Below, one piece after another: positions 1 to 64,000 of a DNA stretch of 64,000 nt. The position numbers were made by a program, and so were the translations under genes. Source of the stretch: Octopus bimaculoides. Taxonomy: Eukaryota. The number at the start of each line of letters is the position of its first letter. The first letter of the stretch is position 1. The stretch spans positions 106,657,553 through 106,721,552 of the forward strand of contig NC_068987.1 of assembly GCF_001194135.2 (NCBI RefSeq), written 5' to 3'. The notes below the pieces were generated by a model. That model worked only from the letters and a program-made list of their open reading frames with translations, did no database searches and was not told the origin of the DNA.

Positions 1-50
1 ACACACAAACACACACACACACATACACACACACACACACATACACACAT

Positions 51-81
<31 letters not shown>

Positions 82-249
82 CATATACATATATACACAT
101 CTGCATATATATATATTCATATATATATATATATATATATACATAGTTATATGCATACATATATACATACACACATACATATACATACATACATATACAT
201 ACACACACACCCACCCACACACCCACACACCCACACACCCACACACACA

Positions 250-308
<59 letters not shown>
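1..308. repeat. Compound microsatellite (CA)n/(TA)n/(GA)n
   Basis: Directly visible dinucleotide runs. Confidence 0.95.
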
Positions 309-704
309 GATCCATAAAATGCGGAATCCGAATTCACATTCCGCTGTGGTTTTCAGGAATAGGCATTCTGGTAGGTCTTTACCGATGTCAAATTAAGTAG
401 CCGTAAATAATAAGTGAACCGAAACCGTTTTAAATGGTCTGGAGCATATTTCGATACTGTACACAAAGTCATAAGCACGCGCATATATGGTATGAAGCGT
501 ATATAAACTTTCAATCTTAAACTACAGAGAAAACTTGTGAAAGAAAATATGATATGCGAAATGAATATATATATGTAGGCATATGCACATCACACACGGA
601 CGCTCTCTTACACACACAAGCAAACACACGCATACGTATATATATATATGTTTGTATATATAGATGTGTGTGTGTATGTGTGTGTGTATGTGTGTGTGTA
701 TGTG

Positions 705-775
<71 letters not shown>

Positions 776-1449
776 GGTTAAATCAATCAATCGATAGATA
801 AACAGATAGCGATATAAATAAATTGTTAGATGGATAAGAATCTCTTAATAAATTGCGTTTTATTGCAAAAGAAAAAGAAAAAAAAACATACAGACATATA
901 ATAAAATCGAAGTCAAGTATTCGTATTTGACTTTATCCCAATGTCTCCAAAAATATGCTACAAAAGAATGATTTTTAATAAATGTCAGCCCAGCACAATG
1001 AAATTTCGATATACCAAAAGTTGGCAATTATAGGATATCTTGCTGTGAAAGGGAACATATATATTTTTCACAGGTCAAATAACAACAAAAACAGAACACA
1101 TTCGTTATTGTCTAACAGCATCAGCACGAGAAAAAGTAATGAATTTTTTGAAAATCCATATTTGAATTCACATGTTTCCTAGAGTATAATTCTAGGTATT
1201 TCTTCGGTTCGAAATTAGCAATCAACAGGTGCCGGGATGTATTGGGAAAATTCTATGGAATTATTGATCTATCTAACACCTTTATTTTTATGAATAACGA
1301 TTGGTTCAACATAAATGGTAAATTTTGAAATTTACTGAAAACTATTTCTATATTTGCACATATACACAAATATGCATATATAGTAACATACACAAATAGA
1401 TACAAAAGCTTACAACCATATAGTTATGTATATATATGTGTGTATGTGC

Positions 1450-1510
<61 letters not shown>

Positions 1511-1769
1511 CATATATATGTTCGTAAAATCTGCTCTAAAAGTATCGAACAATACGGGATTATTGATGAATATTATTGTTTGCGTTGTTGTATGTGTATG
1601 ATTTTGTGTGTGCGCATGCTTGTGCGCACGCGTGTGTGCGTGGGAGTGTGTTGCGAGCGTGTGTGAGTAAACGGTTAAATGTAAGGAATATACTGTCAAG
1701 AAGAATTTAAAATATGCTTTACTGATCGTCAACATACATTTTCGAAAACTGAAACCTCAATTTGCTGAT

Positions 1770-1801
1770 TCTCTGCTAGACGGAAAGAGAAAGAAGCCCG
1801 T

Positions 1802-1852
<51 letters not shown>

Positions 1853-1910
1853 NNNNNNNNNNNNNNNNNNNNNNNNNNNNNNNNNNNNNNNNNNNNNNNN
1901 NNNNNNNNNN

Positions 1911-1964
<54 letters not shown>

Positions 1965-2000
1965 TGTGTGTCTGCGTCTGTGTCTGTGTTTATTCCCCGT
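1770..2000 (+). mobile_element. SINE-A middle fragment with expanded internal (TA)n/(TG)n tract and gap
   Basis: TAGACGGAAAGAGAAAGAAGCCCGTGGTATAT matches the motif preceding the internal microsatellite in the copies at 23351 and 63246. Confidence 0.6.
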
Positions 2001-2154
2001 CTCCTTTTGCTTGTCCCACATGACCTCATGACAATTTGCCTCGCTTCTTTTCTTGAAACGACTTACGTTGTGAGAAGTATGTGAAGGACCCGTCGGACTA
2101 TCATTTTCTTCCGTATTGCACAGTGGAGGAAAGTGGTAGAAGAAAATCTGGTAC

Positions 2155-2204
<50 letters not shown>
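2155..2204. repeat. (GAT)n microsatellite
   Basis: Direct. Confidence 0.95.
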
Positions 2205-2632
2205 ACATTGGCATCTATCTTCCATTTGCTTTTGTTAATGCTGTATGAGGAGAAAGACAATTAACCATGACAGTTTTCTGGTCCTTCACCGATGCTTAGA
2301 AGGAGAGGAACTTTTATCTAAAGACCGGTGATCTGACACAAAATAATTACAACACAACAAACACCAGTAAACTCACCTGTGCTATGTATGATATCCGCTA
2401 CTGAAGAACAAAGCGGACACTGTTATCGGCCTCCACATGCTTTCTGATTATCACAGATCGAACCGTGTCCATAGTGTCTACAGACTTGCATTTTTATCAA
2501 AGTGAATGATTAATATCCTAAATTATATAGTTGCGAATCTAACCTCTTAATCACATAGAAAAGCTAAATTATGAAGTAACTGTTTCATATTTAAGAGCGT
2601 CAGTGTTTTGATGACATTAATTTAATGACACG

Positions 2633-2962
2633 TTGTTGAAACCCCCTTCGGTCATGACTGAGCATGGGATTGCACCTAGAAAGTTATCCTCCCAGGTACA
2701 AGTCTGGGCAATGTTATTTTATGGAAGACCAGCAGTCGCCCCTGCATACCGGCATCCCCTCTCCACGCCACCAGTGTTATCCAAGGGAAAGGCAAAGGGG
2801 CCGATACAGCTTGGCACAAGTGACGTCGCAACTCATTTCTACAGCTGAGTGAACTGGAACAACATGAAATGAAGTGTCTTGCTCAAGAACACAACACACC
2901 CCGTTCTAGGATTCGAACTCACATCCCCACAATTGTAAGTTCGACGCTCTAACCACTGAGGC
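2633..2962 (-). mobile_element. tRNA-derived SINE, family C (V/CORE-type central domain, tentative)
   Basis: The minus strand begins with a tRNA-like head (CCTCAGTGGTTAGAGCGTC A box, GAGTTCGAATCC B box), then TGTGTTGTGTTCTTGAGCAAGACACTT...CACTCAGCTGTAGAAATGAG and a GC-rich 3' region. Domain naming is from memory. Confidence 0.75.
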
Positions 2963-3672
2963 TAATTTTATGACATAATCATTAAGAAACTGTTAGTATT
3001 AAGTAGTTAATTTGTAAAGAGGATTTATAAAATACTTTGATTTTGCTTTTGGTTTGCAAGTGGATTTATAATAAAAGAGAATACACAAAGTTTACAGTAA
3101 ATATAGAAAAGGGCCCAATATACTGTACAGAAACGTAAACAGTACACGCTTGAACATATGATCGCGAGGAAAGAACTTGTTATGCATGATATTAATTGTT
3201 GTTTGATATTAGTTGTTGTTTGATATTAGTTGTTGTTCAGTTCTAAAAGCCCAGATTGAGCAATAATAAGCAGAGGCATTCTGGACATGGATATCTTCTC
3301 TTCTTATTTCCAAGCTTAGTCTACCATGGGGAACATTATCCAGGGTATGCCTATTTAAAATGGTAGATTAATTTCTAATGCAGATTTGACTTCTGGAAGT
3401 TCAGGCAACCACATGAAATTTCCTGTGTCAAGCAATTACCCTCATTCCCCTTAACTCATAACACATCGCTCATAAAAGTATACAAACACACCTTAGATTA
3501 TGTAGCCATGCACATAGACTACAAATGTGACGGTCATAGCGGGAACAGCTTTTGTTTTATGTTACCTAGAGCAGTGTTGCACATGAGATAATCAATAATT
3601 CACACATGCACGTATGTGTGTATTATTGTAGAATTGTGCAAATATATATAAATGTATATATGTTTGTGTGTC

Positions 3673-3703
<31 letters not shown>

Positions 3704-5135
3704 NNNNNNNNNNNNNNNNNNNNNNNNNNNNNNNNNNNNNNNNNNNNNNNNNNNNNNNNNNNNNNNNNNNNNNNNNNNNNNNNNNNNNNNNNNNNNNNNN
3801 NNNNNNNNNNNNNNNNNNNNNNNNNNNNNNNNNNNNNNNNNNNNNNNNNNNNNNNNNNNNNNNNNNNNNNNNNNNNNNNNNNNNNNNNNNNNNNNNNNNN
3901 NNNNNNNNNNNNNNNNNNNNNNNNNNNNNNNNNNNNNNNNNNNNNNNNNNNNNNNNNNNNNNNNNNNNNNNNNNNNNNNNNNNNNNNNNNNNNNNNNNNN
4001 NNNNNNNNNNNNNNNNNNNNNNNNNNNNNNNNNNNNNNNNNNNNNNNNNNNNNNNNNNNNNNNNNNNNNNNNNNNNNNNNNNNNNNNNNNNNNNNNNNNN
4101 NNNNNNNNNNNNNNNNNNNNNNNNNNNNNNNNNNNNNNNNNNNNNNNNNNNNNNNNNNNNNNNNNNNNNNNNNNNNNNNNNNNNNNNNNNNNNNNNNNNN
4201 NNNNNNNNNNNNNNNNNNNNNNNNNNNNNNNNNNNNNNNNNNNNNNNNNNNNNNNNNNNNNNNNNNNNNNNNNNNNNNNNNNNNNNNNNNNNNNNNNNNN
4301 NNNNNNNNNNNNNNNNNNNNNNNNNNNNNNNNNNNNNNNNNNNNNNNNNNNNNNNNNNNNNNNNNNNNNNNNNNNNNNNNNNNNNNNNNNNNNNNNNNNN
4401 NNNNNNNNNNNNATACTACATATATACGTATGTATATGTATGTATATATGTACGTATGTGTATTCATGCCTAGTTACCCCATCTCTTGCTTCCTCTCTCT
4501 GTCTTTCTCTCTGCCTCTATCTTTGTCTTCTCTTTTGTTCCCCCCCCACATCTACCGCCCACCCGTCCATCTATGTTTTTCTGTATCTTTTATATATTTT
4601 TCCATCACAATAACACCACAGCCTGCTCTACCATTACTATTGACACACACCGTCCACTAACGACATCAAAGTACCTATTATTCTTGAAACGAACCCAATA
4701 AACAAAAAACACACAAACAAACATAAAAAAAAATCTAAACATACGTACGTCCAGCCATGACAGACATTAACACGCACACATACAAACACAAACATACACA
4801 TACACGCTCACACACACACACACACACGCATACACATGCAACCTTCGTACCTTAGACATTTGTATATTGATTGGTCTTGCCCCACACATCACAGTTCTTT
4901 TGTTGTTGATCTTATTGTTGCTGTTATTGTTAATATTATTAATATTATTGTTGTGGTTCTTCTTCTTATTGTTATTATTATTGTTCGCCGGGCTTGCGTC
5001 CGTCGTTATTAATCACACATCAGTCATCGGTGACGACCATGAATCTATTGTCTAAATTATTCTTCAATAATTCTACAATTCACAACCGAGTCTGAGGTCC
5101 CTACAGCAACAAGAATAATAACGCCACCCTTCACC

Positions 5136-5167
<32 letters not shown>

Positions 5168-5484
5168 CACAAACACACAACTCTAGAAATGGGATTTTGT
5201 AACTCTTTCGTTTGTTATATTGTTTTCCTTTCTATTTGTATTTTTTTTTGCCTGTTTATTTTTTGAAACAATTTGTCCTCAATTCTTTGTTGTTTCTCTC
5301 ACCGTTTCGACGCGTCCGTTGATTGGTTACTTCGCATGAGATGACGAGGCTTTCATTGAATTAATATTCTTGATGTCAATGTTATATCTCCTGTTGGAGT
5401 TTTTGTTTTGGTTGTTCTATACATTGTATTGTTTTTTTTTTTTGAACCGTTTTGGTTTTTGCGTTTCACCGCCAAACCACAAAG

Positions 5485-5763
5485 TAAACAAAATCATCAA
5501 CATCATCTTTATCCTCCTTATCCTCATTGTCGTCGTCGTCGTCTCTACCATTATGACCGTCGGCACCACAATCACAACCACCAACGACGACGACGACCAC
5601 CACCACTTCCACCACCACTACCACCACATCCACCACCACCACTACCACTATCATCATCATCATCATCATTACTACCACCACCACAAGCAACTCTACCACC
5701 GTCACCACCAGCAGCACCCAAAATACTGTCACAACCTTCATTATCACCAATTTCATCATCTCT

Positions 5764-5823
<60 letters not shown>

Positions 5824-5930
5824 TTCATAATATTATCATTATCCTCATTGCCATCATCATGATCACCAGCATCGTCATCTTCATCCCCTCCTCCTCTTCC
5901 TCGTCATCATCATCATCGGCATCATCACCC
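5485..5930. repeat. Degenerate (CAT)n/(CAC)n/(GTC)n trinucleotide tract
   Basis: Direct; it accounts for the poly-His/Pro/Ser ORFs in the track. Confidence 0.9.
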
Positions 5931-6248
5931 TCACTGGCGGTGACGCGTGCCCATGGTCAACTTCATTATAAATATCATCATTAACATTGTCCTCATTAAT
6001 ATATGCATTTAGGGTTATCAGCGTGAACATATTTGTTGTTACCATGACCTTATGATGATGTAGGTTTTCATTGTTTCCTTAAAAGCCTGTTCTCGCTAAG
6101 CAGACGTGCATCCGGGCATATATGCTTTCTTTTCTTTCGAGCGTGTATTTACGAACTCATTGTAGAAAACAATATGGTAGACTATGATTAGCAGAATATT
6201 TAACTGCTTTTTCAATTATCTGTTGTTGCAGATGTGCATAATTTAGCG

Positions 6249-6412
6249 GGCGCAGGAGTGGCTGTGGGTAAGTAGCTTACTTACCGACCACATGGTTCCG
6301 GGTTCATTCCCACAGCGTGCCACCTCGGGCAAGTGTCTTCTACTATAGCATCGGGCCGATCAATGCCTTGTGAGAGAATTTGATAGACGGAAACTGAAGG
6401 GAGTCAGTCGTA
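6249..6412 (+). mobile_element. SINE-A 5' half (tRNA-like head plus core)
   Basis: GGCGCAGGAGTGGCTGTGGGTAAGTAGCTTACTTACC...GGGTTCATTCCC...GGGCAAGTGTCTTCTACTATAGC is colinear with 23351-23755 and 63246-63652. Confidence 0.9.
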
Positions 6413-6467
6413 AAGACAGACGAAATATTGCTAAGCATTTCGCCCGGCCTGCTAACCACTAGCCGCC
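6410..6467 (-). mobile_element. SINE-B head fragment fused tail-to-tail to SINE-A
   Basis: The minus strand reads GGCGGCTAGTGGTTAGCAGGCCGGGCGAAATGCTTAGCAATATTTCGTCTGTCTTTACG, matching the head of the copy at 19720. Confidence 0.8.
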
Positions 6468-6474
6468 TTTGTGT

Positions 6475-6643
6475 TTTCTTTTCTACTCTAGGAACAAGGC
6501 CCGAAATTATTGAGGAGATGGTCAGTCGGTTAGATTGACCCCAGTACGCAATTGGTGCTTAACTCATCGACCCCGAAAGGATGAAAGGCAAAGTTGACCA
6601 CGGAGGAATTTGAACTCAGAACGTAAAGACAGACGAAATACCG
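6475..6643 (-). mobile_element. SINE-B 3' portion (host of the LINE insertion)
   Basis: The minus strand starts CGGTATTTCGTCTGTCTTTACGTTCTGAGTTCAAATTCC (B box) and continues through the family body and tail. Confidence 0.9.
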
Positions 6644-8439
6644 ATTTCTTTATTAGCCATAAAGGGCTATACAAATAATTTTTAAGACATCACGAAACAT
6701 AAAGACAGTACAAAACGCAAACATAAAATCGAGGTAATTAAAATAAAATTATAATATGCAAGAATGAAAAAAAATGAGGCGCAATGTCCACTCGATCCCC
6801 GAAGTCGGGTGGTTACATTTATCCAGTTTTTCACTTTTACGTTCAACGTCATGTATACATTTTAACGGTTTTGCAACTCAAAAAATTGAAACACTCGCGT
6901 TATTTNNNNNNNNNNNNNNNNNNNNNNNNNNNNNNNNNNNNNNNNNNNNNNNNNNNNNNNNNNNNNNNNNNNNNNNNNNNNNNNNNNNNNNNNNNNNNNN
7001 NNNNNNNNNNNNNNNNNNNNNNNNNNNNNNNNNNNNNNNNNNNNNNNNNNNNNNNNNNNNNNNNNNNNNNNNNNNNNNNNNNNNNNNNNNNNNNNNNNNN
7101 NNNNNNNNNNNNNNNNNNNNNNNNNNNNNNNNNNNNNNNNNNNNNNNNNNNNNNNNNNNNNNNNNNNNNNNNNNNNNNNNNNNNNNNNNNNNNNNNNNNN
7201 NNNNNNNNNNNNNNNNNNNNNNNNNNNNNNNNNNNNNNNNNNNNNNNNNNNNNNAACCTCTCCACTTTTTTCTCCATCTCCTCGCAATTCTCGTACTTTA
7301 TCAAAGCCCCCTTATATTTCACATCTTTATCCGTTCTCTCCTCCTCTTCTTGTACATTATTAGTTTCTGGTTTTTCTATCTCTTTTTTTGTTTTGTTTTC
7401 TGTTGACCGTTCCTTTGACTTATTTTTCCTTCGCTTTTTAGGATTAGTAGCTCCATTTTCGTTCGTCTCCTTTGTTTTCTCTGTTTCACACTTCTCTCTC
7501 TCTTTCATTTCCTAAGTGTGGTCTACAATGTTTTCCTCCTCTGCTTGTGCTTTCTCTTGCTGTGGCTGTGTGAACTCATATAGGGGGCATTTGGTCTTCA
7601 TATGACCTCTTTCCCCGCATATGTAGCAATTTGGTTTCCTTCCCTCGACTACAACATTTAACGTTCTCTCATCCTCCACTTCTATCTGGTAGGGAATTCT
7701 TTCTATGTCCTCGAATGTGGCAAAAAGCCACATTTCGAGTCCAAATCCCCACCATTTGCGCACTTTTGATTTCGCCACTGGTCTCAATTCCGGCTGCTCC
7801 TTGGCTGCATCCAGCACTGTTGCAACCAACCACTCTGGTTTAATTTCTGGTGTAACTCTAGGAATACGTATTTTCACACGACTTCTTCCTCTATAACTTG
7901 GTAGCAATGCTATTTTTGCACTTCTTAAAATGTTGGTCGAATGCTTGGTTGCCTCTTCTATATTTTCGAACCTCAACTCTACCGTACCGAACTTTCTTCC
8001 TCTGTTGATGTACGTGGCTTCATTCACAATTTCACCCAGGCACTCCTCGATTTCCTCTTCGGTCACCATTTCAATTTTACAGGTTTCGACAGCCTGTGTA
8101 CGATACACAACTGTCCTCAGAATTTTGTTTTCTTTAATCACTTTTGGGGGGCAGAATTTGTATGACTCTCCATCAACTTTTATCAAATTCCTACTTCTGG
8201 TCACCTCCTCCATATCCAACTTGATTAACTTGGTTTCTAGCGGCACTGGCCTCCTCACCGCAGTGGCCTTGGCGAAGCACTCCATACTGGAGACACTACC
8301 ACTTGCCATAGCTGGGGGAAAATGCAGCAGCTCGCGTGAAACGTAACCGTAATAATTCCACAAAAATCACAATTATTCACTGAGACAGTTTTTCACAAAG
8401 TAACACAGCCGTATTCACAATAATTCACAGAGCCGTTAC
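6644..8439 (-). mobile_element. L1/Tx1-type non-LTR retrotransposon inserted in a SINE-B (349-N gap inside)
   Basis: About 130 nt of 5' UTR, a gag-like ORF1, an N gap, and a T-rich 3' UTR ending TAGCCCTTTATGGCTAATAAAGAAAT. Flanked by ACCG at 6640-6643 and 8440-8443 (CGGT on the element strand). Clade is inferred from ORF1 only. Confidence 0.8.
7255..8309 (-). CDS. Gag-like ORF1 with a CCHC zinc knuckle; one in-frame TAG at 7512-7514, then a K/E-rich continuation into the gap
   Basis: Likely start MASGSVSS at 8309. Motif VVVEGRKPNCYICGERGHMKTKCP fits CX2CX4HX4C. Track ORF 6900..7508 is in the same frame, one codon after the stop. Confidence 0.8.
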
Positions 8440-8492
8440 ACCGCTAAGCATTCCGCCCGGCGTGCTAACATTTCTGCCAGCTCACCGCCTTA
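8440..8492 (-). mobile_element. SINE-B 5' head (host of the LINE insertion)
   Basis: The minus strand reads TAAGGCGGTGAGCTGGCAGAAATGTTAGCACGCCGGGCGGAATGCTTAGCGGT; joined to 6643 with one CGGT removed it restores a SINE-B. Confidence 0.9.
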
Positions 8493-8589
8493 ACATTACA
8501 CACGATATTAGCATCTCTACCCGTTAACAGATTACCAGGCGTTTCTTGGATATTCGTAGACATACTTTGAATTTACAGCTATAATCCAT

Positions 8590-8730
8590 GCGACAGGTTT
8601 CCTCACCATTTCTGCCTACTTAATTTAATTCATTCTAACTCAAGCCAATTTGTAGAATGTACTTTTCGACGGTGCCATGCCTAAGGAGAAAATCCAAAAC
8701 ATTTTGATTGAGAAGCGAATTCCCACAATG
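8590..8730 (-). mobile_element. Highly decayed SINE-A 5' half
   Basis: Weak colinear similarity to the SINE-A head and core (TGTGGGAATTCGCTTCTCAATC...GCATGGCACC...GGTGAGGAAAC). Confidence 0.4.
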
Positions 8731-9176
8731 TATATATATGTATATATATATGTATATATATGTATTCGGATAACGCTGACCGCTAATCCGACTCACCATA
8801 ACTCCCAACACATTCATCTTTCTCAGCGTCTTCGTCATCCTCATAGTCGTCGTCATCAACATTATATTCATCATGATCATGAAAGTAATCATCATCGTTA
8901 GCGACTCCGTCACCACCACAACCACCACCACTAATATCTTCATCAGCAAAACCAGCCGCAGCAGCCTCATCGTCGGCCTCATCAGTATCATCATCATTGC
9001 AGTCACGGTCGTCGACATTTTTACTAAAATATCAAATGTATTAAACCCACCAGACCGCAATGATCGCCAGTTAGAAAAAAAAGAAGAAAATAATAAACTA
9101 TAATGAATATAATAAATATAACTAAAAGAATGAACAAATAAAGTGTTTGTTTTTATTGCTACGGTTGTTGTTGCTT

Positions 9177-9177
9177 C

Positions 9178-9241
<64 letters not shown>

Positions 9242-9248
9242 GTTATTA

Positions 9249-9327
<79 letters not shown>

Positions 9328-9330
9328 TGC
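9177..9330. repeat. (ATT)n microsatellite
   Basis: Direct. Confidence 0.95.
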
Positions 9331-10503
9331 TACTACTACGACCGCTGTGGCTGTTTGATTAGTCTGTGGTGGGTCGCTACATGCACTGCAGTACAGTTGC
9401 AGTTGAATAATGAAGCGTGAAGCTGTGACTCCCTCACATCTGATCTGTGAAACTGAAACAGTTCAAAATGAGGAAAGAAGAAAGAAGGAAATACAAAAAA
9501 TATATAATAAATAATATAAAAAGAAGGAAAAAAAGAGAGGGAGAGAAAGAGATAGAGAATGAGTGATGCAGGGAAAGTGAGACAGAAAAAGAACATTAAA
9601 ATGTCAAAAGTCAAAAATAACGAACAGAATTTTAATTACGTCCTGCTGGCTTTCATTATTTAATTAATCATCTATTCGGGCACCCTCCTTCTATCATTTT
9701 CTGGAACTATCATTATTTTTTCTTTTTTTTTTTGGCCAAAACTAATAAAAATATAGGACGAAGAAAAAATTAACCGGAGGAGATAAAATTTGTAATGAGA
9801 TAACTTCGCTATGTGCCGTATGAAGTGAATCTTTGGAGAAAAAACAGAAATATTTAGGGAGGCTGTAAATGAAGATGAGTATATTCTTAAAAGAGTGTGA
9901 AACATAGTAAACTCCGGTAAGATCATGGTCACAGCTAGTTTATATATTTCAGAATGGGCCTGTATACGATAAAAAAAAATACAGTTGATTAGGGAGAAAT
10001 CAATTAAAATGCTGTAGAGTAATTATATTATATTAAATAGATATTATAAAATAATTTTTTGTTCAGCGTAATAGGAATGTCCTTTCGATTAAATGAAGGG
10101 TATCTGAGTAGACGGAAAATGAAGATGGCCCTGCATGATGGAAAATATATTTTGAAAAAGAAATGTTCGTGTAAAATGGCATTAAGGCGCGTTCTGGACA
10201 TATTTTGAAGTATTGAAGCGTGAAGGTGCGCACTAATCATAAACTGAATTTCGCAAAGCAAAATATTTTAAAATGTATGTCGTAAGAAATGGTATATCGT
10301 GTATACATCAGATACCCACGTTAGAATTCAAAGCTTATTTCAGAAAGTCCCTTCAGGACACAACAGTGCGAAGTGTTTTAAGGCTTGCATTGAGAATCTA
10401 ATGTATTTAATTATGAGGGTTCAAACCCGACGCTTTCTGTGCATTCAAGGAATGTTGCAAGATCGTGAATTTTGTAGCCATTCGTATACTAAATTACACA
10501 AGC

Positions 10504-10544
<41 letters not shown>

Positions 10545-11309
10545 CACACACACATATACATATATGTGTGTTGTGTGTGTGTGTTTGCGAGTACATGTAT
10601 GCATATTTATGTGTATGAAATATACATAAATGTATATTTTATAAATATGTTATTTGATTGGGATACGAAGTGACATAACCAAAACTATAAATATTAATTA
10701 TGAATTATATATACAAAAAGCAAATGGTAATCAACCTTTTAACCCCCCAAAAAACATGCAAAATTTATGCACGGAATTCAGTGCATACTTCGGTAAATCG
10801 CAAATACGTTAGACCGCCATAATTTCCGCTATCTTTCACCTTCAAAGGCTTAGATTATTTAACCAACGTACCTTGTAGTTTAGCTCGAGATCTCATTGAA
10901 CATAATATCATGAATAATGAATCCTTCCTCACTTCACTCAGTGTCATTACAGAGTGTATCCGTCTCTATAATACGTGACACACATGTGTCCATGCATGTC
11001 TGTGTGTGTGTGTGTATGTGTTTGTATCTGATCATTGAGGTAATTTTTAGACATGTTGCATAAATTAATAAATGGTTCTAACATAGTAATGAGGAGAGTA
11101 GTCGAGCAGAGCGACTAGTAATAAACTTTGAACTGAACCCGAGGCAATGGCTAGAGGATTTGACATTAGCGCGTTTCGAACTGAGAAAGAAAACAGCTTG
11201 CACAAATACCGGAATATGTTAGGCTTGCTTATGATCTTGTCAATTCGTTGCCTCTGTTTATATATATATATGTGTGTGTGTGTGTATATATATATCTAAA
11301 TATATATCT

Positions 11310-11342
<33 letters not shown>

Positions 11343-12149
11343 AATATGTATATATGTATATGTATATATNNNNNNNNNNNNNNNNNNNNNNNNNNNNNNN
11401 NNNNNNNNNNNNNNNNNNNNNNNNNNNNNNNNNNNNNNNNNNNNNNNNNNNNNNNNNNNNNNNNNNNNNNNNNNNNNNNNNNNNNNNNNNNNNNNNNNNN
11501 NNNNNNNNNNNNNNNNNNNNNNNNNNNNNNNNNNNNNNNNNNNNNNNNNNNNNNNNNNNNNNNNNNNNNNNNNNNNNNNNNNNNNNNNNNNNNNNNNNNN
11601 NNNNNNNNNNNNNNNNNNNNNNNNNNNNNNNNNNNNNNNNNNNNNNNNNNNNNNNNNNNNNNNNNNNNNNNNNNNNNNNNNNNNNNNNNNNNNNNNNNNN
11701 NNNNNNNNNNNNNNNNNNNNNNNNNNNNNNNNNNNNNNNNNNNNNNNNNNNNNNNNNNNNNNNNNNNNNNNNNNNNNNNNNNNNNNNNNNNNNNNNNNNN
11801 NNNNNNNNNNNNNNNNNNNNNNNNNNNNNNNNNNNNNNNNNNNNNNNNNNNNNNNNNNNNNNNNNNNNNNNNNNNNNNNNNNNNNNNNNNNNNNNNNNNN
11901 NNNNNNNNNNNNNNNNNNNNNNNNNNNNNNNNNNNNNNNNNNNNNNNNNNNNNNNNNNNNNNNNNNNNNNNNNNNNNNNNNNNNNNNNNNNNNNNNNNNN
12001 NNNNNNNNNNNNNNNNNNNNNNNNNNNNNNNNNNNNNNNNNNNNNNNNNNNNNNNNNNNNNNNNNNNNNNNNNNNNNNNNNNNNNNNNNNNNNNNNNNNN
12101 NNNNNNGTATATACACATATGTATATATACATATACATATATACATATT

Positions 12150-12182
<33 letters not shown>

Positions 12183-12309
12183 AGATATATATTTAGATAT
12201 ATATATACACACACACACATACACACACACACACACACATAGATATATATATATATACACATGCATACACAAATATATAACTATGTGCGTCTGTGTGTGT
12301 ATGTATATA

Positions 12310-12507
12310 TACGAGAAGGTCTATGAAAAGGTACAAGAATGTGGTACAAGATATCTGATGAAGGTAAACGTCTTCAAGGCTCAAATGTTTTCATACACCC
12401 CTCGTATATATACGAGAAGGTCTATGAAAAGGTACAAAAATATGGTACAAGATATCTGATGAAGGTAAACGTCTTCAAGGCTCAAATGTTTTCATACACC
12501 CCTCGTA
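12310..12507. mobile_element. Tandem dimer of a 93-bp mariner-like MITE
   Basis: Units 12312-12404 and 12413-12505 each have imperfect TIRs CGAGAAGGTCTATGAAAA / TTTTCATACACCCCTCG, are flanked by TA and are separated by TATATATA. Confidence 0.7.
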
Positions 12508-12540
12508 AGTCCAAATAAACATACACATATACACGTATAT

Positions 12541-12830
12541 GGAGGCGCAGACGTGGTTGTGTGGTAAGAAGCAAGCTTCCCAACTCTGTGGCTCCGGGTT
12601 CAGTTCAACCACGAAGCACCTTGAGCAAGTGTCTTGTATTATAGCCACGGGGTTACCAAAGACTTATGAATGAATTTGGTAGACGGAAACTGAAAGAAGC
12701 TATCGTATGTGTGTGTGTGTGTGTGTATTTGTCGCTCGCCGCCGGTTGACAACCGATGTTGTATATTTATGTTCCTGTAGCTCGGTAAAGAAACCGATAG
12801 GATAAGTACTAGCCTCAAAAAAGGAGTTCC
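12541..12830 (+). mobile_element. SINE-A, diverged, with internal (TG)n
   Basis: Head, core, (TG)n and 3' domain (TTGACAACCGATG...GATAAGTACTAG) occur in family order. Confidence 0.85.
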
Positions 12831-12922
12831 ATGCTCGATTTCTTCGACGAAAAATCATTGTAAGTCTACTACACCTTATAGCAGAAACATAAGATAATAA
12901 TTTCTTACTCTGTCCTCTCTCC

Positions 12923-13011
<89 letters not shown>

Positions 13012-13102
13012 NNNNNNNNNNNNNNNNNNNNNNNNNNNNNNNNNNNNNNNNNNNNNNNNNNNNNNNNNNNNNNNNNNNNNNNNNNNNNNNNNNNNNNNNN
13101 NN

Positions 13103-13150
<48 letters not shown>

Positions 13151-14012
13151 TATGAAACATGCAACGCACATAGATATCCACCACACCTCCCATTTTGTCT
13201 AAACATTGAAAAGTAAAAAAAAACAGAAGCGTATGAAATAGTATTTCATAATACAATGTAATAGAAATTCCATTGATTTGAGACCACCAACAGAGAGTAT
13301 CTGGATTGTGTTATTGGCAGATGCAATCATTGAAATGAAAATATGTAGACGTTGTTGTGGTTGTCATGTTGTTGATACTTGTCTTGAAAGCATGGCATGT
13401 ATGTATATATATATATCATTGGATGTAAGAGGGTTGTATGTGATGACAATGTTGAGGCTGAAAATGATTATATTTATTGTGTTTTTGGTAGCTACAATTG
13501 TAAGTTTAATAAAAAGACATGGCTGTCTTGTTCTTGTTCTGTTGTTGTTATTGTTGTTGGTATTAAGATGGCGGATTTGATGTCATTATGGGTGGCAATA
13601 GAAAAGAAGACGATATGAGATTATAATTAGCAATACTGCTCTTGATATGTTTTCAATGTTAGTGCTGTAGCTGTTAGCAAATCTGAAGTCACAAATGTGG
13701 AGTTGCAATGATGAAACGTGTTTGTTCCTTTTGTTGTTGTTGCTGCTGTTATTGTTGGTGATAATGATGATGATGACTAGAAGGTGGAGGGAAGGAGGTG
13801 GAGTAGGGGGTGGAGGAGGAGGAAGAAGAAGAGGAAGACGAATAGGATTAGGATTATGATTCTAATCATATTTATCTTATGGTGAATCTTAATCTAGCAT
13901 AGTCTCTCATCAAACGTGTTCCGAACATGACCATCACGTATTTTATTCAACCACAATTTATTTAAGACTCCGTTATCCTTCTTTTCCTCAAACGTTTGTT
14001 CTGTGTTTTCAG

Positions 14013-14069
14013 AGAGATTTGTCTGCAGTTTCAAGCAGGAAGTGTGTCTACTGAGAGGTTGCCCCAATG
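14013..14069 (+). CDS. Candidate 57-nt micro-exon (phase 1-1 reading RFVCSFKQEVCLLRGCPN)
   Basis: TTCTGTGTTTTCAG acceptor, ATG|GTATGT donor, length a multiple of 3. No homology recognised. Confidence 0.3.
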
Positions 14070-15599
14070 GTATGTTGCATTGATATTGCCGATTCGTTTT
14101 TTTTTTTGTCTTTTTTTCAGAACGGTGTGCGGCAAGAATAACTATGATGAAATTCATTCCAGCCGTGATCGTACTACGTGTTTTGTATTTACCCGTAAGT
14201 CATGACCACGCTACCCAATATCTCAATTTCTAAGACAATTGAGAGTGATTTCAAGGAAATTCGGATGCTATTTCTAACAGGCTGAGAGACGAAACACTTC
14301 GCTGACTCGAGGAAATTTCAATAATTGTAAATTGAGAACATTTTCTTTGTGTCAATAATGTCATACTAATTTGTCACTTGCTGTAAGCTTTCATAGTGTT
14401 TGTATACTTGCTGTTATTGCTGATATTTGTATTGCGGTTGTTTATCTTGTGACCCGCAGTGATCCAGCGGAATTGTGATCAAAAGGAAATCAATAGTTTC
14501 ATCATCGATTTACGATTCAGTCTTCCATTTCTTGAACGCTCAAGTTGTACTGCATTATAGATATTGTAGTTAAATATTAATCACCAAATATTAAATTGAA
14601 ATAATGATTTAGTTGTAAATCCTTTGATATCTCAATGTGATAATTATTTACATCGTAATTTCTTCGAATAAAAACACATTAATCACTCGTCTTTGCTAAT
14701 TATCTGGGATTTTTACTGATATCTCTATGTTATATATCATTTATCCTGAAAAAAAAATTACGCCGATGATGTCTCGTGTTTCTTTTGAATATTTGTGTTA
14801 AACGACGAACGTCAAACGACGTTGGAATCAATGAAGTCTCCTCCTCGAAGAATCCCATGATCAAAAGACTATCGATTATGGCCATCCATTCATTGTTGTT
14901 ATTATCAGATACAGTACATCCGGGATTCCATTGCTTCATGTGTTCGTGTTTGAAGTGGAGGAAATCCCCACATTTCTTTATATGAAAGGATCTTAGAATC
15001 ACTTCACCCAACGTCTTCTTCACCGAGGTATGGTTTGCAAGTGATTTAGTTGCTATATCTAGGAAGTCGTTGAATCATATCTGAAGTATATCTGGTAGAA
15101 ACTTGTATATCTTTATATTCTATCTTATTTCAAACCAGGTGTATGTTTGCTATTCATAATACTTCGGTTAACTTCAGGTGATTACTGATGGTGCGCTATA
15201 TCGCATGAAGGTGAGACCAAAGAGGTTGGTACATAGATGTTTGTTTGTTTAGTCACAAATGACCTCGGATCTGTCAGAAATATATTTTGAAAGGTGTTAC
15301 GACCTTCACCATCTTGTCTTTTCTTCCTATATTGTAGAAATAAGATCGAATCTTGCAATTTATCTTTCCTTTTATAAGACAGTAGTCAACGATTTTAGTG
15401 AAATTTGTATGCTATTTCTCGTGGTTTGTTAAAATTATTTAGCCCCAGGCCAACCATGTCGTGGCTGACTAATGATCAAAGCAATCTAAATGCTGGCGCA
15501 CACATCTGTTGTGTTTTACTTTTCTTTCTTCGCGACTTGAGTCTGGATTACAATACTCAATTTCCTTTTATTAAGACAGCCGAGTGTTTAGTTCACGGG

Positions 15600-16150
15600 A
15601 GAGTTCATTGTGCTTCCCAGAAGGTCGGGCAGCTTTTAGAGGGTTCTCTCGATGGTTCATCACTAAATATATTGCAATGAGAGTGAGCAAAACTAGTTAA
15701 GCGCCATGCAAGGAACAATAGACACCACAACGATCACCCATAAGCTTTCCTTAACCACAATGTCATATATTTTGGTGATTGCGTTGCAATAGTACTTTTC
15801 TTCTATATGAATCCTGTCCCATGTAGAGACTTTGAACAAGGGCTACTCAGAAACATATGTCAGTTATACAATCTCGACCTTATTTACAATAATAATTCAA
15901 TGTACATAGGTGATTTTATAACTATGCTGTTGATTGTTTTCTACCGTCAGGACATCGTATCAAATGCTTTTGCCTTGTTCCGATGATAGTGATGAAAAAA
16001 TATTATTGTATTTAATTTCTCCCTTCTCCCTATTGGCGTTTCTGGAATACAGTAGTAATTGCCTCTTCTGCTGGATTCGGAGCCTTCACGCCTCTTATCC
16101 CATTTATGCATACCACACATTTTAACTTTATTGGCCTGTCACAGTTAGTG
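15600..16150 (-). pseudogene. Very decayed LINE reverse-transcriptase remnant
   Basis: The minus strand gives KAKAFDTMS near 15960 (DxxKAFD motif) and ALVQSLY near 15830; many stops and frameshifts. Confidence 0.3.
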
Positions 16151-16595
16151 ACCAAGATGTTACAATATATCTTATCTATGTGAATTAACGAGGCATTTTG
16201 TCATTACATTTCCTTTACTTATGTGTTTCTATGATCTTATGTCAAATTAGTATTGTTTATTGCCTTTAAGCCACCACCATTTATTTGTTTTATAGACCGT
16301 ATCTGCCTATGTACAATGTAATACATTGTTGATAGCTATGAGTGGTGGATATTTCATTTAATATTGCAAGAACTTGTATAATCTATATATATTTATGCAT
16401 GTATGATCCAGGATGTTGATTGATGTCACAATTCCACCAGTCATCGAAAGATTCCTAACTGCTAAATAAATGTGGTGCGCTCATCTTTATTCCTTACATC
16501 ATTTTATTTCATATTCCGAAATGGATAAAATATTCATATAAACGGTACATTTCACGGATATTCAGTTTGCATTGAATATTTTTGTGTTAACATGA

Positions 16596-16626
<31 letters not shown>

Positions 16627-17021
16627 NNNNNNNNNNNNNNNNNNNNNNNNNNNNNNNNNNNNNNNNNNNNNNNNNNNNNNNNNNNNNNNNNNNNNNNNNN
16701 NNNNNNNNNNNNNNNNNNNNNNNNNNNNNNNNNNNNNNNNNNNNNNNNNNNNNNNNNNNNNNNNNNNNNNNNNNNNNNNNNNNNNNNNNNNNNNNNNNNN
16801 NNNNNNNNNNNNNNNNNNNNNNNNNNNNNNNNNNNNNNNNNNNNNNNNNNNNNNNNNNNNNNNNNNNNNNNNNNNNNNNNNNNNNNNNNNNNNNNNNNNN
16901 NNNNNNNNNNNNNNNNNNNNNNNNNNNNNNNNNNNNNNNNNNNNNNNNNNNNNNNNNNNNNNNNNNNNNNNNNNNNNNNNNNNNNNNNNNNNNNNNNNNN
17001 NNNNNNNNNNNNNNNNNNNNN

Positions 17022-17064
17022 TCACAGCGCTGTTTTATCAACTTCGGAACCTGCCACTGTCAAG
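17022..17064 (+). CDS. Candidate exon end at a gap edge
   Basis: Perfect AAG|GTAAGT donor at 17064/17065; all three frames are open back to the gap. Confidence 0.25.
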
Positions 17065-17399
17065 GTAAGTGACATCTATATATACATACAACACACACAC
17101 ACACAAAACCTTGTGAAATTCAGCTACTTAGATTTTCTTGGACCCGAGCATTAAATATATTTCATCATGCTGATATCATCAAGAGAACATAAATCAGTGA
17201 ACCACAAATGTTAGGAGGCTTTTAAAAAGGGTGAATATTTTGTGCTACAACATTGGGATGTGTTATGGTTTGTCTGGTGATTTATGGTTAATTCTCGCGA
17301 AAATATATTTTGAAAAATGCGGACATGTGGAGAAAAATTCGCTTTTAGTACTCATACAATCCATTATAAAGCCATTATGAAAAACGTACAACGAAAATT

Positions 17400-18630
17400 A
17401 CAGAAAAACCAAAAGAAAAACGAATCGAAATGATACATGGAAATCGACCCCAGGGGAACCAGACAAAAGTATCAGACTTCTAATTGTCCAAATATGTGCG
17501 GAGATGAACTCAAAATCATCCCAAATGCACACTGGGAATCTGTATGCTCCAATGTCAAAATATAACTTTACTCTTAAAGAACACAACAAGTATAGAAGAC
17601 AACTATCAATATGTGATCCCAAATACCCTAGATGCATAAATGCATAGGGAGAAAGACAAAGAAGTAAAAGGGGAATAAAGAAGTCATAATGCAAATGGAC
17701 TTCGTGGAAGCTTAAGATACCCACTATTAGCGACCCTCGATGCCAAATATCCCGGATTTCCAAACAAGCATACAAGAAGATGGAAAGAAGACAGACCCTG
17801 TATGCGACGTATTTCAGACTTGAAATATTCTCTCAGAGAGACAATATTACAACTCTGTTTGATTTGAGGGAAAAGACAAACGGGCCCCAGATTCGACAGG
17901 ACATGAAATGTAAGTATACCCACAGAAAATATATGCCATAGAATTATAAATTTAGCGAAAAGAAACTGAAAAAAGATGAAATGATTCTTTTATTGGAAGG
18001 TTTCAAATTAACCCCTACACTTAAATCTTATCGCATAGAACTAAAAGCCGCTATTGAACATTTTAGTCGACACTTCCGCCTTCTACAATTCTTTGGCAAG
18101 CAGAACGTAAATGACGAGTGAATCATCAGAAATAAATCCTACCTCACTCCTATCCGGATGAGTGACAAACATCTTGATACATATATAGACACGATTTCCA
18201 AATTTTCTCTTAGTCCCTTGAAATGCAAGCGAAACATCCGTAAAGAGGAAAAGGAAGGTTTACTAACTTTGAAGAACGACAACCCAATCATCCTAAAAGA
18301 AAGTGATAAGCGGAGAGCGATAGTGATTAAGGACAGGTACCATTATATAGACAAAATATTAGAACAGCTAACAATCCTAAACTACTATAGGGAAGAAGCA
18401 AGATTCTAGAACAATCAATAATGAAAAAAAAAATCTGAACATTATTTAACCAACGCCCAGATGAAGAAATAGATTACTTGTGTAACTCCGAAATTAAAGA
18501 GAGCGTTTCTATGGATTACTCAATGTCCACAAAAGCTCGGAAATAGAGAAAGCTATAAGTGAACAGAAGAACAAATACATAAAGATATTAAGACCCACTG
18601 ATCTTAAACCGAGACTAATAATTGCAGAAC
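17400..18630 (+). mobile_element. Penelope-like element, N-terminal RT region, decayed and 3'-truncated
   Basis: From about 17940: NLSEKKLKKDEMILLLEGFKLTPT...LKNDNPIILKESDKRRAIVIKDR...FYGLLNVHKS...DLKPRLII, the PLE KGLKFxPTP / ADKG / FYGLPKIHK motif series. 17400-17940 is assumed continuous. Confidence 0.8.
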
Positions 18631-18719
18631 AGATTTACAACAATACTGGGGGCAATGAAGACGAAAGTCTATTGTCCATATCTTACAACTTTTTGTTATT
18701 CTTTTCATTTGGAAGTTGA

Positions 18720-19300
18720 GAAACGATATGGAAATCAAGAGTTGAATAATGATTTGTAAAAGTTGTTCCCTGGAAATTTGATTGAGAAAATCTTAAATCA
18801 CAATGGACTACATAGAACAGGTATGAGGTTTGTCGTTCATCCGACCAATAAAACGTAACTTATTGATCTATTATCAAACACCGACCCAATTATTGATACC
18901 GTCGCAACTATCTGTCTTGTAGGAATGAGCGCCAATAATGAAACGCCAATCGCGCAAACAACAGCACAATCAGTAGTATCGAAACCAGCACTGACAATCT
19001 CAGGATCTACAATAACTGTGAGAACATTACCACCACCAATAGTACATCTGATGAAGAAATCACTTCTTACCGGTTGCTGGAAACCACCTTCAAACAACGT
19101 ATAACCTTACTACTTGGCGTACTATTACAATGGGATATGACAGTAGTTGAAAGATATTTTTGAATTTCTCACAGGAAGCGCATGGGGAAAATACGGAAAA
19201 AACTTCATTCCAGCAATAAAGAAGTGTTCACTCCAGTGAAAGAGGACTGAAGATGGTAAAGTAGAGTTCTCAGTTGGATTATGTGGTCGGCATCTGAAAT
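18720..19300 (+). mobile_element. Old Penelope-like GIY-YIG-end remnant
   Basis: Fragments KLFPGNLIEKILNHN and SYRLLETTFKQR resemble the motifs of the 23800-24400 element. Confidence 0.4.
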
Positions 19301-19419
19301 TCAGTGTTCTCCGAAACAGAAACCAGGCTGTCATAAACGCTATTACAGAATATTTGTGTGGTAGGATTTTCTTGAATATATTAATCGTTTCTACTGCAGG
19401 CCTGATATTTTGCGGTCTT

Positions 19420-19510
19420 TGGTTAGTTGATTACGTCTAAACCAGTGCTCAACCTATCGACCTCAAAAGGATAAAAGGCAAAGTCGACTTCACCGGCATT
19501 TAAGTTCAGG
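19420..19510 (-). mobile_element. SINE-B body fragment
   Basis: Reverse complement of GTCGACTTTGCCTTTTATCCTTTTGAGGTCGATAGG. Confidence 0.6.
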
Positions 19511-19719
19511 GGGTAAATACATTTGATGAGCAAAAATGAATATGATCAGATATACTAGGGTTACTCTAAAGGAAGACTCTTTATAAAAACAACTCTTCAT
19601 ATGCTAGCAAATGAGTTTTGCATAGGATTGGGTTGTTTCGCTGAGTGACCTCCCCATAATATATTCAATTAGAAACAACTGGCATTGCTGTAAGACAGTA
19701 ACAAGCAGAAATGTTAGTT

Positions 19720-19954
19720 AAGGCGGCGAGCTGGCAGAATCGTTAGCACGCCGGGCGAAATGCTTAGCAGTATTTCGTCTGCCGCTACATTTTGAGTTAA
19801 AATTCCGCCGAGGTCGATTTTGCCTTTCATCATTTTGGGGGGTCGATTAAATAAGTACCAGTTACACACTGTGGTCGATACAAGCGACTTAATCCGTTTG
19901 CCTGTCCTTGTTTGTCCGCTCTGTGTGTAGCGCCTTGTGGGCAGTAAAGAAATA
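19720..19954 (+). mobile_element. Full SINE-B with LINE-like 3' tail and 13-bp TSD
   Basis: TSD AGAAATGTTAGTT at 19707-19719 and 19955-19967; A box TGGCAGAATCG; B box GAGTTAAAATTCC; tail TGTGTAGCGCCTTGTGGGCAGTAAAGAAAT. Confidence 0.9.
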
Positions 19955-20887
19955 AGAAATGTTAGTTTGTCAAGACAAAATAACTGATGGCTTTTAGTGA
20001 CAGCCTTTTAATTTAATTTTCCCAAGGTTATCTTTCTTTAATTATTCTGGTGTCGTTAAAATAGAGTACCACTTAAATAATATCCTCGATTTTATCTGTT
20101 ACTTCCCTCCTTCAAATTGCGTCTTTTTCTAAAATTAAGCTAGCATGGCAATGAATTATTTTAAGGTGGTATGCAAAGAGAAACTTGTTGGAGTACCAGA
20201 GATAATAACCTGTGGTAGTCATGGTTATTTAAGTAATGGGTTCAAATCCTGTCGAACAAAACTCTGATTTCATTCGTTCGAGGTTCATAAGTATATTTTC
20301 CCTAATTTTTGGCTTTGTGCATATTTAGCAACAAATATCTAAGAGTTATTCTCTATTATAGCTGTAACAATGAAATATCTGGAGAGATTTACATGGAAGT
20401 CATCCTAGACATTGATAGAATTCAATAACATTAAAGCAACTTGATATTTCCTCCCTTGTCTGTACCTTAATGCCACATGTCGATATCTTTGAATAATGGC
20501 TTTAGGTAATTTCATTGAGAAGTCAGTAAGTTTCTAAACCGACTCAGCTTCTTTCTACCATAAGAAATTATAATCACTGGTGGTGCTTCATCAATTATTT
20601 ATCATTATTGTCACTGTTGTCATGAAAAATGACGCTGGGGTGTTGGCTTCTTCGTGTGTGAATGTTTGAACGCCGGATAACAGTTTCTATGCTAACGCTC
20701 AATAGAAGTATCTTCACTTTGCGAGGTCAAGTTTTAAGACACATGGAGGTTATTTGGAATATCACAAGTTGTTCGGATTAAGTTCGAATTGTGGTGACAT
20801 GTACATACATACATGCATGCATACATACACATATATATAGAGAGAGATACATACACACACAGACACACAAGCACATATAATTATATG

Positions 20888-20934
<47 letters not shown>

Positions 20935-21063
20935 ATATATACATATCTATATCTGTGTGTATGTGTATGTTTGTATATATATATATTTGAAGGTTTGGAG
21001 GTGATGTACAGAAATTATATAGAAAAAAATTAAGTAAGGTACTCAGAAATCTGGATGTTTGTA

Positions 21064-21198
21064 CATTTACAGATTTTTATTAATGTCACATATTAAATGA
21101 AGCGCTTTTCACCTAGTCGTGTAGGTTTTTCAAAAACCTACACGACTAGGTGAAAAGCGCTTCATTTAATATGTGACATTAATAAAAATCTGTAAATG
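21064..21198. repeat. Perfect palindrome with 67-bp arms, centred on 21131, running into a gap
   Basis: 21064-21130 is the exact reverse complement of 21132-21198. Confidence 0.95.
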
Positions 21199-22030
21199 NN
21201 NNNNNNNNNNNNNNNNNNNNNNNNNNNNNNNNNNNNNNNNNNNNNNNNNNNNNNNNNNNNNNNNNNNNNNNNNNNNNNNNNNNNNNNNNNNNNNNNNNNN
21301 NNNNNNNNNNNNNNNNNNNNNNNNNNNNNNNNNNNNNNNNNNNNNNNNNNNNNNNNNNNNNNNNNNNNNNNNNNNNNNNNNNNNNNNNNNNNNNNNNNNN
21401 NNNNNNNNNNNNNNNNNNNNNNNNNNNNNNNNNNNNNNNNNNNNNNNNNNNNNNNNNNNNNNNNNNNNNNNNNNNNNNNNNNNNNNNNNNNNNNNNNNNN
21501 NNNNNNNNNNNNNNNNNNNNNNNNNNNNNNNNNNNNNNNNNNNNNNNNNNNNNNNNNNNNNNNNNNNNNNNNNNNNNNNNNNNNNNNNNNNNNNNNNNNN
21601 NNNNNNNNNNNNNNNNNNNNNNNNNNNNNNNNNNNNNNNNNNNNNNNNNNNNNNNNNNNNNNNNNNNNNNNNNNNNNNNNNNNNNNNNNNNNNNNNNNNN
21701 NNNNNNNNNNNNNNNNNNNNNNNNNNNNNNNNNNNNNNNNNNNNNNNNNNNNNNNNNNNNNNNNNNNNNNNNNNNNNNNNNNNNNNNNNNNNNNNNNNNN
21801 NNNNNNNNNNNNNNNNNNNNNNNNNNNNNGTACAAAATTCATTTATTTACGTATAAATAAATGAAGTTCGTACGAAACGTATGCACTGCTATAACCTATT
21901 GAATTTTTGTTGCTTTTATTCAAATTTTATTCACCAAATATCTTGATTTTGTTTTTGGTTTTTACCCTACCAAATTCTGGTGCCTCAAACATTTTAAGTA
22001 CCACTTTTAGTCTTTTGATTAAATCTATAT

Positions 22031-22061
<31 letters not shown>

Positions 22062-22172
22062 CGATGGTCTTCTTTCAGTTTTCTCTACCAAATCCACTCA
22101 CACGGCTGTGGTCGGTCCGAGGCTATACTGGAAGACACCTACCCAAGGTGCAACGCTGTGGGAAGATATAAC
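22062..22172 (-). mobile_element. SINE-A fragment
   Basis: Reverse complement of the core (CCTTGGGTAGGTGTCTTCCAGTATAGCCTCGG...GGATTTGGTAGAG) abutting (TA)n. Confidence 0.75.
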
Positions 22173-22189
22173 AAGCATCTGAAGTCATA

Positions 22190-22640
22190 TACATTATTTT
22201 ATATTATTCTTAAATTTGTTGAGGTCTTACAGCTGTTTCTGTGATATCCCAAATGATAGGCGAGTATGACTGAATATGGGGTATTGCGTCATCGGGAACA
22301 AGTAGAGAACATATAAAAGATCTGGACATGGTCATATCTAGTTAAAAGATCTAGACATGGAAAATTTGCAGATAATAAGCAATGAAATAAAAGAGTAGAG
22401 AGTAAGGAAATAAGGAAATAAACTTCAGAGTTCATTTTTCAGAGGGTATGGATGTTAGTCCGTATGGCCATAGGTAACATCCACTGTAAATCCAGGCAGT
22501 AGTACGGGAAAGTATGAGTAGTGTGTTCACAGAATAAATATCCAGGCAATGTTTTGGCAGAAACGGGAATGGCGTATTCATATTGAGATGGCTGGTTTTT
22601 GAGAGAATGTCCATGAAAGTGGCTATTGAGCAAAGTGGAA
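22190..22640 (-). mobile_element. Penelope-like 3' end remnant
   Basis: The minus strand gives SHFHGHSLKN and WIYSGCYLWPYGL (HF..GHS and WI..L.T..P.GLN of the PLE endonuclease C-terminus), followed by a UTR containing GAAACAGCTGTA. Confidence 0.45.
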
Positions 22641-22689
22641 GGAGAAAGAGAAAGAAAATAGAAAGAACGCGAAAGAGAGGTTAATGAGT

Positions 22690-22698
22690 AGAGAGAGA

Positions 22699-22790
<92 letters not shown>
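22690..22790. repeat. (GA)n microsatellite
   Basis: Direct. Confidence 0.95.
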
Positions 22791-23350
22791 GAGGTAGCGT
22801 GTGGAGATAGAGAGAGGAGTAAGGTAAGTGGCAGAATATTAGCAAAAATTGGTCAGAAGTAATGGCTAGAAGAATCAAAATAAAGAAAGAAATAAAAGAA
22901 ATATCAAAATATAGAGTAATACATATAAAGAATAAAAATATATAAAATAAAAATATATGAAATAAAAATAAAATATATAAAAAGGTAGAATTAAAAATAA
23001 GGGTACAGATAAAAGAAAAGAGGAAGATTATAGAAAATAGAAGGATCAAAGAGAATAGGAAAAGAGATAAAGAGAATAATACATGTGAGCACCATTCCTC
23101 AAGTTTAGGGTTGGAGCAAGAGGTCAAGCCGTAAGTATATGTATCTGTTGAACAGATGAAGTTCGAGTTGTTTGATCAGTAGTTATAGATATATTCTTAC
23201 ACATGGGCGTATGAATACATTTAAGGAGGGATGGGGAAGCAGGCATGAATGGAGAAAGCAGTTAACTATTTGTTTAGGAATAAAAGTCACAGTTTAAGAT
23301 TTGGAGATCTAAAAGGTTAAGGTTTAAAGTTTAGGAGATTAAATTAAAAC

Positions 23351-23755
23351 CAGCATGAGTGGCTGTGTGGTAAGTAGCTTACTTACCAACCACATGGTTC
23401 CGGGTTCATGTCAACTGCATGACACCTTTGGTATCTGTCTTCTACTATAGCCTCGGGCCGACCAAGGCCTTGTGAGTGGATTTGGTAGACGGAAACTGAA
23501 AGAAACCCGTCGTATATATGTATGTGTGTGTATATGTTTGTGTGTCTGTTTGTCCCCCCAGCATCGCTTGACAACCGATGCTGGTGTGTTCACGTCCCCG
23601 TAACTTAGCAGTTCGGCAAAAGAGACCGATAGAATAAGTATTAGGCTTCCAAAGATTAAGTCCTGGGGTCGATTTGCTCGACTGAAAAGCGGTGCTCCAG
23701 CATGGCCGCAGTCAAATGACTGAAACAAGTAAAAGACTAAAAAGAGTAAAAGAGT
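23351..23755 (+). mobile_element. Near full-length SINE-A
   Basis: tRNA-like head, core, internal TA/TG tract, 3' domain ending GCATGGCCGCAGTCAAATGACTGAAACAAG, and an A-rich AAAAGAGT tail. Confidence 0.95.
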
Positions 23756-23799
23756 AGGTTAAAGTAAGGAATTAGAAGTTAATTTCTAAGATTCTAATT

Positions 23800-24400
23800 T
23801 TAATGGAGAAGATAATGAAGGGATAGGCATAGGTATATCATAACGACCATGGAAATATGCAAGTAAGAGTTATGTGTGCGGGATAAGTTTACACTTGGAC
23901 TTGTGGGAAAATTTAAATGTGCGGAACATTATGTGTTTACAGGTTGTGAATGCTTCGTTATGTTAGTTGAGTAATTGTGGTGAGTTATGAGTTAATTTCT
24001 GGAGAGCCTCCTTTAGGAAGAGTCCACATATGGAGCGCTGGCGTGATATAGGACCCCGGAGTCTATTATAGCCCAGGATGTCCTATACTGTATTTTCATA
24101 TTACATAGATGGTGTGTGTGGCTGGCTACGAATGTGGAGTTGCTATGCTCTTTGTATATTTGCAGAATATCTTTGCTTGAAAATAATGGTAGATCCGTTA
24201 TAGTAGATAGAGGAATTATTTAATATGTTGTGGACAGTGCATTTGTATACCACGTTGAACCTTCTGCAATGGACTTGCAACGGGCAATCGGTCCCAGAGC
24301 CGCAGCTGCAACTATCTGTTCTAAGTTGGTCTGTTGGAGAGAGGGATGAAGTCATGCGATTTAAGGACAAGTTGAAGGCTAGGGTTGTATTAGGTGATAG
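23800..24400 (-). mobile_element. Penelope-like GIY-YIG endonuclease region, decayed
   Basis: SCSCGSGTDCPLQVHCRRFNVVYKCTVHN...GSTIIFKQRYS...CGLFLKEAL...LLN*HNEAFTTCKH. Confidence 0.8.
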
Positions 24401-24419
24401 GCTCATTTTATAATTATTA

Positions 24420-24577
24420 CTGTTAATAGTAGTAGCGGTATTAATATTAGTAGCAGTATTATTATTATTATTAAAACTAGTAGTAGTAGTAGAAGTGGCA
24501 GCAGTAGTAGCAGTAGTAGTAGCAGTATTAATAGTAGAAGTAGTAGTAGCAGTAGTAGTAGTAGTAGNNNNNNNNNN

Positions 24578-24617
<40 letters not shown>

Positions 24618-24620
24618 TGT
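24420..24620. repeat. (TAG)n microsatellite region with a short gap
   Basis: Direct. Confidence 0.9.
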
Positions 24621-24905
24621 TGTAATATTAATATTAGTAATGGTAGTATTTTCATTGGTAGCAGTATTTGTATTATTGTTAATGTTGTTAGTATATATAT
24701 GTGTGGTGCCTGCGTGTGTGCGTGTGTGTGTACGTCTGGGTGTGTGTGTATGTGTGTATTTGTGCGTGTGTGCGTGTGTGTGTCAATAAATATATTAGTA
24801 TCATTAATGCACTGTATAGTTTATTGAACAGTTCTACTTCAAACAAAACGATGTAGATCGATGATCAAATTGCTTTCCAGCCAATAGCAGACTATATATT
24901 TTCAG

Positions 24906-24938
24906 ATTGGGATTCCGACGTTCAAAAGATTCTTCCTG
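24906..24938 (+). CDS. Candidate 33-nt micro-exon (phase 1-1, DWDSDVQKILP)
   Basis: ATTTTCAG acceptor, G|GTATTA donor (weak), length a multiple of 3. Confidence 0.25.
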
Positions 24939-25099
24939 GTATTATTGGTACCCAAAAAATACTTGCAGAAATTTCTCGGCTAATTTTATGCCACAGTGTC
25001 ACTCATTAACTTTCTTGCACTCGGTTATAATATCCTTTTATTTCCAACATAATCTTTTGGTTAATTTCTTGAAAATCCTGTCTGTTTCCTTCGCTCATC

Positions 25100-25507
25100 T
25101 TTTTTTCTGTAAAATAGGGGTAGCTTATCCTGTCTAGGCTATATTATTAGCATTATGCTGCGTTTGAGGATCAAAACCACTTCTGTAACTTTTTAAGACA
25201 TCTCAACACTTCTAAAAGCAAACTTCGTTCGTTTGTTTACGTTCATCGTAATTTGAATTTAACGTATGATAGCCTCTCATAAAGCAAGATTTCTATGCAT
25301 TTTAAATTTGCAGAAAAAATTGTGGTGGGTAGTTTAGCTTAATCGGGCTAGAGCACCGCGACGTGTAATCACGGAGGTGTGATTTCGAGTCTCATAGCTT
25401 TCCGCCTACTTTTTTTCTGCAAAATAGGGGTAGCTTATCCTGTTCAGTCTATATTATTAGCATTATCCTGCGTTTGAGAATTTAAAATCACTTCTGTAAC
25501 TCTTTAA
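25100..25507. repeat. Two diverged ~97-bp direct repeats (25100-25196, 25410-25507), period 310 bp
   Basis: Both read TTTTTTTCTGYAAAATAGGGGTAGCTTATCCTGT...ATATTATTAGCATTAT.CTGCGTTTGAG...ACTTCTGTAACT. Confidence 0.9.
25328..25403 (+). tRNA. tRNA-like pseudogene (possible Thr-UGU; isotype uncertain)
   Basis: Folded by hand: acceptor GGTAGTT/AGCTTTC, D stem GCTT/GAGC, anticodon arm CCGCGA-CGTGTAA-TCACGG, T loop TTCGAGT. G53 is replaced by T and the anticodon stem has an extra pair. A T7 terminator follows at 25410. Confidence 0.55.
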
Positions 25508-27399
25508 CTGTTTCCCCATTCAGGCTTGTGCCACATTTTGTCACCTCACGCCAGCATTCTTAGTTTACCTTCTTTCCTGGTCATTATTTCTATATCAGTA
25601 TCAACTTCGTCATTCATTATTCAAAAACTATTAGCTCCCTTACTCACATTAATTCATTTTCGCCCGCTGAATGTTTTTTTCTTCTCCCGGTCGTTCCTGA
25701 TTCTCCTTTCTTTATTCTTGATTCTTATTTCTTCTCTTTGCTTCTTTCTCAATATTTCTTTGGATTTACTCGGCCTTTCAAGATTCAATCCTACCTGCCG
25801 TGCTCTATGATCAATGTCTACTGTAATACAACTTAAGCTATTTCCGTAATGAAATAATTTAAGAAACATTTTAAATCTTATATTTGGAACATTCATATCT
25901 AGGATATACCGTTACATATATTTTCTGAAGAAAATTAGGAACATGGCTATTAATTTATAAATGATTGAATAGAGATATAGAAGTTTACTTAGTACGTGTA
26001 CACATACACGTACGCACACACACACACATTTGTGCGTATAAGAATGGTGGTGCACACATCATCTCCCATCAGCCAGTTTCATAAACACAGCTAATTTTCG
26101 TATCCGGGTGTGTATATGTGTGTGAACCAATAACGACGTGTGTGAGTGATTATATTTGTACGTGCCAATGGCATTCGTTTGGAGTCTCTCTCCCTCTCTC
26201 TCTCTCTCTTTCGCGCTCGCTGTCTCTGCTGCAGAATTACATTTTTCATTCGCTTTCGACTGCGCCACAGACGTTTTACCATATCCTTAGCGCATTAAAA
26301 CCATAGTTAATTACTGATTTTTCTGTCTTGCTATACACACACACACACACACACATACACACACACACACACACACACGCACGCACACAGACACATACAC
26401 ACACACACACGCACGCACAAAGAAACATACACACACATCCACATACATACACACATACGTATACATACATGTGTGTAAGTAGATATATATGCGATTGAGT
26501 TCATGTATGTATGTATATATATATATGNNNNNNNNNNNNNNNNNNNNNNNNNNNNNNNNNNNNNNNNNNNNNNNNNNNNNNNNNNNNNNNNNNNNNNNNN
26601 NNNNNNNNNNNNNNNNNNNNNNNNNNNNNNNNNNNNNNNNNNNNNNNNNNNNNNNNNNNNNNNNNNNNNNNNNNNNNNNNNNNNNNNNNNNNNNNNNNNN
26701 NNNNNNNNNNNNNNNNNNNNNNNNNNNNNNNNNNNNNNNNNNNNNNNNNNNNNNNNNNNNNNNNNNNNNNNNTTATATACACATATATGTATATGTATGT
26801 ATATATATATGTATATATATATATTTATGTATATATATATGTGTGTGTGTGTGTATGTGTGTGTGTTTGTGTGTATATGTATATGAATTTGTATGTACCC
26901 AAACATGCATACACAGATATTCACTTACACACACATTCGAATGCACATACACACATAAACACATTTATTGGACGTAACCCACATTATCCTACAGATCACT
27001 GCAGATGAAAGATGTATAGCATATCATTATTTTCGCAGCACACAGACAGTATATTAACTTGTGATGATCGAAACGTGTTAAGTTTAAATAGATAATATAC
27101 TGTGGGATGAGTGATCACTTCCATCTTCCATTTATAAATATTGCTATTAGACATTCATACAATCATGCAGATATGTATGTACGTATTTTCTGGCAGCACG
27201 TTGAGCCGTTCTTGCTCCTTGAATGATAAAATATCTTTAAGGCTTCAGAAGGTAACTGATTTCTACAGTGCTCACGAGTCTTGTGTCCGGTCCCATCATG
27301 GCATCATAAGGCGAACAAAAGTTACTGTGTACTGCCCATGTATGCTGACGTCACTCACTCCTTTACAAACATGAGGGTTGGTCCCCTTATATACATTAC

Positions 27400-27710
27400 A
27401 TAAATGTCCTCGAATGTTTCAACAGAAATGACTGAGACACATCTTGAATATTGGCTGGTCATTGCAGTCTCTTGAGAGAAGTCGCCACCCTGGGCATAGA
27501 GCCGATGGCATACGAACATCTTTCTTCAGAAGAATGATAAGAAAATCCCTAAGCAGATGCTATATGATAAACATGTTTGTGGAAATCTCCTACAGCAGAA
27601 AGTAAGAATGCGGTTTATGTTTTGCGTAAAACCGCAATGAAGGCATGTGAGTTATGAAAGATCAATTGGGAAAGCAATGCTTGACTTCGTAACCAAAGGA
27701 GAAGCGGTAA
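27400..27710 (+). mobile_element. Old RTE LINE 3' fragment
   Basis: KIPKQMLY...MKACEL...NWES matches the RTE C-terminal PK.MLYGEL...WE series. Confidence 0.55.
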
Positions 27711-27849
27711 AGAATGGGTTCCGTATTTTTTTAAAAATAAAAACATGCATTTTCATGCTAAACTTAATCGAGCTGCTCGGGAACACAACGCCAATGTTGT
27801 GAATTGGGGAGTATTATTTCAAAGACCCCCGCCCGCGTGTGAAAAGGAC

Positions 27850-28590
27850 GTGGAGAACCGGTCAGGTAGAATCAGCCAACGTGTATTCTTCAATCATGCG
27901 CTGACCATGCGGACAAATATCATGGTCTTCTGCGCCATTGTCCTGTCAACCCTTCTATACGCCTGTGGTATTTGGACGCTGTTCCGCCGTGACTTCAAGC
28001 GCCTCGAACGCTTCCAGCAATCCAAGCTACGACAGATTCAACGGGAAGATCACATTACCAACAACGAGGTTCTTCGCCGCGTTTCACTACCAAGCGTCGA
28101 AGCCACCATTCTTCGTCATCGTTGCCGCTGGACAAGATAGGTCCAGCGTATGGAGCACTCTCATCTCCCGAGGATCATGCCCTACGGAGAACTTGCAATC
28201 GGAACAAGACTCAGAGGAGGCCTGAAATACCGATTCAAAAAAACAGCTCAAACGGACCCTGGCTCAAACTAATATCCAGCCATCCTCATATGAACAGATT
28301 GACATGGATAGGACAGCCTGGAGGACTGCCATCCGCAAAAGAGGACTGCCATCCGAATTAGAACGTAAAACGCAGGAGAAGAAAGGAGCGTCTTCAACAT
28401 CCTCGACCCGCACCGACTATCGTGTGCGAAATCTGACCTCGAATCTTTCACCACCGATACGGACTCCAAAGTCACATTCGGCACAAACAACTTCTGAGGG
28501 GACTGGATAGAAACTGACGAACCCAATGCTCAGATACGAGCTGGAACCGACGAGTAGTAGTAGTAGTAGTAGTAGTGGATGTGGTAGTGG
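27850..28590 (+). mobile_element. RTE (BovB-like) LINE 3' end with (AGT)n tail
   Basis: IVLSTLLYACGIWTLFRRDFKRLERFQQSKLRQI...NNEVLRR...PRIMPYGEL...DRTAWR, then a decayed C2H2-like VCEI*PRIFHHRYGLQSHIRH and a microsatellite tail. Confidence 0.9.
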
Positions 28591-29369
28591 TAGTAGTAGT
28601 AGTAGTATCCCTTTGCTCCTTTTGGCGCAAGGCCTAAAATTTTAATGGATGGTGATAATGGATTACACAGATCATAGTACTCAACTCGTATTTATACCAA
28701 CGACCACAAAAGATAAGATGTAAGGTCGAAGTCGTCGGACAAGTTTGACGTTAAACGTTTAACCGGCGCGCAAACGTTTCTGCCGACCTATTCTGCAAGG
28801 TAAATTTAGTGAGCTTTTTGTGTACATATGTGGAAAATTATATGTTGAATATAGTAAGTGAGAAATGAAAATAAATATGAATACATATATTTTTAGTGTA
28901 ATAATTGCGTGTAGGAAATATATTTTTGTAGATAGTGGTAAAAATTAATAATGTATATTGATGAAGTTGCAAATAAAATATGCAATTATTATGACGTGAA
29001 GAGCACGCGTGAGACAAAAATGACCTAAATACGAGGTAGGTTTTTTTTTAACCATGGAAATGGAGGCAGAATCCTGAACGACTGTAGCATCGAGCAAGTC
29101 TCATTAAAAGAGAAAAAAAAACTTGGCATATTAATCGAATATTTTGTATGATGTCTTTTTCCTCTGATTAGGGAAAGACTACAGCACGCGCATAGCATAC
29201 GTTTAGTCAACAATATTGTTAATATAGAGAAAACAAAATCTTGGAATTATCACACAAATCGCCTCAACTATAAAACCTGAATAAATTGCTTCTTTCCTTA
29301 ATTTATATTATAGAGTACAATGCGTGCCTCGCCAGTCTGTAAACCACTTATTCCGTTTAATATTTACAG

Positions 29370-29417
29370 ATCAGAACTTGATTGACGCCTTCGTATACAC
29401 TGCTCGAAAACTGAATA
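29370..29417 (+). CDS. Candidate 48-nt micro-exon (phase 1-1, DQNLIDAFVYTARKLN)
   Basis: ATATTTACAG acceptor, A|GTGAGT donor, in non-repetitive sequence. Confidence 0.4.
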
Positions 29418-29663
29418 GTGAGTAGTCAGTGAGCAAATTATAAAAACTGCTATCATTTGGAAAGATATTGTATATTAGACTATGGATTTAAGTCACTCAA
29501 TTCCCTATATTTATACACAATAACCTACTGGCATATTCTGTAGTACAGTGTAGTTTTAAAAAAGTCTACAAGTAGTATTGACATTAGCGGTTAAGAGGAC
29601 GCACGCTTAATGATGAAATTCAAAGCAGGATTGAAACTGGTGCAGCTGATTTCTATTCTCTAG

Positions 29664-29686
29664 TCTATGAAAATAGTGTATTAGAG
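29664..29686 (+). CDS. Candidate 23-nt micro-exon (phase 1-0, IYENSVLE)
   Basis: TTTCTATTCTCTAG acceptor, GAG|GTAAAC donor; phase-compatible with 29370-29417. Confidence 0.3.
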
Positions 29687-30899
29687 GTAAACTTAGTTAC
29701 GTCTATGCTTACATACTAGTTTCCCCCTAACACTATGGATAGATAATCTGTACTTACCTACAGGTTTGAAAACAAAAAACCCAAAACAAACCTTTAATGC
29801 ATCAGTAATTAAATATTATACGAAGTAGTTGCCAATCAATATACGATGTAATATGCAAGTCAGTCCATCTGATTTCCTTAATCTTAATTATTGAGAAAGA
29901 ATGGGTTGATGAGCAATGATCCTAATTTCCGCATGGTGGTGACATCTAAACCTAAGATTGAAGCAAATGCGACTGATATTTTTCCTGCACATGAAATACA
30001 GTAAAGAGAAGCTGTTTACAAGTGTGACATACAATTTTGTTTACATCTGTGAAGTATTATGTATTCATACTTTAGGTAAGTCTTTCTGAAGTTTGTGCAA
30101 CATGATAGCAAACAGTATAATATTCACATCAGCTCTGACAACAAATATCTAATATTCATGTCTATTAGATTTTATTAATGTTTGCTATGTTCCATCAATA
30201 TAAATTTACTGTGGATCTTTATTCCTGGCTGTTTCGGAGGAATCATTGATCAGAAGAGACAAATGATTTAACATGTTGCAGTCATTTCCATTACATCTTA
30301 TTTTCAGACAGTATAAATAGAATCATTAAGATTGTACAGTGTAATATAAAAGTAATATCAATGCTTATAGATGCCTTGATGCAGTTCGAAGTTGATCGGG
30401 AAAATTCTACGACAAAAAAGTATTCCAGCCGTGACTATCACTTTCACTTTAAAGCTGTTGGTGCCTCAGATTTTGTTATTTAAAATATCATCTCTACTTT
30501 ATAGAACTAGAGATTTGGCCTCTGTATCTTGCACAAGAAAGCCGTTTAGATAACCCATCATCAGCTTCATACTTTGATACAGTATCAAGCTTGATACACA
30601 CACACACACATGCACACATAGACACAAAAAAGGTGCGCCTGTGCATGTGCACATGCATGCGCTTACTCACGCGCCTACATACACCTGCACACAGAGTTAT
30701 ATATCAGGTGGAAGAGTTGAACAACTGTAGAATTTGCTCCTTTAGACAGAGCTAATCTGTGATTAATGTACACATGGTCATTGCTCCACAAATGAATGCC
30801 GTCTCCATCTGTTTCCTCCTAGTAAAGAGCCTTTCTTACATTTTATGACGTCTCTGATGAATATTCAGCCCCACTGCAATACTGCAAGGTCCGAGGTAT

Positions 30900-31345
30900 A
30901 GACACAAGCGCAGATGTGTGGTAATAACCTTGCTTCCCATCTACATAGTTCTAGGTTCAGTCCCACTGCGTGGTACCTTGGACAAGTGTTTCTAATATAG
31001 CCTCGGGCCAACCAAATCCCGAATGGATTTGGTAGACATGAAACACACGCACACACATACACACACACACATACACACACACACACACACACTCACATAC
31101 ACACACACACAAATATACACAAATATGTGCTTTGTGTCTGTTTTTGTCCCCCACCATCGCTTGACAAACGGTATCGATGTGATTACGTCCCCGCAACCTA
31201 GCGTTTTGGCAAAAGAGCCCGGTAGAATAAGTACTAGACTTTAAAAATATGGAAGACTTGCGGCCGCTTTATTAGATTAGAAGCTTTAAAGACGATACCC
31301 CTGCATAGCCGCAGTCAAATAATTGAAACAAGTGAAAGATAGGTG
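30900..31345 (+). mobile_element. SINE-A with internal (CA)n tract
   Basis: Head, core and 3' domain are colinear with the copy at 23351; the internal tract is CA-rich rather than TG-rich. Confidence 0.9.
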
Positions 31346-33074
31346 AAAGACGAAAGCTGTGAATTACTGTGCGCATCCAACTGGTTACGTCTGTATACAA
31401 CACCACTGTTTCATCAGCGAAGGACTTTTAGTAGACGCAATGACAAATGAGGTAACTTTAATGAGATGACTATACACAATTTGATTCATTATAGTGATAA
31501 ATACCTGTACGTCATGGATTCCACTACCTGGTTCCCTGTGTTTTTTGTACCTAGTGACTGGCCGAAAGGACCTGATATATAAGACTCCACTTTTATGTCA
31601 GTGCTTCTCCTTTAGAAGGATGCTGTAGCAACAACTAAGTGTCCCTCACTCTCTGATTTTGCTGACCCATCCCTGACATCGGGCCGTTCAGAGGATGGTC
31701 AGCACATATGCTAGTTTACCTATAACCATAATCCTTACAGGTGCAACTACGCCGCGTGAGAGTAGATCACGTAGCAATAGTGTTTAGGAGGTGTTATACA
31801 CTCTTCAATACTCTGGGCCTCCTGAACACAAGCCATACACAGGAAATACATGCATGCAGGCATACATACACAGATACATATACACATACATACATACATG
31901 CATGCATACATACATACATACAAACATACATGCATACATACATACAAACATACATACGTATACACGTTTTGAAACCTACACATATGCAAGTTTATATATA
32001 TATATATATANNNNNNNNNNNNNNNNNNNNNNNNNNNNNNNNNNNNNNNNNNNNNNNNNNNNNNNNNNNNNNNNNNNNNNNNNNNNNNNNNNNNNNNNNN
32101 NNNNNNNNNNNNNNNNNNNNNNNNNNNNNNNNNNNNNNNNNNNNNNNNNNNNNNNNNNNNNNNNNNNNNNNNNNNNNNNNNNNNNNNNNNNNNNNNNNNN
32201 NNNNNNNNNNNNNNNNNNNNNNNNNNNNNNNNNNNNNNNNNNNNNNNNNNNNNNNNNNNNNNNNNNNNNNNNNNNNNNNNNNNNNNNNNNNNNNNNNNNN
32301 NNNNNNNNNNNNNNNNNNNNNNNNNNNNNNNNNNNNNNNNNNNNNNNNNNNNNNNNNNNNNNNNNNNNNNNNNNNNNNNNNNNNNNNNNNNNNNNNNNNN
32401 NNNNNNNNNNNNNNNNNNNNNNNNNNNNNNNNNNNNNNNNNNNNNNNNNNNNNNNNNNNNNNNNNNNNNNNNNNNNNNNNNNNNNNNNNNNNNNNNNNNN
32501 NNNNNNNNNNNNNNNNNNNNNNNNNNNNNNNNNNNNNNNNNNNNNNNNNNTATATATATATATGTACACATATATATATATACATATTTATATAAATGTA
32601 TGTGTGAGGGTTTGAAAGCGCGTGTATGCGTATATGTATGTGTGTGTGTATGCGCGTGCCTAGTTAGATATGTAAGTAGATAGATAGATAGATAGATAGA
32701 CTAGACGGTACACTTTACTTATGCTTATGTAGTAATGAAGAGTTTTCGATAATAATTGCCTGCTATTTCTAGGAGATCGAACGACCGAGAATCATTACAC
32801 TTGCTGACGCAATTAAATATTCTATCTTTAATTTTCAGTCTCGAAGTACAGGAAACAGTCAGTGTCCGATTGATCAATTTGTTAAGAACATCTCTTTGAA
32901 GTTGTTCACCACCTTCTATCATTTTATCGATTTTTACTTGATCTGGTATTTTTATCGATCAATGCTCGGTAGATTTTCATGATGTCATATTTGTCTTTTT
33001 GTTTCTATTTTTAGTGTTCTTGTCTTTTCCATTGACCCCATTTAAATATTCTCATCAGCATTACATCACCTTGT

Positions 33075-33385
33075 AATATTGGTTCCAAATTTTGGCCCGA
33101 GAGCAGTAATTTGGGGGGAGGGACAAGCAGATTTCATGGACGACAGTGATCAACTGGTACGTACTTTATCGGCCCCCAAAGGATGAAAAGCAAAGTCAAC
33201 CTCGATCTGAAATATATGGAGGTAGGGTTAGTCGATTACATCGCTCCAAGTGCTTGCCCGGCACATATTCTATCGACCCCGAAAGGAAACTATACTAAGA
33301 CGATCGATCGGAATTTGAACTCAGAGCGTAAAGCCGGAAAGATGCGGAGAAGCATTTTGTCCTGCGTGCTAACGATTCTGTCATA
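33075..33385 (-). mobile_element. SINE-B followed by a second body copy
   Basis: On the minus strand one head is followed by two successive body segments (CCTTTCGGGGTCGATAG..., then GAGGTTGACTTTGCTTTTCATCCTTTGGGGGCCGATAAAG). Confidence 0.75.
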
Positions 33386-34357
33386 ATAATCCATTCTCCT
33401 GTAGGCAAAAGTGCTTAAAATGTTGGGTAAGAGCGATGCAGTTCTGTGTGTGTTTATTGTATATTTTCTTATGTATTCTCGATTGCTATAATATTTGTAA
33501 TTCTCTCCATATTTTGCGCAATTGAATTGCGTTTCTGAATGCATAAATAAAATTATTTTTCACTCAGAAACATTTTATTGGAAATGAAATTCTGAATAAC
33601 CGAAATAGTCAGGTTATCTCCCATTGTGGGTTACCCACAGATTTTTTTGTGATAGTTCTGTTGTTTTTATTTTTTTGTTAATATAATTCAACATTTGTTT
33701 CTATCGTCTTTAGCGCTGAGGGTTATGACTTACTTTTTAAACAAACATATATAATTTTAGAGTCGATTTATCATAGCTTCCATTTTCAGCATTATGACAT
33801 AGGCATCTCGGATTACACGAAGAAGCATACGGAAACGCTTACAGTTCAATGGTCTTGTCTCTTTCAATCCTATCATTCACTAATTATGCTGGTTAATCTC
33901 TGATTCTCGATAACAATATATTGAAGTTCTTGATGTATATCGTTTGTATTTATATCTGGCACAACTGTACATGTCCGTGTGCTTAAATAAAAAGCAATAT
34001 TTGTTTTAATTTCTTCTTAGTGACACGAAATAAGAGATAAATATAGCTCTATGCATATAGGTTCGTGATCTATGCATGTCTCAATTCCATTGTGCAAGTT
34101 CATTTCTACGATATCTTCAAATGGTAGTTTCTATAGATTACATTCCATCATGAATAAAATTTTATATATTGCAGTGAATAGTTGTTTTAAATTCTTTCAT
34201 CCTTTCATTCGAAAGTCTAAAGCAATTGGCTACAAAGTTTTCACTTACATTCTATACATTGTTAGATTTTCCATATTATTGAAATGTCCAAAATTCCTAA
34301 TATCCCAAAATTAATTTGCATAAACTGAGGTAACATTTGTCCGCATACTATTCACAC

Positions 34358-34406
<49 letters not shown>

Positions 34407-34920
34407 CGTATGCGCAAGAATGTATTTCACTTAATTTATAAGATATTTACAGTATTACGTATTCAATTCCTGAATTCTAAGTATTGATTTCTAGCATAGC
34501 TCCAACATCTCAAAATTAATAGGAAACAGAGTTGATTAGATCGACCTCAATAATGAAGTAAGTGTTAGTTCGTAGCCCACAGAAGAATATAAGGTCAAAT
34601 CGAAATCTTCGGAATTTGAATACTGAATTTAAAGCTGCATCACTAAATATCACATGACAGTTTGCGTCCTCCACCGATTCTTGCAAAATACTACCTCTCC
34701 GAACTGAATAGTATGAAGAATTCATCTCCTAGAGCGATGCAATAGCAGACTCAGTAAGGTGGCAGAGAAAACGCTTTGTTTATTGAATTATCTATGTTTT
34801 CAATTCCCTCGTTTTGCCTATCACAATGTATGTGTTCTGATTAAACACTTGTTACACAATGGAGATAAACCTAATATACGTTCTCCCGGGAAGATATGAC
34901 GACAACAACTGCGTGCGCAT

Positions 34921-34957
<37 letters not shown>

Positions 34958-35405
34958 CAGAAATGGGACAAGAACGCAGTTAGGTGGTACAAAAAAAAAA
35001 GGGGATAGCAAAACATCCAGACAGACGATGCAAAGAAAACAAGGACGGGTCATTCGGAATTTTCTATCCTCGGTGGAGTTCCAGATTATCTGTGCAATTT
35101 TGGCTGGATATACTCGAGATAGCTCCAATATCGTCCAACGAAAAACTAATCTAAGAGCATTAAATTCCTCGGAAGAATACAGAGAATGTATACGAAAACA
35201 AGGACGGAAAAAAAAACAGAGAAATGTTACTCATATACAAATGCAATTAACAGGACATAACAACAGGTGTCTTTCGACTAAGGACGAATTAAATTTAGAT
35301 GGCGTGTGTGGAAGTAAAGCCTTACGGCAGGGACATAAATTTTAACCGGCACAGAGAGGGATATAAATGTTGCACGGATGGTAGTACATATATATTTATC
35401 ATATA

Positions 35406-36150
35406 TACAGGGTTCGATGAGTACGTTGTCGCTCTTTTATATTTTTTATTTCGTGCATGCGCATTGTTTATTTTTGATTTTGTCGACAACAGAGTATAGT
35501 AGGGTCCACTGGGCATCGTCTGTGAGAAAAACACCACCGTTACGTATTTCATCCAATCCTGTCAGAAATTTGGAAATGATATGTCGTACTGGCTGGCATT
35601 CGCACCACAATCTCCAATACGAACATTTAAGAGTGTCTGGGTGTCAGTCAGAAGATAGTGCAATCTGAGGAGTTGTAGAGAGAGTGATAAAAATCAAACA
35701 TCTAATTAATGTCATGACGTTTGGAGTGATTAGTAGTGATGCCTTCCCACACGGCCTCAGAATCAATACGGAGACCTACATCAAGTGTCTGGAGGAGATA
35801 GTGCTGCCCTGGCTAAAGATGGTGGCAGCTAGAAGACCCTATGTCTGGCAACAGGACTCTCCACCATGCCACATAACCAGGAGAACCCAGTCATATTTGT
35901 TAGACAATTTCTGCGACCACATCACCCATGACATCTGACAACCTAGCTCCCCAAACTACAACCTCCTTGATTATTATGTGTTTGGGTGCAGTTCAGCGAG
36001 AAACTAACAAATCTCCTTGTAAAACCACAGATGAACTGAAGGCAAGGATTATGGCAGCATTCACAACATAAACAAGGTGATCGTCCAGAAAAAAAAAATG
36101 GAAGCCGTGCGTGAAGCCAGTGGCGATTTTATTACATAAATTAACTCTAG
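35406..36150 (+). mobile_element. maT-type (DD37D) Tc1/mariner element, internally deleted
   Basis: Starts TA|CAGGG. Transposase C-terminus VWQQDSPPCH...PSSPNYNLLDYY has exactly 37 codons between the Asp at 35855 and the Asp at 35969. 3' TIR not seen. Confidence 0.85.
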
Positions 36151-36201
36151 CATTTCAAATACCTCAGGAATGAGGTAAGGCACTCTTCTCTTAATTTTGA
36201 C

Positions 36202-36236
<35 letters not shown>

Positions 36237-36256
36237 GATGCCGTTCTTGTTTTATT

Positions 36257-36620
36257 AAAGCGGTGAGGTGGCCCAATTGTTAGCTCACCGGACAAAACGT
36301 TTATTGTCTATGTTTACCTTCTCGTGAATTTTCCATTTGGCGTCCATAAAATAGGCAGCAGTATATTAAGGGAGTCGATGTAGTCAACTCTCTCCCTCGA
36401 ACAGGTCTTGTGCTTATATTAGAGAAACCAATTATTACTGTGGGGGCGAGCTATTAGAATCATTAGCATGCCGGAAAAAAACGATTAACGCTATTTCGTT
36501 CGCCTTCATGTTCTGAATTCAAACAGTCGAATTGGGAATCGCTTTTCCTTCATTCGGTATCGATGTGATCGACCAGGCCCTCTCTCTTACAATTTCAGGC
36601 CTCATTCATTTAGTAGAAAA
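36257..36620 (+). mobile_element. Two decayed tandem SINE-B copies
   Basis: Heads GCGGTGAGGTGGCCCAATTGTTAGC (36257) and GGCGAGCTATTAGAATCATTAGCATGCCGG (about 36444), each with family body; an (ACT)n run follows. Confidence 0.65.
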
Positions 36621-36621
36621 G

Positions 36622-36686
<65 letters not shown>

Positions 36687-37145
36687 ATTTATTATTATCC
36701 TCATCGTCATCATCGTCATCATTATTAGGTATGCATTCATTTTCTGTATGTTGTTCTGTGTTAACAACAATGTCACGCTTAACACCGCCTTTATTGAATT
36801 TTATTTCCCCAGATCTTTTCAAATCGCCACATTATTAACACATTTAACATAAAGGCTCTTTGGGTTGTTAATATGTTTTAAATATTTTATATCATTCTAT
36901 AACCCGTGCTATTCCAATGCATCAGGCGTTAAGTAACTCGTCCTTCATATGACATGAAGTCATCTAGCATTGTATCGCATACTGTTGAAATTATCATCTT
37001 CCAATATAATCTCTTCCACCACACATGCATTTACTATCATGCGTGCTGCCTACCTATTACTGAATTAGACTGTTGATCTGACTATCCATCTCTCTGTGTA
37101 ATTATTCAGGTCTCACTGCCTTTCAGAGTCCATCCCTCTCTCTTC

Positions 37146-37350
37146 CTCTCTTTTAGTCTTCTCTCTCTCTCTCTATCTCTTTTAGTCTTCTCTCTCTCTC
37201 TCCATCTCTTTTAGTCTTCTCTCTCTCTCTATCTCTTTTAGTCTTCTCTCTCTCTCTCTTTTAGTCTTCTCTCTCTCTCTCTCCCTCTCTCTCCCTCTCT
37301 CTCCCTCTCTCTCACTCTCCCCCTCTCTCACTCTCTCTCACTCTCTCTCT
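37146..37350. repeat. Minisatellite of TTTTAGTCTT+(CT)n units (5 copies, periods 29, 29, 27, 23) plus CT tract
   Basis: TTTTAGTC starts at 37151, 37180, 37209, 37236 and 37259. Confidence 0.9.
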
Positions 37351-38236
37351 CTCGCTTCTACACTATGCATACATAAAGAAGTACCAAACTATCGCACAGA
37401 GACTGCCAACATATACAAATATACATACATGTATGTGTGTGCGAGGCGCGCGCATGTATCCATAAATATACACGCACATGTATACGCACATACGCATATA
37501 CATNNNNNNNNNNNNNNNNNNNNNNNNNNNNNNNNNNNNNNNNNNNNNNNNNNNNNNNNNNNNNNNNNNNNNNNNNNNNNNNNNNNNNNNNNNNNNNNNN
37601 NNNNNNNNNNNNNNNNNNNNNNNNNNNNNNNNNNNNNNNNNNNNNNNNNNNNNNNNNNNNNNNNNNNNNNNNNNNNNNNNNNNNNNNNNNNNNNNNNNNN
37701 NNNNNNNNNNNNNNNNNNNNNNNNNNNNNNNNNNNNNNNNNNNNNNNNNNNNNNNNNNNNNNNNNNNNNNNNNNNNNNNNNNNNNNNNNNNNNNNNNNNN
37801 NNNNNNNNNNNNNNNNNNNNNNNNNNNNNNNNNNNNNNNNNNNNNNNNNNNNNNNNNNNNNNNNNNNNNNNNNNNNNNNNNNNNNNNNNNNNNNNNNNNN
37901 NNNNNNNNNNNNNNNNNNNNNNNNNNNNNNNNNNNNNNNNNNNNNNNNNNNNNNNNNNNNNNNNNNNNNNNNNNNNNNNNNNNNNNNNNNNNNNNNNNNN
38001 NNNNNNNNNNNNNNNNNNNNNNNNNNNNNNNNNNNNNNNNNNNNNNNNNNNNNNNNNNNNNNNNNNNNNNNNNNNNNNNNNNNNNNNNNNNNNNNNNNNN
38101 NNNNNNNNNNNNNNNNNNNNNNNNNNNNNNNNNNNNNNNNNNNNNNNNNNNNNNNNNNNNNNNNNNNNNNNNNNNNNNNNNNNNNNNNNNNNNNNNNNNN
38201 NNNNNNNNNNNNNNNNNNNNNNNNNNNNNNNNNNNN

Positions 38237-38286
<50 letters not shown>

Positions 38287-38869
38287 TGGGGGGTGTATAG
38301 ATAGATAAATAGTTAGATAGATAGATAGACCATGAGATTCCGTCCGTTACGACGTCCATGGTTCCCTTTGATTCAATCAATGGGGCAGCCTGCTTGTCAA
38401 ATTAACGTGCAAGTGGTTAAGCCCTCCACAGACACGCTGACACGCTGAAATACAGGAGCGAAACATATTTGTGAATTGTGTTGCGTCCAACACATAGCCA
38501 TTCGCTGATAAATGAACACGCTGGGGCGCACGCGCAGTGACTCGTACACACACACACTCTCAGATGCATATTCATCATATAAATAAATGGTATATATATA
38601 TATATATATATATACATATANNNNNNNNNNNNNNNNNNNNNNNNNNNNNNNNNNNNNNNNNNNNNNNNNNNNNNNNNNNNNNNNNNNNNNNNNNNNNNNN
38701 NNNNNNNNNNNNNNNNNNNNNNNNNNNNNNNNNNNNNNNNNNNNNNNNNNNNNNNNNNNNNNNNNNNNNNNNNNNNNNNNNNNNNNNNNNNNNNNNNNNN
38801 NNTGTATATATGTATATATGTATATATATATGTATGTATGTATTTGTACATATATATATGTATTTGTAT

Positions 38870-39046
38870 GTCTCCCCACCGTGGCTTGACAACCGGTGCT
38901 GGTGTGTTTATGGCCCCGTAACTTAGCAGTGCGGCAAAGGAAGCCGCTAGAATAAGTACTAAGCTTAGAAATAAGAAGTCCTGTGATCGATTTGTCCGAC
39001 TAAAGTCGGTAATCCAGCATTGTCACACTGAAATGACTGAAACAAG

Positions 39047-39119
<73 letters not shown>

Positions 39120-39143
39120 TTAATAATAATAATAATAATAATG

Positions 39144-39210
<67 letters not shown>

Positions 39211-39215
39211 TGATG

Positions 39216-39258
<43 letters not shown>

Positions 39259-39275
39259 TAAATAAAAGATAGGTG
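38870..39275 (+). mobile_element. SINE-A 3' half with ~215-bp (ATA)n expansion inside its tail
   Basis: The 3' domain ends GAAACAAGT, then (ATA)n, then AAAAGATAGGTG; the copy ending near 31345 has GAAACAAGTGAAAGATAGGTG uninterrupted. Confidence 0.85.
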
Positions 39276-39652
39276 TGCGTCTGCACCTATGTATGTGTTT
39301 AGTTGGGGTTGTGTTTTCGCCTAATATACTAGTTGTTTAGTCAAATGTTGCCTCATCTCTGAATTTTCTGAGTTGCTTCTATCACTGCATTTGTGTTGAG
39401 AATGCATCAATCTCGACACTTCTACCACTCCTATTCTCTCCGTCTCTCTCGATCACTGCATCGAGAAATCTTGCAAAGTAGAAGGAATGTAGAAAAGGTC
39501 ACATGACAATGGCAATCACGTTTTAAACGAAATCTTTGAAAATAAAGTCCTTGATTTCTATGGAGATTTAAAGCGCAATATTTTTTTCATTACCTCGCTA
39601 TTGAAAATATTAAGAATGTTGCAGGTGTTACAATTTGGACCTATATACATAC

Positions 39653-39711
<59 letters not shown>

Positions 39712-42449
39712 NNNNNNNNNNNNNNNNNNNNNNNNNNNNNNNNNNNNNNNNNNNNNNNNNNNNNNNNNNNNNNNNNNNNNNNNNNNNNNNNNNNNNNNNN
39801 NNNNNNNNNNNNNNNNNNNNNNNNNNNNNNNNNNNNNNNNNNNNNNNNNNNNNNNNNNNNNNNNNNNNNNNNNNNNNNNNNNNNNNNNNNNNNNNNNNNN
39901 NNNNNNNNNNNNNNNNNNNNNNNNNNNNNNNNNNNNNNNNNNNNNNNNNNNNNNNNNNNNNNNNNNNNNNNNNNNNNNNNNNNNNNNNNNNNNNNNNNNN
40001 NNNNNNNNNNNNNNNNNNNNNNNNNNNNNNNNNNNNNNNNNNNNNNNNNNNNNNNNNNNNNNNNNNNNNNNNNNNNNNNNNNNNNNNNNNNNNNNNNNNN
40101 NNNNNNNNNNNNNNNNNNNNNNNNNNNNNNNNNNNNNNNNNNNNNNNNNNNNNNNNNNNNNNNNNNNNNNNNNNNNNNNNNNNNNNNNNNNNNNNNNNNN
40201 NNNNNNNNNNNNNNNNNNNNNNNNNNNNNNNNNNNNNNNNNNNNNNNNNNNNNNNNNNNNNNNNNNNNNNNNNNNNNNNNNNNNNNNNNCTTCTTCTTCT
40301 TCTTCTTCTTCTTCTCTTCATCCTTCATTTCTGATCCGCACTGCACTTCGTACTGGCCAATCAATAAACTATTCGTAGTAAATCGATCTTATTTTCTCTA
40401 AAAAAAAAAAAAAAATTGTTTCAAACCTCTCCTCAAATCCGTTTCCTTTCTTCGGGTGCTGGAAAGATTGTGACTGATTTGTCATTATCCATTTTGCAAT
40501 CTTTTCCATAATAGAGTCAGCGAGCAACAGACAGGTGAGAAAGTCAATCGTAGTGCTTCGCTGGTCTTTGACTTCAAGACAACACTACTGCATACATGAG
40601 CAGCAAATTTGGATGCTGTAGTATTTGAACTCAGGTGCAAATTACTCAAGCATATCGCTCGACATTGTGTTCGGAATTCCAATCCTTTTGCCCAGTTTCT
40701 GCTATTATACGTCAGCTATACTATTTTTCAAAAATAAGAGGGGATGGTCCACATTGGGACGTCTTTATCCGTCTATCCTCCTTTATCAAAGCTACTCTAT
40801 TGTCGTACAACAACAAAAGCGGCGAAACACGTGCAATTTCCGAACATTATCTTAAAACTCCATTTATTGCGTGCGTCAAATTATGAGTATCATGCGACAT
40901 AATTAACGATGCTAATGAATTTGATCGCAGCCTTAATCGATCTAATCAATTTTGAAATGATGGTCACAATGACTCTTTGCACTTTACAGATCGATTTAAT
41001 ATCGAAATTTGAATCCCACCAACTTTGATTATATCTACATATGCATTATGTAACTTTTGGCGGAATATACTGTATTGGCGACCGATTAAGATTTTACACC
41101 CTGGAAATTGAAACTGCATAAAATAGTCTTTGAAAAACTACCTCCCATCTATTGTACACTATATTAAAATATGTAACTCATGACTCTCCTTATTGCGTAG
41201 AAACACAATAACGCAACTCGATGCGTCAAAAGACCATTAGCATGTAACCTGCCAGAGTGTCCTTCAGCTGGTAAAGCTGGTTACAACACAGCGCCACTGT
41301 AACACCGTATCTTTTAGACTAGCAACATTAATGTATAACCGATCACAATGTGTTACACGATAAGCTCATTTTACCCTTTCATATTTTAAGCTTTCCGTTT
41401 CATACCTTATTAAAGCGTTGTAACTCCATTATTCCATTTTCTATTAAATCATACAATTTTCTTACACATTCCCTGATACTGCTATTACATATTACGTAAA
41501 ACCATCGTATGGCTATTACAAACGGTACTTCACGTCAGATTTCTATCATCTCTAGATCATTTCGCCTCTTACGAATATAATACAACGGACAAAGAAATAG
41601 AAAGACAATGCATCGAGAATTCAACAAGCAGTGAATGAATATACGACATCATTTAAAGCATCACAACTCACAATTTCGCTTTTTAATAATATTTACTCTT
41701 TCCTGCAAAATAAAACAGTGTTTCCTTCTAGCTGCATATATATATATATATATATATCTGTAAGAATATGTGACACTTATTCAGTAGCCATGATAAAACT
41801 CCGAGTTTCGGATGCCAGGGTGGGAGCCCACGCCAACATCTCTGCAGTTATCTGGCCAATTGAAAATTCCTGTGAAAAATGACCGTTAAAAACAAAGTGA
41901 AATTACTGTACAGTACAAGGTCAAAAACGCGTCTAAAACTGCCTATATTATCGCATGCACGCATATATTCATATACGCATGCACATATCTCTATATACGC
42001 ACGCATATATCTACATTACACGCTCATCCACGCGCACACTCATAAGCGCGCACATATAAAGTTCCTTGTACGTAAGTATAGGCGTACAGGAAAAATAAAC
42101 AGGGTGGAGGGTAGAATAATTATAGAGAGATAAAAAGCTTATAGATAGACACAAAAATAGAAAGCATGTCCTATCAAACACTCAGGGAGACCAAAAACGT
42201 AGCAAATATTTGGCCAGATGTGGACATGATCCGAAAAGTTCAGTCTTTGAATCTAGACATGTGGTAGGGTCTAAGCTGCCTTTCCAGATGATCCATCTTT
42301 CCATATCACATAGACTGCACCTTCCGCTGCCGCTGGTGTAAGGTTTATACTTGGCTAGGTTCTTCCAATGGATGTTGTAACTGACACCTTTATCTTTTAA
42401 AGACCATTTATGACTGGATAATTTTGTTGTTTTTCTTTTGTCCTAGTGC

Positions 42450-42740
42450 CTGAAACTCAAAGTTCGTGATATGCTCTTCACAGACAGTTGTGCACATGTA
42501 GCACACCCTTGATGGCAGGTAATGGATTCTAAACAACTTCTTGCGTCCATCGAAGCCTATTAGTTTCAACATCAGCATCAAGAAAACTAAGCCTGTCCGA
42601 CAGATCATTCGTGACCATCCTTCCGCTGTTGCCCCTACTGTATATTCTGATGGGAAAGCAGTAAAAACTGTCTCGTCCTTCATTTAGTTTGGTTCCATTA
42701 TGTCCAGTGATGTTAAGATGGATAAAGACATTGACTCCTA
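42450..42740 (+). mobile_element. RTE LINE reverse-transcriptase fragment
   Basis: RDMLFTDSCAHVAH...FNISIKKTK...FGSIMSSDVKMDKDIDS matches the LFADD, KKT and YLGS motifs. Confidence 0.8.
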
Positions 42741-45700
42741 ACGTATCAACCTCGTAACTTTTAAGCCAAAGTATCCGGAGGATAGAAAACTATTCTGGCT
42801 TTTTTTAAATTCTGAGAAGACGCCAATAAATTACAGAAGAAGGTAGCAGCATTGTTAGAGTACTAACAGTTTTGAGCGGCATTTATAGTAATCACTGTAC
42901 TCAATTAAAGGAAGCCGTATAAAATGTAGATGGAATTTAAATTCGTTGAAAACATTCAAGAGATGAAATTAACTTATCTTGCGGACAAATATTTAAAAAT
43001 ATTTACGTGACAATAACTGCCTGTTTATAGATCTATCACTTTTCATTGATAATAAGAATCTGGATACTTTTCATGATAAAGCCGTAATGCATATATGCAA
43101 CAAATGGGGGACTTTCATCATTATATACTTTGCGGCACAATACAGGAATACTAAGCATGCATAAGAAAAGATGACATGTTTTGTTGTAATACTGAAATGC
43201 CTGCTACTAGTGAAATTATGAATCTCACCTCAAAATAAGGGAGAAAATATTTTCCTTCATTAACTGTAGGCAGTCGTGTGTCTTCAGAAAAACATAACTG
43301 TGGCAGCGACTGCTCTAATGTTCATAAACATTACGGCCATAACAGGGGTGGAGTCGAAAGGGAAACATTACAAAACAGTTGAAAGAAAAGACGAAAATAA
43401 TATTTCGTAAAATAAATGATGAGCAAGAAGAGGAGAACAAAGGGGAGGAAGGTGACGTTTGTGAAGGTAGTGGTGTTGTTGTTGGTGTCGATAGTGGTGG
43501 TGGTGGTGTTGACACTAACCCTATCAAAGACAAAACGAACAGTAATAGTAGTGTAAAAAAACCCCCAGTTAAATCAGGGTTAACAAAAATGAGTATAAGT
43601 GGAAGTGAAAAAGATAGAGAAATAAGATTGTCGAGATTGAGGCAAAATTACCTGACTAAAAATGCAAGAAAGGGAAAAATTAAAGATCAACAACAATAGA
43701 AATAAAAACTTCAAAACGGCGATTGAAAGAGGAGAAATATTGAGTTCAATAGAACGAAAAGTATCGTAAAACAAATTAAGAAAAAATTCAAGAAACAAAT
43801 TTTGAAATACAGTCTTCAAGAGAATGAATAAATGGACAGGTATTGAACTGCATTTACTTGTGATCTGAAACCTAATTATGCATCTGAACGCATTGTATAC
43901 CTGGAGTGAGTATATAAAACCTATGACAAATGCGGTGGAAGACATTTCGATGAGGAGCTTACCTATAATTGGGCCACTTCATAATACAAACACTTTTCGA
44001 GAAATATGCAAGGAAAATTATAAAGAAAATTGGGTTTAAAGAGTAAGGAGAAATTTATAACAGAGTTCCAATTTCAACGTTTATATTTTGTTGATAGCAT
44101 TCAAACAAACAGAAATTCAATTTCACAAGTAAAAATTTCTAAGCACAAGATTTGCAAGAAATGCTTCATAAATACAATTCTTATATCAACAGATTCTTGG
44201 TATACTTTACAATGCACTTCAACGTTGAATTTTCAAATTGACATCGTTTCCGGCAATAAACACAGAGGGAGGATATGTCTATCGATTTAATGTTCTCGAG
44301 TGTAATCAAGCGACAATTATTATGGCTCGAGATAATAGCAAACGAGATATTGATTTAAAGTGTCGTGACTGTAGCATTAGATTCATAAATGATTCCTGTC
44401 GTTCATACGATGTTTACAGTATCTGAAGCTTTTTGTCAACAGGGTAAATGTAAATCACTTAGGTTTTCCACAAGTCGGTGGTGGAGTTTACTTAAAAAAA
44501 TCCGCGTGTTTATTGTTTTATAATTGTATCGTTAAACAAAATTAACGAATTGTCAAACACAGCAATTTGTCTATTCATCTTTATAACTGCCAAAATTCAT
44601 TTTCACGTGCTTTTTACTCATATATGTGCCCAAACAGAGTCGGAAGTCTCCACCCCTAAGAAACACACATATCGAGAAGAACTATGTTTACAGTCTTATA
44701 TGCATGGTATCATATGGATAGATTTTGGTGGTGTTGGTATTCTTCCATGTTGCTTTAAAAGTAGCTTCTAAAGCTCTAATATTTTCGTTGCTTTTACTTG
44801 CAATGTAAATTGAAAATAAATCAAATATTTTCCAATATGGCTGCACACCGAAAGACCAAACTAATGTCAAATGCTTTTCATTTTAACGCTTCCAAATTGT
44901 TGGACTTTGTTTGTATATCAGATATACTTTTACAAGTAAATTAGTATTTGCATAAAATGGCATAAAAAAAGCTGTTCACATACATTTCAATATATTTCAA
45001 TTAGATTTCAATTTGATATATTTCAATTCGATTTATCCTATAACGTCGCCAGAAATTTCAACCCAACAAAAATAACAGAACTGACCCAAATGTGAAATTG
45101 CACATGGTTCTGGTTGCCTAAGGCTAAAGCACAAAACACAAGGTTCAACAAAAGGTTATTCTAATAAATATATTAGAGAAATACAAAATGATGAGCGTGG
45201 ATATGTATAAAAAAGAACCCTACCTGATTGAGCGTTTGATGCTAAAGTTAGGTATCATGTCATTGGTAACCAATGAATATTGCTTTACTGCAATTTGAGC
45301 TAAAGCATATTGACACACATAACTATGAACTGCTTTAATGTTATAGTTCCTCAAGGATATTTGTGCGTATGTTTGTAAGACTTTTCATAATGAAATATTT
45401 AGACCTGATCTCAAGATTAAAACACGAAATTCCATATATGGCGGTATTTTTGTAACAATGGAAATTTCGGAAGGTATGAGTTTTCTCAATTCCTCAGATG
45501 TATACTAACGTGAATAGTAAACAAATGACTGTTTGCTCACAGATTAGATTATAAATATATTTACGGGAGAAATTGCAGCTCAGAACTAACCTAGCTTCAA
45601 TCAAATAAACAGCTGTGTTTTCAAAAGTTTGTCAAAATGTCTCTTTTCCACTAATTCTGTGGTATAATCAATTCCTATCCTATTATACGCAGAACGCCTA

Positions 45701-45759
45701 ACAATCGAATTAAAAATGCCGTTAGTTAGAGTTCTAATATAACATCGTATTTTAAAACG

Positions 45760-45940
45760 ACGATTCGGCAAAATCTTTAGAGATATTTACTGTCTTTACG
45801 CACTGAGTTCAAATTCTACCGCGGTTTACTTTGTCTTTGATCTTTTCGTGATTGATGAAATAAGTACCAGTTAGGCACATGGGCCGTGGTAGTCACCGAA
45901 ATGTTTGGCCTTGAGCCAACATTTGAAACCAATACAAAAT
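45760..45940 (+). mobile_element. Decayed SINE-B
   Basis: CTGAGTTCAAATTC B box, AAATAAGTACCAGTT, and tail GGCCTTGAGCCAACATTTGAAACCAATA. Confidence 0.65.
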
Positions 45941-46349
45941 AACATTTGGCAGTAATGTGGCAATAATGTAAACGGTACCTCAAATTCAACATGGACAATT
46001 ATACTAAAGATTATTTCTTCATTAAATATACGACACCGTTTTTGTTGTTGTTAGTCGTGTTTGTAGATTACCAACACTACATTATAATGCAAATTTCTTC
46101 CAGGAAGTGCAATATATTTATAAAATCTCCAACTTTGTATGAATTGCTATTGCAGCAATGCTTTCTTCACACAAACAAACTGTACTCATTACAAAACGAT
46201 GAGTTAACAATGAAACTAATAAAATAATTCCTGCAGCACAGAAGATCTGTTAAGATGTGTAAATATAGATTAACCCAATTTGCTTCCTTATCAAAATCAA
46301 TCTACAATTCTATACTTGCGATGGTACATTTCGATCAAAGCAGAGGATG

Positions 46350-48260
46350 CGTTTTCCTTGAGGCTTCTGTTAGATTTTGTATAACACTTTGTCTCTAAGT
46401 TGCAGTCTGACAATTTTTTACACCTTTCTAACATTTGGTTGCGTCTTCTGGCATAAAATGATTACTCAGGTGCTGCATGAAAAAACCCGAGCCTTTTCTA
46501 TTTTTTGTTTTTGTTCTTTAGTACTGGTTATTACTTCTTCACATATAGCTGCAACTTCAGTTCTTGCAAGAAAAGCATTCTATTCAGCTCCCAAATGTAG
46601 TGAACAATGGTATATTAATTTTATATATTTGCAAAACATATGGATACGAAAGAACGAAATTGCTACAAGCACATTGGACGAACTTACGTTTGTAAACAAT
46701 AAATGTTTTGGCAGCTCTGTGCAGATGGCTTTAACATTTGGAATTTCGGAAGTATAACGTGAATGTGTTCAACTGTGCCATTAAAGAAATAACATGTGCA
46801 AATATTTTGACTAAATTAATCGTTTATATGGGGACACATGACAACGATCATTTTAATTCCTGCAATGCTGTCGTTCTTCAATTCCAAAAACTTACCTTCC
46901 AATATTTGAGAAATGCATTCATATCGAGATATAATTTCTGGTGTCCATGTATAGACGTACTATTCTAACACAAAGTTTCGTATGTAGCAAGCGCCAGAAA
47001 TTTATTTTGAATACAATTTTTTATTTACTTGTAAGAAAGGAGGGAGGACAGTTTAATTTTATCCAGAGTAGCATTTTCTTTAGTTGAATTTAACGCGTTT
47101 TCCATCTGTCCTTATATGTCAGTGTTAAAGTAGCTTCTGTGCTCAAATGTATTCAAATATTTCAGCAAATTAAGATAGCTTTGCATACCATTAGTAATCA
47201 TTCATGAAAAAGGTCAAGTTACCTCTCGTGAGATAATGTGAATGTGACACAATTTGCCTGTGGTTAGCTAACTTATATATAGTGTCGGAGAATAGGGAGA
47301 GGAAATCTTTGTCGATAGATGCTCTCTTTTAGAGGAATTGGCCTTGATTTTAATAATTATTTGAAAAGTATCATGAAAACAACTTGCAATTATTTGTTTC
47401 ATGCTTTGATTATTTGACATTCGCAGTGAATGAATTAAGTCGCAGTATAATCTGATTTCATGGATATTGTTCACAGCTTAAACAAATTTTGATTACTAAA
47501 CATGTTTTGAATATTTTCAGGACAAATTCTAATAAAATTACTCCAAGAATTACTCTCAGAATTTCTTGGAGTATTCTGTAGAATCTTCTAAATAATTCCC
47601 GAAGAGTTCTGTAGCAGCTTCAATTTTCAAACATGTTTATCCTTGCCAGTTCTTTTAATTTCCTTATGGGATAAATATTTGTTCACTATATCATCCTCCT
47701 GAACAAACTCAACAAATCTCATTAATATTTTCCAGTTCTCTTTGCAGTTTCATTAACTTGAAGCACATATAATGATTCCTATCTTCGATAAGTATTCTCT
47801 TTTATATTTGCCGTTATCTCAACAATACGCTTACATGCTTCGTCATTTCTAAGTTGTATCTTTTCATTTTCATTAGATGCCTAATAACTCTCATAGAAAC
47901 GAACGATCCTTTAATGATATGAGCGTTTTAATACTTGGAAACTGGTGACAAGATGACTGTTACATCAATTTAACTGTACTTTTAAAAATTGTAATGGAAA
48001 TGGAGATTTGCATTTTGAAATCCGTTAGTAAACACCTGGAGTGAAAAACAGGGCTGAATATTCTCAGTCCTAATGTCTAATTCCTCAAATTCTTTTCATG
48101 AATACGGTATCCATGGATATAACTCTCCTCTTCTATACATAAAGTAAAACCGAGTGAGAGATATAATTCGTGTATCGCCTGCTCTTCTGCTCTTTCTTAA
48201 TTTGTTTTGTTTTTTAATGCTTTTAAGGGCGTCGGACTTCGTGTGCTGAGTGAGGTGGAT
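46350..48260 (-). pseudogene. Decayed hAT (Buster/Charlie-type) transposase
   Basis: Minus-strand fragments in the expected order: YISLGFT, IQLRNDEACKRIVEITANIK...YVLQVNET, FIHCEC..K, IKANSSKR, YLTRGNL. These match the LSNDT..RRI, LQLDEST, CxxH, IKA and WLSRG motifs; many stops. The lower boundary is uncertain. Confidence 0.6.
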
Positions 48261-48793
48261 TATTTTCCCGATATACACGGACACTCTTACCTCAATTTCA
48301 GCAATCTCATTTGTGTTGCCACCTGCGAATCAGCTTCACATTACAAGAGATATTTCTAATATATTTGAACACCATTCTGAAACTCAAAGAGCAGACATTA
48401 CGATATATTTCTAATTAACTGAAACATTTCAAAATGTCTGTAATATCTGTTTCATGTTTCACGCAAACTTTACAAATACTTCAGATTACTAGTCATATTT
48501 TCAAAAGCCTCAATGAAAATCCAACTCAATTATTCCAAGATATTCTGTGAAGTATTAATCTACAATTTCAATACTATATAAGTGAATTACACGGAAATTA
48601 TATTTCAGATTTGCTAAATTTTTACTTTCTTAATAATTTCCATCTCTATTTAAGAAATACTTTTTTTCTCTGAATACTGTTAAATAAACCTCAACTGTTG
48701 ATGTATACATACATATACGCACAAGCATACCAATAACATCTATGTCTGTGTGTATAAAATATATACATACATACACACACACACACATACGCA

Positions 48794-48825
<32 letters not shown>

Positions 48826-49789
48826 TATANNNNNNNNNNNNNNNNNNNNNNNNNNNNNNNNNNNNNNNNNNNNNNNNNNNNNNNNNNNNNNNNNNNNNNN
48901 NNNNNNNNNNNNNNNNNNNNATATATATATATATATATATATACATACATGTATATATCTATATATATATATATATATAACATATATATACGCCCATACA
49001 TAACTTTACATATATACATTCATACATACATATGTATATGCACACATACACACACGCACCACACACATATGTATATACAAAACAACATATATGCGTACAC
49101 ATGACATATTAGGAAACAATTATTGCTTCAATGCGAAATTGACAACTTTAATTAAGTACTAGATATTGTGCGTATGTATTTGTCAGTCGTCTCATCCTAC
49201 ACTAAACTGTTATTTGCTAAGGTGAGTTAAGCATTTAGATAACTGAATGTAATCACACGCATACACACATAAAATCGCATGCGCACAGTCACACACAGAC
49301 TACCACTTAAAAGATGTGAACATACGCGCAAACAGTCACGCACACACAAGCCAGAAGCTGCAATAGTCATATGCGTATTCGCACATACGCCCATTCGAGG
49401 ATTCGCACACAAATACAGAAGAACATAGTTACGAACATAAAGACATAATTACACACCGACATGGGTAACAGAATGAATAAATTTATAATTCACAGAATAC
49501 ACTTTCTCAAGTGCTCTTTATTGTGAATAGGTTTTCATGTTACTGGAAATGGAAAAGCATTCGTTAGACAATCAATTACTTTTCATGGTGGAAGCACAGA
49601 CTTCGACTATCTGGTTTCATTCCTCTGACGGGCAGTATGAAATCTATGCATCACAGATGAACCATTAATAGGACTGAATTATATATGTTAGAAATAGTTT
49701 TTCCTACATGCTGCTATATTTAAAACAACATTAGGAACTGATTCGCACTCGAATTATTCCCAATTAGACTTTAATATTTCTTACATTGA

Positions 49790-50010
49790 AGGCGGTGAGC
49801 TGGCAAAATCATTAGCACGCCGGGCAAAATGCTTAGCGGTGTTTCGTCCAGCCTTATGTTCTGAGTTCAAATTCCGGCGACGTCGACTTCGCCTTTTCGT
49901 CTCTTTCGGGGTCGACAAAACGTACCAATTGAGCACCGGGTTCGATGTAATCAACTAATAATACCTTCTCCGAAATTACTGGCCTTGTGCTGAAATTTGA
50001 AAGCAATATT
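49790..50010 (+). mobile_element. SINE-B with the common tail (GGCCTTGTGCTGAAATTTGAAAGCAATATT)
   Basis: Intact head including the empty site CTTAGCGGTGTTTCG, B box and body. Confidence 0.9.
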
Positions 50011-50520
50011 TCTTGCACTGAATATGTTTATATGAAGTAAATTATATCCCAAATGCTATTATTATTGACTCGTAATTATTATTTGAAATTTAACCTTGCC
50101 ACAAGACCCCAGAGAAAGAGAAGTCGATTTAATTGGAACAACCCTAAACGAACACACATAAATGGTAATTAAATGATCACCTACCCTCATATACCACACA
50201 TGCACAACGCAAATGATGAACTTAGAATAAGAAAAGAATATATCTAAATACGTACGATATTTCATACACAATAGCATAAAATATTTAACATTTACATTGA
50301 TATAATTTTAGGATAACCAAATAGAATAGTTTGGCGTGATGTGGTATTATCATTTTTCAAATTTTCAGCCGGGATTTAAAAGCACATTCCATTTCGTTTG
50401 ATTGGGGTTTTGTATTTTGCTCAGTAATCAATGACCTCATTTATTCTTATTTTACCACTAATTTACTCTGTGCATACTTTTAACTCTTTTCAAACTAAAT
50501 TTTATGATTACACCTATTTG

Positions 50521-50730
50521 TGGCGGTAAGCTGGCAGAATAGGTAAACTAGCATGCGGGGGGCCAAATGGTTAGCGATATATCGTCGGCGTTTACGTTCT
50601 GAGTTCCGTTGAGCTTGACTTTGCCTTTCACATTTTAGGAGTCGATAAAATATGTTGAACACTGGGGACGGTGTAATTGACTCAACCCTTCCCCTGGAAT
50701 ATTTGGCTTTGGGCAAACTTTTAAAAACAT
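50521..50730 (+). mobile_element. Decayed SINE-B
   Basis: GGCGGTAAGCTGGCAGAAT head, TTACGTTCTGAGTTC, GACTTTGCCTTTCAC. Confidence 0.75.
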
Positions 50731-51765
50731 TAGTACATTTATTCATCTATCCTTTATTTCACCCACTTCAGGCATTCACATATCTATGTCTCTTTTAGCT
50801 ATTCGAAAATTTTAGAGTCATTTCGGTATATTCAACATCATCCACACTGACTATCGAAAGGTTTATTTTGTTTTCAAATTATGCTTTGAATATTTACCTG
50901 AATTATAATTGAGAACTATTTACATGAAAAAAAGAAAAGCTGCACCGAAAAGCGGAATGGAAAGGAGAATGTCATATTTGCAATGAGAAACGAAAGTCTT
51001 CAGAACTGCAACAAATAATTGGAATTCCTGGTACGCTCAATATTAATGACACGACGTTGATGGTGCAACGAAGGCGTTGCATCATGCTCGACACCTCAAA
51101 ATATGTGCATCTCACCGGCCATCTCACTTGCGAACAGATTGCACTGGAAGCGCGTAACACAAACTGAATGTATTTTAGATGATATTTGCACGAAGTGCAG
51201 AGTGAAGCCATGAAATTCAGTAGCATGTGGTTGGTTAAAAAATATATTACACACGGTACCAATTGTGCACTTATACAATTATAAGCTATTTGAAATACTC
51301 TTACAATATTGCAACATTTTTTTTTTCTTAAATGATTTAAACACTGAGGGTAATAAAATGCTTTCAAATATATTTTAATCTAGCAGCAAATTTAAAATAT
51401 TTTTGATGTTACCTCTTTCTGCATTAATTCATCGCCTAAACCTGTTTCATATTTATATATTTATTAAATAGAAACATATAACCATCACCTCTCACCGTTC
51501 ACGATTACTGTTTTATTATTTTACTAGCGACCATGATTAAAGAATCGGCCATCAAAGAAGCATTCTTCAAAGTATAGTTCACAAAAGAGATTCCTTTGAT
51601 TCTGCTAAACCATTCCATTTTCAGCGTCATTGACCAACGCGTAGGCAGTCGGTAAGTCGACTCGAGAGGTCAGTTACGGAAAACATATTAAAATATGGTT
51701 CGCTACATACTGAAATTGAAGTTATCGACATCATTGAGGATGGTTTTCAATGTTGCATATATCAA

Positions 51766-51823
<58 letters not shown>

Positions 51824-51845
51824 GCATACCTACTTACATATATAA

Positions 51846-52063
51846 TTACTTGTTTCAATCGTTTGACTGCGGTGATGCTGGAGCACCACCTTAAAGAGAG
51901 TTAGTCGAAGAAATAAACTGCAAGAGTTATTCTATGTAAGCCTAGTACTTATTCTATGGCTCTCTTTTACCGAACCGCTAGACCAAAGGGACATAACCAC
52001 ACCAGCATTGGTTGACGAGCGATGGTCAGGGTACAAACACAGACACACAGACACAGACACACT

Positions 52064-52136
<73 letters not shown>

Positions 52137-52360
52137 NNNNNNNNNNNNNNNNNNNNNNNNNNNNNNNNNNNNNNNNNNNNNNNNNNNNNNNNNNNATATA
52201 TATATATATACGACGGGCTTTTTTCAGGTTCGGGCTACCAAATCCACTCACAAAGCTTTGGTTAGCCCAAAACTATAGTAGACACCAACCCAAGGTGCCA
52301 CACTGTGGGAATGAACCTGGAACTATGTGTCTGGAATACAAGCTTCTTACCACGCATCCA
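51846..52360 (-). mobile_element. SINE-A with expanded internal (TA)/(TG) tract and gap
   Basis: Both halves of the family consensus flank the microsatellite and gap. Confidence 0.85.
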
Positions 52361-52439
52361 TAATGTTGTGGCGAGAGTCATTGTGGCGAGAGTCCCTTTC
52401 GAGAATAGACTTGACAGAACGGATATAAATAGTAGCGTT

Positions 52440-64000: not shown

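What the first reader, a model, noticed from the sequence alone, without database searches (positions are those of the whole stretch)
6475..8492. Candidate SINE-targeting Tx1/L1-type retrotransposon
Seen: a SINE-B is split exactly into head (8440-8492) and body (6475-6643), with CGGT duplicated. The insert is co-oriented, carries a CCHC gag-like ORF1 and ends in a TAGCC-6nt-GGCTA hairpin plus ATAAAGAAAT, with no poly(A). The site CTTAG^CGGT^ATTTCG lies between the A and B boxes and is empty in the other copies (19720, 49790, 6410). Established: Tx1-clade LINEs are often sequence-specific (Xenopus Tx1L into Tx1D; others into tRNA arrays, 5S, U2 or microsatellites). Inference: this family may use a high-copy SINE as its target. 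I know of no such case in cephalopods, but one insertion cannot prove specificity.
Basis: partly seen in the sequence, partly recalled or inferred. Interest (0 to 1): 0.85.

Follow-up and report, generated by a model that had tools for sequence, protein, structure and literature searches.

The report
SINE-targeting ORF1-only Tx1-like octopus retroposon
A 1.8-kb mobile element in the octopus genome carries only the RNA-binding gene of a Tx1-type jumping gene, and both retrievable copies sit at exactly the same nucleotide of a common short repeat (SINE-B), so it appears to aim at that repeat rather than land at random.

Summary
A minus-strand SINE-B is split into head (8440-8492) and body (6475-6643), with CGGT duplicated, by a co-oriented 1796-bp insert (6644-8439).

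The window is Octopus bimaculoides. The insert is not a full LINE. It aligns end to end with a 1.78-kb O. vulgaris unit that has no ORF2. A second O. bimaculoides copy (L010) bridges the gap with 203 nt of ORF1 C-terminus. The single ORF is predicted to fold as two RRM-like domains plus one CCHC knuckle. It is 36% identical to ORF1 of a 5.3-kb O. vulgaris LINE. That LINE's ORF2 has APE, RT and zf-RVT domains and matches Xenopus Tx1 ORF2. The hairpin-plus-AATAAAGAAAT tail is shared with that LINE and with one SINE-B subfamily.

The key result is that L010, chosen by protein similarity alone, lies in a different SINE-B copy of the other subfamily. It has the same orientation, the same nucleotide site and the same 4-bp duplication. 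The chance expectation is about 7e-5.

The O. vulgaris sister family sat at one host-repeat site where the flank was visible (4 of 5 loci), always in arrays with its LINE.

Verdict: an ORF1-only, Tx1-like, SINE-B-specific retroposon. This is a new variant of a known kind, based on two copies.

The parts
8440..8492 (-). SINE-B head (SINE positions 1-53), the 5' flank of the insertion
   Evidence: BLASTN and MAFFT alignment against intact SINE-B copies.
8440..8443 (-). Target-site duplication, copy 1 (CGGT on the minus strand)
   Evidence: Read directly from the sequence. The same duplication (TGGT/CGGT) is present at L010.
6644..8439 (-). ORF1-only Tx1-like retroposon, 1796 bp including the 349-N gap
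   Evidence: Its ends are defined by the split SINE-B. It is colinear with the 1782-bp O. vulgaris unit and with the L010 copy at 91-95% identity.
8310..8439 (-). 5' UTR (130 nt), starting GTAACGGCTCTGTG
   Evidence: The L010 copy starts at the same nucleotide (ATAACGGCTCTGTG). The ATG is at 8309-8307.
7512..8309 (-). ORF of 265 codons encoding two RRM-like domains plus a CCHC knuckle, ending at a premature TAG (7514-7512)
   Evidence: ORF list. AlphaFold model with pLDDT 82.5. Foldseek top hits are all tandem-RRM proteins. 36% identity to LINE ORF1 P0012, E=1e-39. Relatives read Glu at the TAG position.
7587..7628 (-). CCHC zinc knuckle (CYICGERGHMKTKC)
   Evidence: Pfam zf-CCHC, E=7.9e-5; coordinates.
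7255..7511 (-). In-frame continuation of the ORF after the TAG (K/E-rich region), running into the gap
   Evidence: Same frame as the ORF above. Homologous to P0001, P0003 and P0007, which read through this point.
6906..7254 (.). Assembly gap, expected to hold about 200-315 nt of the ORF C-terminus and no ORF2
   Evidence: It corresponds to O. vulgaris unit positions 1208-1521 and to 203 nt in L010 (10474-10676) encoding LEEIIRVK...INGRK.
6644..6905 (-). End of the ORF plus the 3' UTR
   Evidence: 94.6% identical to L010 10677-10936. Aligns to O. vulgaris unit positions 1522-1782.
6783..6820 (-). Conserved 3' UTR stem-loop (AAATGTAACC..CGACTTCGGGGATCGAGTGG..)
   Evidence: About 80% conserved with the O. 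vulgaris units, where the rest of the UTR is diverged. Folds as a hairpin in both species.
6644..6669 (-). Terminal hairpin TAGCC-CTTTAT-GGCTA plus the ATAAAGAAAT tail; candidate RT recognition module
   Evidence: The same module ends the L002 and L008 LINEs, the O. vulgaris units, the L003 and L005 elements and SINE-B type 1.
6640..6643 (-). Target-site duplication, copy 2 (CGGT)
6475..6643 (-). SINE-B body (SINE positions 50-218, type 2 tail), the 3' flank of the insertion

Best explanation
The insert at 6644-8439 is a non-autonomous 'half-LINE' of a Tx1-like lineage of octopus non-LTR retrotransposons. It keeps a 5' UTR, one ORF1-type gene and the lineage's 3' module, and it has no endonuclease or reverse transcriptase of its own. 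The gene encodes two RRM-like domains, one CCHC knuckle, a K/E-rich linker and a small C-terminal domain. The 3' module is a UTR stem-loop, a terminal hairpin and AATAAAGAAAT.

Proposed mechanism:
1. The element's RNA is bound by its own ORF1 protein.
2. The RNA's 3' tail is recognised by the ORF2 protein (APE endonuclease + RT) of an autonomous Tx1-like partner.
3. That endonuclease nicks SINE-B at CTTAG^CGGT (bottom strand) and 4 nt downstream (top strand).
4. Target-primed reverse transcription then places a full-length copy co-oriented with the SINE and flanked by CGGT.

Shown: the exact ends and the 4-bp duplication in two independent copies at the same SINE-B nucleotide; the absence of ORF2; ORF1 homology to a complete Tx1-like LINE; and the shared 3' tail.

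Inferred: mobilisation in trans, tail recognition, and the endonuclease as the source of specificity. Read-through RNA ending in CGGU could also help by pairing with the nicked target.
For: (1) Same site twice. L010 (O. bimaculoides CM046603.1, 103.09 Mb) was retrieved only through protein P0290. It holds a copy 91-95% identical to the window insert. Its junctions are ..GCTTCGTGGT|ATAACGGCTCTG and ..AATAAAGAAAT|CGGTATTTCGTCTG, against ..GCTTAGCGGT|GTAACGGCTCTG and ..AATAAAGAAAT|CGGTATTTCGTCTG in the window.

(2) The two insertions are independent. The two host SINE-B copies belong to different subfamilies with unalignable 3' halves. The heads are about 82% identical and the bodies 79%, against 91-95% for the inserts. 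The outer flanks are unrelated.

(3) Chance. SINE-B covers 4.2% of the 97 kb of O. bimaculoides DNA held here. The probability of a random hit at this exact position and orientation is about 7e-5.

(4) ORF1-only. The window insert is colinear with the 1782-bp O. vulgaris unit, which carries one 461-codon ORF. L010 bridges the gap with 203 nt of ORF. There is no ORF2 hit in the window.

(5) Tx1 affiliation. A profile search links the ORF to P0012 (E=4e-40; BLASTP 1e-39). P0012 is ORF1 of a 5273-bp LINE in L002, whose ORF2 has Exo_endo_phos + RVT_1 + zf-RVT domains and hits Xenopus Tx1 ORF2 at E=4e-88.

(6) Shared tail among the insert, the LINEs and SINE-B type 1.

(7) Relatives are also site-specific. 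At 5 of 5 O. vulgaris loci the sister ORF1-only units form head-to-tail arrays with a LINE. Four of the five share the same upstream flank. L008 shows a 15-16 bp duplication that is part of the host reading frame. Host flanks are 94% identical between loci, whereas the LINE 5' parts are 86-92% identical in nine of ten locus pairs. That pattern fits independent insertions.

(8) Tx1-clade elements that target other transposons are documented (PMC4494074, PMC1950540).
Against: - Only two O. bimaculoides copies could be examined, and no genome-wide census was possible with these tools.
- No autonomous partner with this tail was found in O. bimaculoides, so trans-mobilisation and the origin of the specificity are inferred.
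- The window copy has a premature stop, and the L010 copy has an internal assembly gap. An intact, active copy has therefore not been seen at DNA level; only UniProt models such as P0001 read through.
- The target sequences of related subfamilies share no obvious motif: SINE-B CGGT, the O. vulgaris host 15-mer, (ATT)n in L005 and an 18-bp duplication in L003. A common recognition rule is therefore not apparent.
- Tx1-clade placement rests on best named hits and domain architecture, not on an RT phylogeny.
Confidence: 0.8

Rival explanations
1. Chance: an element with no target preference happened to land in an abundant SINE.
For: SINE-B covers about 4% of the local sequence. SINEs are 11.6% of the O. 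vulgaris genome (PMC13282606). A scan of many windows will turn up such nestings.
Against: The second copy was selected without regard to its flanks, yet it lies at the same nucleotide, in the same orientation, with the same 4-bp duplication, in a different SINE-B subfamily. The expected probability is about 7e-5.
Confidence: 0.04
2. One ancestral insertion into a SINE-B, after which the composite (SINE head + element + SINE body) was copied as a block by segmental duplication or by retrotransposition of the composite.
For: The first 60 nt of SINE-B body next to the 3' junction are about 92% identical between the two loci.
Against: That stretch is the conserved B-box-like region of all SINE-B copies. 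The 3' halves of the two SINE-Bs belong to different subfamilies and do not align. The heads are only about 82% identical, against 91-95% for the inserts. Nothing outside the SINEs is shared.
Confidence: 0.08
3. A full-length autonomous Tx1/L1 LINE whose ORF2 lies in the unread gap.
For: Gap lengths in this draft are only estimates. Full-length relatives with ORF2 do exist (L002, L005, L008).
Against: Both sides of the gap align colinearly to a 1782-bp unit that lacks ORF2. The missing part equals 314 nt there and 203 nt in L010, where it is continuous ORF1 C-terminus ending in a stop. In full-length relatives ORF2 follows the ORF1 C-terminal domain, and here that position is already the 3' UTR.
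Confidence: 0.04
4. A cellular CCHC gene or its processed retrocopy, not a transposable element. Database gene models call it 'CCHC-type domain-containing protein'.
For: UniProt and NCBI gene models exist (P0002, P0007, P0290). The O. vulgaris tandem copies could pass for a gene cluster.
Against: The element has precise ends with target duplications, a LINE/SINE-type 3' tail, and no introns. There are many diverged copies with stops and frameshifts. ORF1 is homologous to that of a LINE carrying APE and RT.
Confidence: 0.03

Closest known systems
Tx1L of Xenopus laevis and other target-specific Tx1-clade LINEs (Tx1-Mar into Mariner-N4_AMi, Keno, Kibi, Koshi, Mutsu, Dewa)
   Same: APE-type LINE lineage whose members insert at defined sequences, often inside other repeats. 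The octopus autonomous relative has the same ORF2 architecture and matches Tx1 ORF2. Passengers share the target preference of the LINE (PMC4494074). Serial insertions into one target are seen here too.
   Different: The target here is a SINE, and that SINE carries the same 3' tail as the LINE group. The element itself has no ORF2. It ends in a hairpin plus AATAAAGAAAT rather than poly(A). I found no such case described for cephalopods in the papers searched.
HAL1 (half-L1) of mammals
   Same: Non-autonomous LINE derivative that encodes only ORF1p and depends on a partner's ORF2p (PMC5753468).
   Different: HAL1 derives from mammalian L1, has a coiled-coil-type ORF1p and poly(A)-dependent, non-specific integration. 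The octopus element is Tx1-like, has RRM+CCHC domains, a specific 3' tail and a specific target.
HeT-A with TART/TAHRE at Drosophila telomeres (from my own knowledge)
   Same: A gag-only element that relies on the RT of a related element and accumulates in head-to-tail arrays with it. This resembles the O. vulgaris arrays of ORF1-only units followed by a LINE.
   Different: Those elements belong to the Jockey clade, add onto chromosome ends and make no target duplication. The octopus arrays are chromosome-internal, and each unit is bounded by a 15-16 bp duplicated host sequence.
Stringent LINE-SINE pairs that share a 3' tail (e.g. UnaL2/UnaSINE1)
   Same: The last 45 nt or so are shared between the LINE, the ORF1-only element and SINE-B type 1.
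   Different: Those classic pairs are L2/CR1/RTE-type. Here the LINE is Tx1-like, a group more often associated with poly(A) ends.

Membership tests
Tx1 clade of non-LTR retrotransposons | ORF2 with an N-terminal APE-type endonuclease, RT and a C-terminal zinc-binding motif | tested here: not met
   The window element has no ORF2. The feature is met by its autonomous relative in L002, which has Exo_endo_phos + RVT_1 + zf-RVT.
Tx1 clade of non-LTR retrotransposons | RT domain groups with Tx1 in a phylogeny (RTclass1-type test) | tested here: inconclusive
   No tree was built. The only informatively named hits for the relative's ORF2 are Tx1 ORF2 proteins (YTX2_XENLA E=4e-88; an alligator 'transposon TX1 149 kDa protein'; two fish hits were generic RT names). 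L1-Tx1 families are annotated in O. vulgaris.
Tx1 clade of non-LTR retrotransposons | Type I ORF1p: RRM domain(s) followed by CCHC knuckle(s) | tested here: met
   Pfam zf-CCHC. AlphaFold model with pLDDT 82.5. Foldseek top 50 hits listed are tandem-RRM-type RNA-binding proteins, E about 1e-4.
Tx1 clade of non-LTR retrotransposons | Target-sequence preference (common in the clade but not universal) | tested here: met
   2 of 2 O. bimaculoides copies lie at the same SINE-B nucleotide. The O. vulgaris sister family lies at the same host site at all 4 loci where the upstream flank is visible.
Half-LINE (HAL1-like, ORF1-only non-autonomous LINE derivative) | Encodes ORF1p only | tested here: met
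Half-LINE (HAL1-like, ORF1-only non-autonomous LINE derivative) | Shares its termini with an autonomous partner in the same genome | tested here: inconclusive
   In O. vulgaris the 3' tail is shared with the adjacent LINE. No O. bimaculoides partner could be retrieved.
Half-LINE (HAL1-like, ORF1-only non-autonomous LINE derivative) | Derived from mammalian L1 | tested here: not met
   It comes from a cephalopod Tx1-like lineage. It is an analogue of HAL1, not a member.
Stringent LINE/SINE 3'-tail partnership | Shared 3'-terminal sequence between LINE and passenger | tested here: met
   The pattern had 2 matches in the window against 0.03 expected.
Stringent LINE/SINE 3'-tail partnership | RT requires that tail for mobilisation | not testable with these tools
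   This needs a retrotransposition assay.
Helitron (considered because of the 3' hairpin) | 5'-TC...CTRR-3' ends, insertion between A and T, no target duplication | tested here: not met
   The ends are GTAACGG...AAGAAAT, there is a 4-bp duplication, and the site is G^C.
L1-type processed retrocopy | Poly(A) tail and TTTT/AA-type target | tested here: not met
   There is no poly(A), and the site is CTTAG^CGGT.

The most novel reading that the evidence does not exclude
Octopus Tx1-like LINEs and their passengers (ORF1-only half-LINEs and SINE-B) may form a self-referential system. In this reading the machinery's landing pads are its own passengers and relatives. Several distinct endonuclease specificities would be aimed at different nucleotides of the SINE-B head (CGGT at position 50; AGAAAYGTTAG at position 18) or at an ORF1 sequence of an older relative. 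Because each insertion regenerates its target, serial insertion would build head-to-tail arrays. That would make a high-copy SINE a genomic 'safe harbour' maintained by the very LINE that spreads it.
Probability: 0.35. Interest if true: 0.75.

Novelty: new variant of a known kind. Interest (0 to 1): 0.6.

Why it matters
Site-specific Tx1-clade elements that insert into other transposons are known. A SINE as the dedicated target, hit by an ORF1-only derivative, appears not to have been described, and I found nothing for cephalopods in the papers searched.

If a census confirms it, this has four consequences:
- It explains part of the nested and tandem repeat architecture of octopus genomes.
- It identifies a partner LINE for a major octopus SINE.
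- It offers a naturally sequence-specific APE endonuclease with a 4-bp staggered cut for biochemical study.
- It flags a set of 'CCHC-type domain-containing protein' gene models (A0A0L8HUA5, LOC128247323 and others) as transposon ORFs.

Tried and rejected
- Exact look-ups of P0007 and of the window ORF found no contigs.
- The third homology search, run with a 17-sequence profile, returned only close relatives. The candidate list was probably swamped by low-complexity words. It therefore gave no link to Xenopus Tx1 ORF1.
- Tandem Repeats Finder missed the 1.78-kb arrays because its period limit is 500; self-BLAST found them.
- ARAGORN and Rfam gave no tRNA call for SINE-B, so the A/B-box statement stays unverified.
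- The Christensen et al. 2000 paper (PMC85248) is not held, so the Tx1L duplication length could not be checked.
- The template-jump model for the O. vulgaris arrays was rejected. Each junction carries a copy of a 15-16 bp host sequence that is part of the host reading frame.
- The idea that the O. vulgaris arrays descend from one amplified nest was disfavoured. Host flanks are 94% identical between loci while the LINE 5' parts are only 86-92% identical in nine of ten locus pairs (the L007-L009 pair is 98.6%).
- I looked for a common target motif among the window, O. vulgaris, L003 and L005 sites and found none.
- Scanning all held DNA for further interrupted SINE-B sites found only the known ones.
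Full report
**Observation.** On the minus strand, the window reads SINE-B head (8492-8440, ending GCTTAGCGGT), then the insert (8439-6644, starting GTAACGGCTCTG and ending GGCTAATAAAGAAAT), then SINE-B body (6643-6475, starting CGGTATTTCGTC). Joining head and body after removing one CGGT gives a 218-nt SINE-B that aligns with intact copies at 19719, 49789 and elsewhere. The duplication is exactly 4 bp. The site is uninterrupted in the other SINE-B copies of the window. The terminal TAGCC/GGCTA hairpin (6654-6669) is real but modest on its own (z = -2.0).

**Source and gap.** Protein hits identify the source as Octopus bimaculoides. P0002 (A0A0L8HUA5) is a spliced gene model of this very ORF.
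- The 1185 nt left of the gap align to positions 1-1207 of a 1782-bp O. vulgaris unit, and the 262 nt right of it align to positions 1522-1782.
- In a second O. bimaculoides copy (L010) the two parts are separated by 203 nt of open reading frame that ends in a stop.
- The two sides are therefore one element in the right order. The 349 N stand for roughly 200-315 nt, and there is no room for an ORF2.
- Even if the scaffold had joined two different copies, each junction on its own would still show an element end abutting the same SINE-B site.

**What the insert encodes.**
- ATG at 8309 opens a 265-codon ORF with one CCHC knuckle (Pfam E=8e-5).
- It ends at TAG 7514-7512. Relatives have Glu at that position, and the frame continues through a K/E-rich region into the gap.
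- An AlphaFold model (pLDDT 82.5) matches tandem-RRM proteins in the PDB (all 50 hits listed, E about 1e-4). The protein is therefore predicted to be two RRM-like domains plus CCHC, the type of ORF1p seen in Tx1, I, Jockey and R1-type LINEs (that last point is from my own knowledge).

**Relatives.** An exhaustive profile search found 740 relatives at E≤1e-3. The 20 I looked up include proteins from O. bimaculoides, O. vulgaris, O. sinensis and Argonauta, plus unnamed Logan/ENA sequences.
- One of them, P0012 (36% identical over 211 aa without gaps, E=1e-39), is ORF1 of a 5273-bp element in O. vulgaris (L002). Its ORF2 has Exo_endo_phos, RVT_1 and zf-RVT domains and hits Xenopus Tx1 ORF2 at E=4e-88.
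- This supports the Tx1-type label for the lineage, although no RT tree was made.
- The closest O. vulgaris relative of the window ORF (P0005, 53% identity) lies in 1.78-kb units with a single 461-codon ORF and no ORF2.
- A third ORF1-only element (L003, about 1.73 kb) is solitary and flanked by an 18-bp duplication.
- ORF1-only 'half-LINEs' are therefore a recurrent form in this lineage.

**3' module.**
- The window insert ends ..TATAGCCCTTTATGGCTAATAAAGAAAT.
- The O. vulgaris units end ..GCCCCTCGTGGGTAATAATAAAAT.
- The L002 LINE ends ..GGCCCCTTGTGGGTAAATAAAATAAAA.
- One SINE-B subfamily (type 1, e.g. window 19931-19953) ends ..TAGCGCCTTGTGGGCAGTAAAGAAAT.
- A second SINE-B subfamily (type 2) ends ..GGGCCTTGTGCCTAGAGTAGAAAAGAA, which resembles the L003 tail.
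- An upstream UTR stem-loop is also conserved between species.

This is the pattern of LINEs and passengers that share an RT recognition tail.

**Target specificity, the central question.**
- I obtained isoform X1 of LOC128247323 (P0290) and looked up its locus (L010, CM046603.1 at 103.09 Mb). The locus was chosen on protein similarity alone.
- The copy there (9589-10936, 91-95% identical to the window insert) is flanked by SINE-B positions 1-53 upstream and 50-243 downstream, in the same orientation. Its junctions are ..GCTTCGTGGT|ATAACGGCTCTG and ..AATAAAGAAAT|CGGTATTTCGTCTG. This is the same nucleotide and the same 4-bp duplication; the upstream copy reads TGGT instead of CGGT.
- The host SINE-B is type 1, whereas the window's is type 2. 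The heads are about 82% identical and the bodies 79%.
- Nothing outside the SINEs matches.
- These are therefore independent insertions. With 14 recognisable sites in 97 kb, a random hit at that position and orientation has a probability of about 7e-5.

**Support from the sister family in O. vulgaris.**
- At five loci on four chromosomes (L001, L006-L009), 1.5 to 8 ORF1-only units lie head to tail directly upstream of a full-length LINE.
- Four of the five loci share the same upstream flank. The fifth, L007, has a different upstream context.
- Every junction carries a 15-mer of the form CACNTG..GGAAATC.
- In L008 the LINE's tail is followed by CAACCTGGAGGAAAGC plus sequence that continues a decayed ORF1-like reading frame (..EDLNNLEESTIENMKDI..RGGKFATIEARF). 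The 15-mer is therefore duplicated host sequence.
- Host flanks are 94% identical between loci, but the LINE 5' parts are 86-92% identical in nine of ten locus pairs. This fits independent insertions of different LINE variants into one site. It also fits arrays that grow because each insertion regenerates the target.
- An O. sinensis relative sits in an (ATT)n microsatellite.
- This behaviour matches what is documented for the Tx1 clade: Tx1L into Tx1D, Tx1-Mar and SINEU into a Mariner, and others into microsatellites or small RNA genes (PMC4494074, PMC1950540, PMC3706591).

**Mechanism.**
- Shown: the precise ends, the 4-bp staggered duplication, the recurrence at one site, the lack of ORF2, and the shared tail.
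- Inferred: ORF1p coats the element's own RNA, a partner LINE's ORF2p recognises the tail, its APE endonuclease supplies the specificity, and target-primed reverse transcription follows. Read-through RNA ending in CGGU may help register the cDNA start, as reported for other site-specific LINEs (from my own knowledge).

**Rivals.**
- Chance is disfavoured by the 7e-5 figure.
- Block duplication of a composite is disfavoured by the different SINE-B subfamilies and the unrelated flanks.
- A hidden ORF2 is disfavoured by colinearity with the O. vulgaris unit and by L010.
- A cellular gene is disfavoured by the terminal module, the duplications and the LINE homology.

**Comparison and verdict.**
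- The element works like a Tx1-type site-specific retroposon and like a half-LINE (HAL1 analogue, PMC5753468).
- It is not itself a complete Tx1 LINE, because it has no ORF2.
- Novelty: new variant of a known kind. The new features are a SINE as the target, an ORF1-only passenger, and a cephalopod host.
- Confidence is 0.8, limited by having only two copies and by the missing partner LINE.

Noticed in passing
L001 4268-18523; L006 5301-10645; L007 3498-8871; L008 9300-11952; L009 9299-16382 (all O. vulgaris): Head-to-tail arrays of 1.5 to 8 ORF1-only 1.78-kb units lie directly upstream of a full-length Tx1-like LINE at 5 of 5 loci. Four share one upstream host flank. Each junction carries a 15-16 bp duplicated host sequence from a decayed ORF1-like repeat.
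   Followed up: yes
L002 445-13026: Tandem array (period 5273 bp, at least 2.4 copies, 98-99% identical) of complete Tx1-like LINEs. The junctions carry short variable 8-mers (CACTGATA, CACCCGAT) that resemble the upstream flank AACCCGAC.
   Followed up: partly
window 19707-19967; L010 11090-11340 and 35960-36360; L009 6960-7345: SINE-B type 1 copies are always followed by (A/T)AGAAAYGTTAG (4 of 4). In three cases this is SINE-B position 18 onward (L009 shows a 16-bp duplication). In the window it is a 13-bp duplication, AGAAATGTTAGTT (19707-19719 and 19955-19967), in non-SINE DNA. This is a second specific target inside the SINE-B head, used by another passenger of the same LINE group.
   Followed up: partly
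window 6475-6643 and 49789-49988 versus 19719-19953: SINE-B has two subfamilies with unrelated 3' halves. The type 1 tail matches the L002/O. vulgaris LINE tail, and the type 2 tail resembles that of the L003 ORF1-only element.
   Followed up: partly
L005 7720-13370 (O. sinensis): A decayed full-length relative (ORF1 is P0011) is flanked on both sides by (ATT)n, which suggests a microsatellite-targeting subfamily.
   Followed up: partly
L003 7906-9670 (O. vulgaris): A solitary ORF1-only element of about 1.73 kb (P0022) is flanked by an 18-bp duplication, GCTGGGTTCG(T/G)CTA(G)CTCT.
   Followed up: partly
L004 7715-7795 and 9710-9785: A direct repeat of about 75 bp flanks another ORF1-only copy (P0023) that lacks the usual tail. 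This is either a very long duplication or a partial tandem repeat.
   Followed up: no
window 7512-7514: Premature TAG where all relatives have GAG (Glu). The window copy is therefore a dead copy. The database gene model A0A0L8HUA5 splices around part of the ORF.
   Followed up: yes
L010 10001-31887: The NCBI gene model LOC128247323 fuses the transposon ORF to distant downstream exons. It is probably an annotation artefact.
   Followed up: no
L010 35984-36786: Four SINE-B copies lie head to tail, 13-15 nt apart. SINE-B copies cluster in tandem elsewhere too (window 53275-53590).
   Followed up: no
window 6240-6470: Immediately 3' of the split SINE-B lies a truncated SINE-B head (6409-6456, minus strand). 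Next to it is a different tRNA-like SINE on the plus strand (6240-6400). This is a dense nest of SINEs.
   Followed up: no

What the first reader, a model, noticed from the sequence alone, without database searches (positions are those of the whole stretch)
19707..19967. SINE-B subfamily carries the 3' end of the LINE that inserts into SINE-B
Seen: 19924-19953 (TGTGTAGCGCCTTGTGGGCAGTAAAGAAAT) matches the LINE's last 30 nt (6673-6644, TGTATAGCCCTTTATGGCTAATAAAGAAAT) at 23/30 without gaps. Other SINE-B copies (49790, 53222, 53455, 45760) end in a different AAATTTGAAA.CAAT tail. This copy has a clean 13-bp TSD, and its site GAAATGTTAG resembles the GAAATGCTTAG just 5' of the LINE junction. Established: SINEs are mobilised through shared LINE 3' ends. 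Inference: a tail swap coupled this SINE to a LINE that targets it, predicting SINE-in-SINE nests at CGGT.
Basis: partly seen in the sequence, partly recalled or inferred. Interest (0 to 1): 0.75.

Follow-up and report, generated by a model that had tools for sequence, protein, structure and literature searches.

The report
Octopus SINE borrowing a SINE-targeting LINE tail
A short octopus retroposon (SINE) copy ends in the 42-base tail of an L1/Tx1-like LINE lineage, and elements with this tail insert mostly into the 5' head of that same SINE family, a new twist on known SINE-LINE partnerships.

Summary
Window 19720-19954 (Octopus bimaculoides) is a full-length SINE-B copy with a perfect 13-bp target duplication. 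Its tail matches the 3' end of the insert at 6644-8439 at 23/30.

Two corrections apply.
- That insert is not an autonomous LINE. It is a ~1.65-kb ORF1-only (CCHC) element with no reverse transcriptase.
- The SINE tail matches better (~90% over 42 nt) the 3' end of reverse-transcriptase-bearing L1/Tx1-like LINE copies found in an O. vulgaris locus.

The tail class is not unique. I found seven independent SINE copies in two species, within 118 kb of octopus DNA.

Elements with this tail cluster in the SINE-B head.
- No clear SINE copy does. Three of six SINE copies, including the window copy, sit at another head site, GGC^AGAAAYGTTAG.
- The window copy is itself nested in an ancient, decayed SINE-B.

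The idea of a tail swap onto a SINE-targeting LINE is therefore supported.

The sample is small and genome-wide counts are needed. This is a new variant of known systems: shared SINE/LINE tails and Tx1-type LINEs that target other transposons.

The parts
19707..19719 (+). 5' copy of the 13-bp target-site duplication AGAAATGTTAGTT. It corresponds to positions 17-29 of the head of an older SINE-B.
   Evidence: With the two preceding bases, the 13-mer GCAGAAATGTTAG is identical to the SINE-B head at window 8477-8465.
19720..19891 (+). Head and body of the SINE-B copy (SINE-B model positions 1-170).
   Evidence: nhmmer with a SINE-B profile, E=2.9e-53. blastn against other copies.
19892..19912 (+). 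Linker specific to this tail subfamily. It is shared with the other tail-class SINE copies but not clearly with the LINE.
   Evidence: Alignment A1. Local alignments start at 19913.
19913..19954 (+). LINE-derived 3' module of about 42 nt. A stem-loop (19930-19933 paired with 19939-19942) is followed by AGTAAAGAAATA.
   Evidence: with about 90% identity to the O. vulgaris RT-LINE tail. RNAalifold predicts the hairpin and 92% of cells are paired.
19955..19967 (+). 3' copy of the target-site duplication.
19691..19706 (+). Presumed positions 1-16 of the ancient, decayed SINE-B that was the target. This is inferred from collinearity only, because the sequence is too decayed to score.
   Evidence: (empty-site reconstruction), by inference.
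19968..20091 (+). Remainder of the ancient target SINE-B. 20022-20091 matches SINE-B core positions 89-159.
   Evidence: nhmmer on the rejoined flanks, E=5e-4. The match is collinear, within 5 nt, with the duplication placed at head position 17.
6644..8439 (-). It is an ORF1-only non-autonomous retroposon with a 5' UTR, a CCHC ORF, a 3' UTR and a tail. The assembly gap at 6906-7254 stands for about 200 bp.
   Evidence: An ungapped paralogue at L003 9590-10936 shows there is no ORF2. The O. vulgaris homologue also lacks ORF2.
7512..8309 (-). ORF1-like reading frame with a zinc knuckle (CYICGERGHMKTKC). It ends at a TAG that paralogues read as Glu and continue past.
   Evidence: Pfam zf-CCHC, E=8.6e-5. 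Paralogues P0001 and P0003-P0006.
6644..6691 (-). 3' module of the ORF1-only element, a diverged version of the same tail.
   Evidence: nhmmer, E=1.9e-8 and 3.3e-10.
8440..8491 (-). Head (positions 1-52) of the SINE-B interrupted by the ORF1-only element. It ends in CGGT (8443-8440).
6475..6643 (-). Rest of that SINE-B, from CGGT (6643-6640) to its type-2 tail TAGAGTAGAAAAGA.

Best explanation
Window 19720-19954 is a member of a subfamily of the abundant octopus SINE-B. I call it the tail-3 class.

Its last ~42 nt are a short G:C stem-loop followed by A(A/G)TAAAGAAAT(A). This is the 3' recognition module of an L1/Tx1-like LINE lineage, which has a reverse transcriptase plus a C-terminal zf-RVT domain. 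A ~1.65-kb ORF1-only derivative, the insert at 6644-8439, carries a diverged copy of the same module.

The SINE and the ORF1-only element are most likely copied in trans by that LINE's reverse transcriptase. The enzyme would recognise the shared tail and start target-primed reverse transcription there (inferred).

Insertions of all three element types concentrate in the first ~55 nt of SINE-B.
- LINE-type copies sit between model positions 48 and 49 (TTAG^CGGT). This lies in the loop of a CGAAAT...ATTTCG inverted repeat, and the duplication is 4 bp or longer.
- Tail-3 SINE copies sit between positions 16 and 17 (GGC^AGAAAYGTTAG).

The window copy itself sits at position 16/17 of an ancient SINE-B. 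It is therefore a SINE-in-SINE nest, but not at CGGT.

Shown: the tail homology, the multiple copies in two species, the junction positions and the target duplications. Inferred: trans-mobilisation, the basis of site choice in the endonuclease or RNA, and a tail swap by recombination or template switching.
For: Organism: Octopus bimaculoides.

Tail homology:
- 23/30 identity to the ORF1-only element.
- About 90% identity over 42 nt to the RT-bearing LINE tails L001 9403-9450 and 13490-13537.
- A profile built from LINE-type tails only finds every tail-3 SINE at E=2.5e-11 to 7e-7 and nothing else.

Identity of the LINE:
- RVT_1 at E=5e-28 and zf-RVT at E=1.5e-9.
- The best solved relative is human L1 ORF2p at E=2e-23, against R2 at 1e-16.
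- Non-octopus relatives carry an APE endonuclease, RT and zf-RVT.
- One of them ends in a stem-loop plus GAATAAAGAAC.

Copies of the tail-3 class: window 19720; L003 9537-9590 plus 10937-11113; L003 36356-36124; L001 13538-13707; the L001 17465-18318 array; L001 18481-18640. Pairwise identity is 86-95%, including between species.

Site 48/49. Junctions of the form tail|CGGTATTTCG occur at window 6644, L003 10936, L001 13537 and L001 about 18650. The two ORF1-only copies have both flanks and lie in SINEs of different tail classes, so they are independent events. P is about 1e-13.

Site 16/17:
- Junctions tail|AGAAAYGTTAG occur at window 19954, L003 11113 and L003 36124.
- The window empty site matches the SINE-B core collinearly.
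- The L003 11113 insertion has the target head upstream, with a 39-bp duplication of positions 17-55.
- P is about 6e-12.

Precedent: Tx1 LINEs target other transposons, and SINEs they mobilise share that target preference (PMC4494074). SINE/LINE tail homologies of 35-61 bp at 72-95% identity are reported in molluscs (PMC11481361).
Against: - Only 118 kb of octopus DNA could be examined, and two of the three loci were fetched because they carry an ORF1-only element.
- Counts are small: 7 LINE-type tails and 6 SINE tails.
- No intact, full-length octopus LINE of this lineage was seen. Both RT copies are 5'-truncated, decayed and only 73-74% alike. The endonuclease and ORF1 of the true partner are therefore inferred from non-octopus relatives.
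- Elements with one shared tail use two different junction positions, which a single endonuclease specificity does not explain.
- The three O. vulgaris tail-3 SINE copies are not at position 16/17.
- Hairpin covariation is not significant: one compensatory pair, matched or exceeded by 77 of 500 shuffles.
- Clade assignment (Tx1 versus L1) was not tested by phylogeny.
Confidence: 0.7

Rival explanations
1. The insert at 6644-8439 is the autonomous LINE that donated the tail, and tail-class SINE copies therefore nest at the CGGT site.
For: - 23/30 tail identity.
- The insert is at CGGT with a 4-bp duplication.
- One 18-nt tail fragment with the SINE-type AGT variant sits at GGTATTTCG in L001 at about 18650.
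- One O. vulgaris tail-3 SINE has a duplication that starts with GGTAT.
Against: - The insert has no reverse transcriptase, and the ungapped paralogues show there is no room for one.
- The SINE tail is closer to the RT-LINE tails: E=2e-9 to 2e-5, against 7e-5 to 0.1 for the ORF1-only tails under the RT-LINE profile.
- None of six full tail-3 SINE copies is followed by GGTATTTCGTC.
Confidence: 0.08
2. The junctions are not independent site-specific insertions. Composite units, such as a LINE tail plus SINE 49-235 or a tail-3 SINE plus SINE-B 17-end, arose once. They then spread by 3' transduction, tandem duplication or recombination in a SINE-dense genome.
For: - L001 holds a head-to-tail chain running LINE, ORF1-only, LINE, SINE(49-235), with no SINE head upstream.
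- L001 holds a 225-bp tandem array of SINE(50-235) units.
- L003 36124 has no separate target head upstream.
Against: - The window and L003 ORF1-only copies have both SINE flanks with a CGGT/TGGT duplication, in SINEs of different tail classes.
- The window SINE has a clean 13-bp duplication in a decayed target.
- The SINE-B parts downstream of the two L003 nests are 87% alike, no more than random SINE-B pairs at 82-92%.
Confidence: 0.12
3. The direction is reversed. The module originated in the SINE and was later captured by the LINE-type elements.
For: The tail-3 SINE copies are less diverged from one another (86-95%) than the two RT-LINE copies are (73-74%).
Against: - A related LINE in a non-octopus organism, with about 50% amino-acid identity in the RT and no SINE-B nearby, also ends in a stem-loop plus AATAAAGAA.
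- Three different LINE-type families carry the module.
- In established cases SINE tails derive from LINE 3' UTRs (PMC11481361).
Confidence: 0.07
4. The 23/30 resemblance is chance between two AT-rich ends.
For: blastn at E<=1 did not report the pair. The last 9 nt are low in complexity.
Against: Anchored P=1e-8. No shuffle reached the observed score. An independent profile gives E=3e-7. The match recurs in 13 tails from two species.
Confidence: 0.02

Closest known systems
Tx1-clade LINEs that target other transposons, with SINEs that share their target (Tx1L into Tx1D; Tx1-Mar and SINEU into Mariner-N4_AMi; Kojima 2015, PMC4494074)
   Same: - An L1-superfamily LINE inserts at one position of another repeat family.
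- Non-autonomous elements mobilised by it share the target preference.
- Copies pile up in tandem at the target.
- The share of flanks in the same target exceeds Kojima's 20% criterion (4 of 7 here).
   Different: - The target here is the head of a SINE, not a DNA transposon or an snRNA gene.
- The dependent SINE belongs to the very family that is targeted.
- SINE and LINE-type copies use two different positions in the target.
- Membership of the Tx1 clade was not tested by phylogeny.
Stringent SINE/LINE pairs with a shared 3' stem-loop tail (eel UnaSINE1/UnaL2, Kajikawa and Okada 2002) and mosaic tail exchange in SINE superfamilies (CORE-SINEs; bivalve HCD-SINEs, PMC11481361)
   Same: - One SINE body carries three alternative tails.
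- The shared segment of 42 nt at about 90% identity lies within the reported range of 35-61 bp at 72-95%.
- The shared module consists of a stem-loop followed by a short conserved end.
   Different: - The partner here is L1/Tx1-like, not L2, CR1 or RTE.
- The end is a fixed AATAAAGAAAT containing a poly(A)-signal hexamer, rather than a short tandem repeat.
- Recognition of the tail by the reverse transcriptase is untested.
HAL1 (half-L1), the ORF1-only derivatives of mammalian L1 (from my own knowledge; mentioned in PMC5753468)
   Same: The insert at 6644-8439 encodes only an ORF1-like protein and carries the LINE-type 3' end. It exists as a multi-copy family in two species.
   Different: - It has a CCHC-knuckle ORF1 and no poly(A) tail.
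- It inserts site-specifically.
- Its parent LINE's ORF1 and 5' end were not recovered, so its derivation is inferred.

Membership tests
SINE with a LINE-derived 3' tail | The 3' end is homologous to the 3' end of a LINE in the same genus. | tested here: met
   42 nt at about 90% identity to RT-bearing LINE copies. A LINE-only profile gives E=3e-7 to 2.5e-11.
SINE with a LINE-derived 3' tail | Short, multi-copy, flanked by target-site duplications. | tested here: met
   235 bp with a 13-bp duplication. Seven independent tail-class copies in 118 kb.
SINE with a LINE-derived 3' tail | Head derived from a small RNA, with an internal Pol III promoter. | tested here: inconclusive
   ARAGORN calls no tRNA in any copy. 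A box-B-like GAGTTCAAATTCC is visible by eye. tRNA origin of octopus SINEs rests on the literature only (cited).
SINE with a LINE-derived 3' tail | Mobilised in trans by the partner LINE. | not testable with these tools
   Needs a retrotransposition assay.
L1/Tx1-type target-specific LINE | ORF2 with an APE endonuclease, a reverse transcriptase and a C-terminal zinc-binding domain. | tested here: inconclusive
   RVT_1 and zf-RVT are present in L001. The octopus copies are 5'-truncated before the endonuclease. APE was seen only in non-octopus relatives.
L1/Tx1-type target-specific LINE | The RT groups with the Tx1 clade in a phylogeny. | not testable with these tools
   No reference set of LINE clades was available. 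The only result is L1 ORF2p ranking above R2 among solved structures.
L1/Tx1-type target-specific LINE | More than 20% of copies are flanked by the same target sequence (criterion in PMC4494074). | tested here: met
   4 of 7 LINE-type tails are followed by CGGTATTTCG of SINE-B. The sample is small.
HAL1-like ORF1-only derivative | Encodes ORF1 but no ORF2 and keeps the LINE's 3' end. | tested here: met
HAL1-like ORF1-only derivative | ORF1 and the 5' end derive from the parent LINE. | not tested
   No full-length parent LINE was recovered. Another ORF1 homologue with 33% identity lies at L001 4064-4699.
CORE-SINE superfamily | Central domain homologous to the CORE domain. | tested here: inconclusive
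The literature says tRNA-Core SINEs dominate in octopus, but this family was not identified there.

The most novel reading that the evidence does not exclude
Site choice may be guided by the RNA rather than fixed by the endonuclease.

The module ends only 5 nt after its AAUAAA hexamer, and SINE transcripts run on to the next T-run. Transcripts therefore carry some of the downstream target sequence. That read-through could base-pair with the same site in other SINE-B copies and home the element there.

This would explain why SINE copies, whose masters sit at position 16/17, and LINE-type copies, whose masters sit at 48/49, keep different sites while sharing one tail. The most abundant octopus SINE would then serve as both parasite of and landing pad for one LINE lineage.
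Probability: 0.2. Interest if true: 0.7.

Novelty: new variant of a known kind. Interest (0 to 1): 0.5.

Why it matters
SINEs make up roughly a tenth or more of Octopus genomes, and their LINE partners are largely undescribed.

This finding identifies one partnership, an L1/Tx1-like LINE with a SINE-B subfamily. It also shows that the partner and its dependants land mainly inside SINE-B heads.

That has three consequences:
- New copies go into already inert DNA, a safe-haven strategy.
- It produces nested and tandem SINE clusters.
- It inactivates target copies by splitting their promoter region.

It also gives repeat annotators a concrete rule, breakpoints at model positions 16/17 and 48/49, for untangling octopus SINE nests.

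I found no description of this in the literature searched.

Tried and rejected
No reads could be laid and read laying was not used.
- Look-ups of P0006 and P0001 found no gene on record. P0130, taken from the cluster list, worked.
- The RT query found no close octopus proteins; the best hit had 59% identity.
- Loci L002, L004, L005 and L006, fetched from those hits, are not Octopus. They contain no SINE-B and no tail.
- Two metagenome scans, one for the tail and one for the SINE-B core, found nothing.
- The AlphaFold model of ORF1 had mean pLDDT 36.7 and was not searched further.
- Pfam found no RRM domain in ORF1.
- Using antisense SINE ORFs as protein queries was considered and dropped, because the consensus has stop codons in that frame.
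- TAAAGAAAT alone is not specific: two of its four window hits are chance matches.
Full report
**Source and material.** The window is from Octopus bimaculoides. A gene model of that species is 100% identical to an ORF in the window. Only two further octopus loci could be fetched:
- L001, 20.6 kb of O. vulgaris OX597820.1.
- L003, 41.9 kb of the O. bimaculoides chromosome assembly CM046603.1.

Together with the window this gives 118 kb of non-gap octopus DNA. They are therefore not random with respect to that element. The junctions and the SINE copies in them were not selected for.

- Its last 30 nt match the last 30 nt of the insert at 6644-8439 (minus strand) at 23/30 without gaps. As an end-anchored comparison this has P about 1e-8. 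No shuffle out of 500 reached the local alignment score. blastn at E<=1 did not report the pair.
- Other SINE-B copies in the window end in two other tails...GCCAAAATTTGAAACCAAT and ...GCCTAGAGTAGAAAAGA.
- The insert at 6644-8439 splits a SINE-B. The head is at 8491-8440 and the rest at 6643-6475, with CGGT on both sides.

**What the 'LINE' is.**
- The insert has a defined 5' end (GTAACGGCTCTG...) and one ORF with a CCHC zinc knuckle (Pfam E=8.6e-5). A 3' UTR follows, ending in ...TATGGCTAATAAAGAAAT.
- The 349-N assembly gap could in principle have hidden an ORF2. A 91-95% identical paralogue without a gap (L003 9590-10936) shows that the gap stands for about 200 bp. The O. vulgaris homologue (L001 9451-10927) also has no ORF2.
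- It is therefore a ~1.65-kb ORF1-only, non-autonomous element, comparable to mammalian HAL1.
- In the window copy the ORF ends at a TAG that paralogues read through.
- An AlphaFold model of the protein was too poor to use, with pLDDT 36.7.

**The real LINE.**
- L001 holds two 5'-truncated, decayed copies of a LINE on the plus strand, at about 7285-9450 and about 10928-13537. They carry RVT_1 (E=5e-28) and the C-terminal zf-RVT domain (E=1.5e-9).
- The closest solved relative is human L1 ORF2p (E=2e-23), ahead of R2 proteins at 1e-16.
- Non-octopus relatives with about 50% identity have an APE endonuclease, RT and zf-RVT.
- L1-Tx1 is the only L1-like group listed among the LINE groups in a recent O. 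vulgaris annotation (PMC13282606). I call the lineage L1/Tx1-like. The clade was not tested by phylogeny.
- Both copies end in ...GTCCCC(C)TCTATGTTTGGCCCCTTGTGGGCAATAAAGAAAT(A).

**The tail is a shared module.**
- The last ~42 nt are shared by three groups: the tail-3 SINE copies, the two RT-bearing LINE copies, and three ORF1-only type elements (alignments A1 and A2).
- A profile built from the LINE-type tails alone finds every tail-3 SINE tail at E=2.5e-11 to 7e-7, with the window copy at 3.3e-7. It finds nothing else in 126 kb.
- A profile built from the two RT-LINE tails alone scores the SINE tails (E=2e-9 to 2e-5) above the ORF1-only tails (7e-5 to 0.1).
- This lies within the 35-61 bp and 72-95% range reported for mollusc SINE/LINE pairs (PMC11481361).
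- RNAalifold predicts a 4-bp stem (GCCC/GGGC) with a 5-nt loop just before AATAAAGAAAT. Of all cells, 92% pair, against 50% or less when the partner is slid. There is only one compensatory change, and 77 of 500 shuffles do as well. The hairpin is conserved, but covariation does not prove it.
- A related LINE from an unidentified non-octopus organism (L004) ends in a different stem-loop followed by GAATAAAGAAC. This favours a LINE origin of the module.

**The tail class is not unique to this copy.** Tail-3 SINE copies are at:
- window 19720-19954
- L003 9537-9590 plus 10937-11113
- L003 36356-36124
- L001 13538-13707
- a four-unit tandem array at L001 17465-18318
- L001 18481-18640

Pairwise identity is 86-95%, and it is as high between species as within them. 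The subfamily was therefore active around or before the split of the two species.

The O. bimaculoides ORF1-only copies are 91-95% alike and are inserted into SINEs, so they are younger. The two RT-LINE copies are only 73-74% alike.

I numbered SINE-B on a consensus built from eight full copies. In that numbering CGGT is positions 49-52. It lies in the 10-nt loop of an inverted repeat, CGAAAT (37-42) with ATTTCG (53-58).

The junction tail|CGGTATTTCG occurs four times:
- at the window ORF1-only element (6644)
- at the L003 ORF1-only element (10936)
- at the second RT-LINE copy, as tail|TCGTATTTCG (L001 13537)
- at an 18-nt tail fragment, as tail|GGTATTTCG (L001 about 18650)

A fifth tail (L001 17454) lies about 12 nt upstream of that point.

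The two ORF1-only copies have the SINE head on the other side and a CGGT/TGGT duplication. One is in a type-2-tailed SINE and the other in a tail-3 SINE, so they are independent events.

With about 20 recognisable sites in 118 kb, four of seven LINE-type tails at this point has P about 1e-13. In the SINE-B map, nine hits (six independent) start at model positions 47-51. Every one of them abuts a tail or a LINE end.

**Where tailed elements land: the SINE copies.** None of the six full tail-3 SINE copies is followed by GGTATTTCGTC. All three O. bimaculoides copies are followed by AGAAAYGTTAG.

- In L003 11113 and L003 36124 this sequence is the head of another SINE-B, continuing from position 17.
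- For L003 11113 the target's own head (positions 1-55) lies upstream. That gives a 39-bp duplication of positions 17-55.
- For the window copy I rejoined the two flanks. The 13-bp duplication plus the two bases before it gives GCAGAAATGTTAG, identical to the SINE-B head at window 8477-8465. In addition, 20022-20091 matches SINE-B core positions 89-159 (E=5e-4) at the expected distance.

The window copy is therefore itself nested in an ancient, decayed SINE-B at position 16/17. Three of six copies at this exact position has P about 6e-12.

The parts of SINE-B downstream of the two L003 nests are no more alike (87%) than random SINE-B pairs (82-92%). The nests are therefore not copies of one dimer.

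It points to the wrong place, however, because the target corresponds to head positions 17-27.

The three O. vulgaris tail-3 SINE copies are elsewhere. One of them has a 15-bp duplication GGTATACTTGTAGGA, which begins like the CGGT site.

**Mechanism.** The most likely reading has four parts.
- The L1/Tx1-like LINE's reverse transcriptase recognises the stem-loop plus AAUAAAGAAAU module. It starts target-primed reverse transcription on its own RNA, on the ORF1-only element's RNA and on the tail-3 SINE's RNA.
- First-strand nicks fall preferentially at two points of the SINE-B head.
- Second-strand nicks vary, giving duplications of 4, 13, about 23 and 39 bp.
- The SINE subfamily arose when a SINE-B acquired the LINE's last ~65 nt. 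This could have happened by recombination, by template switching, or by insertion of a very short 5'-truncated LINE copy near SINE-B position 170.

This matches known behaviour. Tx1 LINEs target other transposons, and SINEs mobilised by them share the target preference and pile up in tandem (PMC4494074). Trans-mobilisation and the basis of site choice are inferred, not shown.

The split between SINE copies (16/17) and LINE-type copies (48/49) is unexplained. Fisher's test gives p=0.029 on seven events. One possibility is homing guided by read-through transcripts that carry downstream target sequence. I give that a probability of 0.2.

**Rivals.**
- Chance similarity is excluded.
- Spread of composite units by transduction or duplication may explain some L001 structures: the head-to-tail chain at 7285-13707 and the tandem array. 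It does not explain the junctions that have both flanks and their own duplications.
- Capture of a SINE tail by the LINEs is unlikely, given the non-octopus relative.
The element lacks a reverse transcriptase, and the SINE copies are absent from the CGGT site.

**Comparison and novelty.** Shared SINE/LINE tails, tail exchange within a SINE family, ORF1-only LINE derivatives, and Tx1-type LINEs that target other repeats are all known.

The new element here is the combination. The target is the head of the genome's major SINE family. A subfamily of that same SINE has taken the LINE's tail, so SINE copies insert into SINE copies.

I found no description of this in the papers searched, but Repbase could not be consulted. 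I rate it a new variant of a known kind, with interest 0.5. The evidence comes from 118 kb only, and a whole-genome count would settle it.

Noticed in passing
L001 7285-13707: A head-to-tail chain of four tail-bearing elements: RT-LINE, ORF1-only element, RT-LINE and SINE positions 49-235. Each is 5'-truncated and starts right after the previous tail. This could be serial insertion at one regenerated site or template jumping within one event.
   Followed up: partly
L001 7167-7290: The 5' end of the first LINE copy in that chain abuts an antisense SINE-B broken at about position 53. This is the same hairpin loop, but in the opposite orientation.
   Followed up: no
L001 17465-18318: Four tandem units of about 225 bp, each made of SINE positions 50-235 with the tail plus an AT-rich spacer. 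The array lies directly downstream of a third ORF1-like element whose tail ends at 17454.
   Followed up: partly
L001 18481-18737 (minus strand): A tail-3 SINE carrying an 18-nt tail fragment (GTGGTTAGTGAAGAAATA) at the CGGT site, with a duplication of about 23 bp of SINE positions 50-72. The whole element has a 15-bp duplication GGTATACTTGTAGGA.
   Followed up: partly
window 7512-7514 (minus strand): The ORF1 of the window copy stops at a TAG where paralogues (P0001, P0003-P0006) have Glu and continue for about 100 more residues. The window copy is probably a pseudogene.
   Followed up: partly
window 6300-6457 (minus strand): A second SINE type shares the SINE-B head up to about position 70. 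It then continues with a different body (...GAAGACACTTGCCCGAGGTGGCACGC...). The same body follows the tail-3 SINE at L001 13708.
   Followed up: no
window 52460-53071 and 59584-60265 (minus strand): ORFs with no Pfam hit. Their only distant database relatives carry RVT_1 and, in one case, a GIY-YIG domain, which suggests Penelope-like element remnants.
   Followed up: partly
L004 about 6200-6290 and about 13160-13250: In an unidentified non-octopus assembly (ENA ERZ21867824), two copies of a related APE+RT LINE end in a stem-loop with a T-run loop of 7 or 22 nt, followed by GAATAAAGAACTCAGGAGCCAA. The architecture of the end resembles the octopus module.
   Followed up: partly
L001 4004-4918: Another ORF1 homologue with 33% identity to the window ORF1. 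It is followed by a repetitive Lys/Thr-rich coding region and has no tail of this type, so it is probably a different LINE family.
   Followed up: no
window, 16 gaps (for example 3704-4412, 11370-12106, 37504-38236): The window has 5,418 N in 16 assembly gaps and many microsatellites. The gap at 6906-7254 overstates the missing sequence by about 150 bp, judged from the ungapped paralogue.
   Followed up: partly
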